Origin: Blochmannia endosymbiont of Camponotus nipponensis | GTDB lineage: Bacteria; Pseudomonadota; Gammaproteobacteria; Enterobacterales; Enterobacteriaceae | Direction: 5' to 3' | NCBI RefSeq assembly: GCF_009827135.1 | Contig: NZ_CP046534.1 | Location: 720,001 to 752,000 of the forward strand | DNA: 32,000 nt | Shown here: positions 1-32,000 of the stretch, piece by piece | How positions within the stretch are numbered: position 1 is the first letter of the stretch | How the letters are laid out: every line of letters starts with the position of its first letter | Position numbers and translations under genes: made by a program | Notes under the pieces: model-generated | Databases searched by the model: none | The model's input: only the letters and a program-made list of their open reading frames with translations | What the model was told of the DNA's origin: nothing

Positions 1-90
1 ACAGTTAAATGTTCACAATTATAGTAATATTTAATATTATTAACAATATTAAATAAATTTTATTATTGTTGTTTCTTATGTTGGTTCAGA

Positions 91-1215
91 TTATTCTTTG
101 GTGTTTAAACCGGATAAAAGGATATTTTTTGCGATGATTCCTCCTCCTAAACAACGTTCTTTTGAATAAAAGACTGCTGATTGTCCCGGTGTAATTGCTA
201 GAACCGGGTTTTTTAAAATGACTCTTAGATTGTTGTTAGAAAGAGGGTACACTTGACATGGAATATCTGGATGCCTATATCTAGTTTTAACTGTACAACA
301 TAAAGGTGATTTAAGTGTATTTTCTTTAATCCATTGTGCTTGTTCAGCGACGAATTCGGTAGACATGAGACGTGGATGGTTACGTTTTTGTGCTACAATT
401 AATGTATTATTCATTATATCTTTATCTATTACATACCACGGTTGACCATTGCCTTCTTTAACTCCACCGATATTCAGCCCTTTTCTTTGTCCTAAAGTAT
501 AAAATGATACTCCTTGGTGTGTTCCGATTTTTTTCCCTCTTGTATTAATTATAATTCCTGGCCGTATCGGTATGTAGTTGCTAATAAAATCTTTAAATTT
601 GCGTTTACCAATAAAACAAATACCAGTTGAGTCTTTTTTGTTTGCTGTAATTAAATTTAGTTTCTTAGCAATATTTCTAACTTTTGATTTATTTAATGTT
701 CCCAAAGGAAATAAACATTGCCTAAGTTGTTTGCTACTAAGTGTATATAAAAAATAACTTTGATCTTTATTTCTATCTACACCACGCATCAAATAAATTT
801 CTTTGTTTATATTAATACGACGCACATAATGTCCAGTTGCTATAAGGTCAGCTCCTAAACTTTTACGTGCAAATTCTAAAAAATATTTAAATTTAATCTC
901 CTTATTACAGAGTATATCAGGATTGGGGGTGCGACCAGCGCTATATTCTCGTAAAAATATTTGAAATACATTTTCCCAATATTCTTGAGAAAAGTTTATG
1001 GTATGTAAATGTATACCTAAATGATTACAGACAGAATAAGTATCTGATAAGTCAGATGCTGATGCACAATATTCTGTGTTATCGTCATCTTCCCAATTTT
1101 TCATAAATAATCCTTCTACTGTATATCCTTGTTGTTGTAACAACCATGCGGATACAGAAGAATCTACCCCCCCAGACATACCAACAATTACTTTTTTTGA
1201 ACTAATATACGACAT
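91..1215 (-). CDS. mnmA: tRNA-specific 2-thiouridylase MnmA (TrmU)
   Basis: 374-aa ORF with an N-terminal PP-loop, [23 protein letters not shown]. It is colinear with E. coli MnmA as I recall it ([42 protein letters not shown]). Confidence 0.95.
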
Positions 1216-1866
1216 AATTTATAATAAAATAAAGATCTAAAGTTAATTATGTAATACTGCGTATACATAATATATTATATAGCAAAAAATTTATATTTAA
1301 AAAAGATTTCATTATGTAAATGTACGGTACATTATTTATTTGGAACAATTTATATGTTCATAATACATATACAAAAATACATGTTTTAAAAAATTAAGTA
1401 CTTTTATGTGTATAAAATATGAAAATTGAAAAATTTCATTTACGTTATGAGGTTGATGATATAGTGTTTTCAAAAAAAAGAAAATTAAATTATAGTTATT
1501 TGCAAGTTTTTAATGTAAATATATATATATATTAAATTAGCATATATTATAAACTTGATTTTTTAATTTTAAATATATGTTATGTATTATTATTTTGTAT
1601 CTTTTATATGGATAGAATAGGATAGATAAATATAAATTTTTGAGCTCAATTATTCTTTTGAAATATATACAAAATATATCTAGTATATATACAATGTTTT
1701 ATTTAAAAACTCAATGCTATAATAATATATTTATATTTATTTTTTATGTTTTATATATCATGATTTTCAGTATGAAATATGTAATGTACATTATGTTATA
1801 TATATATTTTGATATATTTATTGATAAAAAATGTTATTGTTTATACATGTAAAAAATGAGATTTTT

Positions 1867-2331
1867 ATGACTAAAAATGATATAAAAGTGTTATCCAATG
1901 ATCTAACGCGGATCATAAAAAAGACAGATAATTTACAAGGATTTGTTCAGGTTAGAGCGGCGCATCGTCGTGAACTTATTGATGATTATATTGAGTTGAT
2001 TGCAGATTTGATTCAAGAATACGGAGAAGCGCGTCAAGTAGAGTTAGCATTAAGACTGGGAGTAACACAACCAACAGTAGCAAAAATGCTGAAGAAATTA
2101 ATTGCTTCTTCATTAGTTAAACATGCACGCTATCGTGGAGTGTCTTTGACAATACAAGGAAAACAGTTAGCTAAAGAAAATCATATACGACACAAAATTG
2201 TAAAAACTTTTCTAATGGCTTTAGGCATTAATAAAAAAATTGCTCAAAGAGACGCAGAAGGTATTGAACATCATGTTAGCAATGAAACATTACTAGCATT
2301 TAGTCAATTTTCTGATCGCTTCAATAGATAA
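1867..2331 (+). CDS. mntR: DtxR-family manganese-responsive transcriptional regulator MntR
   Basis: The segment GFVQVRAAHRRELIDDYIELIADLIQEYGEARQVELALRLGVTQPTVAKMLKKL ... RDAEGIEHHVSNETLLAF matches E. coli MntR nearly residue for residue. I place the start at ATG 1867 (MTKND...). The track ORF starts at 1831, which adds 12 AT-rich codons. Confidence 0.88.
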   Translation: MTKNDIKVLSNDLTRIIKKTDNLQGFVQVRAAHRRELIDDYIELIADLIQEYGEARQVELALRLGVTQPTVAKMLKKLIASSLVKHARYRGVSLTIQGKQLAKENHIRHKIVKTFLMALGINKKIAQRDAEGIEHHVSNETLLAFSQFSDRFNR

Positions 2332-2663
2332 CTAAATTTAGTTAAATAATTATATAATAAATATATATATATATATATTTAATTTATATTAATCTTTATC
2401 TCATTAAAAATGAGATATCTTACGTTATATAGTAAAGTTATGTTTTTTAGATTTTTTAATATCAACTTTACATATATCGTTTACTATAATAAAAATGTAA
2501 ATATAAATTATTATTTATTTATATATAGTATATATAAATAAATATCTCTGCATATTTTAATTATTAAAATTACAAGGAATTAATTTTCCAGAATAAAGGC
2601 ATCGCTTTTGCATGATAATTTTTATGAAGAAGTATATATTTTGATTATAAAAATCATGAAATT

Positions 2664-3308
2664 ATGAAGATTTATATAATATATTCGGTTGGCATTTTAT
2701 TCTTAACGGCTTGTGCGCAGAGAAACGTTGAAGAAAACATTGGACGAACATTATATACTGATTCAAAGTACGCGATTATTTATTCTTCTAAACGAATTAC
2801 ACCATCTATATATAATGATTACATTCATCGTTGTGCTATGAATTATGGAGTAGACGCTTCTTTAGTAAAAGCTATCATTCAAGTAGAATCTAATTACGAT
2901 CCTACTGTAATTAGTAAATCTAATGCTGTGGGTTTGATGCAGCTTAAAGCGGATACTGCAGGAAAAGATGCTTATCGTTTGAAAGGATGGAAAGGAAAGC
3001 CTAGTATTCATGAATTAAAAAATGCTGCTATTAATATTGATCTTGGTACTGCTTATTTATCTATATTGCAAAAACAATTAGAAGGAATTATTAATTTAAA
3101 AACCAGACGTTACGCTATAATTGTTGCTTATGTGAACGGTGTAAGTGCATTGTTAAAAACATTTTCTATTGATCGCAATTATGCAATCAAGAAAATAAAT
3201 AGACTTAATCCAGAACAATTTTTCCAACATATACAATCTCATCATCCATCTACACAAGCACAACGTTATTTATTTAAAGTTAATTCTATTTATATTGAAC
3301 AGAATTAA
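2664..3308 (+). CDS. emtA: Lipoprotein lytic murein transglycosylase (EmtA/MltE type)
   Basis: The signal peptide ends in the lipobox L-T-A-C (ILFLTAC). The SLT catalytic block is AIIQVESNYDPTVISKSNAVGLMQLKADTAGKDAY. Its length and C-terminus (HHPSTQAQRYLFK) parallel E. coli EmtA. Confidence 0.85.
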   Translation: MKIYIIYSVGILFLTACAQRNVEENIGRTLYTDSKYAIIYSSKRITPSIYNDYIHRCAMNYGVDASLVKAIIQVESNYDPTVISKSNAVGLMQLKADTAGKDAYRLKGWKGKPSIHELKNAAINIDLGTAYLSILQKQLEGIINLKTRRYAIIVAYVNGVSALLKTFSIDRNYAIKKINRLNPEQFFQHIQSHHPSTQAQRYLFKVNSIYIEQN

Positions 3309-3940
3309 TTATAATAATGATGTATTTGATATTAATGCTTTTAATAAAATTTTTACGAGCATATATATGGTGATAATTATTTGATGAAGCATAATTATTA
3401 ATATGTTTATTGATTGTAGTTAATTTTTATATCTAACTTTAATGGGTATCAATATATTTGATTACTGTCATTATCGTAATAAATGGTAAAAAGATGTCAA
3501 TAGAATATTTAAGATTAATGAATGGTTATTCTGATCCATTTAAATGGGTGATAATCATGTTAAAATATCAGGATACTTTGTTATTATGTGGTTTAATTAA
3601 AAATTAATTACAAGTTGTAGATCATTTTATATATAAAAATTGATAAATATATGGTTATTAACTATTGTAATTTGCGAGTTGTTAAATTTTAATAAAAAGG
3701 GAAGAGTAAATTTGATTAAATTGATTTTTTCATAAATTTATTAATGAATGCTTTATATTATAATAGTTGTTTCTGAAACAAATAATATATATATGTATAT
3801 ATATATTATTTTGACTATATATTTTTAATATATTATCAGCAAATGTTTCGGTTATAAGTATTTAAGTTAGGTAATTGTTATAACGGGAACATTGGGATAA
3901 CTTAAATTTTCATGTTAGTTAGTTTGATATTTGATTTATG

Positions 3941-4576
3941 TCATGTAATTTCAGTACATTGCATAGTACAGTCACTGCATTCAAATCCTACTTCTGGATG
4001 AAAGGTACAAATATTGCATGAGTTTATTTCTTTGCAACAATATAATTTAATACGATCTTTTTTAGTATATAAGTATGCTAAACCGATGCTTAATAAAATT
4101 ATAAGCATTATTGTTAAATTCATTATATATTTTACCTGATTTTTTATGTTGATCAGAATAGGTGATGACGAGTGATTGTTTTGATCCTCAGTTTTTTTCA
4201 GAGGAGAGGATATGTAGAGTTGATCTTCATTAATTTTTTCTATAATTAATTGATTATTTAATCTTAATCCTCGTTTAGGAATTGTTACAATAGACGAAGC
4301 TTCTAATCCAAAAGAAGTAAAAGTTTTTCTTATTAAACTAATTTGTTGATTTAAGTTTCCATTAGATGGTTCAAGTCCATAAGCTCTCCAAACGATTGAA
4401 AACAAGTGTTCTCGAGTAACTGGCGCGCAAACATCAGTATTCCGTTGTTTAATTAGTTCTTCTAATACCCGTCCAGCAGAATTAGACAATTTTACTGATG
4501 TATTAGAATCAGTTAATGATGTTAAAACATATTCTGTAGTGTCAAATATTATGGTAGATTGAATTACATATTTCAT
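3941..4576 (-). CDS. ToxR/CadC-like membrane-anchored winged-helix transcriptional regulator with a short Cys-rich periplasmic tail
   Basis: Residues ~25-108 align with the ToxR wHTH: LSNSAGRVLEELIK..VTREHLFSIVWRAYGLEPSNGNLNQQISLIRKTF...IVTIPKRGLRL versus ToxR LGSNESRILWLL..ISRNDLHDFVWREQGFEVDDSSLTQAISTLRKML..VKTVPKRGYQL. There is one hydrophobic segment, NLTIMLIILLSIGLAYLY (aa ~152-170). A 41-aa tail follows with Cys at 180, 181, 187, 190, 200, 203 and 207. A 636-nt ORF in DNA this AT-rich is unlikely to stay open by chance. Confidence 0.75.
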   Translation of the reverse strand: MKYVIQSTIIFDTTEYVLTSLTDSNTSVKLSNSAGRVLEELIKQRNTDVCAPVTREHLFSIVWRAYGLEPSNGNLNQQISLIRKTFTSFGLEASSIVTIPKRGLRLNNQLIIEKINEDQLYISSPLKKTEDQNNHSSSPILINIKNQVKYIMNLTIMLIILLSIGLAYLYTKKDRIKLYCCKEINSCNICTFHPEVGFECSDCTMQCTEIT

Positions 4577-5195
4577 TTAGTTACTCTATATGAACTGTAA
4601 ATTGACAAAGTCAGATTCATGTCAGTTGTTTATATAAAATTTAAATAATATTATTTTTTAATTGAAATATATAAAAACTATAAAAAGTATTTTATTATGA
4701 AAATTTGCTTTAACATGATTTTAATTATATTATTTTAGATTATGGTAGTTTTACAATTTATTTCAGATAGTATAATACCATACCATAAAAAAGCTAGCAT
4801 GTTAGTACATGTATTGTTTCAGGAGAAATATAAAATGATACATATTATATATGTTAGTACGCCAATGATATATAAATTATTATTCAATCAATTTTAGCGT
4901 TAAATTGAATAGTATGCGTTAATTAAACTTTAGTTGAGCACAGAATAATAAGTATTGTAAGTCTCCATTAGTGTTAAGATAATATTTTTAATTTAATGTT
5001 ATATATAATAATTTGATTTTTTAAAGTATCATGATATTTGTAAATACTGCAAAAATGCATGTTTAGCTATATATGGTTTCAATTGATGTTGTTAGTATCA
5101 TTGATTTATATGATTTTTATTGAAAAAAATTAATGACCAGTATAATTGTGATGATTGTATGAGTATGTTGAAAACATGTAATAGTTATAAATATC

Positions 5196-7328
5196 ATGTA
5201 TATGGTATATGATGTATGGTGTATGGTGTATTTTTTATATTTTAAAATATTAATTCATATAATGTTATTTATAATATATTTCACATTGATTATGTTGATT
5301 GTTAATCATACTCAAGCTAATTCAAACGATGCATCATTTCACGGTAGATCCGAGGAAGTTTCCGTATCGGTGTCTGATGATATACAAAATTTGCCTATAT
5401 TATTACAAGAAAAAGTGCACGACGATATCGTAACTATTATTTTACCAAAAAATTCTCCATTAATTTTTACCTCTTCTCCCTCAAAATTTTTGCAATCGTT
5501 TTATGTAACTGATATGTCTGATTATTTAAAAAATATTGTTGGTTTTAATTCTATTCGTAACGGAGGAGTAAATAACGAACCAACATTTCGTGGAATGTTT
5601 GGGTCTCGGATACGTATTTTGATGAATAGTGGTGAAATACTTGGAGCTTGTTTTTCTCACATGGATCCTGTTAGTGCTTATATTTCTCCAAACACTTTTG
5701 ATATTTTAAATATTATTAAGGGCCCTCAAACGGTACTATGGGGTCCTGTAACATCTGGAGGTACATTACAATTTGAACGATATCATCCTCGTTTTGATAG
5801 ATCAAAAATTCAATTACGTAGCAATGTAGCAATTGGCGCAAATAATAGAATGGATAAAAATATAGATAGTATCATAGGGAATAAATATGGTTATCTTAGA
5901 TTAATAGGAGAGGTTTCTAGTGCGGATGATTATTATGATGGTAATAAACACCGAGTACATTCTGCATGGTATAAATGGAATGCTGATGCAATTTTATCAT
6001 TCAATATTGGTACGGACACATGTTTGGAAGTTAGTTTGGGACAAGGCAATGGTCATGCAAATTATGCTGCTCGATCTATGGATGGGTTATGTTTTGCTAG
6101 AGAAAGTTATGCAATAAAAATAGAAACTTCGAATATAAGTGAAACATTAGATAAAATTGAATTGCAAGCATGGCGCAATTATGTAAACCATATTATGGCT
6201 GATACTACTATACCTTATATTACAAAATCTTCTACTAAAAAATGTTGTGGTTTCAGTGAAAATTTCAATAACAATATTGATCGATTGATATGGGGGGTTC
6301 GAGGTATCGCTGTGTCTCAGTGGGATAATATTAAGTGTTACAGTGGTGCGGATCTACAAATTAATAAACATAGAAAATACGCACAATCTGATGCTAATTG
6401 GAAAACAGATATTATTTCTCAAGATACTGGTGTATTTACCGAATTGATTGTTGATTCGTTGTCAGATAGAAGATTAGTTGGCGGCGCGCGACTGGAATAT
6501 GGTGTAATTAATTTTAATAATCATTCTAAGTATAAACGAAATGCTATAGTATATCCTGCTGGATTTATACGATATGAAAATAATGTTAATCCATTATTGT
6601 CGTATTATATTGGTGTGGGAACAAGCTTTCGTTTTCCAGATTACTGGGAATTATTTTCTACTAAATTGGGTGAAAATCTTAATATTGAAAATATTTTTCA
6701 ATTAAAACCTGAAAGATCCATACAAATAGATACAGGAGTATATTTTCAGCATCTACAAACAAACGGATGGATATCATCTTATGTTGGGTATGTTAAAGAT
6801 TTTATTTTATCTGATTACAATAATCATGCTACCACATCAGATGATACTAATTATGCAAAAAACACTCATGTTAAAATATGTGGCGCTGAAGCAGGATTAA
6901 ATTATAAATTTAATGATCATTGGAGTACTGAAGGCAATATTTCATGGGCTTGGGGCGTTAATATAAACGATAATTTTATTTTGCCTACAATTCCTCCATT
7001 GGAAGGGAAAATAACATGTCAATGGACACACGGATATTACAGTATAGCTACTTTATGGAGGTTTATGTTAGCACAACAGTCTAATAATAATGAGTGGTTC
7101 CATACAAGAATAAATTGTAATACCCCAGGTTTTGGAATATTATCCGTACATCTAGCATGGACGAGTTCTCGATTTTATAAATTTAGCGTTGGTGTAGATA
7201 ATTTATTAAATCATAATTATAGAGAATACTTGAGTTCACATATTCATAAACGATTTGGATATCCTGATAGAAAGTTAATTTATGAACCAGGACGTACTTG
7301 GTGGGTTAAAGTAGGGATGATATTCTAA
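5196..7328 (+). CDS. TonB-dependent outer-membrane receptor, OprC/NosA (copper) family
   Basis: The plug motif is NEPTFRGMFGSRIRILMNSGEILGACFSHMDPVSAYISP ... IKGPQTVLWGP. A TonB-box-like DDIVTII lies near the N-terminus. The barrel is long and ends in a terminal aromatic (WWVKVGMIF). CxxxM (C152, M156) and HxM (H332, M334) are present. The start is uncertain: in-frame ATGs occur at 5196, 5223 and 5262. The signal-peptide-like MLFIIYFTLIMLIVNHTQA|NS begins at 5262. Confidence 0.88.
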   Translation: MYMVYDVWCMVYFLYFKILIHIMLFIIYFTLIMLIVNHTQANSNDASFHGRSEEVSVSVSDDIQNLPILLQEKVHDDIVTIILPKNSPLIFTSSPSKFLQSFYVTDMSDYLKNIVGFNSIRNGGVNNEPTFRGMFGSRIRILMNSGEILGACFSHMDPVSAYISPNTFDILNIIKGPQTVLWGPVTSGGTLQFERYHPRFDRSKIQLRSNVAIGANNRMDKNIDSIIGNKYGYLRLIGEVSSADDYYDGNKHRVHSAWYKWNADAILSFNIGTDTCLEVSLGQGNGHANYAARSMDGLCFARESYAIKIETSNISETLDKIELQAWRNYVNHIMADTTIPYITKSSTKKCCGFSENFNNNIDRLIWGVRGIAVSQWDNIKCYSGADLQINKHRKYAQSDANWKTDIISQDTGVFTELIVDSLSDRRLVGGARLEYGVINFNNHSKYKRNAIVYPAGFIRYENNVNPLLSYYIGVGTSFRFPDYWELFSTKLGENLNIENIFQLKPERSIQIDTGVYFQHLQTNGWISSYVGYVKDFILSDYNNHATTSDDTNYAKNTHVKICGAEAGLNYKFNDHWSTEGNISWAWGVNINDNFILPTIPPLEGKITCQWTHGYYSIATLWRFMLAQQSNNNEWFHTRINCNTPGFGILSVHLAWTSSRFYKFSVGVDNLLNHNYREYLSSHIHKRFGYPDRKLIYEPGRTWWVKVGMIF

Positions 7329-7458
7329 ATAAAAAAGAGGCGATAATGGACAACAGGTTCATAGATAAATAAAAGAGTTTTATTGTTGTCGGTAGTATAA
7401 TTGTCAGAGAATATATTTAGAGATTAGGTTAATTGCGCATATATTTTGGAAATTTTGA

Positions 7459-7677
7459 TTATCTACTGCGAAAAATAATTCTTCCTTTGCTTAAATCGTA
7501 TGGTGTAAGTTCAACTGTTACTTTATCTCCCGTCAATATGCGAATATAGTTTTTTCTTATTTTTCCGGAAATATGTGCCACAATGATGTGTCCATTTTCT
7601 AATTTTACACGAAACATTGTATTAGGTAAAGTATCTAATACTACACCATGCATTTCGAAATTTTCTTCTTTTGTCAT
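7459..7677 (-). CDS. infA: Translation initiation factor IF-1
   Basis: [72 protein letters not shown] is nearly identical to E. coli IF-1. There are tandem ATGs at 7680 and 7677; I chose 7677 by length parity with E. coli. Confidence 0.97.
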
Positions 7678-8126
7678 CATTATCTCTAACAAATTAACAA
7701 TAATTGAAATTATATCATAATATATTAGTTAATCAAGTATTAAAGTTTAATGCATGCGACTCATTTAATATCTTAATTTTTAATAAAAGTTTATAAAAGC
7801 AATATTTTTGTTATATATAGTTATTATATATTTTTATGATATTTTATTTTTGAACATATGCATATATTCATATTTAATATGAATCTCTTTTTTATGGTAT
7901 CGATATATATATGTAGACTTTAATATAATCAACGTATATGTTGCATGGTGAATATAGATTCATATCACTATTTTATGTATGAAATAGTATTCAAAAAAAA
8001 TATATTGATAAGATATTTATGTTTGTTTTCAATTTTTTAAATAAAAATAATTATATATTTTATTTTGAAAGTGACCAGATAATCATTTAAGTGCTATAAT
8101 AATTATTATAGCTTCTTAAAAGTGTA

Positions 8127-9095
<969 letters not shown>

Positions 9096-9722
9096 TCATA
9101 TCTCATTCAAACAAAATGCATATATTGCTTCTGTATATTGCATTAAGTATTGATTTTTTTGATATTTAATGTTTTTTAAAAATTAAAATTGATGTAAAAA
9201 ATAAGTTATAAGTATGCTAAAAATAATAATTCATTTTAGTTATATGAATATATTTATTTTTTATTAACATTAAATATATTTTTTAACAATACTAATATGT
9301 GGTTAAACATTTAATTTTTTTGTATGATTGAGAATAAGAATCGTAGCAAAACATATAGATGTTTAATGATATAATTAAATTTATACAACTAATATTAAGA
9401 TCATACATAACAAATAACACATTATAAGACATACTTGTAATATACAGCAAGTGTTTTATACAAAATTTAACAGTATTTTTTTAACTTTTGTTAGATACAA
9501 ATGAATATTTGTCCGATACATATATATAATTTTGAAATAATATTTTGAATATGTTGTTGGTTCAACATGTATATAAATTACTGAATTAATATAAGTTGTT
9601 ATCATTGTAATTATTTATACAAATTAAAATGTTATTATTTATTCTAAGTAAGAATACTCAATATAAAAAGGGGATATTAAATTTAATAAATTTTATCCAA
9701 ATATTTAAGTAAGGAATATTAT

Positions 9723-12095
9723 GTGATTCATTTTATATTGATTGGTATAAGCATAATTTTATTATATTTAATTATTATATTAATTACTTTCAATCCTGCA
9801 GATCCTGGATGGTTACAGATGACGTGGAATGGATCAATTCATAATGTTGGAGGTATATTGGGGGCAAAAATCTCTGATTTCTTATTTTTTATTTTTGGTA
9901 TTCCAGCTTATATGATTCCATTGTTTATGTTATTTTATCTTTGGAAAATTTATGCACGAGACGTTCATATTACTACTTTTATTTTTTTATTTAAATTAAT
10001 GGGTATATTAGTACTATTATTTGTGTGTTGCGGATTAGCTCATTTGACTATTGATAATTTTTTTTATTTTTCTTCTGGTGGTATAGTAGGCAGCGTAACG
10101 CATGATTTTATTTCATCTTTTGAAAAAATAACTTATCCTACTAATTTAATTTTATTTTTATTGATTGGAATTGCTGATGTTATGATATTTTTCAATAGAT
10201 TTTTTTTGGTGCTTTTAAGAACTATCAAGAAACAATTATTTTATTATTCATACTATTTGACATCGTTGTTTTTTTGTGAAAAAAAACAACGATGTCAAAT
10301 TAATAATCAAGAATCATGTGATACATGTAGTATCTATCCATTAACTTTATCCACAAAAAAATCTAATTTTTTGAAAAATTCAGAAAATAATTTATTAAAC
10401 ACACATACAATTTATGATACTGTTGAGAAAATTAAAGAATTTATGAAAACATTTGTTCTTATTTTAAAAAATATTTTTATTAAAGTTAAATGCGTTTCAT
10501 TAGTGCAAATATTTAGCCGAGTTCTTAATATTATTAAGAGTCTGCTATCTCGTATTAAGTTATATACTAGTAAGAAAGGTCGTGATTATTATCAAATAAA
10601 ATATATGAATAATGTTTTTTATAAACGAAATAATTATAATATAAAAACTGATAAGTACGATAAAAAATTTTCTAATAATTATAATATATGTTGTTTCGAG
10701 AAAAAAGAACAAAATATTAATATGTCATTGATATATGATTCGAATACAGTATGCATTAATGATAAGCATCACAAAAGGAAAATACCTGTATTTATAAATA
10801 AAAACATAAAACGCAATATACCTCTGTTTCAACATAAAGAAGTTTCTGCAGTATATCGAAAGTCATATTGTAATGATCGTGCCGTTATTTTTCCCGACGT
10901 AGACTTATTAACTACATCTTCTTCAGAAAAAACAACGGATTTTTTAGAATTAAAAAAAATTGCTCATTTATTAGAATCGAAATTATTAGAATATCATATT
11001 AAAGCAAATGTAGCAAATATTGTTCCCGGGCCAGTAATTACTCGATTTGAACTAAATTTATCACCCGGCATAAAATCATCAAAAATTTCTAATTTATCGC
11101 GTGATTTAGCTCGTGTTTTATATACCACTTCTGTGAGAGTGGTAGAGGTAATTTCTGGTACATCATATGTTGGATTAGAAATACCTAATAAAAAACGCAA
11201 TACGGTATATTTAGGGGATATAATTAATTCGCAACAGTTTAAAAAAATTAATACTCCATTAGCGTTGGTTTTGGGTAAAGATATATCTGGACAACCATTT
11301 ATTGTGGATCTTAAATCTATGCCGCATTTATTAGTTGCTGGAACAACTGGATCAGGTAAATCTGTGGGAATTAATGCTATGATTATTAGCATTTTATATA
11401 AGGCTACACCGGAAGAAGTGTCTTTTATTATGATTGATCCCAAGATTTTAGAATTATCTATATATTCAGGTATTCCTCATCTTTTAAAACAAGTTATTAC
11501 TGATACGCAAGAAGTATATGAAGTATTGCAATGGTGTATAAAAGAAATGGAACGTCGTTATAAATTGATGGCTATGCTTGGTGTTCGAAATTTGGAAAAT
11601 TATAATAACCATTTAAAAAAAAATCATTCTAAGAGATTTACTGCAAACAATGTTATGAGTAAATACATTAATGATAGTTCTGCATTTTCTGATACATTAG
11701 AAAAATTACCTTATATTGTAATTATTATAGATGAATTTTCAGATTTAATGATAACTACCACCAAAAAAGTAGAAGAATTAGTAATTCGTTTAACACAAAA
11801 AGCTCGTGCTGCTGGTATTCATGTAATATTAGCCACGCAAAGACCATCAGTCAATGTGATTACCGGAGTCATTAAAGCAAATATTCCAGCGCGTGTAGCT
11901 TTTACTGTATCAAGTAAAATAGATTCTCGTACTATTCTTGGTCAATCCGGAGCAGAATCTTTATTAGGTATGGGTGACATGTTATATTTAGGCCCCAATT
12001 CTTCTATATCTACTCGAGTGCATGGAGCTTTCGTAGAAGATCAGGAAATACATGCGGTAGTTGATTTTTGGAAAAATCAGATAGTTAGTTTATAA
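9723..12095 (+). CDS. ftsK: DNA translocase FtsK (N-terminal membrane domain plus alpha/beta motor; no gamma domain)
   Basis: The N-terminus (FNPADPGWLQMTWNGSIHNVGGILGAKISDFLFFIFG) matches the E. coli FtsK membrane domain. The motor has Walker A (VAGTTGSGKS) and Walker B (IVIIIDEFSDL), plus ATQRPSVNVITG. A GTG start at 9723 has AAGGA 7 nt upstream. The ORF stops 6 codons after ...HAVVDFWKN. Confidence 0.93.
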   Translation: MIHFILIGISIILLYLIIILITFNPADPGWLQMTWNGSIHNVGGILGAKISDFLFFIFGIPAYMIPLFMLFYLWKIYARDVHITTFIFLFKLMGILVLLFVCCGLAHLTIDNFFYFSSGGIVGSVTHDFISSFEKITYPTNLILFLLIGIADVMIFFNRFFLVLLRTIKKQLFYYSYYLTSLFFCEKKQRCQINNQESCDTCSIYPLTLSTKKSNFLKNSENNLLNTHTIYDTVEKIKEFMKTFVLILKNIFIKVKCVSLVQIFSRVLNIIKSLLSRIKLYTSKKGRDYYQIKYMNNVFYKRNNYNIKTDKYDKKFSNNYNICCFEKKEQNINMSLIYDSNTVCINDKHHKRKIPVFINKNIKRNIPLFQHKEVSAVYRKSYCNDRAVIFPDVDLLTTSSSEKTTDFLELKKIAHLLESKLLEYHIKANVANIVPGPVITRFELNLSPGIKSSKISNLSRDLARVLYTTSVRVVEVISGTSYVGLEIPNKKRNTVYLGDIINSQQFKKINTPLALVLGKDISGQPFIVDLKSMPHLLVAGTTGSGKSVGINAMIISILYKATPEEVSFIMIDPKILELSIYSGIPHLLKQVITDTQEVYEVLQWCIKEMERRYKLMAMLGVRNLENYNNHLKKNHSKRFTANNVMSKYINDSSAFSDTLEKLPYIVIIIDEFSDLMITTTKKVEELVIRLTQKARAAGIHVILATQRPSVNVITGVIKANIPARVAFTVSSKIDSRTILGQSGAESLLGMGDMLYLGPNSSISTRVHGAFVEDQEIHAVVDFWKNQIVSL

Positions 12096-12219
12096 TCTTT
12101 TCTATACAATAAGAATTATTGTAATATGCATAGGATTATTATGTGTATGTTCAGATATACAACTTTTATTATGCATTTATATGAATAAAATATAATAATG
12201 GGAGAATAATTAACTATAA

Positions 12220-12837
12220 ATGTTTAAACGAGTAATATACGCTCTTTTTTTTAATGTTGTTGTGGTGATTGCAGTAGTGGCTAATGATATATCTGTTTGT
12301 GTATTGCAGAATCGCCTAAAAAAAATAAACAATTTTTACGCGCATTTCATTCAAAAAGTAATTGATGCTGATAGTAATATGTTGTTAGAAGCTTACGGAG
12401 AACTATGGGTAAAATGTCCTAATTTATTTAATTGGCATATGATATCTCCCGAAGAGAACTTTTTGATATCTGATGGAAAAACGCTTTGGTTTTATATTCC
12501 TTCTCTCAAACAAGTTACTACATATTGGTTAAAGAACTTTTCTAATAACATTTTTTTTATGTTATTTTCTAATGAGAATATGTATAAATGGGACGATTAT
12601 AATGTATTTCAACAAGAAGATTTTTTTTCTTTAATACCAATACATAATGATATTTCTTTAAAAGAATACAGGATTGAAATAACTGATTGTGGTACAATTA
12701 AGGGGTTTAGCTTTATTGAAAAACAAGGACAGCGTGTGGATTATAATTTATCAGAGCAAAATAATAACATAATTGACATAAAAAAGTTTTATTTTGTTTT
12801 GTCGGAAGATATTCAACTAGACGAGCAACGCAAATAG
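12220..12837 (+). CDS. lolA: Outer-membrane lipoprotein carrier protein LolA
   Basis: A signal peptide is followed by FYAHFIQKV..GELWVKCPNLFNWHM..SDGKTLWFY and a C-terminal DEQRK, colinear with E. coli LolA (FHASFTQKV..GDLWVKRPNLFNWHM..SDGKTLWFY..DDQRK). Confidence 0.92.
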   Translation: MFKRVIYALFFNVVVVIAVVANDISVCVLQNRLKKINNFYAHFIQKVIDADSNMLLEAYGELWVKCPNLFNWHMISPEENFLISDGKTLWFYIPSLKQVTTYWLKNFSNNIFFMLFSNENMYKWDDYNVFQQEDFFSLIPIHNDISLKEYRIEITDCGTIKGFSFIEKQGQRVDYNLSEQNNNIIDIKKFYFVLSEDIQLDEQRK

Positions 12838-13560
12838 TGCTTGATAGTTAATTAACCTGTATTCTATTGCATGTGTATAAAATTACTATTTTGTACAAAA
12901 ATAAAAAATCATATCAAGCAACACTAGGTTGAATTTCATACAATATACATTATATGAACAAATATTGTATTTAATAAATTTATTGAACACATTGTTAGTA
13001 GTGATTTAAACACATTATTTTCATCATGTAAAATATTATGAATAATGCTATTGTTTAAGTTTATACAATAGTAAGCTATTTTAGTTGCTATATTATCGCG
13101 AGATATAAATAATTCAAACGGTATTCTAATAAAAGCCACTATTTTAGTATAGTATTTAAAGATACTTCATATATCATTATTAATATAAAATATATATATA
13201 TTAAATTAAAAGTTTTTGTATATTAATATGAATTTATTATTTCATGAAGATTCAAAGAAATTATTTAAATTATTTTAAATAATTATTGATTATAAAAAGT
13301 ATAAAAGTAGATGATATTCAAATATTTGCGTTTAAATATGTACCGTGGCTTTAATGTATTTTTTTTGATATTAATTTTACTGAAGATAAACTATTATATA
13401 TAATTTGTATATTAGCTCGCATATAAGACTAATCTATTTTATTTAAAACATTTTAGTATTATTACATTTATCGTATTTCAACTTTCTAAAAATATAGAGA
13501 GGATGTGTTATAATAAATTATTTGTAATAAGCATTATTTTTTGTTAGAATGTTTTTAACA

Positions 13561-13639
13561 ATTAATTATATTTGTAAAGTAACTATATACGCTATATATT
13601 ATATATAGCGTATATAGTTACTTTACAAATATAATTAAT
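13561..13639. repeat. Perfect 79-bp palindrome (39-bp arms around a single central T at 13600)
   Basis: I checked all 39 pairs by hand. Bases 13561-13599 (attaattatatttgtaaagtaactatatacgctatatat) are the exact reverse complement of 13601-13639. Pairing breaks at 13560/13640. Confidence 0.97.
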
Positions 13640-13962
13640 CTGTATATTTTACAAATTGTAAAATAATGAATATATGAAATATATAATGATGTGTTTCCTA
13701 TTTATAATAGGAATGGTTGTGTGTTTTTTTTTTGAAAAAACAGTATTAGTATAAAGAACATGAACTACTATTTTTATAAGAAATGCATCAGTATAGAAAA
13801 TAATACTATTTTATATGCATAAAGTGTAATTGTATGATGAATTTGGTGTAAAATAAATATAGATCTAATATAGATTGTTATAATTGATGATGAACTGAAG
13901 TGATAATTAACATATGTTACTACTAAATTAGTACATGATAAAATAGATAGTATAGGTTAAAA

Positions 13963-15249
13963 ATGCTTGATCCTGATTTATTACGTAGTAATATTGATTT
14001 AGTTGCTAAACAGCTTGCTCGTAGAAATTTTATACTGAATACTAATCAATTTCGTCAACAAGATAATTTACGTAAAATTTTACAAAAAAAAATTGAAAGT
14101 TTACAAACTGCACGTAAAGCTAAAGCTAAAATCATAGGAATATCTAAATCTCATGGAGAAAATGTGGAATATTTATGTCAAGAAGCATATCTGTTAGGAA
14201 AAAAATTAAATTTACTTAAACTTGAACATAAGACATTGCAGGAAAAAATAAGACACTATGAATTATCTTTACCAAATATTCCGAATGATCAAGTACCGTA
14301 TGGATTAAGAGATCAAGATGATTTAGAAGTGCTGCGTTGGGGTACTTTAGGTCAATTTGATTTTCCTGTAAGAGATCATGTAGAACTGGGTTTATTAGCG
14401 AATGGTTTAAATTTTTCTGATGCAACAAAATTAACCGGATCACGTTTTATTGTAATGAAAGGACAGATAGCGCATTTGCATCGTGCTTTATCTCAGTTTA
14501 TGATAGATTTGCATATTAAACATCATGGATATGAAGAATACTACCTACCATATATAGTAAATGAAGAATCTTTATATGGTGCAGGTCAATTACCAAAATT
14601 TTATGAAGATTTGTTTCATATTCAATGTTTACAATCTGAGGTTAAACCTTACACATTAATACCTACTGCTGAAGTGCCATTAGTAAATTTAGTTCGTGAC
14701 GTAATTCTTGATGAAAAAGAATTACCCATTAAGATGGTTGCTCATACTCCATGTTTCCGTTCTGAAGCTGGATCATATGGTCATAACACCCGTGGATTGA
14801 TTAGGATGCATCAATTTGATAAAATTGAAATAGTTCAAGTAGTACATCCAGATAAATCTATGCAAATATTAGAGGAAATAACTAATCATGCAGAACAGGT
14901 ATTGCGTTTACTTAAATTACCATATCGAAAAATATTATTATGTACAGGAAATATTGGATTTTCTTCTTGTAAGACATATGATTTAGAAGTCTGGTTACCA
15001 GCTCACAATACTTATTGTGAGGTTTCTTCTTGCTCAAATGTTGGAGATTTTCAAGCACGTCGTATAAGAGCGCGCTATAAAAGAAAGGGACACAAAAAAA
15101 AGAAATTATTGCATACTTTAAATGCCTCTGGAGTAGCAGTAGGTCGAGCACTAGCAGCGGTGCTAGAAAATTATCAATTAAAGGATGGACGTGTAATGAT
15201 TCCTGAGGTGTTATATCCTTATATGGATGGTATGACACATATTAATTGA
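13963..15249 (+). CDS. serS: Seryl-tRNA synthetase
   Basis: MLDPDLLR..., [56 protein letters not shown] and [12 protein letters not shown] are colinear with E. coli SerRS. Confidence 0.97.
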
Positions 15250-15608
15250 TTGTTCTATATTTTTAAATATTGTATTGGTTTATCTAATATTTTTCATTAT
15301 TATTTTTATTTAAATTAAATAAATATATATGTTACATTGGTCACTATGAGTAATTAGATGATTTTTAAAATAGTGGGAATATATGCATTCTATTTACGTG
15401 CTATTTTTATGTATATAAAATTAAAAAATGTCGTTGTTTCTTTAAATAATTTTTTTCACGTTAAGTAGAGATTTAAAGAAGATATGTCATTTAATATCAT
15501 ATTAAATATAATTTTTGGTGTTGTTGCTACTATTTTTTCTTTTTTATAACAATTTGTTACGCAAAATACAGTTTTTTATTAATTCAAGTATTTCTGATTG
15601 AACATGAA

Positions 15609-16697
15609 ATGAATGAGATATTTAATTTTAGCGCAGGTCCGGCAATGCTGCCAAAACAGGTACTAAAACAAATTAAAGAAGAATTATATAATTGGAACAA
15701 TATGGGTGCATCTGTGATGGAAATAAGTCATCGCAGTTTGGAATTTTTGCAATTAATACAAGATGCAAAAAAAGATATATGTGATCTGCTGGATATTCCA
15801 GAAAATTACGCAGTTTTATTTTGTCACGGTGGAGCACGTGCGCAATTTTCGGCAGTTCCTATGAATTTATTAGAAAAATCATCAGACAATGTTGATTATG
15901 TAAATACTGGATATTGGGCATATAGTGCCGCAACAGAAGCAAAAAAATATTGTAATCCACATGTAATTAATGTAATAAAAATAAAAAATAGACTATATAA
16001 TATTCAACCGATGTCTCAATGGAATGTTTCTACAAATAGTATTTATATACATTATTGTCCTAATGAAACTATCGATGGGATAGCTGTATATGAAACCCCA
16101 AGTTTTCCAGAAAAGATAGTAGTAGCAGATTGTTCTTCAACTTTATTTTCTTGTCCAATCAATGTGAGTCGTTTTGGTATAATTTATGCTGCTGCTCAAA
16201 AAAATATTGGTATATCTGGTTTAACTGTAATAATTATTAGAAAAGATTTATTGAAAGAACCTAATCGAGCAGTTCCTTCTATTTTAAATTATAAAATTTT
16301 ATTTGATAATGGTTCGATGTTTAATACGCCTGTTACTATGTCTTGGTATGTAGCTAGTTTGATATTTAAATGGTTAAAACAACAAGGAGGATTGAAAGAA
16401 GTTAATAAACGTAATAAAGAAAAAGCAGCTTTTTTATATAAAGCTATTGATTCTAATGATTTTTATTATAATAATATCAGTCCATCTAATCGTTCATGTA
16501 TGAACATTCCCTTTTTTTTAAAAAAAAATAAATTAAATGATCTTTTTTTAAAAGAATCAACACGTTTTGGATTATGTGGATTACAAGGACATAGAACAGC
16601 TGGAGGTATGAGAGCATCTTTATACAACGCCATGACGTTAGAAGGTGTACAAAAATTAGTTGAATTTATGCAATTGTTTTCTGAAAAATATAGATAA
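15609..16697 (+). CDS. serC: Phosphoserine aminotransferase
   Basis: [62 protein letters not shown] and [16 protein letters not shown] are colinear with E. coli SerC. Confidence 0.96.
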
Positions 16698-16848
16698 ATT
16701 ATATATGTAGCGCTTGATATCTTATATATATATATAAGTAATGTATTAACATTGCGTACATTTAAGTATATATTGTTACTATAAAGTGATAAATAAGTAA
16801 TTGATTTTTTAAAAATAAAGCTTATTTTATATAAAAAGTGGGTGGAGC

Positions 16849-18147
16849 GTGAATGATTTTATCAAATTGGATCCTATTAAAAAAATACAGGGGACCATCT
16901 ATCTTCCTGGTTCTAAAAGTATATCTAATCGAGCGTTATTATTAGCAGCTCAGTCTGTAGGCACCACGCAATTAACCAATTTATTAGATAGTGATGACGT
17001 ACGTTATATGTTGAGTGCATTACATAATCTAGGCGTGACATATTCTCTTTCAAATAATAGAAAGACTTGTGAAATTAATGGTATCGGTGGTGCACTTCAA
17101 TCAAAAAATAATAATCCACTAATTTTATCTTTAGGTAACGCCGGAACTGTTATGAGACCTCTTATTGCAGCATTATCTATAAAAATGCAAAATGTTATCC
17201 TTACTGGTTACCCACGTATGAAAGATAGACCTATATTACATTTAGTAGAAGCCTTAAGACAAGGAGGGGCGCATATTGATTATATAGAACGTAATAATTA
17301 TCCTCCGGTACGATTGTATGGAGGATATCATGGGGGCGAAATTTTTATTAAAGGAAATATTTCTAGTCAATTTTTATCATCCATGCTTATGATGGCCCCA
17401 TTAGCCCCTAGAGATACTCTGATTAGATTAAATGGGGCATTAGTATCTAAGCCATATATCGATATTACTTTATCTCTTATGAAAATTTTTGGAATTAATA
17501 TAGAACATGAGAATTACCGTGTTTTTCATTGTAAAGGAAATACAGTATATCAATCACCTGGGCATTATTTAGTGGAAGGAGATGCGTCAAGTGCTTCTTA
17601 TTTTTTAGCAGCGTCAGCTATTCGAGGAGGCACCGTTCGAGTGATAGGAGTTGGAAGATATAGTAAACAAGGAGATATTTATCTTGCTGATATTTTAGAA
17701 AGGATGGGCGCAAATATTTCGTGGGGTGATAATTATATAGAATGTGCTCGTGGATCTCATCTTAATTCTATTGATCTAGATGTTAATGATATTCCTGATG
17801 CAGCTATGACTCTTGCTACGACTGCATTGTTTACTGACAATGGTCCTACAATATTACGTAATATTTATAATTGGAGGATTAAGGAAAGTGATCGATTAAC
17901 TGCTATGGCTTCTGAATTACGAAAATTAGGAGCTAAAATAGTAGAAGGTTATGATTATTTACAGATCACCCCTCCAGTTAAAATAAAATCAGCTTATATT
18001 CATACTTATAATGACCATCGTATAGCGATGTGTTTTTCTTTAGCGGCATTATCAGATGTTTCTATCATAATTCATAATCCTAAATGTACCTATAAAACTT
18101 TTCCAGATTTTTTCACACAATTATCTAGTATTAGTATATTACGATAA
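16849..18147 (+). CDS. aroA: 3-phosphoshikimate 1-carboxyvinyltransferase (EPSP synthase)
   Basis: [52 protein letters not shown] and [17 protein letters not shown] are present. The start is GTG at 16849 with GGTGGAG immediately upstream. The nearby ATG at 16853 is out of frame. Confidence 0.96.
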
Positions 18148-18284
18148 AATTTTATATAATATGTGATGTATATATATAATGAAAATTACACGCATGAGGA
18201 TTTGCAATTATTAAGTTTTATGTTCAAAATAATTTAATTATCATCATGATATAATAAAGATAGTTGTATTATAAGGGGATAATT

Positions 18285-18968
18285 GTGGATAATATTTTTC
18301 CGGTTATTACTATTGATGGGCCAAGTGGAGTAGGCAAAGGAACCTTATCTAAAGGTTTGGCAAAAATTCTTGGTTGGAATCTATTAGATTCAGGAATTAT
18401 TTATCGAGTTTTAGCGTCAGTAGTTTTAGAAAATAAAATTAATATTAATCATGAAGAAAAAGTAGCAGTACTTACTGAAACGATACAAATCACTTTTATA
18501 AATAGCAAAAATAATTTTATTATATCATTTAATGGAAAAAAAATTAAAAAAGATATTTATACAGAAACTATAGGAAATTGTGCATCTAAGATTGCTACTT
18601 TTTCACAAGTACGTAAAAATTTATTAAGATATCAGCGTACATTTTGTAAATGTCCGGGGCTTATTGCTGATGGACGTGATATGGGAACAGTAGTATTTCC
18701 TAATGCAAAATTAAAAATTTTTCTTTATGCCTCTTTTAAAGAAAGAGAGCGCCGTAGATTACATCAGTTGCAGAAAAAAAAATTAAATGTTAATTTTGAA
18801 CTTTTATTATCACAAATAAGAGAACGAGATGAACGTGATTATACTCGAAGATCAGCCCCTTTGACTCCTGCGTTTGGCTCATTAATATTAGATTCTACCT
18901 ATTTGTCTGCAGAAGAAGTAAAATCTAAAGTGCTTATGTATATCAGAGAGAGTATGGCATTCTCATAG
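18285..18968 (+). CDS. cmk: Cytidylate kinase
   Basis: PVITIDGPSGVGKGTL, LLDSGIIYR and PGLIADGRDMGTVVFP are present. I place the start at GTG 18285, with AAGGGG 5-6 nt upstream. This gives an N-terminus the same length as E. coli Cmk. The track ORF begins at TTG 18264. Confidence 0.92.
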   Translation: MDNIFPVITIDGPSGVGKGTLSKGLAKILGWNLLDSGIIYRVLASVVLENKININHEEKVAVLTETIQITFINSKNNFIISFNGKKIKKDIYTETIGNCASKIATFSQVRKNLLRYQRTFCKCPGLIADGRDMGTVVFPNAKLKIFLYASFKERERRRLHQLQKKKLNVNFELLLSQIRERDERDYTRRSAPLTPAFGSLILDSTYLSAEEVKSKVLMYIRESMAFS

Positions 18969-19079
18969 AGAGTGCTGTATAATACTACTCATCATCAAGG
19001 ATAGTGATGAGATATTTATTATAACTCCATCAAGAATGGATATATGATGGACGTTAATTAAAAAATGAAGATTATAAAG

Positions 19080-20774
19080 ATGACAGAATCATTTGCCCAG
19101 CTATTTGAAGAATCTTTAAAAAAGATAGAAACTTGCCCTGGATCCATAATTCGTGGAGTTGTTGTATCTATTGTTAAGGATATTGTGTTGGTCGACGCAG
19201 GATTAAAATCAGAATCTGCTATTCCTATTGAGCAATTTTATAATTCTCAAGGAAAATTAGAAGTGTCAGTTGGTGATTATGTTGATGTTACATTAGATGC
19301 AGTAGAAGATGGATTTGGAGAAACTGTATTATCTCGTGAAAAAGCCAAACGTTATGAATCTTGGTTATCATTAGAACAAGCACATCAAGAAATGACTACT
19401 GTTACAGGTATTATTAATGGAAAAGTAAAAGGGGGGTTCACTGTTGAACTAAATGGTGTACGTGCTTTTTTACCTGGTTCTTTAGTAGATGTAAAACCAA
19501 TACGTGATACTTCATTTTTAGAGGGACAAGTATCTGAATTTAAAGTAATAAAATTAGATCATAAACGTAATAATGTTGTAGTATCTCGTCGTGCTGTGAT
19601 TGAGTCTGAAAATAATGTTGAACGCGAACAATTATTAAATAAATTACATGAAGGAATAGAAATTAAAGGAGTAGTCAAAAATTTAACTGATTATGGCGCT
19701 TTCATCGATCTAGGAGGTGTAGATGGATTGTTACATATCACTGATATGGCTTGGAAACGCGTTAAACATCCTAGTGATATAATAAATATTGGAGATGAAA
19801 TTGTTGTTAAAGTATTAAAATTTGATCGAGAACGTATTCGTGTATCTTTAGGTCTCAAACAATTAGGCGAGGATCCATGGTTGGCTATTGTTCAAGATCA
19901 CAAAGAAGGAAGTAAATTGACAGGAAAGGTAACTAATTTAACTGATTATGGATGTTTTATTGAAATTGAAGAGGGGGTAGAAGGATTGGTACATGTATCT
20001 GAGATGGATTGGACCAATAAAAACATCCATCCTTCTAAAGTAGTAACAGTAGGAGAATCAGTTGAAGTAATGGTGTTAGACATTGATAAGGAACGTCGGA
20101 GAATTTCTTTAGGATTGAAACAATGTAAAATTAATCCATGGCAAAAATTTTCCGATATGTATAATCGAGGTGATCGAGTGATGGGAAAGATAAAATCGAT
20201 TACTGATTTTGGTATCTTTATAGGATTAGATGGAAGTATTGATGGCTTAGTGCATCTTTCTGATATTTCTTGGCATTTATCTAATGAAGCAGCAGTTAAT
20301 AAGTATAAGAAGGGTGATGAAATAATGGCCATGGTGCTGCAGGTAGATGCAGAACGTGAACGTATTTCTTTAGGTATAAAACAGTTGACAGAGGATCCTT
20401 TAAACATTTATTTATCTGCTCATAAAAAGGGGAGTATGGTATATGGAAGAGTCATGTCTATAGATGAAAAAGGAGGAGCTACTGTTTCATTAGACAATAA
20501 CACTGTCATTGGCTATTTATGTGTATCTGAAATATTGCGAAATAAACCTGCTAATAAGAAAAAATATACATCATTACACATAGGCAGTGATATACAAGCA
20601 ACATTAGATGGGGTAGATCGTAAAAATAGAATCATTAATTTATCTGAATGTAATATATATGATATTCTTCCAAAATCAGAGATAAATGTTGGTGGCAATC
20701 ATAAAAAAGAAAAAGATAAGAATTTTTCTAGTGTTATGGTAGAGGCATTTAAAGCAGCAACTAAAAATGAATGA
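19080..20774 (+). CDS. rpsA: 30S ribosomal protein S1
   Basis: [18 protein letters not shown]... and six S1-domain repeats are colinear with E. coli S1. I moved the start to ATG 19080. The track start at 19065 adds MKIIK. Confidence 0.97.
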
Positions 20775-20904
20775 TTATTCAATTACATAATTTCTGCATA
20801 TGTTAACAGATTAATATAAACAATGAGATAAATATAAAGGTAATAAACAATAAAACAGAGAATAAATAATAATTTTAGTGTGTGTAATGTGAAATATATA
20901 AAAT

Positions 20905-20952
20905 TTATATTCCTAATATATATTATGAGTATAATATATATTAGGAATATAA
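20905..20952. repeat. Perfect inverted repeat: 22-bp arms (20905-20926 / 20931-20952) and a 4-nt loop (gagt)
   Basis: All 22 pairs were checked by hand. The arm is ttatattcctaatatatattat. It lies 131 bp downstream of the rpsA stop. Confidence 0.95.
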
Positions 20953-21462
20953 GAGTTATAGTGTTAATTGCCCAGTCAGTAATTTTTTTAATGGAATGAC
21001 GTAATATTTCTTAAATTTAAAAAATTAAGAAGATCGTATTTTCAATTTTTTATATTTACTTCATATTAAGTAAGATATTTGACTATTTGTACATAAAAAT
21101 AATAAAATATAGTTGACATTAAATATTAAATAAAATAAATGCGAAATAAGAAATATTACGTGTTAGCTATAATTTATAAGTTATAATCAAAATGTCATCA
21201 ATGATCGGATAGTATGATAGATGAGGTTTTTGTGATAAAATATTTAATATGTAAATGAGTATTAAGTTATTCTCTATGAAATTACATTCAATTACTTAAA
21301 CTTATTAAGTTTAGGGGTTTTTATATTTTATATAATAATATATGTTATGAGAGTTAAGATTAAAGATTAGTAGATGTGTATGTTCTATATTATTATAGTT
21401 ATATTTGATCGAGATTTACCCATATGTTTAGTATGAAATAAATTCTGACTGCAGGGATATAA

Positions 21463-23214
21463 ATGTTGCAGTATAATAAAGATTATTCTTCTACTTGGCA
21501 CACTTTTCGCCGTCTCTGGCCAATAATTTTTCCTTTTAGGGTAGGATTAGTTGTTGCGTCTATTACTTTAATTTTAAATGCAACAAGTGATGCTTTAATG
21601 TTAGCTTTATTAAAACCTTTACTTGATGATGGATTTGGAAGAGCAAATAGAGATGTATTTGTATGGATGCCATTAGCTTTAGTTGGGTTAATGGGTGTTC
21701 GTGGGTTTAGTGGTTTCGCATCTACTTATTGCATATCTTGGGTATCTGGGAAAGTAGTTATGCAGATGAGACGTGCGTTATTTCAACATATTATGAATAT
21801 GCCAGTTTCGTTTTTTGTAAAACAGTCTACTGGTACATTAGTATCTAGAATTACCTATGATTCTGATCAAGTTGCTTCTTCTTCTTCTGGAGCTTTAGTC
21901 ACTGTTATTCGAGAAGGAGCCTCTATTATTGGTTTATGTATCATGATGTTTTATTACAGTTGGCAATTATCATTAATTTTAATACTGATTGCTCCAATAG
22001 TATCTATTACTATTAAACTTGTTTCTCATAGATTTAGAGCAATCAGTAAAAAGATGCAGAGTACTATGGGGCAATTAACTAGCAGTGCTGAACAAATGTT
22101 AAAAGGACATAAAGAAGTATTGATATTTGGAGGTCAACATACAGAAAATGATAGATTTAATTCTGTAAGTAATAGCATGAGACAACAAAGTATGAAGATG
22201 GTACAAACTTCATCTATTTTTGATCCATTGATTCAATTTGTTGCATCATTGGCATTAGCTTTTGTTCTGTATGCAGCTAGTATCCCAAGCGTTATGGAAA
22301 TGCTTACTGCAGGAACTATTACTGTTATTTTTTCATCTATGATAGTTTTGATGAAACCATTAAAGTCGTTGACTAATGTTAGCGCGCAATTTCAACGTGG
22401 AATGGCAGCTTGTCAAACTTTATTTGCTATTTTGGATTTGGAAACAGAAAAAGATCAAGGTACACTTAATATTCAACGGGTGAAGGGAAATATTGTTTTC
22501 GATAATGTTACTTTTTTTTATCCTGAAAAAAACACTCCGTCATTGTCTAAAATTACTTTTACTATTGAATCGGGAAAAACTGTTGCTTTAGTAGGTCGTT
22601 CTGGTTCCGGAAAATCTACTATTGTAAATTTATTAACTCGTTTTTATGATATAAATAAAGGACGTATATTACTTGATGGTTTTAATTTAAATGATTATAA
22701 GCTTTCTTCTTTACGTAATCAAGTAGCTGTAGTATCTCAAAACGTTCATTTATTTAATGATACTATCGCAAATAATATTGCGTATGCGCGCAAGAATTTT
22801 TATTCTAGGGAAGCTATCGAAACTGCAGCTCGTATGGCATGCGCTATGGATTTTATTTCTAAAATGAAAAACGGATTAGATACCACTATAGGAGAAAATG
22901 GGGTATTATTATCTAGTGGTCAGCGTCAACGTATTGCTATTGCACGTGCTTTATTAAGAGATTGTCCGATTTTAATTTTTGACGAAGCTACTTCTGCTTT
23001 AGATTCTGAATCAGAATATGTGATTCATAAATCACTTGATATGTTGAAAAAAAACAGAACATCGTTAGTTATAGCGCATCGTTTATCTACTATTGAAAAT
23101 GCAGATGAAATATTGGTGGTTGAAAATGGTTATATTATAGAACGTGGTGTGCATAAGGGTTTAATATGTAGCCAAGGAATTTATGCTCAGTTATATAAAT
23201 TACAATTTTCTTAA
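21463..23214 (+). CDS. msbA: Lipid A export ATP-binding/permease protein MsbA
   Basis: The ORF is colinear with E. coli MsbA ([28 protein letters not shown], Walker [10 protein letters not shown], Walker [13 protein letters not shown]). AGGGA lies 6 nt upstream of the ATG. Confidence 0.96.
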
Positions 23215-24224
23215 TGTTTGCTCGTATTTGGTTTAGATCATCGTTGTGTTATTTATTTTTACTACCATTTTCCTGGTTATATGGTTTAGTAAGTACACTT
23301 AATCGTATTAGTTATCAATATGGATGGCGTAAAGTATATAGATTTTCAGTTCCAATAATAATTATTGGTAATTTAACAATTGGAGGAAATGGGAAAACCC
23401 CGATGGTATTGTGGTTAGTAGAACAATTGAAACACCGTGGTTGGAAAGTTGGAGTAGTTTCCAGAGGATATAAGGGTAGGTCAAGCAATTATCCAATTAT
23501 TATTAATATAAATAGTCATAGCATTGAATGCGGTGATGAGCCTATGCTAATTTGGAGACGTACTGGAGTATTGGTAGCAGTTTCTCCAAAACGTGCTGAT
23601 GCAGTTGCTGCATTGTTACGAATGCAAGAATTAGATATTATAATAAGCGATGATGGATTACAGCATTATGCGCTTTTTAGGGATATAGAATGGGTAATTA
23701 TTAATACTTCATTTCGATTTGGAAATGGTTATTGGTTGCCAGCAGGTCCTATGCGTGAACGTATTAATAGACTTCACACGGTGCAGGCAATTATTGCAAA
23801 TGGATCAGCAGAAGGGATGCAATCCGGAGAAATATTAATGCAATTATATCCTAGTGCTGCAATAAATATATTGACAGGAGAACATAGGCCTCTTAATATT
23901 TTAAATAACGTTGTAGCTATAGCAGGGATTGGGTATCCTACACAATTCTTCGATACTCTGAGAAATTATGGTATAACTCCTATCAAAGTGATTTCGTTTT
24001 CTGATCATCATATATATTCAGAAAAAATGTTGCAATCTCTTACTGAAAAGAATGAGATATTATTAATGACTGAAAAAGACGCGGTTAAATGTCTAGATTT
24101 TGCTCATGATAATTGGTGGTACGTGCATATAGAAGTAAAAATAAACACAAAAGATACGAATAAACTATTGTGTTCGGTGGAGGATAAAATCAAATATTAT
24201 AAATATTTTAATTCCAACATATAG
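23214..24224 (+). CDS. lpxK: Tetraacyldisaccharide 4'-kinase
   Basis: LLPFSWLYGLVS, GNLTIGGNGKTPMVLWLVEQL, VVSRGYKG, DDGLQHY, LPAGPMRER and LMTEKDAVKC are colinear with E. coli LpxK. The ATG overlaps the msbA stop by 1 nt (TAATG). Confidence 0.94.
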   Translation: MFARIWFRSSLCYLFLLPFSWLYGLVSTLNRISYQYGWRKVYRFSVPIIIIGNLTIGGNGKTPMVLWLVEQLKHRGWKVGVVSRGYKGRSSNYPIIININSHSIECGDEPMLIWRRTGVLVAVSPKRADAVAALLRMQELDIIISDDGLQHYALFRDIEWVIINTSFRFGNGYWLPAGPMRERINRLHTVQAIIANGSAEGMQSGEILMQLYPSAAINILTGEHRPLNILNNVVAIAGIGYPTQFFDTLRNYGITPIKVISFSDHHIYSEKMLQSLTEKNEILLMTEKDAVKCLDFAHDNWWYVHIEVKINTKDTNKLLCSVEDKIKYYKYFNSNI

Positions 24225-24231
24225 TTTTAGA

Positions 24232-24280
24232 GTATAATTGCATACGATATCAATATTATTGATATCGTATGCAATTATAC
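24232..24280. repeat. Perfect 49-bp palindrome (24-bp arms, 1-nt centre) directly after lpxK; possibly a terminator hairpin
   Basis: All 24 pairs were checked by hand. gtataattgcatacgatatcaata / t / tattgatatcgtatgcaattatac. It starts 8 nt after the lpxK TAG. No T-run follows. Confidence 0.95.
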
Positions 24281-24403
24281 ATTGTAGTATCATAGGTTAT
24301 TTACATGCTTAATCAGTCGTTGGGTATTTATGAAATATTTACATACAGTTTGATTATATACAGTATGTGAAGTAATTATATTATTAATATAGTGATTATT
24401 ATA

Positions 24404-24571
24404 ATGAAATATCAGTTATTAAAAATTATTGTATGCCCTATATGTTATTCGAAATTATTTTTTGATTCAAAAAAAAAAGAATTAATTTGTAATGTTGATA
24501 ACGTAGCTTTTCCAATAAAAAACGGAATTCCAGTTCTTTTAAAAAAAGATGCTCGTAATTTTACATTATAA
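24404..24571 (+). CDS. ycaR: Small Trm112/UPF0434-family protein YcaR
   Basis: This 55-codon ORF is absent from the supplied track (too short). I translated it by hand as MKYQLLKIIVCPICYSKLFFDSKKKELICNVDNVAFPIKNGIPVLLKKDARNFTL. It parallels E. coli YcaR (LLEIIACPVCNGKL...[21 protein letters not shown]) and sits in the conserved position just upstream of kdsB. Confidence 0.85.
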   Translation: MKYQLLKIIVCPICYSKLFFDSKKKELICNVDNVAFPIKNGIPVLLKKDARNFTL

Positions 24572-24582
24572 AAGGAATAAAT

Positions 24583-25362
24583 ATGAATTTTGTAGTAATT
24601 ATACCTGTCCGATTTTTTTCGACACGTTTTCCAGGAAAAGCTTTAGCCGATATTCATGGTAAACCCATGATTGTGCGTGTTATGGAAAACGCTTTGGCTT
24701 CTGGGGCTGATAAAGTAATAATTGCTACTGATAGTGCTTGTATAGCTCGAGTTGTTGAATCAGAACAATCTTCAGGAGAAATATATTTAACGCGATCTGA
24801 TCATCAATCAGGGACTGAACGTCTTTCAGAGGTAGTTATTAATTACAAATTTCCAACCAATCAAACTATTGTACATCTTCAAGGAGATGAACCATTAGTT
24901 TCACCTGCTATGATTCGTCAAGTAGCAAGTACTTTATGTTCAGTGCGAGATACTGCTAGCATGGTAACATTAGCAGCTCCGATACATTCTTTAAAAGAAG
25001 CGCATGATGATAATGTTGTGAAAGTTGTTGTAAATATACATCATAATGCTCTTTATTTTTCGCGTTCTATGATTCCATGGCATCGCGGTAATTATAAGAA
25101 TCACATAGATAATAGATCGTCTAGAATATTGTTACGTCACATTGGTATTTATTCATATCAAGTTCAGTTCCTGCATCATTATGTTTCATGGACCAGAAGT
25201 CCATTAGAACAATATGAACAACTTGAACAACTTCGAGTACTATGGCATGGAGAAACAATACATGTTGCTGTCATCGACAATGCGTTTAATATTAGCGTAG
25301 ATACTCCAGAATCGTTGAAATATGCTAATATCGCATTTAAAGATACATCAAAAAAAATATAA
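24583..25362 (+). CDS. kdsB: 3-deoxy-manno-octulosonate cytidylyltransferase (CMP-KDO synthetase)
   Basis: FVVIIPVRFFSTRFPGKALADIHGKPMIV, SDHQSGTERL, LQGDEPL, LYFSRSMIPW and LEQLRVLWHGETIHV are colinear with E. coli KdsB. AAGGA lies upstream of the ATG. Confidence 0.96.
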   Translation: MNFVVIIPVRFFSTRFPGKALADIHGKPMIVRVMENALASGADKVIIATDSACIARVVESEQSSGEIYLTRSDHQSGTERLSEVVINYKFPTNQTIVHLQGDEPLVSPAMIRQVASTLCSVRDTASMVTLAAPIHSLKEAHDDNVVKVVVNIHHNALYFSRSMIPWHRGNYKNHIDNRSSRILLRHIGIYSYQVQFLHHYVSWTRSPLEQYEQLEQLRVLWHGETIHVAVIDNAFNISVDTPESLKYANIAFKDTSKKI

Positions 25363-25500
25363 TATATTAATATGTATCTTCTATATATAAGATTACAACA
25401 TACGAAAATGTTTTCAATGGATTATACAATAAATTCACTTTAATTGTGTTTTTCTGAAGTAAATACATAAGGGAACTGTAAATAATACTAATTATATAAA

Positions 25501-25544
25501 TCATCAGGATTTATTATGATATTAATCATGATAAATCCTGATGA
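25501..25544. repeat. Inverted repeat: 20-bp arms (25501-25520 / 25525-25544), one T:G mismatch, 4-nt loop (atta)
   Basis: Checked by hand. The arms are tcatcaggatttatTatgat and atcatGataaatcctgatga. The only non-Watson-Crick pair is 25515/25530, which would be a G-U wobble in plus-strand RNA. Confidence 0.93.
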
Positions 25545-25697
25545 CGTGTATTTTCATAATATAAGTATCAAATTTCCTGGAGCATACATATATAGTTGTG
25601 ACATGAAGAAATATTTTTAATGTTATATACTTAGGATTATTAATAGTGAAAATCATAAGTATATTTACTTATATTTATTTGGAGTATAAAAATAATT

Positions 25698-26312
25698 ATG
25701 CAGCAGCAACAACTACGTTTAGTAGTGGGAATATCAGGAGCATCTGGCGGTATTTATGGAATTCGCGCATTAACTATAATAAAACAATGTCCTATACATA
25801 TAGAATCTCATCTTATTGTCACTCGAAATGCTCTGATTACATTGCAACAAGAATTCAATATGAATAAACAAGCTGTATATGAATTAGCAGATGTTGTACA
25901 TTTTCCGCAAGATATTGGGGCATCCGTTGCTAGTGGATCATATCCAACTTTAGGTATGTTAATTGCTCCATGTTCTATTAGAACTATGTCAGAAATTAGT
26001 TCAGGTATGACATCATCATTGATGAGTCGTGTTGCAGATGTAATGTTAAAAGAAAAACGTAAATTAGTGCTGATGATCAGAGAAACTCCACTGCATCTGG
26101 GACATTTACGTACAATGGTTAAGTTGGCAGAATTTGGAGCGGTGATTATGCCACCTGTACCTGCATATTACACACATCCAAAAACTATAGATGATATCAT
26201 TTCTTATACTGTAGCAAGAGCTTTAAATTTATTTGGAATTAATACTACAATTTCTTCCACTTGGCTAGGAATCAAGCATCAAAATCATGACAACTTTATG
26301 AAATTAAACTAA
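25698..26312 (+). CDS. ubiX: Flavin prenyltransferase UbiX
   Basis: LVVGISGASGGIYGIR, APCSIRTMSEI, KEKRKLVLMIRETPLHLGHLRTM and GAVIMPPVPAYY are colinear with E. coli UbiX. Confidence 0.9.
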   Translation: MQQQQLRLVVGISGASGGIYGIRALTIIKQCPIHIESHLIVTRNALITLQQEFNMNKQAVYELADVVHFPQDIGASVASGSYPTLGMLIAPCSIRTMSEISSGMTSSLMSRVADVMLKEKRKLVLMIRETPLHLGHLRTMVKLAEFGAVIMPPVPAYYTHPKTIDDIISYTVARALNLFGINTTISSTWLGIKHQNHDNFMKLN

Positions 26313-26386
26313 AACAATTAGATTTTAACATTATTAAAGGTAACTAATATCAATAAGTTGATATTTTCTGTAAGAAATTTTTTTCT

Positions 26387-28372
26387 TTATTTATTAGAAG
26401 TAAAACTATCATCATCACTACTACTGTTATCTGTAATGCAATCTTCGTGCATAGATGATGCAGATTGAGCAATATTTAATTTAATAAATATTTTTTCCAT
26501 ATCACCAAAGTATTTGTTTTTTTTTCTCTCTGCTATAGTATTTTCAAGTTTATTTATATGTTCTGTGGTACCTATTAAAGAAAATTTAGTTTGCTTATGT
26601 GCAGACAAACGGTACGATAAATCTTCATTTTTATTCAATATAACTTTAGAATGTTCAACCAAATTATCATGTATCTCTTTTTTATTTCTATTTTCTTCAG
26701 AATCAGCATCATGATCTTCATGAAACGCAGAAGAGGACGATAGCGGTAATGTATCATCGTTTAATGTTGATGATGCAATGATAAATGAAGATTCTTTTTC
26801 TGAAAAAAGCAAAGGAATTGGAGGAGGAATAGGAATGGAAAGTATACAATCATTTTCTGTTGTAACATTCTGTGCATGTTCTTTTGTAGTATCGTGTGTG
26901 ATATGTTCTGTAGTAATATTTGAAAGAGACATATTATTTTTTGTTTGATGATGATCATCATTATACATTGATGTATGTGTAACTGTGTCTTTTACAACAT
27001 TAATTTCGGAATCATTATTAAAATTAATAACGGAAGAAGAAGTTTGTTTTTGTGTGTTTAATGATTGTTTTTGTGAAAAATCTTTTACTAAAATAGGTAT
27101 ATCTTGTTTTCTTTGTTTTTGAGGAGTTTTATTTGAATTCGTAATATATGAAATAAAAATTTTGTCTTCTTGTGTAATAGGATGGTCAGGTAAATATAAC
27201 GCATAAGTGTCATTTGTTATTGCAATGATATTACCTCCTTGATTTTGCAGTAACTGAAAATTCCATTGTATAGATTCGTTATCACTGTCATCAATTTTAA
27301 TTATTTTTATTTCTCCAGGATAACCCGTTATTTTTTGAATATTTTGTAATGATTTAGTGTAATTATTATGTTTATTAAATAGAATACAATCACGACATGG
27401 AGTGACGGTAGGTATAAATGGTGATTGCACCATAGTATCAATATCGCTCAATATTGATTTATTTCGTTTATTTGTATAATTTATTTGTTCTGCAATAGGC
27501 ACACCAAATTGATAATTTATCAATACCTGACAAACAGTATTAAAATATTTATTGTTTACAAAAATATTGTTTATATTGCATCCTAATATGGGAAAAGGTT
27601 GATAATTTAGAGCTAATGATATACAGTAGTCGTTATTTTTTTTATTAAAAATTTTTTTGTATTTTTTGCTATAAACAAATTGCTCTAATTTTATTTTTCC
27701 AGTAAATTCGGGAAAATATGGAAATTTAGTGTGCATATGTATTTGGTAGCCACTTTTTGGGCAGTGTATGCTACATTTTTTTGATGATGATGTTTCAAAA
27801 TTAAAAACACTATTTAAATTATAATAATTGTTTAGCATAAATAATGTATTATATAACCAATATTCTACGCCAACATTAATTGAATATGGTTGACTACTGT
27901 GACTAGAAAGAGGGCAATGGTAAAAAGTATTGTATCCAATAGCATATTTATCATTAGTTAAATGTCTTTTTCCCCCTCCAAAATTAAAAATTGGTTCTGA
28001 TAAAAAATCATGTATTCCTAGTTGCATGAAAGATATATTTTTTTGATGTGTGCTACATTGTGTATGAAATGAGTGGAACATATTTATAGAATTATTTTGT
28101 AATTGTATTTTAGATCTGTAAATAGAAGAAAATGGAGATGTATAATTATACGCATGCACACGCAGTTTATTTGTTGTATAGGGAGAAAAATTGAGAGTTT
28201 GACGTACATAGTCTTGAGTATTACATTTCATTTCTTTCTGATATGTTTCATCTTGAAACATACTATTACTCATCATATTAAACTTAACGTTATTTTTGAA
28301 CGTATTACACCAAGCGGTCTCGTTGTGTACAAGTATTTGAAATACTATTCCCAATATAATTAATCTCAGCAT
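26387..28372 (-). CDS. Inverse autotransporter (intimin/invasin-family beta-barrel plus one Ig-like module) with a long disordered C-terminal tail
   Basis: There is a signal-peptide-like N-terminus (MLRLIILGIVFQILV). Residues ~165-300 track the intimin barrel as I recall it: GVEYWLYNTLF.. vs GAEYWRDYFK; KSGYQIHMHTKFPYFPEFTGKIKLEQF vs ANGFDIRFNGYLPSYPALGAKLIYEQY; LALNYQPFPIL vs VGVNYTPIPLV; INYQFGVPIAEQI vs FRYQFDKSWSQQI. IQWNFQLLQNQGGNI matches IVWDDSALRSQGGQI of the first Ig-like module. The frame stays open for ~2 kb in very AT-rich DNA. I prefer ATG 28372 as the start; the track uses TTG 28378. Confidence 0.78.
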   Translation of the reverse strand: MLRLIILGIVFQILVHNETAWCNTFKNNVKFNMMSNSMFQDETYQKEMKCNTQDYVRQTLNFSPYTTNKLRVHAYNYTSPFSSIYRSKIQLQNNSINMFHSFHTQCSTHQKNISFMQLGIHDFLSEPIFNFGGGKRHLTNDKYAIGYNTFYHCPLSSHSSQPYSINVGVEYWLYNTLFMLNNYYNLNSVFNFETSSSKKCSIHCPKSGYQIHMHTKFPYFPEFTGKIKLEQFVYSKKYKKIFNKKNNDYCISLALNYQPFPILGCNINNIFVNNKYFNTVCQVLINYQFGVPIAEQINYTNKRNKSILSDIDTMVQSPFIPTVTPCRDCILFNKHNNYTKSLQNIQKITGYPGEIKIIKIDDSDNESIQWNFQLLQNQGGNIIAITNDTYALYLPDHPITQEDKIFISYITNSNKTPQKQRKQDIPILVKDFSQKQSLNTQKQTSSSVINFNNDSEINVVKDTVTHTSMYNDDHHQTKNNMSLSNITTEHITHDTTKEHAQNVTTENDCILSIPIPPPIPLLFSEKESSFIIASSTLNDDTLPLSSSSAFHEDHDADSEENRNKKEIHDNLVEHSKVILNKNEDLSYRLSAHKQTKFSLIGTTEHINKLENTIAERKKNKYFGDMEKIFIKLNIAQSASSMHEDCITDNSSSDDDSFTSNK

Positions 28373-28526
28373 GTTCAATATTTTGTTTTAATGAAAATAT
28401 TTTGTATTGTACATAATATATAGTATATTTATATTTTAATTTTTACAGTCTTAAATAAATAATCAATATATATAAATTTATTAAATTAACAATCAAATTT
28501 TTAAATAAAAATTGAATTTTTTTAAT

Positions 28527-28568
28527 AATATATATCATTTGTATGTTTACATACAAATGATATATATT
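28527..28568. repeat. Perfect inverted repeat: 20-bp arms (28527-28546 / 28549-28568) and a 2-nt loop, running into a T-run
   Basis: Checked by hand: aatatatatcatttgtatgt / tt / acatacaaatgatatatatt. It lies in the divergent spacer, 48 nt upstream of the fumC ATG. Confidence 0.95.
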
Positions 28569-28616
28569 TTTCGTAATTCAAGAACACAATAATTTTCTAT
28601 TGAAGAGGTTATTATT

Positions 28617-30020
28617 ATGGTGACACGTATTGAACAAGATACTATGGGAAGTGTTTTAGTACCGAAAAATCGATTATGGGGAGCACAAACACAACGTGCG
28701 TTAAAATATTTTAATATTTCTGATGAAAAAATTCCTTTTTCATTAATTCAAGCCTTAGCACAAATCAAATGTGCAGCGGCACAAGTAAATTACGATCTAA
28801 AATTATTAGATTGTGAAAGGGCTAAAGCAATTATTAAAGCGGCAAAAGAAGTATTATCTGGAATGCATAAGGACGAGTTTCCAATATCAGTGTGGCAAAC
28901 TGGATCTGGGACTCAAAGTAACATGAATATGAATGAAGTTTTAGCTAATCGAGCCAATAAATTGTTAAAAAATAAACAAGGTGTAAATAATAAATTTATT
29001 CATCCAAATGATCATGTCAATAAAAGTCAAAGTTCAAATGACGTTTTCCCTAGCGCAATGCATATTGCAGCAGTAATTAATTTAAATGAACAGCTAATAC
29101 CTAAGGTTAAAACATTACAAAACACTTTACTTGGTAAATCTATTGAATTTAATAATATTATTAAAATTGGGCGTACTCATCTTCAAGATGCTACTCCCTT
29201 AACTTTAGGACAGGAAATTTCTGCTTGGGTATCTATGCTACAACATAACATAGACCATATAAAAGTTACTATACCCCATTTATGCGAATTAGCTTTAGGT
29301 GGAACAGCAGTAGGCACAGGCCTTAATACTCATCCGGAATATGCCAGTCGTATTGCTGATGCATTATCACTGCTTACTGGACATGTTTTTGTTAGCGCAT
29401 CAAATAAATTTGAATCATTATCAACATGTGATGCATTAGTACATAGTCATGGTTCTTTAAAGGGTCTAGCGGTTTCTATGACGAAAATTGCTAACGATAT
29501 ACGTTTACTATCCTCTGGGCCTAGATGTGGTATAGGTGAATTAAGCATTCCTGAAAATGAACCAGGTAGCTCGATGATGCCAGGAAAAGTTAATCCAACG
29601 CAATGTGAATCCATGACTATGTTGTGTTCTCAAATTATGGGAAATGATGTTAGTATAAATATTGGTGGTGCGTCTGGTCATTTTGAATTAAATGTATATA
29701 GGCCATTAATTATATATAATTTCTTACAATCAACACGTTTGTTGGCAGACGGTATAGACAGTTTTCATAAATATTGTATTGTAGGAATTCAACCGAAGTA
29801 TCAACGAATTAAAGAATTCCTTGATAGTTCACTTATGTTGGTTACTGCGTTAACTCCTTATCTTGGATATGATAAATCAGCAGAAATTGCTAAAAAGGCG
29901 CATTTAGGAGGATTAAGTTTAAGAGAAGCTGCTTTACAATTAGGTTATGTAAATGATCGACAGTTTGATGAATGGGTCTGCCCAGAAAATATGATTAGCC
30001 CTTCAGAAATATTACAGTGA
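28617..30020 (+). CDS. fumC: Class II fumarate hydratase
   Basis: [39 protein letters not shown] and the signature [15 protein letters not shown] are colinear with E. coli FumC. GAAGAGG lies 9 nt upstream of the ATG. Confidence 0.97.
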
Positions 30021-30112
30021 TCATTTTTTAGAGACGACAATATGAAAATATTTAATGAAAAAATTTTTTGCAACTATTTTTATAGGCCATTATAAAAGAT
30101 AAACCGATATTA

Positions 30113-30754
30113 ATGAATCATATTAAAAGATATCAGATTTTATGTAAATTACGAGATAATGATGTTGATCCATCTATTGAATTAGTTTATCGATCGGAAT
30201 TTGAGTTGTTAATTGCAGTATTACTTTCAGCTCAAACAAATGATATCCAAGTGAACAAAGTAACAGAGAATTTATTTAAGATAGCTAATACACCAAAAAG
30301 TATGTTGCGTTTAGGGATAAATGGGATCAAAAACTATATTAAATCTCTCGGTTTGTATAATACTAAAGCTAAAAATATTATTAAAAGTTGTCATGTGTTA
30401 ATAGAACATTATAACGGCGTACTACCATCGAATCGTGTTGAATTAGAGTCTTTACCTGGAGTTGGACGTAAAACTGCTAATATTATTTTAAACTTAATTT
30501 TTGGCCGGCCTACAATTGCAGTGGATAGACATGTATTTAGATTTTGTAATCGTAGTCGTTTTGCATTAGGAAAAAATGTTTTGTCTGTAGAAAAGAAATT
30601 ATTATCGGTAGTTCCAAAAGAATTTAAGAATAATTGTCATCAGTGGCTAGTGTTGCATGGCAAGAATGTTTGTCAAGCTAAACGTCCGAATTGTCGCGTT
30701 TGCGTGATTAAAGATTTATGTGAATTTAAAGAAAAACAAATTTATATAATATAA
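30113..30754 (+). CDS. nth: Endonuclease III
   Basis: FELLIAVLLSAQTNDIQVNK and the HhH-GPD block LPGVGRKTANIILN are present, with the catalytic-region TIAVDRHVFR. The C-terminal 4Fe-4S ligands are C-x6-C-x2-C-x5-C (CQAKRPNCRVCVIKDLC). Confidence 0.95.
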   Translation: MNHIKRYQILCKLRDNDVDPSIELVYRSEFELLIAVLLSAQTNDIQVNKVTENLFKIANTPKSMLRLGINGIKNYIKSLGLYNTKAKNIIKSCHVLIEHYNGVLPSNRVELESLPGVGRKTANIILNLIFGRPTIAVDRHVFRFCNRSRFALGKNVLSVEKKLLSVVPKEFKNNCHQWLVLHGKNVCQAKRPNCRVCVIKDLCEFKEKQIYII

Positions 30755-30869
30755 TATCATTATGTGATGGACATATTATTCATGGTGTAAAAAGTTTATG
30801 TAATTTATATATATATCTTTCAAAAAATATAAATTAAGTTAAAAACATTCGTTTATTGTTTCATGGTGT

Positions 30870-32000
30870 TTATTCCCATTTGATTAAACAATGGTTTTTT
30901 TTACCTCTTCTTAGTAACGTATAACGATCATATAATTTATCTGTGGCACAAAAAATATATTCTGTTATTAATTGTTTTTTTGAATTTATAGTAATACTAC
31001 CAGATGCAATTAATTCTCGTGCTTGTGATAAAGAAGATACTAATTTAGATGCTACTAATGCTTTTTGTAAAGTAATACCTACTTTCAGTGATACGGTTGA
31101 TACACCATCTTGAAATAATTGGTCAAAATCATATAAAGTTAGTTCATGTATCTGTGCTGTAAAAAGATTTTTGGTGATTTTTTGAGCAATTTTTAATCCT
31201 TCTGTTCCGTGAACTAATCGAGTGATTTCTTCTGCTAATATACTTTGAGCTTGTGGTTTTGTATTTCTAATACTATCTTCTTTTTTTAATATATTAATTG
31301 TATCTATGTCGATACTAGTAAAGAATTTAATAAAACGATATACTTCTCTATCAGAAGAATTAATCCAGTATTGATAAAATTTATAAGGACTGGTTTTTTT
31401 TGCGTCTAACCATATTGTATGTTTTTCTGTTTTTCCAAATTTAGTATTGTCAGCCTTAGTAAGTAAAGGCATAGTAAGTCCATAAGTAGTTCTTTTATAT
31501 ACCCTACGTATCAAATCAATTCCCGAAATAATATTACCCCATTGATCAGAACCTCCAATTTGGAGTATTGCATTATATTTATTGTTTAAATGAGAAAAAT
31601 CATAACTTTGTAATAAATTATAAGAAAATTCAGTATAAGAGATTCCATGATTATTTTGTTGTAATCGCTTTTTTATAGCATCTTTATTTATCATGTTATT
31701 GACAGAAAAAAATTTACCAATATCTCTTAAAAAGGCTAAGAGTGATATAGAAGATAACCAGTCATAGTTATTAACTATACAAGCTTGAGAGTTTTGACTG
31801 CAAGAGAAATCTAAAAATAAAGATATTTGACATTTGATTTTTTCTACCCATTTTTGTACTGTATTAATTAAATTTAGTTTTCGCTCTGAATCTTTAAAAC
31901 TTGGATCTCCGATTAATCCAGTACCCCCTCCTATTAAAATTATAGGACGATGCCCAAATGTCTGAAATTTTCTTAAACATAATAATGGTACCAAATGTCC
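30870..32000 (-). CDS. tyrS: Tyrosyl-tRNA synthetase (5' end lies beyond the window edge)
   Basis: The reading frame continues to nt 32000 (..[13 protein letters not shown]), so the HIGH region lies outside the window. [13 protein letters not shown], the KMSKS-equivalent KFGKT and the C-terminal [14 protein letters not shown] are colinear with E. coli TyrRS. Confidence 0.95.

Follow-up and report, generated by a model that had tools for sequence, protein, structure and literature searches.

A C-terminally shortened YqeI regulator encoded divergently from the copper receptor gene oprC in Blochmannia

Genomic context of the yqeI and oprC genes

The analyzed window, a 32,000-nucleotide stretch of the genome of the Blochmannia endosymbiont of Camponotus nipponensis, contains a gene for a 211-aa regulator and a gene for a TonB-dependent receptor that are transcribed divergently, as the original prediction had claimed (Table 1). 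Both genes, yqeI and oprC, were annotated earlier in Blochmannia (PMC1360075, PMC4389277). The receptor open reading frame encodes 710 aa when read from position 5196; the start common to Blochmannia is the ATG at 5202, which yields a 708-aa protein and with which the public gene call concurs. Depending on the start, the spacer between the two genes comprises 619 bp (to 5196), 625 bp (to 5202), or 685 bp if translation begins at Met23. The gene order in the window corresponds to the published order for Blochmannia, and the reported absence of lrp and ihfB was confirmed, as neither gene is found at the trxB-ftsK and rpsA-msbA positions. An MntR-type (DtxR/MntR) regulator is encoded at 1831-2331, two genes away from oprC. 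Remnants of DUF2946 or fidL genes were not detected at the relevant places of the window with E <1.

Table 1. Features of the divergent yqeI/oprC locus (positions in the window)
Feature	Position	Strand	Basis or remark
yqeI, membrane-tethered regulator of the ToxR/VtrA superfamily (YqeI/MarT family), C-terminally shortened, 211 aa	3941..4576	-	
Predicted extracytoplasmic stub, residues 173-211, beta-hairpin and short helix	3944..4060	-	putative remnant of beta2-alpha-beta3 sensor domain
Cysteine core C180-C181-x5-C187-x2-C190, genus-wide	4007..4039	-	alignment of homologues
Single transmembrane helix, approximately residues 150-172	4061..4129	-	Kyte-Doolittle, AlphaFold
Cytoplasmic winged helix-turn-helix DNA-binding domain, residues 1-115	4232..4576	-	AlphaFold, Foldseek, alignment
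Divergent intergenic spacer, 625 bp	4577..5201	.	
Most conserved island of the spacer, reading TACTAAYATRCTAG-N-TTTTTA on the yqeI strand	4786..4813	.	candidate promoter/operator element
oprC, TonB-dependent copper receptor	5196..7328	+	ORF from 5196, probable start 5202, 708 aa
CxxxM copper ligands C152 and M156, plug domain	5649..5663	+	align to OprC C143, M147
HxM copper ligands H332 and M334, barrel wall	6189..6197	+	align to OprC H323, M325

The copper receptor OprC

Profile searches placed the receptor in the copper subfamily, as had been proposed: its score of 481 bits exceeds the equivalog cut-off of 472.45 for TIGR01778 (TonB-dependent copper receptor), and the Pfam domains Plug (2.2e-09) and TonB_dep_Rec_b-barrel (2.1e-21) were recognized. 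It also aligns over the full length with the crystal-structure sequence of Pseudomonas aeruginosa OprC (6fok; phmmer E=6.5e-136), a copper TonB-dependent transporter whose biochemistry has been described (PMC8610252). The postulated Cys/Met/His/Met copper site is present, since all four ligands align to those of OprC, and it is invariant in 32 of the 32 orthologues checked (20 from Blochmannia and 12 others). The dN/dS of oprC is about 0.3. Its product is predicted to import ionic copper in a TonB-dependent manner and looks functional.

The published gene lists (Table S3 in PMC4389277) report tonB and oprC in the Camponotus column only, lack exbB and exbD, and include cyoABCDE, dsbA, dsbB, and tolQRAB-pal in all three columns. 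The receptor would be energized by TonB, with TolQR possibly replacing the missing ExbBD proteins, and the imported copper may be supplied to the cytochrome bo3 oxidase, as suggested by the presence of cyoABCDE.

The YqeI regulator and its domain structure

The 211-aa regulator is 100% identical to a Blochmannia protein at NCBI and shares 38-52% identity over the full query with proteins of approximately 270 aa from Sodalis, Wigglesworthia, and Acerihabitans, some of which already carry the name YqeI, among them those of Sodalis and Wigglesworthia. The Pfam family Trans_reg_C scores 20.4 bits on this protein, under the 26.2 cut-off, and many of its homologues have a recorded Pfam match. An NCBIfam match to CadC is weak and limited to the winged helix-turn-helix (wHTH) domain (16 bits vs the cut-off of 400). 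The suggested identity as a ToxR-like membrane regulator is correct: residues 1-115 are modeled by AlphaFold with pLDDT >90, the best PDB match in Foldseek is the DNA-binding domain of Vibrio cholerae ToxR on DNA (target TM-score 0.89, E=3.7e-08), and 48 homologues show no variation in the recognition helix (SNGNLNQQ.S.IRK) and wing (T.PKRG). The sole hydrophobic segment spans residues 151-169 (Kyte-Doolittle 2.33) within a predicted helix at 139-173, and by homology the tail following it is placed outside the cytoplasm. The juxtamembrane segment carries a net positive charge.

The yqeI open reading frame is intact in 36 out of 36 Blochmannia-type sequences and in all complete genomes examined. 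Its dN/dS among close Blochmannia (0.13-0.17) is below that of oprC, with values of about 0.1 for the wHTH domain and 0.04-0.38 for the tail, and with a fast-evolving linker; among close relatives the tail is constrained as strongly as the DNA-binding domain.

Loss of the sensor domain and the partner protein

By sequence comparison, YqeI belongs to the YqeI/YqeJ (MarT/FidL) family of "co-component" regulators, whose fold and mode of partner docking have been described for the VtrA/VtrC-ToxR/ToxS superfamily (Kinch et al. 2022, PMC9214523). The model of a full-length homologue (P0045) has the beta2-alpha-beta3 arrangement, in agreement with the published fold; compared with the window protein, it adds the three strands at 220-226, 241-248, and 254-261. 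According to models and alignments, the periplasmic domain of the homologues comprises about 100 residues, whereas the protein from the window ends after the helix. Three distal cysteines that occur in 11-12 of the 12 long forms are missing from Blochmannia YqeI, as is the conserved C-terminal disulfide. The length of the C-terminus differs between Blochmannia lineages.

The partner gene fidL directly follows yqeI in all 11 free-living loci of the Sodalis clade and is missing beside yqeI in Blochmannia, Sodalis sp. Psp, and Wigglesworthia. A tblastn search with Biostraticola FidL as a query detected the gene at the 11 free-living loci but gave no fidL/yqeJ match in the window or at any other Blochmannia locus analyzed, and neither name appears in the published Blochmannia gene tables. 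These observations show that the Blochmannia ancestor lost the lipocalin-like partner gene and that the periplasmic domain of YqeI lost its three C-terminal strands, together with the partner-docking edge and the conserved disulfide. The shortened protein retains its DNA-binding domain and its membrane anchor, followed by a hairpin-plus-helix stub of approximately 40 residues. Judging from alignments and models, the cysteine-rich tail is the leftover first hairpin and helix of the YqeI domain and not a purpose-built sensor.

The cysteine cluster of the YqeI tail

The 41-residue tail (171-211) contains seven cysteines (180, 181, 187, 190, 200, 203, 207), one histidine, and one methionine. The cysteine enrichment noticed earlier is genuine: seven cysteines in 39 residues correspond to a binomial P of ~2e-6, calculated post hoc, and cysteine averages 1.5% in the other open reading frames of the window. 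Conservation of the tail cysteines is partial. Four of them, forming the CC-x5-C-x2-C core, are retained across the genus, at positions 180, 181, 187, and 190 in 33, 35, 36, and 36 of 36 Blochmannia-type homologues, respectively; each of the remaining three is found in 6-12 of these 36 sequences, and the histidine and methionine are not conserved. In the YqeI proteins of B. turneri and B. obliquus the core consists of C181, C187, and C190, with Leu or Phe at position 180. The 12 long forms have F, F (M in one of them), C, and Y at the four positions, and C187 is the sole tail cysteine that is conserved outside Blochmannia. In the stub, two phenylalanines and a tyrosine were thus replaced by cysteines beside a single ancestral one.

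The replacement of F, F, and Y by Cys requires T-to-G or A-to-G changes. Since these changes oppose the AT mutational bias and the tail is constrained, the cysteine cluster has probably been selected for something. The core could be a candidate binder of thiophilic metals. Most likely, however, the four cysteines would form disulfides made by DsbA/DsbB that staple the orphaned hairpin, which is modeled with low confidence (pLDDT ~40-55) as strands 177-183 and 186-191 and a helix at 204-210. Such a staple would at most tie the stability of YqeI to the redox state of the envelope and would not make it a dedicated metal sensor.

Conserved elements in the intergenic spacer

Phylogenetic footprinting on four aligned Blochmannia spacers gave an identity of 45% in the three-way comparison of close Blochmannia and 23% in the four-way comparison. 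Besides the region around the yqeI start codon, the three close strains share three short conserved islands. The best of them is identical at 22 of 28 positions in these strains, and its CTAGATTTTTA core is retained in B. floridanus. It lies ~14 bp downstream of a TATAAT sequence (4771-4776), on the oprC strand, and the two lineages that lack oprC do not have its pattern in front of yqeI. We consider this island a candidate promoter or operator element. A scan of the spacer for sigma-70 promoters returned 15 matches vs 18.6 from shuffled sequences, i.e., no excess, and Rfam gave no match within 3300-5400.

A conserved direct-repeat operator was not found in the spacer. Two copies of the 10-mer GTACTAACAT lie 52 bp apart in this spacer only (expected 0.07); the repeat was rejected as such an operator because relatives have not kept the second copy and the spacing. 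Other repeats in the spacer are AT-rich and unconvincing as operators. A 51-aa open reading frame within the spacer (4742-4897) is not conserved, its frame being broken by an indel in L025.

Distribution of the gene pair in related genomes

Neighbouring orthologues of the two genes do occur elsewhere. In the free-living Biostraticola tofi they are adjacent and divergent, in the order DUF2946-oprC <> yqeI-fidL-GGDEF, and the same divergent adjacency is observed in Sodalis sp. Psp. Since the pair is present in both of these genomes, its comparative distribution indicates that the Blochmannia arrangement is inherited from an ancestor. The two genes are apart in Wigglesworthia, Acerihabitans, other Sodalis strains, and Serratia. 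In most free-living relatives yqeI-fidL and oprC occupy separate loci: 10 out of 11 free-living yqeI-fidL loci have no oprC neighbour, oprC being located elsewhere. The Wigglesworthia yqeI gene is flanked by pgpA and rpoD and has no receptor gene in its vicinity, and no Wigglesworthia protein was found among the best 120 of 1,949 OprC matches.

Within Blochmannia, where parallel gene loss has been common (PMC4389277), the symbionts of Polyrhachis turneri and Colobopsis obliquus have lost both oprC and tonB. No oprC remnants with E <1 were detected in the corresponding gaps of these genomes. Their yqeI genes are intact and under purifying selection; thus, the regulator and the transporter were not lost together.

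Possible regulatory roles of YqeI

As a whole, the locus is best explained as two already known genes that are neighbours by descent, with YqeI being a stripped co-component regulator and OprC a copper importer; we assign this reading a probability of about 0.7. Purifying selection on yqeI in every Blochmannia examined, including the lineages without oprC and without tonB, suggests that the core job of YqeI would be to regulate one or more genes other than oprC. The regulator may have lost its input, which would leave it constitutive or controlled through its stability. Where oprC is present, it may be among the YqeI targets and is a candidate in this respect; ToxR-family regulators often act on neighbouring genes, as MarT does on misL (PMC9214523). 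Two observations count against descent-linked neighbours: the divergent adjacency has outlasted extreme genome reduction in two symbiont lineages, and the conserved spacer island occurs only in the Blochmannia that carry oprC.

The original prediction envisaged a one-component metal module, in which the cysteine-rich tail would respond to copper, to some other thiophilic metal, or to the redox state of the envelope, with the wHTH domain switching the divergent oprC gene. Its components (the identities of both proteins, their divergent transcription, the cysteine enrichment, and the copper site) stand, whereas a dedicated sensor-plus-uptake function is not borne out, and we regard such a self-contained module as unlikely. 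It draws support from the adjacency kept in Biostraticola, Sodalis Psp, and the Camponotus-clade Blochmannia, from the genus-wide cysteine core in a tail under purifying selection, from the invariant copper site of OprC, and from the restriction of the spacer island to genomes with oprC. However, yqeI and the cysteine core persist in sister lineages devoid of oprC and tonB, Wigglesworthia carries yqeI without a neighbouring receptor, and nearly all free-living yqeI-fidL loci lack an oprC neighbour. Moreover, the tail is what truncation has left of a ligand-sensing co-component domain, three of its seven cysteines as well as the His and Met are clade-specific, a conserved direct-repeat operator was not found, and periplasmic thiols are expected to be oxidized because DsbA and DsbB are present. 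As the tail is a remnant with partly conserved cysteines, yqeI outlives oprC, and the two loci are usually separate, the comparative data argue against a dedicated module.

Another reading, which we hold to be improbable, is that the two genes share the spacer and are controlled separately, with oprC being constitutive or under another metalloregulator (e.g., of the DtxR/MntR type) and YqeI acting on itself or on distant genes. The nearby MntR-type gene and the independence of yqeI from oprC in other lineages are in agreement with it, but no MntR-box-like palindrome was recognized by eye in the spacer. Separate control overlaps largely with the preferred explanation by common descent. There is also an outside chance that YqeI has been rebuilt as a one-component sensor, whose CC-x5-C-x2-C hairpin would read the redox state of the envelope or thiophilic metals, e.g., Cu(I), and tune oprC in the Camponotus clade and other genes elsewhere. 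Finally, it is very improbable that yqeI is a functionless remnant nearing loss, with the oprC adjacency and the cysteines as neutral leftovers: the truncated sensor domain, the missing partner, the variable C-terminal length, and the fast-evolving linker would fit such a remnant, but the open reading frame is intact in every complete genome examined, dN/dS is lower than that of oprC, the DNA-contact residues are invariant, and the gene is kept in a genus with many parallel gene losses (PMC4389277).

Obligate endosymbionts retain very few transcription factors. Since YqeI is kept in all Blochmannia examined, in Wigglesworthia, and in Sodalis-like symbionts, it represents a promising lead to the functions that these cells must still regulate. 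The comparison of homologues shows YqeI as a stripped-down co-component (ToxR/VtrA-type) sensor that lost its ligand-binding partner and gained a genus-specific cysteine cluster. It is also a natural example of the decay or rebuilding of a co-component sensor. If true, the rebuilt sensor would be a one-component sensor reconstructed in a genome with almost no regulators, and the copper module would mean that copper TonB-dependent receptors can be regulated by a new logic. Because the latter is unlikely on the comparative data, the practical value of this analysis lies mainly in correcting the annotation-level picture.

Comparison with known systems

The closest known systems are YqeI/YqeJ of Escherichia coli and MarT/FidL of Salmonella, with which Blochmannia YqeI shares homology in the wHTH domain, the single transmembrane helix, and the beginning of the periplasmic domain. 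As in these systems, the free-living Sodalis-clade orthologues carry fidL/yqeJ immediately downstream; in contrast, the Blochmannia protein lacks strands beta3-beta5, the C-terminal disulfide, and the partner gene, and it has gained three cysteines beside one ancestral Cys.

ToxR of V. cholerae, the best structural match of the DNA-binding domain (28% identity), has the same N-in membrane-tethered architecture as is predicted for YqeI by homology. The periplasmic cysteines of ToxR influence its stability. However, ToxR possesses a complete periplasmic domain and the partner ToxS, and Blochmannia YqeI has neither. In E. coli CadC, a ToxR-like one-component regulator, signal perception involves a periplasmic disulfide; unlike the YqeI stub, CadC has a large periplasmic domain that senses pH and lysine.

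Transmembrane regulators of the VtrB type from Vibrio parahaemolyticus have little or no periplasmic domain. Both VtrB and YqeI are membrane-anchored wHTH regulators without a recognizable extracytoplasmic sensor, and VtrB therefore illustrates how such a regulator could work without an input of its own. Transcription of VtrB is turned on by the upstream sensor VtrA/VtrC, and we know of no such upstream regulator in Blochmannia. VtrB is listed among the TTRs (PMC10269533); its homology to YqeI is at the superfamily level at closest.

On the receptor side, P. aeruginosa OprC and P. stutzeri NosA are the closest systems; the CxxxM-HxM ligands of the Blochmannia receptor are identical, and it likewise has plug and barrel domains. 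The Met-rich "methionine track" loop (M339-M348), in contrast, is not conserved and aligns to KKCCGFSENF in the Blochmannia receptor. The known regulators of OprC, CopR and CueR, were not identified here, and the DUF2946 gene that usually lies upstream of oprC, as in Serratia and Biostraticola, is missing at the Blochmannia locus.

Organization of the yqeI-oprC locus

Both open reading frames of the original prediction, a membrane-tethered regulator (yqeI) divergent from a TonB-dependent receptor (oprC), are present at their stated positions in this AT-rich window (19-35% G+C), which comes from a Blochmannia endosymbiont of Camponotus. The yqeI product matches a Blochmannia protein at NCBI with 100% identity, and a Logan contig carries the same DNA with the gene order lolA-ftsK-trxB-infA-TBDR-regulator-SLT-MntR-mnmA-purB-lolCDE-lpoB. 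The receptor start shared across Blochmannia is an ATG that yields a 708-aa product and leaves a divergent spacer of 625 bp. The gaps flanking yqeI are of unusual length, about 630 bp each, and no remnants of fidL, DUF2946 or other genes were detectable in either of them. Two genes from yqeI lies a metalloregulator gene of the MntR type, a second regulator kept in this small region; it is absent from the matching gene block of B. turneri (locus L023; Table S3 of PMC4389277). Elsewhere in the window, a 213-aa ORF matches YqeI overall in its Cys content (3.8%).

Positions of the features discussed, in window coordinates
Feature	Position	Strand	Remark
DtxR/MntR-type metalloregulator	1831-2331	+	Pfam Fe_dep_repress and its C-terminal domain
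Gap flanking yqeI	3309-3940
yqeI	3941-4576	-	211 aa
Gap flanking yqeI (spacer to oprC)	4577-5201
TATAAT	4771-4776
Most distinctive conserved island	4786-4813		motif TACTAAYATRCTAGNTTTTTA
GTACTAACAT, first copy	4799-4808	-
GTACTAACAT, second copy	4851-4860	-
oprC	5202-7328	+
213-aa ORF	30113-30754	+

Copper receptor OprC

The receptor contains Plug and TonB-dependent barrel domains and exceeds the cut-off of the NCBIfam curated equivalog for TonB-dependent copper receptors (481 bits; cut-off, 472.45). Its alignment with P. aeruginosa OprC, for which there is a crystal structure, covers the full length (E=6.5e-136). The CxxxM-HxM site of OprC is defined by the ligands C143, M147, H323, and M325 (PMC8610252); their aligned counterparts here are C152, M156, H332, and M334, respectively, and none of the four varies among 20 orthologues from Blochmannia and 12 from Sodalis or free-living bacteria. 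Profile score, alignment and copper ligands all confirm the proposed assignment to the OprC-type copper receptors, an identity that is not new, the name oprC being already in use in Blochmannia annotation. Unlike P. aeruginosa OprC, the receptor of this locus does not conserve the Met-rich 'methionine track' loop, the aligned segment of which reads KKCCGFSENF. The dN/dS of oprC is about 0.3 among three close Blochmannia. The Blochmannia orthologues contain 10-22 Cys per OprC, compared with 2-7 in Sodalis and free-living bacteria; other envelope proteins of Blochmannia may have gained Cys as well.

Truncated regulator YqeI

The B. floridanus orthologue, Bfl390, received the name yqeI and was assigned to the wHTH regulators in a 2006 paper (PMC1360075). 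The only Pfam match to YqeI, Trans_reg_C, is below threshold. AlphaFold, supplied with 48 homologues, models residues 1-115 with confidence and predicts a long helix at 139-173; the top PDB matches found by Foldseek are V. cholerae ToxR-DNA complexes (target TM-score 0.89), and the protein has a single hydrophobic segment (residues 151-169). The confident domain, the ToxR match and the single hydrophobic segment support the classification of YqeI as a ToxR-like membrane-tethered wHTH regulator. Among close Blochmannia the overall dN/dS of yqeI is 0.13-0.17.

Homologues outside Blochmannia, all about 270 aa long, include proteins of Sodalis and Wigglesworthia that are annotated YqeI, as well as proteins of Acerihabitans, Biostraticola, and one genome under the name Martelella alba. 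YqeI/YqeJ (MarT/FidL) is a 'co-component' system of the VtrA/VtrC-ToxR/ToxS superfamily, where the C-terminal strand of the periplasmic beta2-alpha-beta3 domain of the regulator docks a lipocalin-like partner and the last strands carry a conserved disulfide (PMC9214523). A fidL/yqeJ homologue directly follows yqeI in 11 of 11 free-living Sodalis-clade loci and is absent after yqeI at the Blochmannia, Sodalis sp. Psp, and Wigglesworthia loci. In the model of the full-length A. arboris protein, this domain consists of two strands (177-182, 185-189), a helix (198-209), and three further strands (220-226, 241-248, 254-261). The elements predicted for the Blochmannia tail, all with low confidence, are two strands (177-183, 186-191) and one helix (204-210), just past which the chain stops. 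The tail is therefore the remaining N-terminal part of a shortened sensor domain, the partner of which is gone. In Wigglesworthia glossinidia (L002/L014, 8001-8804), yqeI is full-length, its product keeps the four periplasmic Cys, and fidL is missing; this second ancient endosymbiont retains the regulator in a different mode. In Sodalis sp. Psp (L003), which also has no fidL, only one of the three distal Cys of YqeI survives; this may represent a parallel or a shared stage of sensor decay.

The tail was originally described as having 7 Cys plus His and Met, a chemistry suited to thiophilic metal or redox sensing. Its Cys enrichment is borne out (seven in 39 residues against a background of 1.5%, post hoc P ~2e-6); neither His nor Met is conserved. 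Conservation of the Cys residues was tallied in 36 Blochmannia-type homologues and 12 long forms: a four-Cys core is maintained across Blochmannia, but the remaining three positions are variable. The pattern CC-x5-C-x2-C on the kept hairpin is a genus-wide feature of the tail, and the three distal Cys of the long forms (12/12, 11/12, and 11/12) are all missing from Blochmannia.

Conservation of the tail cysteines
Position	Cys in Blochmannia-type homologues	Long forms
C180	33/36	F
C181	35/36	F (M in one)
C187	36/36	C
C190	36/36	Y
C200	12/36	not Cys
C203	6/36	not Cys
C207	7/36	not Cys

Among close relatives the constraint on the tail (dN of 0.04-0.11) is similar to that on the wHTH domain; the linker is the fastest-evolving part. 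Since DsbA and DsbB are listed in the Blochmannia gene tables, it is plausible that the tail Cys form disulfides that staple the orphaned hairpin.

Distribution and adjacency of yqeI and oprC

The condition originally set against the pairing, that orthologues of the two genes are nowhere else adjacent, does not hold, since they are neighbours in Sodalis sp. Psp and in free-living Biostraticola tofi. Sodalis sp. Psp (L003, 1-8816) encodes a 697-aa OprC orthologue (43% identity) divergent from yqeI and beside trxB-lrp-ftsK-lolA. As in Blochmannia, its oprC-yqeI pair is at most one or two genes away from trxB; lrp is still there, and ftsK is a 219-aa fragment only. The order in B. tofi is DUF2946-oprC <> yqeI-fidL-GGDEF, in which a 192-aa ORF between oprC and yqeI (L018, 4737-5315, minus strand) resembles the Serratia DUF2946 gene (E=3e-5). 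Since DUF2946 also precedes oprC in Serratia, the ancestral unit was probably DUF2946-oprC; no trace of the DUF2946 gene was found in the Blochmannia yqeI-oprC spacer. The divergent arrangement is retained in all four other oprC-bearing Blochmannia loci compared. The pair is not adjacent in Acerihabitans arboris, two further Acerihabitans genomes, one Acerihabitans MAG, Sodalis RH13, RH21, dw_96, and SoCistrobi, or the 'Martelella alba' genome. In free-living Sodalis, oprC is flanked by yfcL and mnmC, in Sodalis sp. Fle by pykA and an amidohydrolase gene; Wigglesworthia has no oprC beside yqeI (order pgpA-yqeI-rpoD). Adjacency is the exception among relatives, and the pair looks like the ancestral neighbourhood of one sub-lineage, retained by descent.

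According to Williams and Wernegreen, oprC and tonB were lost in parallel within Blochmannia; their Table S3 has both genes in the Camponotus column only and yqeI in all three columns (PMC4389277). In B. turneri (CP010048) and B. obliquus (CP010049), the gene after infA is yqeI, and neither oprC nor a detectable remnant of it is present. Their yqeI genes are intact (229 and 214 aa, respectively), both products keep C181, C187, C190, and C200, and the wHTH domain has a dN/dS of about 0.18 between the two species. Since yqeI is intact and constrained in genomes without oprC and tonB, the regulator has a selected function that depends on neither. That oprC and tonB were lost together agrees with OprC acting as a TonB client in the lineages that keep it. 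The gene tables have cyoABCDE in all lineages; evidently, OprC is not required for obtaining copper.

Intergenic spacer

The spacer is 45% identical across three close Blochmannia, with three conserved islands. The most distinctive of these is located about 14 bp downstream of TATAAT on the oprC strand; its core CTAGATTTTTA occurs in B. floridanus too, and the island pattern is absent upstream of yqeI in lineages without oprC. Promoter-like matches in the spacer showed no excess over shuffles, and the spacer had no Rfam match. The 10-mer GTACTAACAT has exactly two copies in the 32 kb, both in the spacer and forming a perfect direct repeat 52 bp apart (0.07 expected), the first overlapping the conserved island. 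The second copy is not conserved in related strains, so that the repeat is not taken for a conserved operator. The island is a candidate promoter or operator element of oprC and is not evidence for YqeI binding.

Proposed role of the gene pair

The observation is confirmed, and the original interpretation is supported in part: it is right on which genes these are, on the copper site, on the enrichment in Cys and on the occurrence of the pair elsewhere. The dedicated pairing of a ToxR-type copper sensor with its receptor is unlikely, because sister lineages kept the regulator after losing the receptor, and because YqeI is a truncated relic of a ligand-sensing co-component system and conserves only the four-Cys core of its tail. 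We favor, with a probability of about 0.7, a reading in which OprC is a copper importer adjoining a partner-less, truncated YqeI that would regulate one or more other targets, possibly oprC in addition, and in which the new Cys probably stabilise the leftover hairpin. Both yqeI and oprC were previously annotated; what is apparently new is the recognition of Blochmannia YqeI as a stripped co-component regulator with a genus-specific Cys cluster.

Follow-up and report, generated by a model that had tools for sequence, protein, structure and literature searches.

Positions 3941..4576 (minus strand) of the window, a 32,000-nucleotide stretch from Blochmannia, an endosymbiont of ants, raise the question of how a membrane-anchored regulator comes to end in a short, cysteine-laden tail and what such a protein could still do. 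According to the ORF list and the sequence, the locus is a complete yqeI-type CDS of 211 aa with an ATG start and a TGA stop at 3941-3943. The protein shares 50-80% identity with 35 further Blochmannia proteins; with full-length YqeI-like proteins from Sodalis, Wigglesworthia and Acerihabitans the figure is 38-52%, over a winged helix-turn-helix (wHTH) domain, a transmembrane (TM) helix and the opening 40 residues on the periplasmic side. E. coli YqeI is more distant, at 25-26% identity, and was matched by hhalign with a probability of 99.1% (E=1.4e-18, 220 columns). Homology to the YqeI-type proteins does not end at the TM helix but continues into the periplasmic domain, and the product of 3941..4576(-) is, as judged by these alignments, the Blochmannia orthologue of the YqeI/MarT/GrvA-type membrane-anchored co-component regulators. 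It is not CadC, since the CadC equivalog model of NCBIfam, NF007540, covered only the wHTH and scored 16.3 bits where its cutoff demands 400. An earlier annotation made from the letters alone (the sequence-only reading) had proposed a ToxR-like wHTH, a linker, a single TM helix and a short Cys-rich tail, and this layout was borne out by profile, hydrophobicity and alignments.

The cytoplasmic, ToxR-type wHTH occupies aa 1-112 (4241..4576, minus strand) and was delimited by Pfam, a family profile and AF2/Foldseek. The Pfam model PF00486 (Trans_reg_C) was matched over its full profile by aa 26-105 with 20.4 bits (E=5.6e-4), below the gathering score of 26.2, a cutoff passed by some orthologues. 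Compared with the PDB, the family profile retrieved the ToxR DNA-binding domain (8b4b) at E=1e-16 and the related wHTH of CadC (5ju7) at E=1e-5. The AF2 model has a pLDDT above 90 for aa 1-110 and was placed by Foldseek on 8b4b, a ToxR-DNA complex, with a TM-score of 0.89. Mean identity of the domain across 36 Blochmannia sequences is 0.73, and the recognition-helix motif SNGNLNQQ..RK shows no variation from Blochmannia through Sodalis. Like other ToxR-like transmembrane transcription regulators (TTRs), the protein has an N-terminal OmpR/PhoB-type wHTH without a receiver domain, followed on its C-terminal side by one TM helix.

Between the two lies a low-complexity juxtamembrane linker at aa 113-150 (4127..4240, minus strand), defined by AF2 and conservation; it is the least conserved segment (mean identity 0.30, 36 sequences), and its residues 119-138 have an AF2 pLDDT below 50. 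A topology check suggested by the sequence-only reading returned a single TM helix at aa 151-169 (4070..4126, minus strand), where the Kyte-Doolittle 19-aa maximum reaches 2.33 against 0.84 for the runner-up segment, and AF2 models a helix over aa 139-175. This hydrophobic segment is present in all 36 Blochmannia homologues (scores 1.75-3.18), with an identity of 0.47 across the 36 sequences. Five Lys/Arg residues flank the helix on its C-terminal side and one on its N-terminal side, which is opposite to the positive-inside rule; a C-out topology is nevertheless inferred because of homology and because the DNA-binding domain must be cytoplasmic.

What follows the membrane is the tail TKKDRIKLYCCKEINSCNICTFHPEVGFECSDCTMQCTEIT, the C-terminal 41 aa of the protein (nt 3944-4066). 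Translation confirmed its length and its seven Cys residues at positions 180, 181, 187, 190, 200, 203 and 207, spaced as CC-x5-C-x2-C-x9-C-x2-C-x3-C, just as first described. With a Cys background of 1.5% in the 20 other ORFs of the window, the probability of finding at least 7 Cys in 41 residues is 2.8e-6, and none of those ORFs holds more than 5 Cys in any 41-aa segment. It had also been argued that such a tail is too short for a sensor fold like that of ToxR or CadC. The argument stands: 41-42 residues follow the TM helix, compared with a median of 100 aa among 138 representatives of the wider family, 128 of which have exactly 4 Cys, and the folded periplasmic sensor domain of TTR regulators is missing.

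The tail is not, on the other hand, the stand-alone novelty for which it had been taken. Residue by residue it aligns with the opening stretch (~40 aa, beta1-beta2-helix) of the ~100-aa YqeI-type periplasmic domain of Sodalis, Acerihabitans and Wigglesworthia. The free-living relatives Sodalis, Acerihabitans and Biostraticola have proteins of 265-291 aa, with a periplasmic domain of ~100 aa and 4 Cys. A full-length outgroup model (P0036) places strand b1 at 178-183, b2 at 186-190, the helix at 196-213, b3 at 221-229, b4 at 241-250 and b5 at 256-265, and gave a weak Foldseek match (E=0.3) to the ToxR periplasmic domain 6utc. The alignment with the Blochmannia protein stops inside the helix, with strands beta3-beta5 and three of the four ancestral Cys missing. 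Post-TM tails measure 36-61 aa (mode 42) in all 36 Blochmannia homologues versus 99-105 aa in the outgroup. As the last three strands are absent from every one of these 36 homologues, the truncation is, on alignment evidence, old and genus-wide. The periplasmic beta2-alpha-beta3 fold of co-component proteins, with a disulfide joining the last two strands, is likewise absent from the window's protein.

A premature stop in a decaying pseudogene would account for orthologues that are longer elsewhere, and the sequence-only reading had named longer orthologues as the sign of such decay. Outgroup orthologues are indeed ~60 aa longer, and the partner gene described below has been lost; the decay itself was not borne out. 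The truncation is common to 36 of 36 lineages (symbionts of Colobopsis, Polyrhachis and Camponotus), in all of which the ORF is intact. Whole-gene NG86 dN/dS is 0.13-0.31, resembling neighbouring housekeeping genes (SLT 0.12-0.31, receptor 0.21-0.38, mntR 0.04-0.19), and the recognition helix is invariant. In the tail, nonsynonymous and synonymous differences stand at 4:11 against a neutral ratio of ~4.7:1 (P=3e-6), and the dN/dS check that had been proposed for purifying selection was thus positive for the whole gene and for the tail. Genomes of Blochmannia measure 0.7-0.8 Mb, and lrp and rarA are gone without trace from the same syntenic block; unneeded genes therefore do get removed from this genome. 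The pseudogene reading is highly improbable and was rejected on dN/dS and conservation.

The partner gene was looked for downstream. In free-living relatives, a gene matching Pfam FidL_like (E=4e-18) overlaps or adjoins the regulator gene, and such a partner was seen in 11. In the window, the stop codon is followed by a gene-free spacer of 632 bp (3309..3940, unstranded), the place at which the missing 3' end of yqeI and a fidL/yqeJ-like gene would be expected. The downstream 630 bp had been described as free of ORFs; this is true of the gene's own strand, on which 3309-3940 holds no ORF of at least 30 aa, and does not extend to the plus strand, which has two mechanical ORFs of 49 and 31 aa. 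The absence of a partner gene downstream, claimed at the same time, was upheld by ORFs and by tblastn, as six outgroup C-terminal domains and four FidL-like proteins used as queries found only the retained tail in the window and at eight other Blochmannia loci. No FidL-like gene was detected in the 32-kb window or at 8 other Blochmannia loci, and the adjacent lipocalin-like partner gene of the FidL/YqeJ/ToxS type that accompanies co-component regulators is missing from the loci examined. E. coli YqeJ and the FidL-like proteins of the Sodalis clade were not alignable with each other by BLASTP. An in-frame read-through at one Blochmannia locus (L016) was considered as a remnant of the domain and set aside as too weak, at 35% identity over 75 aa lying mostly in the retained part. 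The spacer 3309-3940 contains no terminator and no Rfam match; matching spacers of 252-915 bp occur at other Blochmannia loci, with the SLT gene kept downstream.

Conservation within the tail is divided. Its membrane-proximal stub KLYCCKEINSCNICTF, aa 177-192 (4001..4048, minus strand), corresponds in alignments to the beta1-turn-beta2 hairpin of the ancestral domain and carries a genus-wide CC-x5-C-x2-C, with C187 and C190 each found in 36 of 36 sequences, C181 in 35 and C180 in 33. Identity over segment 171-192 is 0.68 across the 36 sequences, close to that of the wHTH. The distal tail ECSDCTMQCTEIT, aa 199-211 (3944..3982, minus strand), matches, in alignments and in the outgroup model, the greater part of the one helix that the ancestral domain possessed. 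It carries C200 (12/36; Tyr in 17), C203 (6/36; Tyr in 14) and C207 (7/36; Tyr in 20), which are, as the alignment reads, Cys specific to the window's subclade, with Tyr at these positions in most other lineages; identity over segment 193-211 is 0.36 (36 sequences). Across these 36 homologues, then, conservation of the Cys pattern, which had been put forward as a check, holds for four near-invariant residues and fails for C200, C203 and C207. The basal Colobopsis and Polyrhachis lineages have C181, C187, C190 and C200, and most Camponotus lineages have C180 and a Tyr in place of C200. Four tail Cys, which is the ancestral number, are found in 23 of the 36 lineages, five Cys in five, seven in seven and three in one. 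The outgroup reads F-F...C..Y at the stub Cys positions, and by this alignment three of the four genus-wide Cys stand where the ancestral hairpin had aromatic residues. Synonymous switches between TGT and TGC are seen between species at each of the seven Cys codons, with the Cys kept.

These data bear on whether only the wHTH and its anchor matter, in which case the stub would be a tolerated, functionless leftover with incidental Cys. Such a protein has a precedent in VtrB, a minimal membrane-anchored regulator listed without a partner (PMC10269533), and two other members of the wider family have ~42-aa tails with a single Cys. The low identity of the distal tail and a stop position that drifts between lineages by -6 to +18 codons would also suit a leftover. 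The membrane-proximal part of the tail does not behave as one, as aa 171-192 at 0.68 come close to the wHTH at 0.73 and lie well above the linker at 0.30 and the TM helix at 0.47, the four Cys are kept in 33-36 of 36 lineages despite synonymous codon turnover, and tail dN/dS is far under 1. A functionless stub is accordingly regarded as improbable.

The reading preferred here, with a probability of roughly 0.55, is that of a regulator tethered to the membrane with its sensor amputated, in which newly acquired disulfides would hold the stub. On the way to Blochmannia, the lineage lost the partner gene, and the regulator gene was shortened; the removal of beta3-beta5 took away the partner-docking edge and, with it, three of the four Cys of the ancestral domain. 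What is left is a tail-anchored regulator composed of an intact DNA-binding domain, the anchor and an external stub of ~40 aa (the hairpin and part of the helix). This stub would have been re-engineered by exchange of the buried Phe-Phe and Tyr of the hairpin for Cys, restoring the count of four, and in the window's subclade three more Tyr-to-Cys changes on one helix face would have raised it to seven. The Cys would most likely be disulfide-bonded, with C181-C190 as the candidate cross-strand pair; in the outgroup model the corresponding residues F180 and Y189 appear as probable cross-strand partners in a hairpin with a 2-residue turn. The partner of C187 could be C180 or C200, and an inter-chain bond is also conceivable; a C180-C187 pairing would be out of step with the ancestral register. 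Not all Cys can be in intramolecular pairs, given the odd counts of 3, 5 and 7. In the AF2 model built from 48 sequences, the tail has a pLDDT of ~50, and no disulfide map is readable from it. Disulfides would rigidify the stub, favour dimerisation and shield it from periplasmic proteases, and the regulator, having no partner to sense a ligand, would be constitutively active or tuned by thiol state alone.

A disulfide, redox or metal role of the tail Cys is suggested by sequence, and the same residues can also be read as a new sensor, in which a thiol redox switch or Zn, Cu(I) or Fe-S ligation, possibly bridging two chains, reads the state of the bacteriocyte and adjusts transcription. This must be held as a tentative alternative. 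The near-invariant CC-x5-C-x2-C contains a CxxC, the odd and variable Cys numbers (3, 5, 7) suit a thiolate cluster or inter-chain site better than fixed disulfides, and the Tyr-to-Cys changes of the window's clade fall at i, i+3 and i+7, on one helix face. The periplasmic Cys state serves as a signal in CadC and TcpP, which also counts in its favour, and ToxR uses it likewise (PMC6242745). Against it, the stub has no likeness to known metal-binding families and no confident fold, and C187-x2-C190 lies in a former beta-strand with i and i+3 on opposite faces, where a CxxC of the classical redox or metal kind could form only after refolding. Cys-based metal sites are, moreover, unusual in an oxidising periplasm. 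As for the disulfide reading, it has against it that the Blochmannia periplasm faces the reducing host cytosol, and the literature searched gave no answer on whether Blochmannia keeps DsbA/DsbB; in its favour, the periplasmic Cys state controls stability or activity in ToxR (PMC6242745, PMC7265457, PMC8359183). The more specific form, a new outer-face microdomain of 4-7 Cys that evolved after loss of the partner and the docking half and works as a thiol sensor (a redox switch or a chain-bridging Cu/Zn/Fe-S site), is a shade more doubtful still.

The gene's position between mntR and a TonB-dependent copper receptor gene would also suit a sensor. This adjacency is not conserved: Blochmannia of Polyrhachis and Colobopsis keep yqeI and lack the receptor, and other genes flank yqeI in free-living relatives. 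A copper sensor serving the adjacent receptor was for these reasons rejected as the main explanation; the yqeI-copper receptor adjacency is a product of genome collapse. In the divergent intergenic region between the two genes (619 bp, 4577..5195, unstranded), a six-species alignment revealed the ribosome-binding site, which in relatives is of the GGAG type and lies 8 nt ahead of the ATG, and short AT-rich conserved blocks; phylogenetic footprinting of the 619 bp yielded no interpretable operator. Promoter-like matches and terminator scans were at shuffled expectation, and Rfam gave no match.

Obligate endosymbionts retain very few transcription factors. Here, a type of regulator elsewhere associated with the control of virulence in enteric pathogens has been kept genus-wide with its sensor half amputated, and this retention points to an unrecognised, probably important regulatory function. 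Under the sensor-amputated reading, the locus amounts to a natural experiment in which the partner and b3-b5 proved dispensable and the wHTH, the anchor and the membrane-proximal hairpin indispensable, with cysteines replacing the lost hydrophobic core in the stub. The series starts with free-living Sodalis, which has regulator and partner, passes through Wigglesworthia and Sodalis sp. Psp, where the partner is lost, and ends with Blochmannia, where the domain is truncated and Cys are gained; it offers a direct way to test how a signalling system is simplified step by step. Were the thiol-sensor reading true, a mutualist with almost no regulators would be reading the redox or metal state of the bacteriocyte directly.

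Among known systems, E. coli CadC has the related wHTH, and a periplasmic disulfide forms part of its switch; its large two-subdomain periplasmic sensor and its LysP co-sensor set it apart from the Blochmannia protein. VtrB consists of a wHTH and a membrane anchor, has next to nothing beyond the membrane and is not known to carry a Cys-rich stub. It shares the working principle without a partner (PMC10269533 Table 1). V. cholerae ToxR provides the nearest solved structure for the DNA-binding domain (26-28% identity) and has the same general topology. Its stability is governed by the periplasmic Cys state (PMC6242745, PMC7265457), but it has a folded periplasmic domain of ~90 aa with 2 Cys and requires ToxS, and the Blochmannia stub cannot take that fold. 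E. coli YqeI/YqeJ, Salmonella MarT/FidL and GrvA/FidL are regulators of the VtrA/VtrC-ToxR/ToxS superfamily, a co-component family described as docking its C-terminal strand on the lipocalin partner and having a disulfide between the last two strands (PMC9214523). With YqeI/MarT, the Blochmannia protein shares a homologous wHTH, TM helix and start of the periplasmic domain, including the universal Cys of the (E/Q)IN(S/T/G)C motif, whereas it has neither beta3-beta5 nor the C-terminal disulfide, is encoded without a partner gene and has gained three to six new Cys in its stub. The YqeI proteins of Wigglesworthia and of the Sodalis sp. Psp MAG fall into one orthologous group with the Blochmannia protein and have also lost the fidL partner, but they keep the full ~100-aa periplasmic domain, with all 4 ancestral Cys in Wigglesworthia and the two C-terminal ones lost in Sodalis sp. 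Psp, and they look like earlier stages of the trajectory that Blochmannia has followed.

The ORF that the sequence-only reading had placed at 3941–4576 was confirmed; it lies on the minus strand, begins with ATG, and encodes 211 aa, and the 41-residue C-terminal tail quoted in that reading matches its translation. The winged helix-turn-helix (wHTH) domain claimed for the N terminus was recovered as a full-length match to the Pfam OmpR/PhoB-type model at aa 26–105. Although the score of 20.4 bits lies below the gathering score of 26.2, the domain is secure because a PDB search with the family profile retrieved the ToxR DNA-binding domain at E = 1e-16 (CadC at 1e-5), AlphaFold2 gave pLDDT >90 across aa 1–110, and the model superposes onto ToxR–DNA complexes with a TM-score of 0.89. 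A single transmembrane (TM) helix was likewise confirmed, with aa 151–169 as the sole hydrophobic segment (Kyte–Doolittle 2.33). The nearest homologues are 35 proteins of 197–229 aa, every named one from the ant endosymbiont Blochmannia; Bfl390, the copy in B. floridanus, had already been named yqeI and seen as a wHTH protein in 2006 (PMC1360075). The next homologues, at 38–52% identity, are proteins of 265–291 aa from Sodalis, Acerihabitans, Biostraticola, and Wigglesworthia (the outgroup), several of which are annotated as YqeI. Escherichia coli K-12 YqeI matched the family profile with a probability of 99.1% (E = 1.4e-18, 26% identity), in an alignment that continues beyond the TM helix and enters the periplasmic domain. 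In its working the Blochmannia protein resembles a ToxR-family membrane-anchored regulator, and it is a member of the YqeI/MarT/GrvA group by descent.

The pairs YqeI/YqeJ, MarT/FidL, and GrvA/FidL belong to the VtrA/VtrC–ToxR/ToxS superfamily as "co-component" systems, in which the C-terminal strand of the regulator's small periplasmic β2-α-β3 domain docks on a lipocalin-like partner and the last two strands are joined by a conserved disulfide (PMC9214523). Downstream of yqeI, and often overlapping it, 11 free-living relatives carry a gene of ~155 aa with an N-terminal TM helix; its Acerihabitans copy matches Pfam FidL_like (E = 4e-18). This fidL-like gene was absent at both Wigglesworthia loci, in the Sodalis sp. 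Psp MAG, and at nine Blochmannia loci (the window, L003, and L016–L022), with no trace elsewhere in the 32-kb window; the 632 bp downstream of yqeI, said earlier to be ORF-free, indeed hold no ORF of at least 30 aa on its strand. The periplasmic part is 99–105 aa long in the outgroup, with four Cys (two in Sodalis sp. Psp), and has a median of 100 aa among 138 TM-bearing representatives of the wider family, 128 of which have exactly four Cys; in all 36 Blochmannia proteins it measures 36–61 aa (mode 42) and contains three to seven. The Blochmannia tail aligns position for position with the start of the ancestral domain (KLYCCKEINSCNICTFHPEVGFECSDCTMQCTE against KLYFFSQINTCKVYTFHPIPGLEKEDYRLRIAE; tblastn, E = 2e-7). 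In the AlphaFold2 model of the full-length homologue P0036 (periplasmic pLDDT 70–85), strands b1 (178–183) and b2 (186–190) are followed by a helix (196–213) and strands b3 (221–229), b4 (241–250), and b5 (256–265). By this layout, what Blochmannia retains is the hairpin together with the greater part of the helix; the three strands that bear the docking edge, and with them three of the four Cys, have been lost.

A neighbor-joining tree built on aa 1–170 only placed the Blochmannia proteins as a monophyletic group nested within the Sodalis-allied group. One old truncation is the simplest reading of this monophyly; in a few lineages the stop has since shifted, by −6 to +18 codons. No recognizable remnant of the missing coding DNA was found in the downstream spacers; its estimated size, ~180 bp of yqeI plus ~470 bp of fidL, is near that of the 632-bp spacer, a match that is suggestive only. 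At L016, the locus of the closest orthologue, in-frame read-through past the stop (4637–4735) gives YNQTNNNDSYYLDFNSKILIV..., which aligns weakly with the next ancestral segment, GNVEKCKNNYIIIFSKTLIP; this could be a last trace of the missing strand b3 or a chance match. Taken together, identity as a YqeI orthologue and truncation are highly probable.

Seven Cys (C180, C181, C187, C190, C200, C203, and C207) in a 41-residue tail are well beyond chance (P = 2.8e-6) given the 1.5% Cys frequency of 20 other ORFs in the window, and in no other ORF of the window does a 41-aa stretch hold more than five. C187 is the only tail Cys common to the whole family. C190 (36 of 36 Blochmannia), C181 (35 of 36), and C180 (33 of 36) are innovations standing for an ancestral hairpin Tyr, Phe, and Phe, respectively, and CC-x5-C-x2-C is a signature throughout the genus. 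C200, C203, and C207 occur jointly only in the window's subclade (proteins P0001–P0006), with C207 additionally in P0017; all three positions are Tyr in most other Blochmannia lineages and K/E, Y/L, and I/V in the outgroup. The seven-Cys pattern noted earlier is therefore real but composite, comprising a four-Cys core conserved across the genus and a lineage-specific three-Cys extension. Basal symbionts of Colobopsis and Polyrhachis carry C181, C187, C190, and C200, and most Camponotus symbionts have C180 and a Tyr where basal lineages have C200. Tail Cys number four in 23 lineages, five in five, seven in seven, and three in one. TGT and TGC alternate across species at all seven Cys positions while the residue stays Cys. 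Whether Cys replaces Phe (TTT to TGT) or Tyr (TAT to TGT), the change adds a G in a genome under strong A+T pressure. In the representative library, two members of the wider family, P0077 (220 aa) and P0098 (230 aa), also have post-TM tails of ~42 aa, ending near the Blochmannia end point; these contain the universal Cys alone, and the Cys gain is therefore peculiar to Blochmannia.

By the Nei–Gojobori method, dN/dS between the window and five orthologues was 0.13–0.31 for whole yqeI, with 0.12–0.31 for the transglycosylase (SLT), 0.21–0.38 for the copper receptor, and 0.04–0.19 for mntR. The yqeI tail alone gave 0.05–0.53, and its closest pair showed 4 nonsynonymous to 11 synonymous changes against a neutral ratio of ~4.7:1 (P = 3e-6). 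Mean pairwise identity over the 36 Blochmannia sequences was 0.73 in the wHTH (aa 1–112), 0.30 in the linker (aa 113–148), 0.47 in the TM helix (aa 149–170), 0.68 in the membrane-proximal tail (aa 171–192), and 0.36 in the distal tail (aa 193–211). The recognition-helix motif SNGNLNQQ...RK is unchanged from Blochmannia through Sodalis, so DNA-binding specificity is maintained. The gene is not in the decay that had been raised as a possibility, and it is extremely improbable that yqeI is a pseudogene. That the external stub is a functionless leftover is contradicted by the conservation of aa 171–192 and appears improbable.

The window (G+C ~27%) has the gene order mnmA, mntR, an EmtA/MltC-like transglycosylase, yqeI, a TonB-dependent copper receptor, trxB, ftsK, lolA, serS, and onward. 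Compared with the E. coli order trxB–lrp–ftsK–lolA–rarA–serS, lrp and rarA are missing, and tblastn found no remnant in the spacers at their former sites (9081–9722, 0.64 kb; 12838–13962, 1.1 kb, ~19% G+C); their deletion without trace from the same syntenic block implies that this genome discards what is not needed. An Rfam scan of the full 32 kb (1–32000) returned no family at or above its gathering score. A 663-aa ORF (26387–28378, minus strand) shows weak similarity to YchO/YchP-family invasins and to inverse autotransporters of the intimin/SinH-like kind (E = 1.7e-17), though its score falls well short of the family cutoff. In an intracellular mutualist, an outer-membrane protein of the adhesin type would not be expected. 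An autotransporter in Salmonella is controlled by MarT, a relative of the Blochmannia yqeI product (PMC9214523). The copper receptor (5196–7328, plus strand; TIGR01778, 481 bits against a cutoff of 472) adjoins yqeI divergently and is found in Camponotus-clade Blochmannia (L016–L019 and L022); it is absent at the Polyrhachis and Colobopsis symbiont loci (L020 and L021), though yqeI is kept there. Conversion of the stub into a new sensor of redox state or metal, working through its thiols, would suit the CxxC motif, the uneven numbers of Cys, and the position of the helix Cys on one face, but this remains doubtful given that the copper receptor link is not conserved and no metal-binding family matches.

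The reading favored here, at a probability of roughly 55%, is a sensor-amputated regulator that would be either constitutively competent or tuned by redox state only. Its established parts are the ToxR-type DNA-binding domain, which is intact, the membrane anchor, and a conserved ~20-aa external four-Cys hairpin; docking strands are lacking, as is a partner gene at any examined locus. DNA binding requires the N-terminal domain to lie in the cytoplasm, and the tail is therefore presumed periplasmic, with the caveat that K/R are richer at the C-terminal than at the N-terminal TM flank, contrary to the positive-inside rule. With a two-residue turn like that of the full-length model, F180 and Y189 of the ancestral hairpin lie next to each other across the strands; their positions coincide exactly with those of C181 and C190, so that a candidate C181–C190 cross-strand disulfide in place of the aromatic pair is plausible. 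C187, whose ancestral partner was probably removed by truncation, could pair with C200 in basal lineages or with C180. The ancestral number of four Cys, regained in most lineages, would fit two disulfides compensating for the lost hydrophobic core, and these would stabilize the stub or join two chains. In ToxR, both intra-chain and inter-chain bonds occur among the periplasmic Cys, the redox state of which sets sensitivity to DegS/DegP-initiated proteolysis (PMC6242745, PMC7265457, and PMC8359183).

The observation in the sequence-only reading stands, and its interpretation is supported in part only. A virulence-type regulator is kept under selection in a mutualist genome of 0.7–0.8 Mb, with its sensor removed and its stub re-engineered with cysteines; no description of such a regulator in Blochmannia was found in the literature searched. 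Wigglesworthia has lost the partner and kept the domain with all four Cys, whereas Sodalis sp. Psp (L002) has lost the partner, with no fidL detectable within 6 kb, and the two C-terminal periplasmic-domain Cys, replaced by Ser and Tyr in its full-length YqeI-like protein P0038. Both resemble earlier steps along one path, and P0038 may stand midway between the free-living condition and that of Blochmannia. A wHTH and an anchor can work alone, as minimal regulators of the VtrB kind show. VtrB is listed without a partner (PMC10269533). Of the features that define co-component systems, the Blochmannia protein lacks two: the full periplasmic fold, including the C-terminal disulfide, and, at the loci examined, a partner gene. 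It is more aptly described as an orphaned and truncated derivative than as a co-component system.

Follow-up and report, generated by a model that had tools for sequence, protein, structure and literature searches.

[quoted passage not shown] How Blochmannia passes from cell to cell is acknowledged to be an open question (PMC3009655). At metamorphosis the bacterium colonises enterocytes; it also enters oocytes and lives naked in the host cytoplasm, yet its genome possesses neither type III secretion systems nor classical effectors. An initial annotation, made from the sequence alone, regarded the gene product as an intimin/invasin-type adhesin retained under active selection in a reduced genome. 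The identification of its barrel is not new as such, since orthologues carry the NCBI name "inverse autotransporter beta domain-containing protein". Our search of the literature on Blochmannia combined with invasin, intimin or inverse autotransporter revealed nothing relevant and no paper on this gene.

The gene and its genomic context

The mechanically defined open reading frame (26387..28378, minus strand, as for all features of this gene below) comprises 663 aa counted from a TTG at 28378, with the stop codon at 26387-26389. The true start is likely the ATG at 28372, because the N-termini of the orthologues align there (the DNA was inspected as well); the resulting coding sequence (26387..28372) is complete and intact and encodes 661 aa, followed by the stop codon. 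The gene as called in the window (P0001, 624 aa) begins at Met-40, 39 residues into the 663-aa frame, and therefore lacks the conserved signal peptide. At a GC content of ~28%, an open frame of 661 codons would arise by chance with P ~1e-25 (our own estimate from base frequencies).

As the initial annotation stated, the gene lies between ubiX and fumC and is convergent with ubiX (25698..26312, plus strand; gap of 74 bp); fumC (28617, plus strand) is divergent from it. Its description as a synteny break holds only relative to E. coli gene neighbourhoods; in Blochmannia, the position shows perfect conservation. At all eight loci examined, among them that of the 705-kb genome of B. floridanus, the inverse autotransporter gene has fumC and ubiX as its neighbours. 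The order nth-fumC-IAT-ubiX-kdsB-ycaR-lpxK-msbA is shared by the window, B. pennsylvanicus with its relatives, B. floridanus and two divergent Logan assemblies. BOBLI757_377 of B. obliquus, BTURN675_365 of B. turneri and BCHRO640_396 of B. chromaiodes are the inverse autotransporter at this locus (PMC4389277, supplement), and only for these three does the published gene-order table give a locus tag for it (PMC4389277). A 23-nt palindrome between fumC and the gene is not kept in the seven other loci compared; a scan for regulatory sites revealed no terminator-like sites, and the number of promoter-like sites was not above the shuffled expectation.

Signal peptide, barrel and linker

The protein begins with a putative Sec signal peptide (residues 1-22, MLRLIILGIVFQILVHNETAWC; 28307..28372), recognised by inspection from its basic n-region, a hydrophobic core of 12 residues and A-x-C/G at -3/-1. 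This pattern, with its hydrophobic stretch, recurs in the orthologues, and AF2 places an N-terminal helix at residues 2-31. It is followed by a poorly conserved, presumably periplasmic region (residues 23-84; 28121..28306; conservation 0.33-0.41, pLDDT < 40). No LysM domain was detected with Pfam anywhere in the protein, in agreement with the initial annotation.

The next segment (residues 85-287; 27512..28120) is a 12-stranded inverse autotransporter β-barrel, as Pfam, PDB, AF2 and Foldseek consistently indicate. The Pfam family IAT_beta (PF11924) matches residues 40-306 with 96.8 bits (cutoff 22.3; E=2.2e-27) and is present in all orthologues. Among PDB sequences, 4e1t (invasin, E=1.9e-15) and 4e1s (intimin, E=1.3e-8) were matched, with residues 115-301 aligned. 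The AF2 model, for which an alignment of 25 sequences was used (one of 11 sequences gave a pLDDT of only 30), has exactly 12 strands between residues 85 and 285 with pLDDT 75-88. Its best Foldseek match is 4e1t (E=2.9e-11, TM 0.61), followed by 4e1s, with 5g26 also at the top (E 3e-11 to 1e-9, TM 0.59-0.61). The barrel proposed initially is thus real, although the range given for it, residues 165-300, covers only its C-terminal two thirds.

Downstream of the barrel there is a linker (residues 288-344; 27341..27511) with short AF2 helices at 293-301 and 307-311 and a subsequent conserved QPFIP, in which F319 and P321 are invariant in the 25 sequences. By analogy to the intimin and invasin structures, it presumably forms the plug helix and the pore-traversing strand. 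The order of elements is the inverted one, i.e., signal peptide (putative, by inspection), barrel, helices 293-311 and then 350 more residues. We thus identify this Blochmannia protein with high confidence as a functional type Ve (inverse) autotransporter, in which a putative signal peptide is followed by a canonical 12-strand barrel of the intimin/invasin type, a helical linker and a passenger at the C-terminus.

The passenger

The passenger starts with a single β-rich module (residues 345-432; 27077..27340; from AF2 and the translation) of ~88 aa with the motifs GYPGEIKII ... QW ... GGNI ... YALYLP ... ISY ... IxIxVKDF. AF2 predicts seven strands for it (348-429, pLDDT ~80), and in one orthologue (P0012) it is shortened to 52 aa. 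The initial annotation had seen an Ig-like module at residues ~345-415: a β-rich module is indeed there, but neither the protein nor profiles matched Big_1, Big_2, other Ig families, Invasin_D3, Intimin_C or C-type lectins at E<=10. With one small β module, whose Ig-likeness is only putative, and no Big_1, Big_2 or C-type-lectin domain, the passenger does not support the reading as an intimin/invasin-type adhesin. A match of an SRPBCC protein to the module (E=0.006 over 50 residues) was judged to be due to chance.

The distal half of the passenger, overlooked initially, consists of a disordered spacer with a proline motif and a lineage-specific C-terminal module. The spacer (residues 433-581; 26630..27076) has pLDDT values of 21-36 and was not modelled; it is rich in S, T, N, Q and H, carries a net charge of -12, evolves fast (conservation 0.27-0.35) and varies between 120 and 241 aa among the orthologues. 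It contains the polyproline motif IPIPPPIP (26813..26836), which occurs as APPPPPIP or FPAPPPPPIP in relatives. P514, P516 and P517 are invariant (25 orthologues), and 23 of the 25 sequences contain the motif according to a regular-expression search (the form in P0021 is degenerate); in B. floridanus, the length of the proline run is not kept, nor, in the acidic tail described below, is the terminal aromatic residue. No PPP run is present in the 6044 aa of the other open reading frames in the window (frequency of P 0.032). A polyproline segment need not be a ligand, however, and can also serve simply as a rigid spacer.

The C-terminal module (residues 582-661; 26390..26629; from the translation and AF2) comprises predicted helices at 585-597, 603-618 and 624-636 (pLDDT 50-67), after which comes an acidic tail rich in Ser, SxSSIxE..TDDS..DSF. 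Over its ~70-80 aa, conservation (0.61-0.68) reaches the level of the barrel, and F597, E610, S639, S640 and T647 do not vary among the 25 sequences. In an exhaustive profile search of 1.84e9 representative proteins, the module was found only at the C-terminus of 15 clusters of Blochmannia-type inverse autotransporters. Judged by sequence, no other part outside the barrel is as strongly conserved, and the module is Blochmannia-specific among these representative proteins.

Neither sequence nor profile searches of Pfam and PDB revealed a similarity between the passenger and any characterised binding domain. Three weak matches were judged to be chance: to the GGA1 hinge (E=0.016, the score being driven by the proline run), to the N-terminus of the CERT START domain ("FSSVGTHRFVQKVEE", E 0.7-1.8) and to a plant-like repeat protein (P0025).

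Conservation and selection in Blochmannia

All 24 orthologues retrieved (600-788 aa) are full length and intact, without frameshifts; note that they were retrieved as called proteins, so that pseudogenised copies in some lineages would be missed. Some of these lineages share only 30-40% overall identity. Values of dN/dS for the whole gene were 0.275 and 0.185, compared to 0.06-0.21 for its neighbours; by segment, they were 0.15-0.26 for the β module, 0.28-0.44 for the spacer and 0.15-0.24 for the C-terminal module. Purifying selection acts on every segment of the gene (dN/dS < 0.45 throughout). The active selection postulated initially is therefore well founded (whole-gene dN/dS 0.19-0.28, 24 of 24 orthologues intact, synteny kept), and the significant profile match and the β-barrel model bear out the barrel as well.

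Searching for the closest relative outside Blochmannia, we obtained only Blochmannia proteins from a word-indexed database with a profile of barrel and module. A search of genome contigs with the alignment of the inverse autotransporters gave no match, and among the best 80 loci found with fumC as a query B. floridanus was the sole Blochmannia.

Possible function

Inferring from the family, export would proceed through Sec with subsequent LepB cleavage, chaperoning by SurA/Skp and insertion by BAM, and the passenger would leave through the barrel as a hairpin. The corresponding genes bamA, bamD, skp, surA and lepB are kept in all three deep Blochmannia lineages (PMC4389277, supplement). The stalk would then hold the C-terminal module and the polyproline motif beyond the LPS layer, where host proteins could bind. 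Such partners would most likely be cytosolic, as Blochmannia is naked within the cytoplasm of the bacteriocyte: the polyproline motif could be bound by a proline-recognition domain, and the acidic tail with its invariant Ser/Thr residues by a cytosolic, possibly phospho-dependent partner. The same surface module could also serve cell-to-cell or oocyte entry steps. We tentatively propose that the displayed C-terminal module and polyproline motif bind host proteins, giving this proposal slightly less than an even chance. Because the passenger resembles no characterised binding domain, the partner itself is a guess.

A more far-reaching version of this proposal is rather improbable. It says that a type Ve barrel in a mutualist shows eukaryote-like short linear motifs, i.e., an FH1/ActA-like polyproline and a CK2-type phosphorylatable acidic Ser/Thr tail beside short amphipathic helices, to the host cytosol and thereby hijacks the cytoskeletal or membrane-trafficking machinery. 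If true, the protein would be a mutualist counterpart of ActA, IcsA or BimA, used for positioning, for segregation at bacteriocyte division, or for cell-to-cell spread at metamorphosis or oocyte transfer.

A classical extracellular adhesin or invasin, whose passenger binds a receptor outside the ant cells and triggers uptake as Yersinia invasin does, is possible, though it appears less probable than binding of host proteins by the displayed motifs, with which it is compatible. It would act only in short extracellular or transfer phases (oocyte infection, midgut colonisation at metamorphosis), the stalk being a spacer only. The barrel is indeed nearest to that of invasin, microscopy suggests cell-invasive behaviour of Blochmannia through unknown factors (PMC3009655), and the receptor-binding element of intimin and invasin is also the C-terminal tip (PMC4943183). 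However, an Ig-domain rod and a lectin-like tip are missing, the bacterium is cytosolic for almost its whole life, and polyproline together with an invariant Ser/Thr acidic tail would be typical of intracellular eukaryotic recognition, not of receptor binding outside the cell. The cytosolic lifestyle would also suit a mimic of actin nucleators, in which polyproline, helices and acidic tail, arranged like the PRD-WH2-C-A of WASP-family proteins, recruit profilin, actin and Arp2/3 to the bacterial surface, RickA, ActA and the autotransporters BimA and IcsA being precedents. By eye, the layout resembles that of a WAVE/WASP VCA: the proline run is followed by an amphipathic helix that bears a basic patch (in divergent orthologues NLLHLLSxHKKSKF), then by a charged helix and a second amphipathic one, and the last residue of the Ser/Asp/Glu tail is frequently F or Y. 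Yet neither single sequences nor profiles matched WH2 or WASP in Pfam or PDB (E<=10), there is no conserved Trp, so that only the proline run of the PRD-WH2-C-A arrangement is present, and B. floridanus and several other orthologues lack the aromatic residue that follows the acidic run. The hhalign score against the VCA regions of WASP, N-WASP and WAVE (approximate reference sequences) was 9.35 versus 8.5 +/- 1.8 for shuffled controls, and 24.5% of the column-shuffled controls scored at least as high. VCA mimicry by the C-terminal module is thus not supported by the Pfam/PDB profile searches or by this shuffle test, and we consider actin-nucleation mimicry quite unlikely; we are not aware of any report of actin tails on Blochmannia.

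Finally, only the barrel might matter, as a structural protein or pore of the outer membrane, with the passenger as a decaying remnant of an ancestral adhesin. The lack of any recognisable domain in the passenger, the fast evolution of the spacer (dN/dS up to 0.44, column conservation 27-35%), the shortened β module of one lineage and the existence of "beta-only" architectures (PMC4943183) would fit such decay. Nevertheless, the C-terminal end is as conserved as the barrel between lineages sharing 30-40% overall identity, the 350 passenger codons are kept open in 25 of 25 sequences, dN/dS is below 0.45 everywhere, and the prolines are invariant despite the AT bias. This explanation is disfavoured and even less probable than actin mimicry.

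Binding of host proteins by the displayed motifs thus remains our preferred reading, and we regard the protein as a candidate host-interaction or invasion factor. It is one of very few non-housekeeping surface proteins of Blochmannia and has been kept in every Blochmannia examined for ~40 million years. Its retention, in contrast to the repeated loss of ompA, oprC and tonB (PMC4389277), makes it a concrete, testable candidate that offers three experimental handles: a barrel suited to heterologous display, the conserved C-terminal module and the polyproline motif. The protein would also extend the known passenger repertoire of inverse autotransporters past Ig and lectin rods.

Comparison with known systems

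Listeria ActA, Burkholderia BimA, Shigella IcsA and Rickettsia RickA/Sca2 are surface proteins of cytosolic bacteria with eukaryote-like linear motifs. The Blochmannia protein shares with them, as a functional analogy, the lifestyle in the host cytosol, the presumed surface location, a disordered region, polyproline and an acidic Ser-rich segment. In contrast to them, it belongs to secretion class type Ve and to a mutualist, and no sequence or profile similarity to them was found; to our knowledge, no actin phenotype is known for Blochmannia.

E. coli YchO/YchP (NF007556) and SinH (NF033423) are likewise short enterobacterial inverse autotransporters, and YchO/YchP is the top NCBIfam match of the barrel. 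The comparison with YchO and SinH suggested initially shows that the protein is not an equivalog of either (63.1 bits versus a cutoff of 508 for YchO/YchP, 47.1 versus 999 for SinH). The similarity is limited to the barrel, and therefore we make no claim of orthology. In the "Invasin_beta-only" inverse autotransporters (Heinz et al. 2016, PMC4943183), too, only the β-domain is recognised by domain databases and the rest is unannotated, whereas the 370-aa remainder here is under purifying selection and has a family-specific conserved terminal module.

The closest systems by sequence and structure are Yersinia invasin (4E1T) and the intimin of EHEC/EPEC (4E1S), with which the protein has the signal peptide, the 12-strand IAT_beta barrel, the helical linker and the C-terminal passenger in common. 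Unlike them, it possesses no LysM domain, no Big_1/Big_2 rod and no C-type-lectin tip; its passenger consists instead of one β module, a disordered spacer with a proline motif and a novel helical, acidic C-terminal module, and its bearer is a cytosolic mutualist rather than an extracellular pathogen.

Gene model and neighbourhood

The gene for the inverse autotransporter (IAT) lies between fumC and ubiX as a single 663-aa ORF on the minus strand (26387..28378 in the window's ORF listing, counted from TTG). The DNA at its start reads TTG AAC ATG; because all orthologues begin at the position of that ATG, the start is placed at 28372, which gives a protein of 661 aa. Residues are counted from this ATG (numbers in the initial annotation are higher by 2). 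As the GC content of the window is only 19-35%, a frame of 2 kb is not a chance event (a probability of about 1e-25 by our own arithmetic). The N-terminus carries a basic residue and a hydrophobic core of 12 residues, with A-W-C/G preceding the mature part; these features are kept in the orthologues and look like a putative Sec signal peptide. The existing gene call P0001 (624 aa) begins at Met-40, leaves out the first 39 residues of the ORF (28262..28378, minus strand) and thus misses this conserved peptide; the alignments of orthologues support the ATG at 28372 over the P0001 start.

The gene is convergent with ubiX, as initially described, with the end of ubiX 74 bp away, and fumC is located divergently 244 bp upstream. 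The divergent fumC-IAT intergenic region contains a 23-nt inverted repeat (28524..28571; AATAATATATATCATTTGTATGT/ACATACAAATGATATATATTTTT; 96% complementary, 2-nt loop). No conserved equivalent was found in seven other Blochmannia loci, and the repeat may have arisen by chance as an AT-rich palindrome, or it may be an operator specific to this strain.

A twelve-stranded inverse-autotransporter barrel

The only significant Pfam match of the protein was IAT_beta (PF11924; E=2.2e-27, 96.8 bits, gathering score 22.3). The top NCBIfam matches were all inverse-autotransporter models (YchO/YchP, SinH, Ilp, YrIlm, Inv), far under their equivalog cutoffs and covering essentially the barrel alone. In a phmmer search against the PDB, the protein matched the beta-domains of invasin (4E1T, E=1.9e-15) and intimin (4E1S, E=1.3e-8). 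AlphaFold prediction with 25 orthologues revealed exactly twelve strands at residues 85-285 (pLDDT 75-88), followed by short helices at 293-301 and 307-311. The best Foldseek hits in the PDB were 4E1T, 4E1S and 5G26 (E 3e-11 to 1e-9, TM 0.59-0.61), with generic outer-membrane barrels ranking far behind. A LysM domain, whose lack had been noted from the sequence, is indeed absent in the Pfam search. [quoted passage not shown] The barrel annotation itself is not new, since the orthologues are already named "inverse autotransporter beta domain-containing protein" by NCBI.

The window encodes a second non-housekeeping outer-membrane barrel as well, a 710-aa ORF (5196..7328, plus strand) that matches the TonB-dependent copper receptor model TIGR01778 (481 bits, cutoff 472) and is listed as "oprC" in the published gene order of Blochmannia. 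A 211-aa ORF (3941..4576, minus strand) corresponds in position to "yqeI" of that order (PMC4389277 supplement) and had no NCBIfam match at E<=1e-10.

Distribution and selection

All IAT homologues come from Blochmannia, carpenter-ant endosymbionts with genomes of 776-791 kb; an exhaustive profile search brought the total to 15 clusters at 50% identity (600-788 aa). The gene order nth-fumC-IAT-ubiX-kdsB-ycaR-lpxK-msbA is shared by B. pennsylvanicus-type genomes (L002, L084), two vicinus-type genomes (L085, L086), two divergent Logan assemblies (L001, L083) and B. floridanus (L041; 705-kb genome, 680-aa orthologue). Furthermore, Williams & Wernegreen 2015 (PMC4389277 supplement) tabulate BOBLI757_377, BTURN675_365 and BCHRO640_396 between fumC and ubiX in their gene order; to date, the gene has been cited by locus tag only. 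Taken together with the compared loci, this placement puts IAT in the symbiont lineages of Colobopsis, Polyrhachis and Camponotus. In L083, the slot occupied by pdxH in other Blochmannia holds two short ORFs of 90 and 66 aa (L083:2255-2797; assembly SRR31149409) without a Pfam match, and pdxH is probably a pseudogene in this lineage.

The 24 orthologues that were retrieved are all of full length, without frameshifts, in a set of called proteins from which decayed copies would escape. IAT evolves fast: identity between deep lineages is 33-39%, whereas FumC of the window and of B. floridanus share 71%. It is nevertheless under purifying selection, in agreement with the active selection suggested initially: dN/dS (Nei-Gojobori) was 0.275 and 0.185 in two close pairs and below 0.45 in every segment, with values of 0.06-0.21 for eleven neighbouring genes in two close pairs.

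The passenger

The initial annotation placed a first Ig-like module behind the barrel. A beta-rich module is present there (residues 345-432, ~88 aa; GYPGEIKII...QW...GGNI...YALYLP...ISY...IxIxVKDF), with seven strands predicted by AF2 (pLDDT ~80) and a modelled fold compatible with a small beta-sandwich. However, neither the protein nor the family profiles detected Big_1, Big_2, Invasin_D3 or Intimin_C in Pfam and the PDB, so the Ig-domain adhesin passenger found no support. In P0012, the L083 orthologue (L083:6565-8367, just 600 aa), this module is reduced to ~52 aa, with the ISY and IxIxVKxF strands missing; the polyproline motif is retained, as is a complete C-terminal module whose last residues are ...TEDSSDF. 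This arrangement hints that the distal module may matter more than the beta module.

The following spacer (residues 433-581; pLDDT 21-36, column conservation 0.27-0.35) is S/T/N/Q/H-rich, has a net charge of -12, varies from 120 to 241 aa across lineages and is predicted to behave like an intrinsically disordered stalk. Within it lies a polyproline motif, IPIPPPIP in the window and APPPPPIP, FPAPPPPPIP, FPPPPPEMP or PPIPPPLP in relatives, with three proline columns invariant in 25/25 sequences. The divergent P0011 (L001) and P0013 have much longer spacers and a second proline motif (LPFPPPS / LPLPPPP), which precedes the conserved one by ~40 residues. Elsewhere in the window, the 6044 encoded residues contain 3.2% Pro and no PPP run, and the retention of GC-rich CCN codons in the motif is therefore a sign of selection.

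The C-terminal module (residues 582-661) comprises predicted helices at 585-597, 603-618 and 624-636 (AF2, pLDDT 50-67) and an acidic tail with invariant Ser/Thr (SxSS[IV]xE...TDDS..DSF). Its conservation (0.61-0.68) equals or exceeds that of the barrel, and its dN/dS is 0.15-0.24. Among 1.84 billion representative proteins, a profile of the module, run with no word index, matched only C-termini of Blochmannia-type IATs; the module is a lineage-restricted invention. One further match, a repeat protein, was judged spurious.

Possible function and relation to known systems

We tentatively prefer, at somewhat below even probability, a role of IAT as a host-protein docking device at the bacterial surface. 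The genes bamA, bamD, skp, surA and lepB are present in Blochmannia (PMC4389277 supplement). By analogy with other type Ve proteins (PMC4943183, PMC3467248), IAT would be exported by Sec and inserted in a BAM-dependent manner, and its C-terminal passenger would be exported as a hairpin, the pore being occupied by the conserved QPFIP linker. From the anatomy of the passenger, the beta module would rest at the mouth of the barrel; polyproline motif and terminal module would be carried outward by the disordered stalk and form the working end. Polyproline motifs are typically bound by the eukaryotic cytosolic SH3, WW and EVH1 domains and profilin, and invariant Ser/Thr followed by acidic residues is a typical target of CK2-type kinases; both kinds of recognition could apply to the passenger. 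According to Stoll et al. (PMC3009655), Blochmannia lives in the cytoplasm with no symbiosomal membrane around it, so an exported passenger would be exposed to the host cytosol during most of the bacterial life. The same authors report an apparent invasion by Blochmannia of enterocytes during metamorphosis and, for transmission, of oocytes, through factors stated as unknown. A conventional extracellular adhesin or invasin acting during such cell-to-cell transfer is somewhat less probable, and is compatible with host-protein docking.

By eye, the tail resembles the PRD-WH2-C-A region of WASP/WAVE and recalls RickA, ActA and BimA: a proline run is followed by NLLHLLSxHKKSKF, by a charged and then an amphipathic helix, and by a Ser-rich acidic end that carries F or Y. 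This likeness received no support when tested: sequences and profiles gave no WH2 or WASP match in Pfam or the PDB at E<=10, and hhalign against the VCA regions of WASP, N-WASP and WAVE (approximate sequences) scored 9.35, with column-shuffled controls at 8.5 +/- 1.8. The tail has no conserved Trp, and B. floridanus IAT terminates in ...TTDDS, without an aromatic residue. An actin nucleator is thus of low probability.

We found no literature in which invasin, intimin or inverse autotransporters are connected with Blochmannia. For symbiosis researchers, IAT is a concrete candidate for the host-interaction or invasion factor of Blochmannia. IAT is not a member of intimin/invasin sensu stricto, nor is it an equivalog of YchO or SinH, given NCBIfam scores far below the cutoffs. 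In annotation it matches the "beta-only" class of Heinz et al. (PMC4943183); its 370 unannotated residues, however, are conserved and structured in a manner that these authors do not describe.
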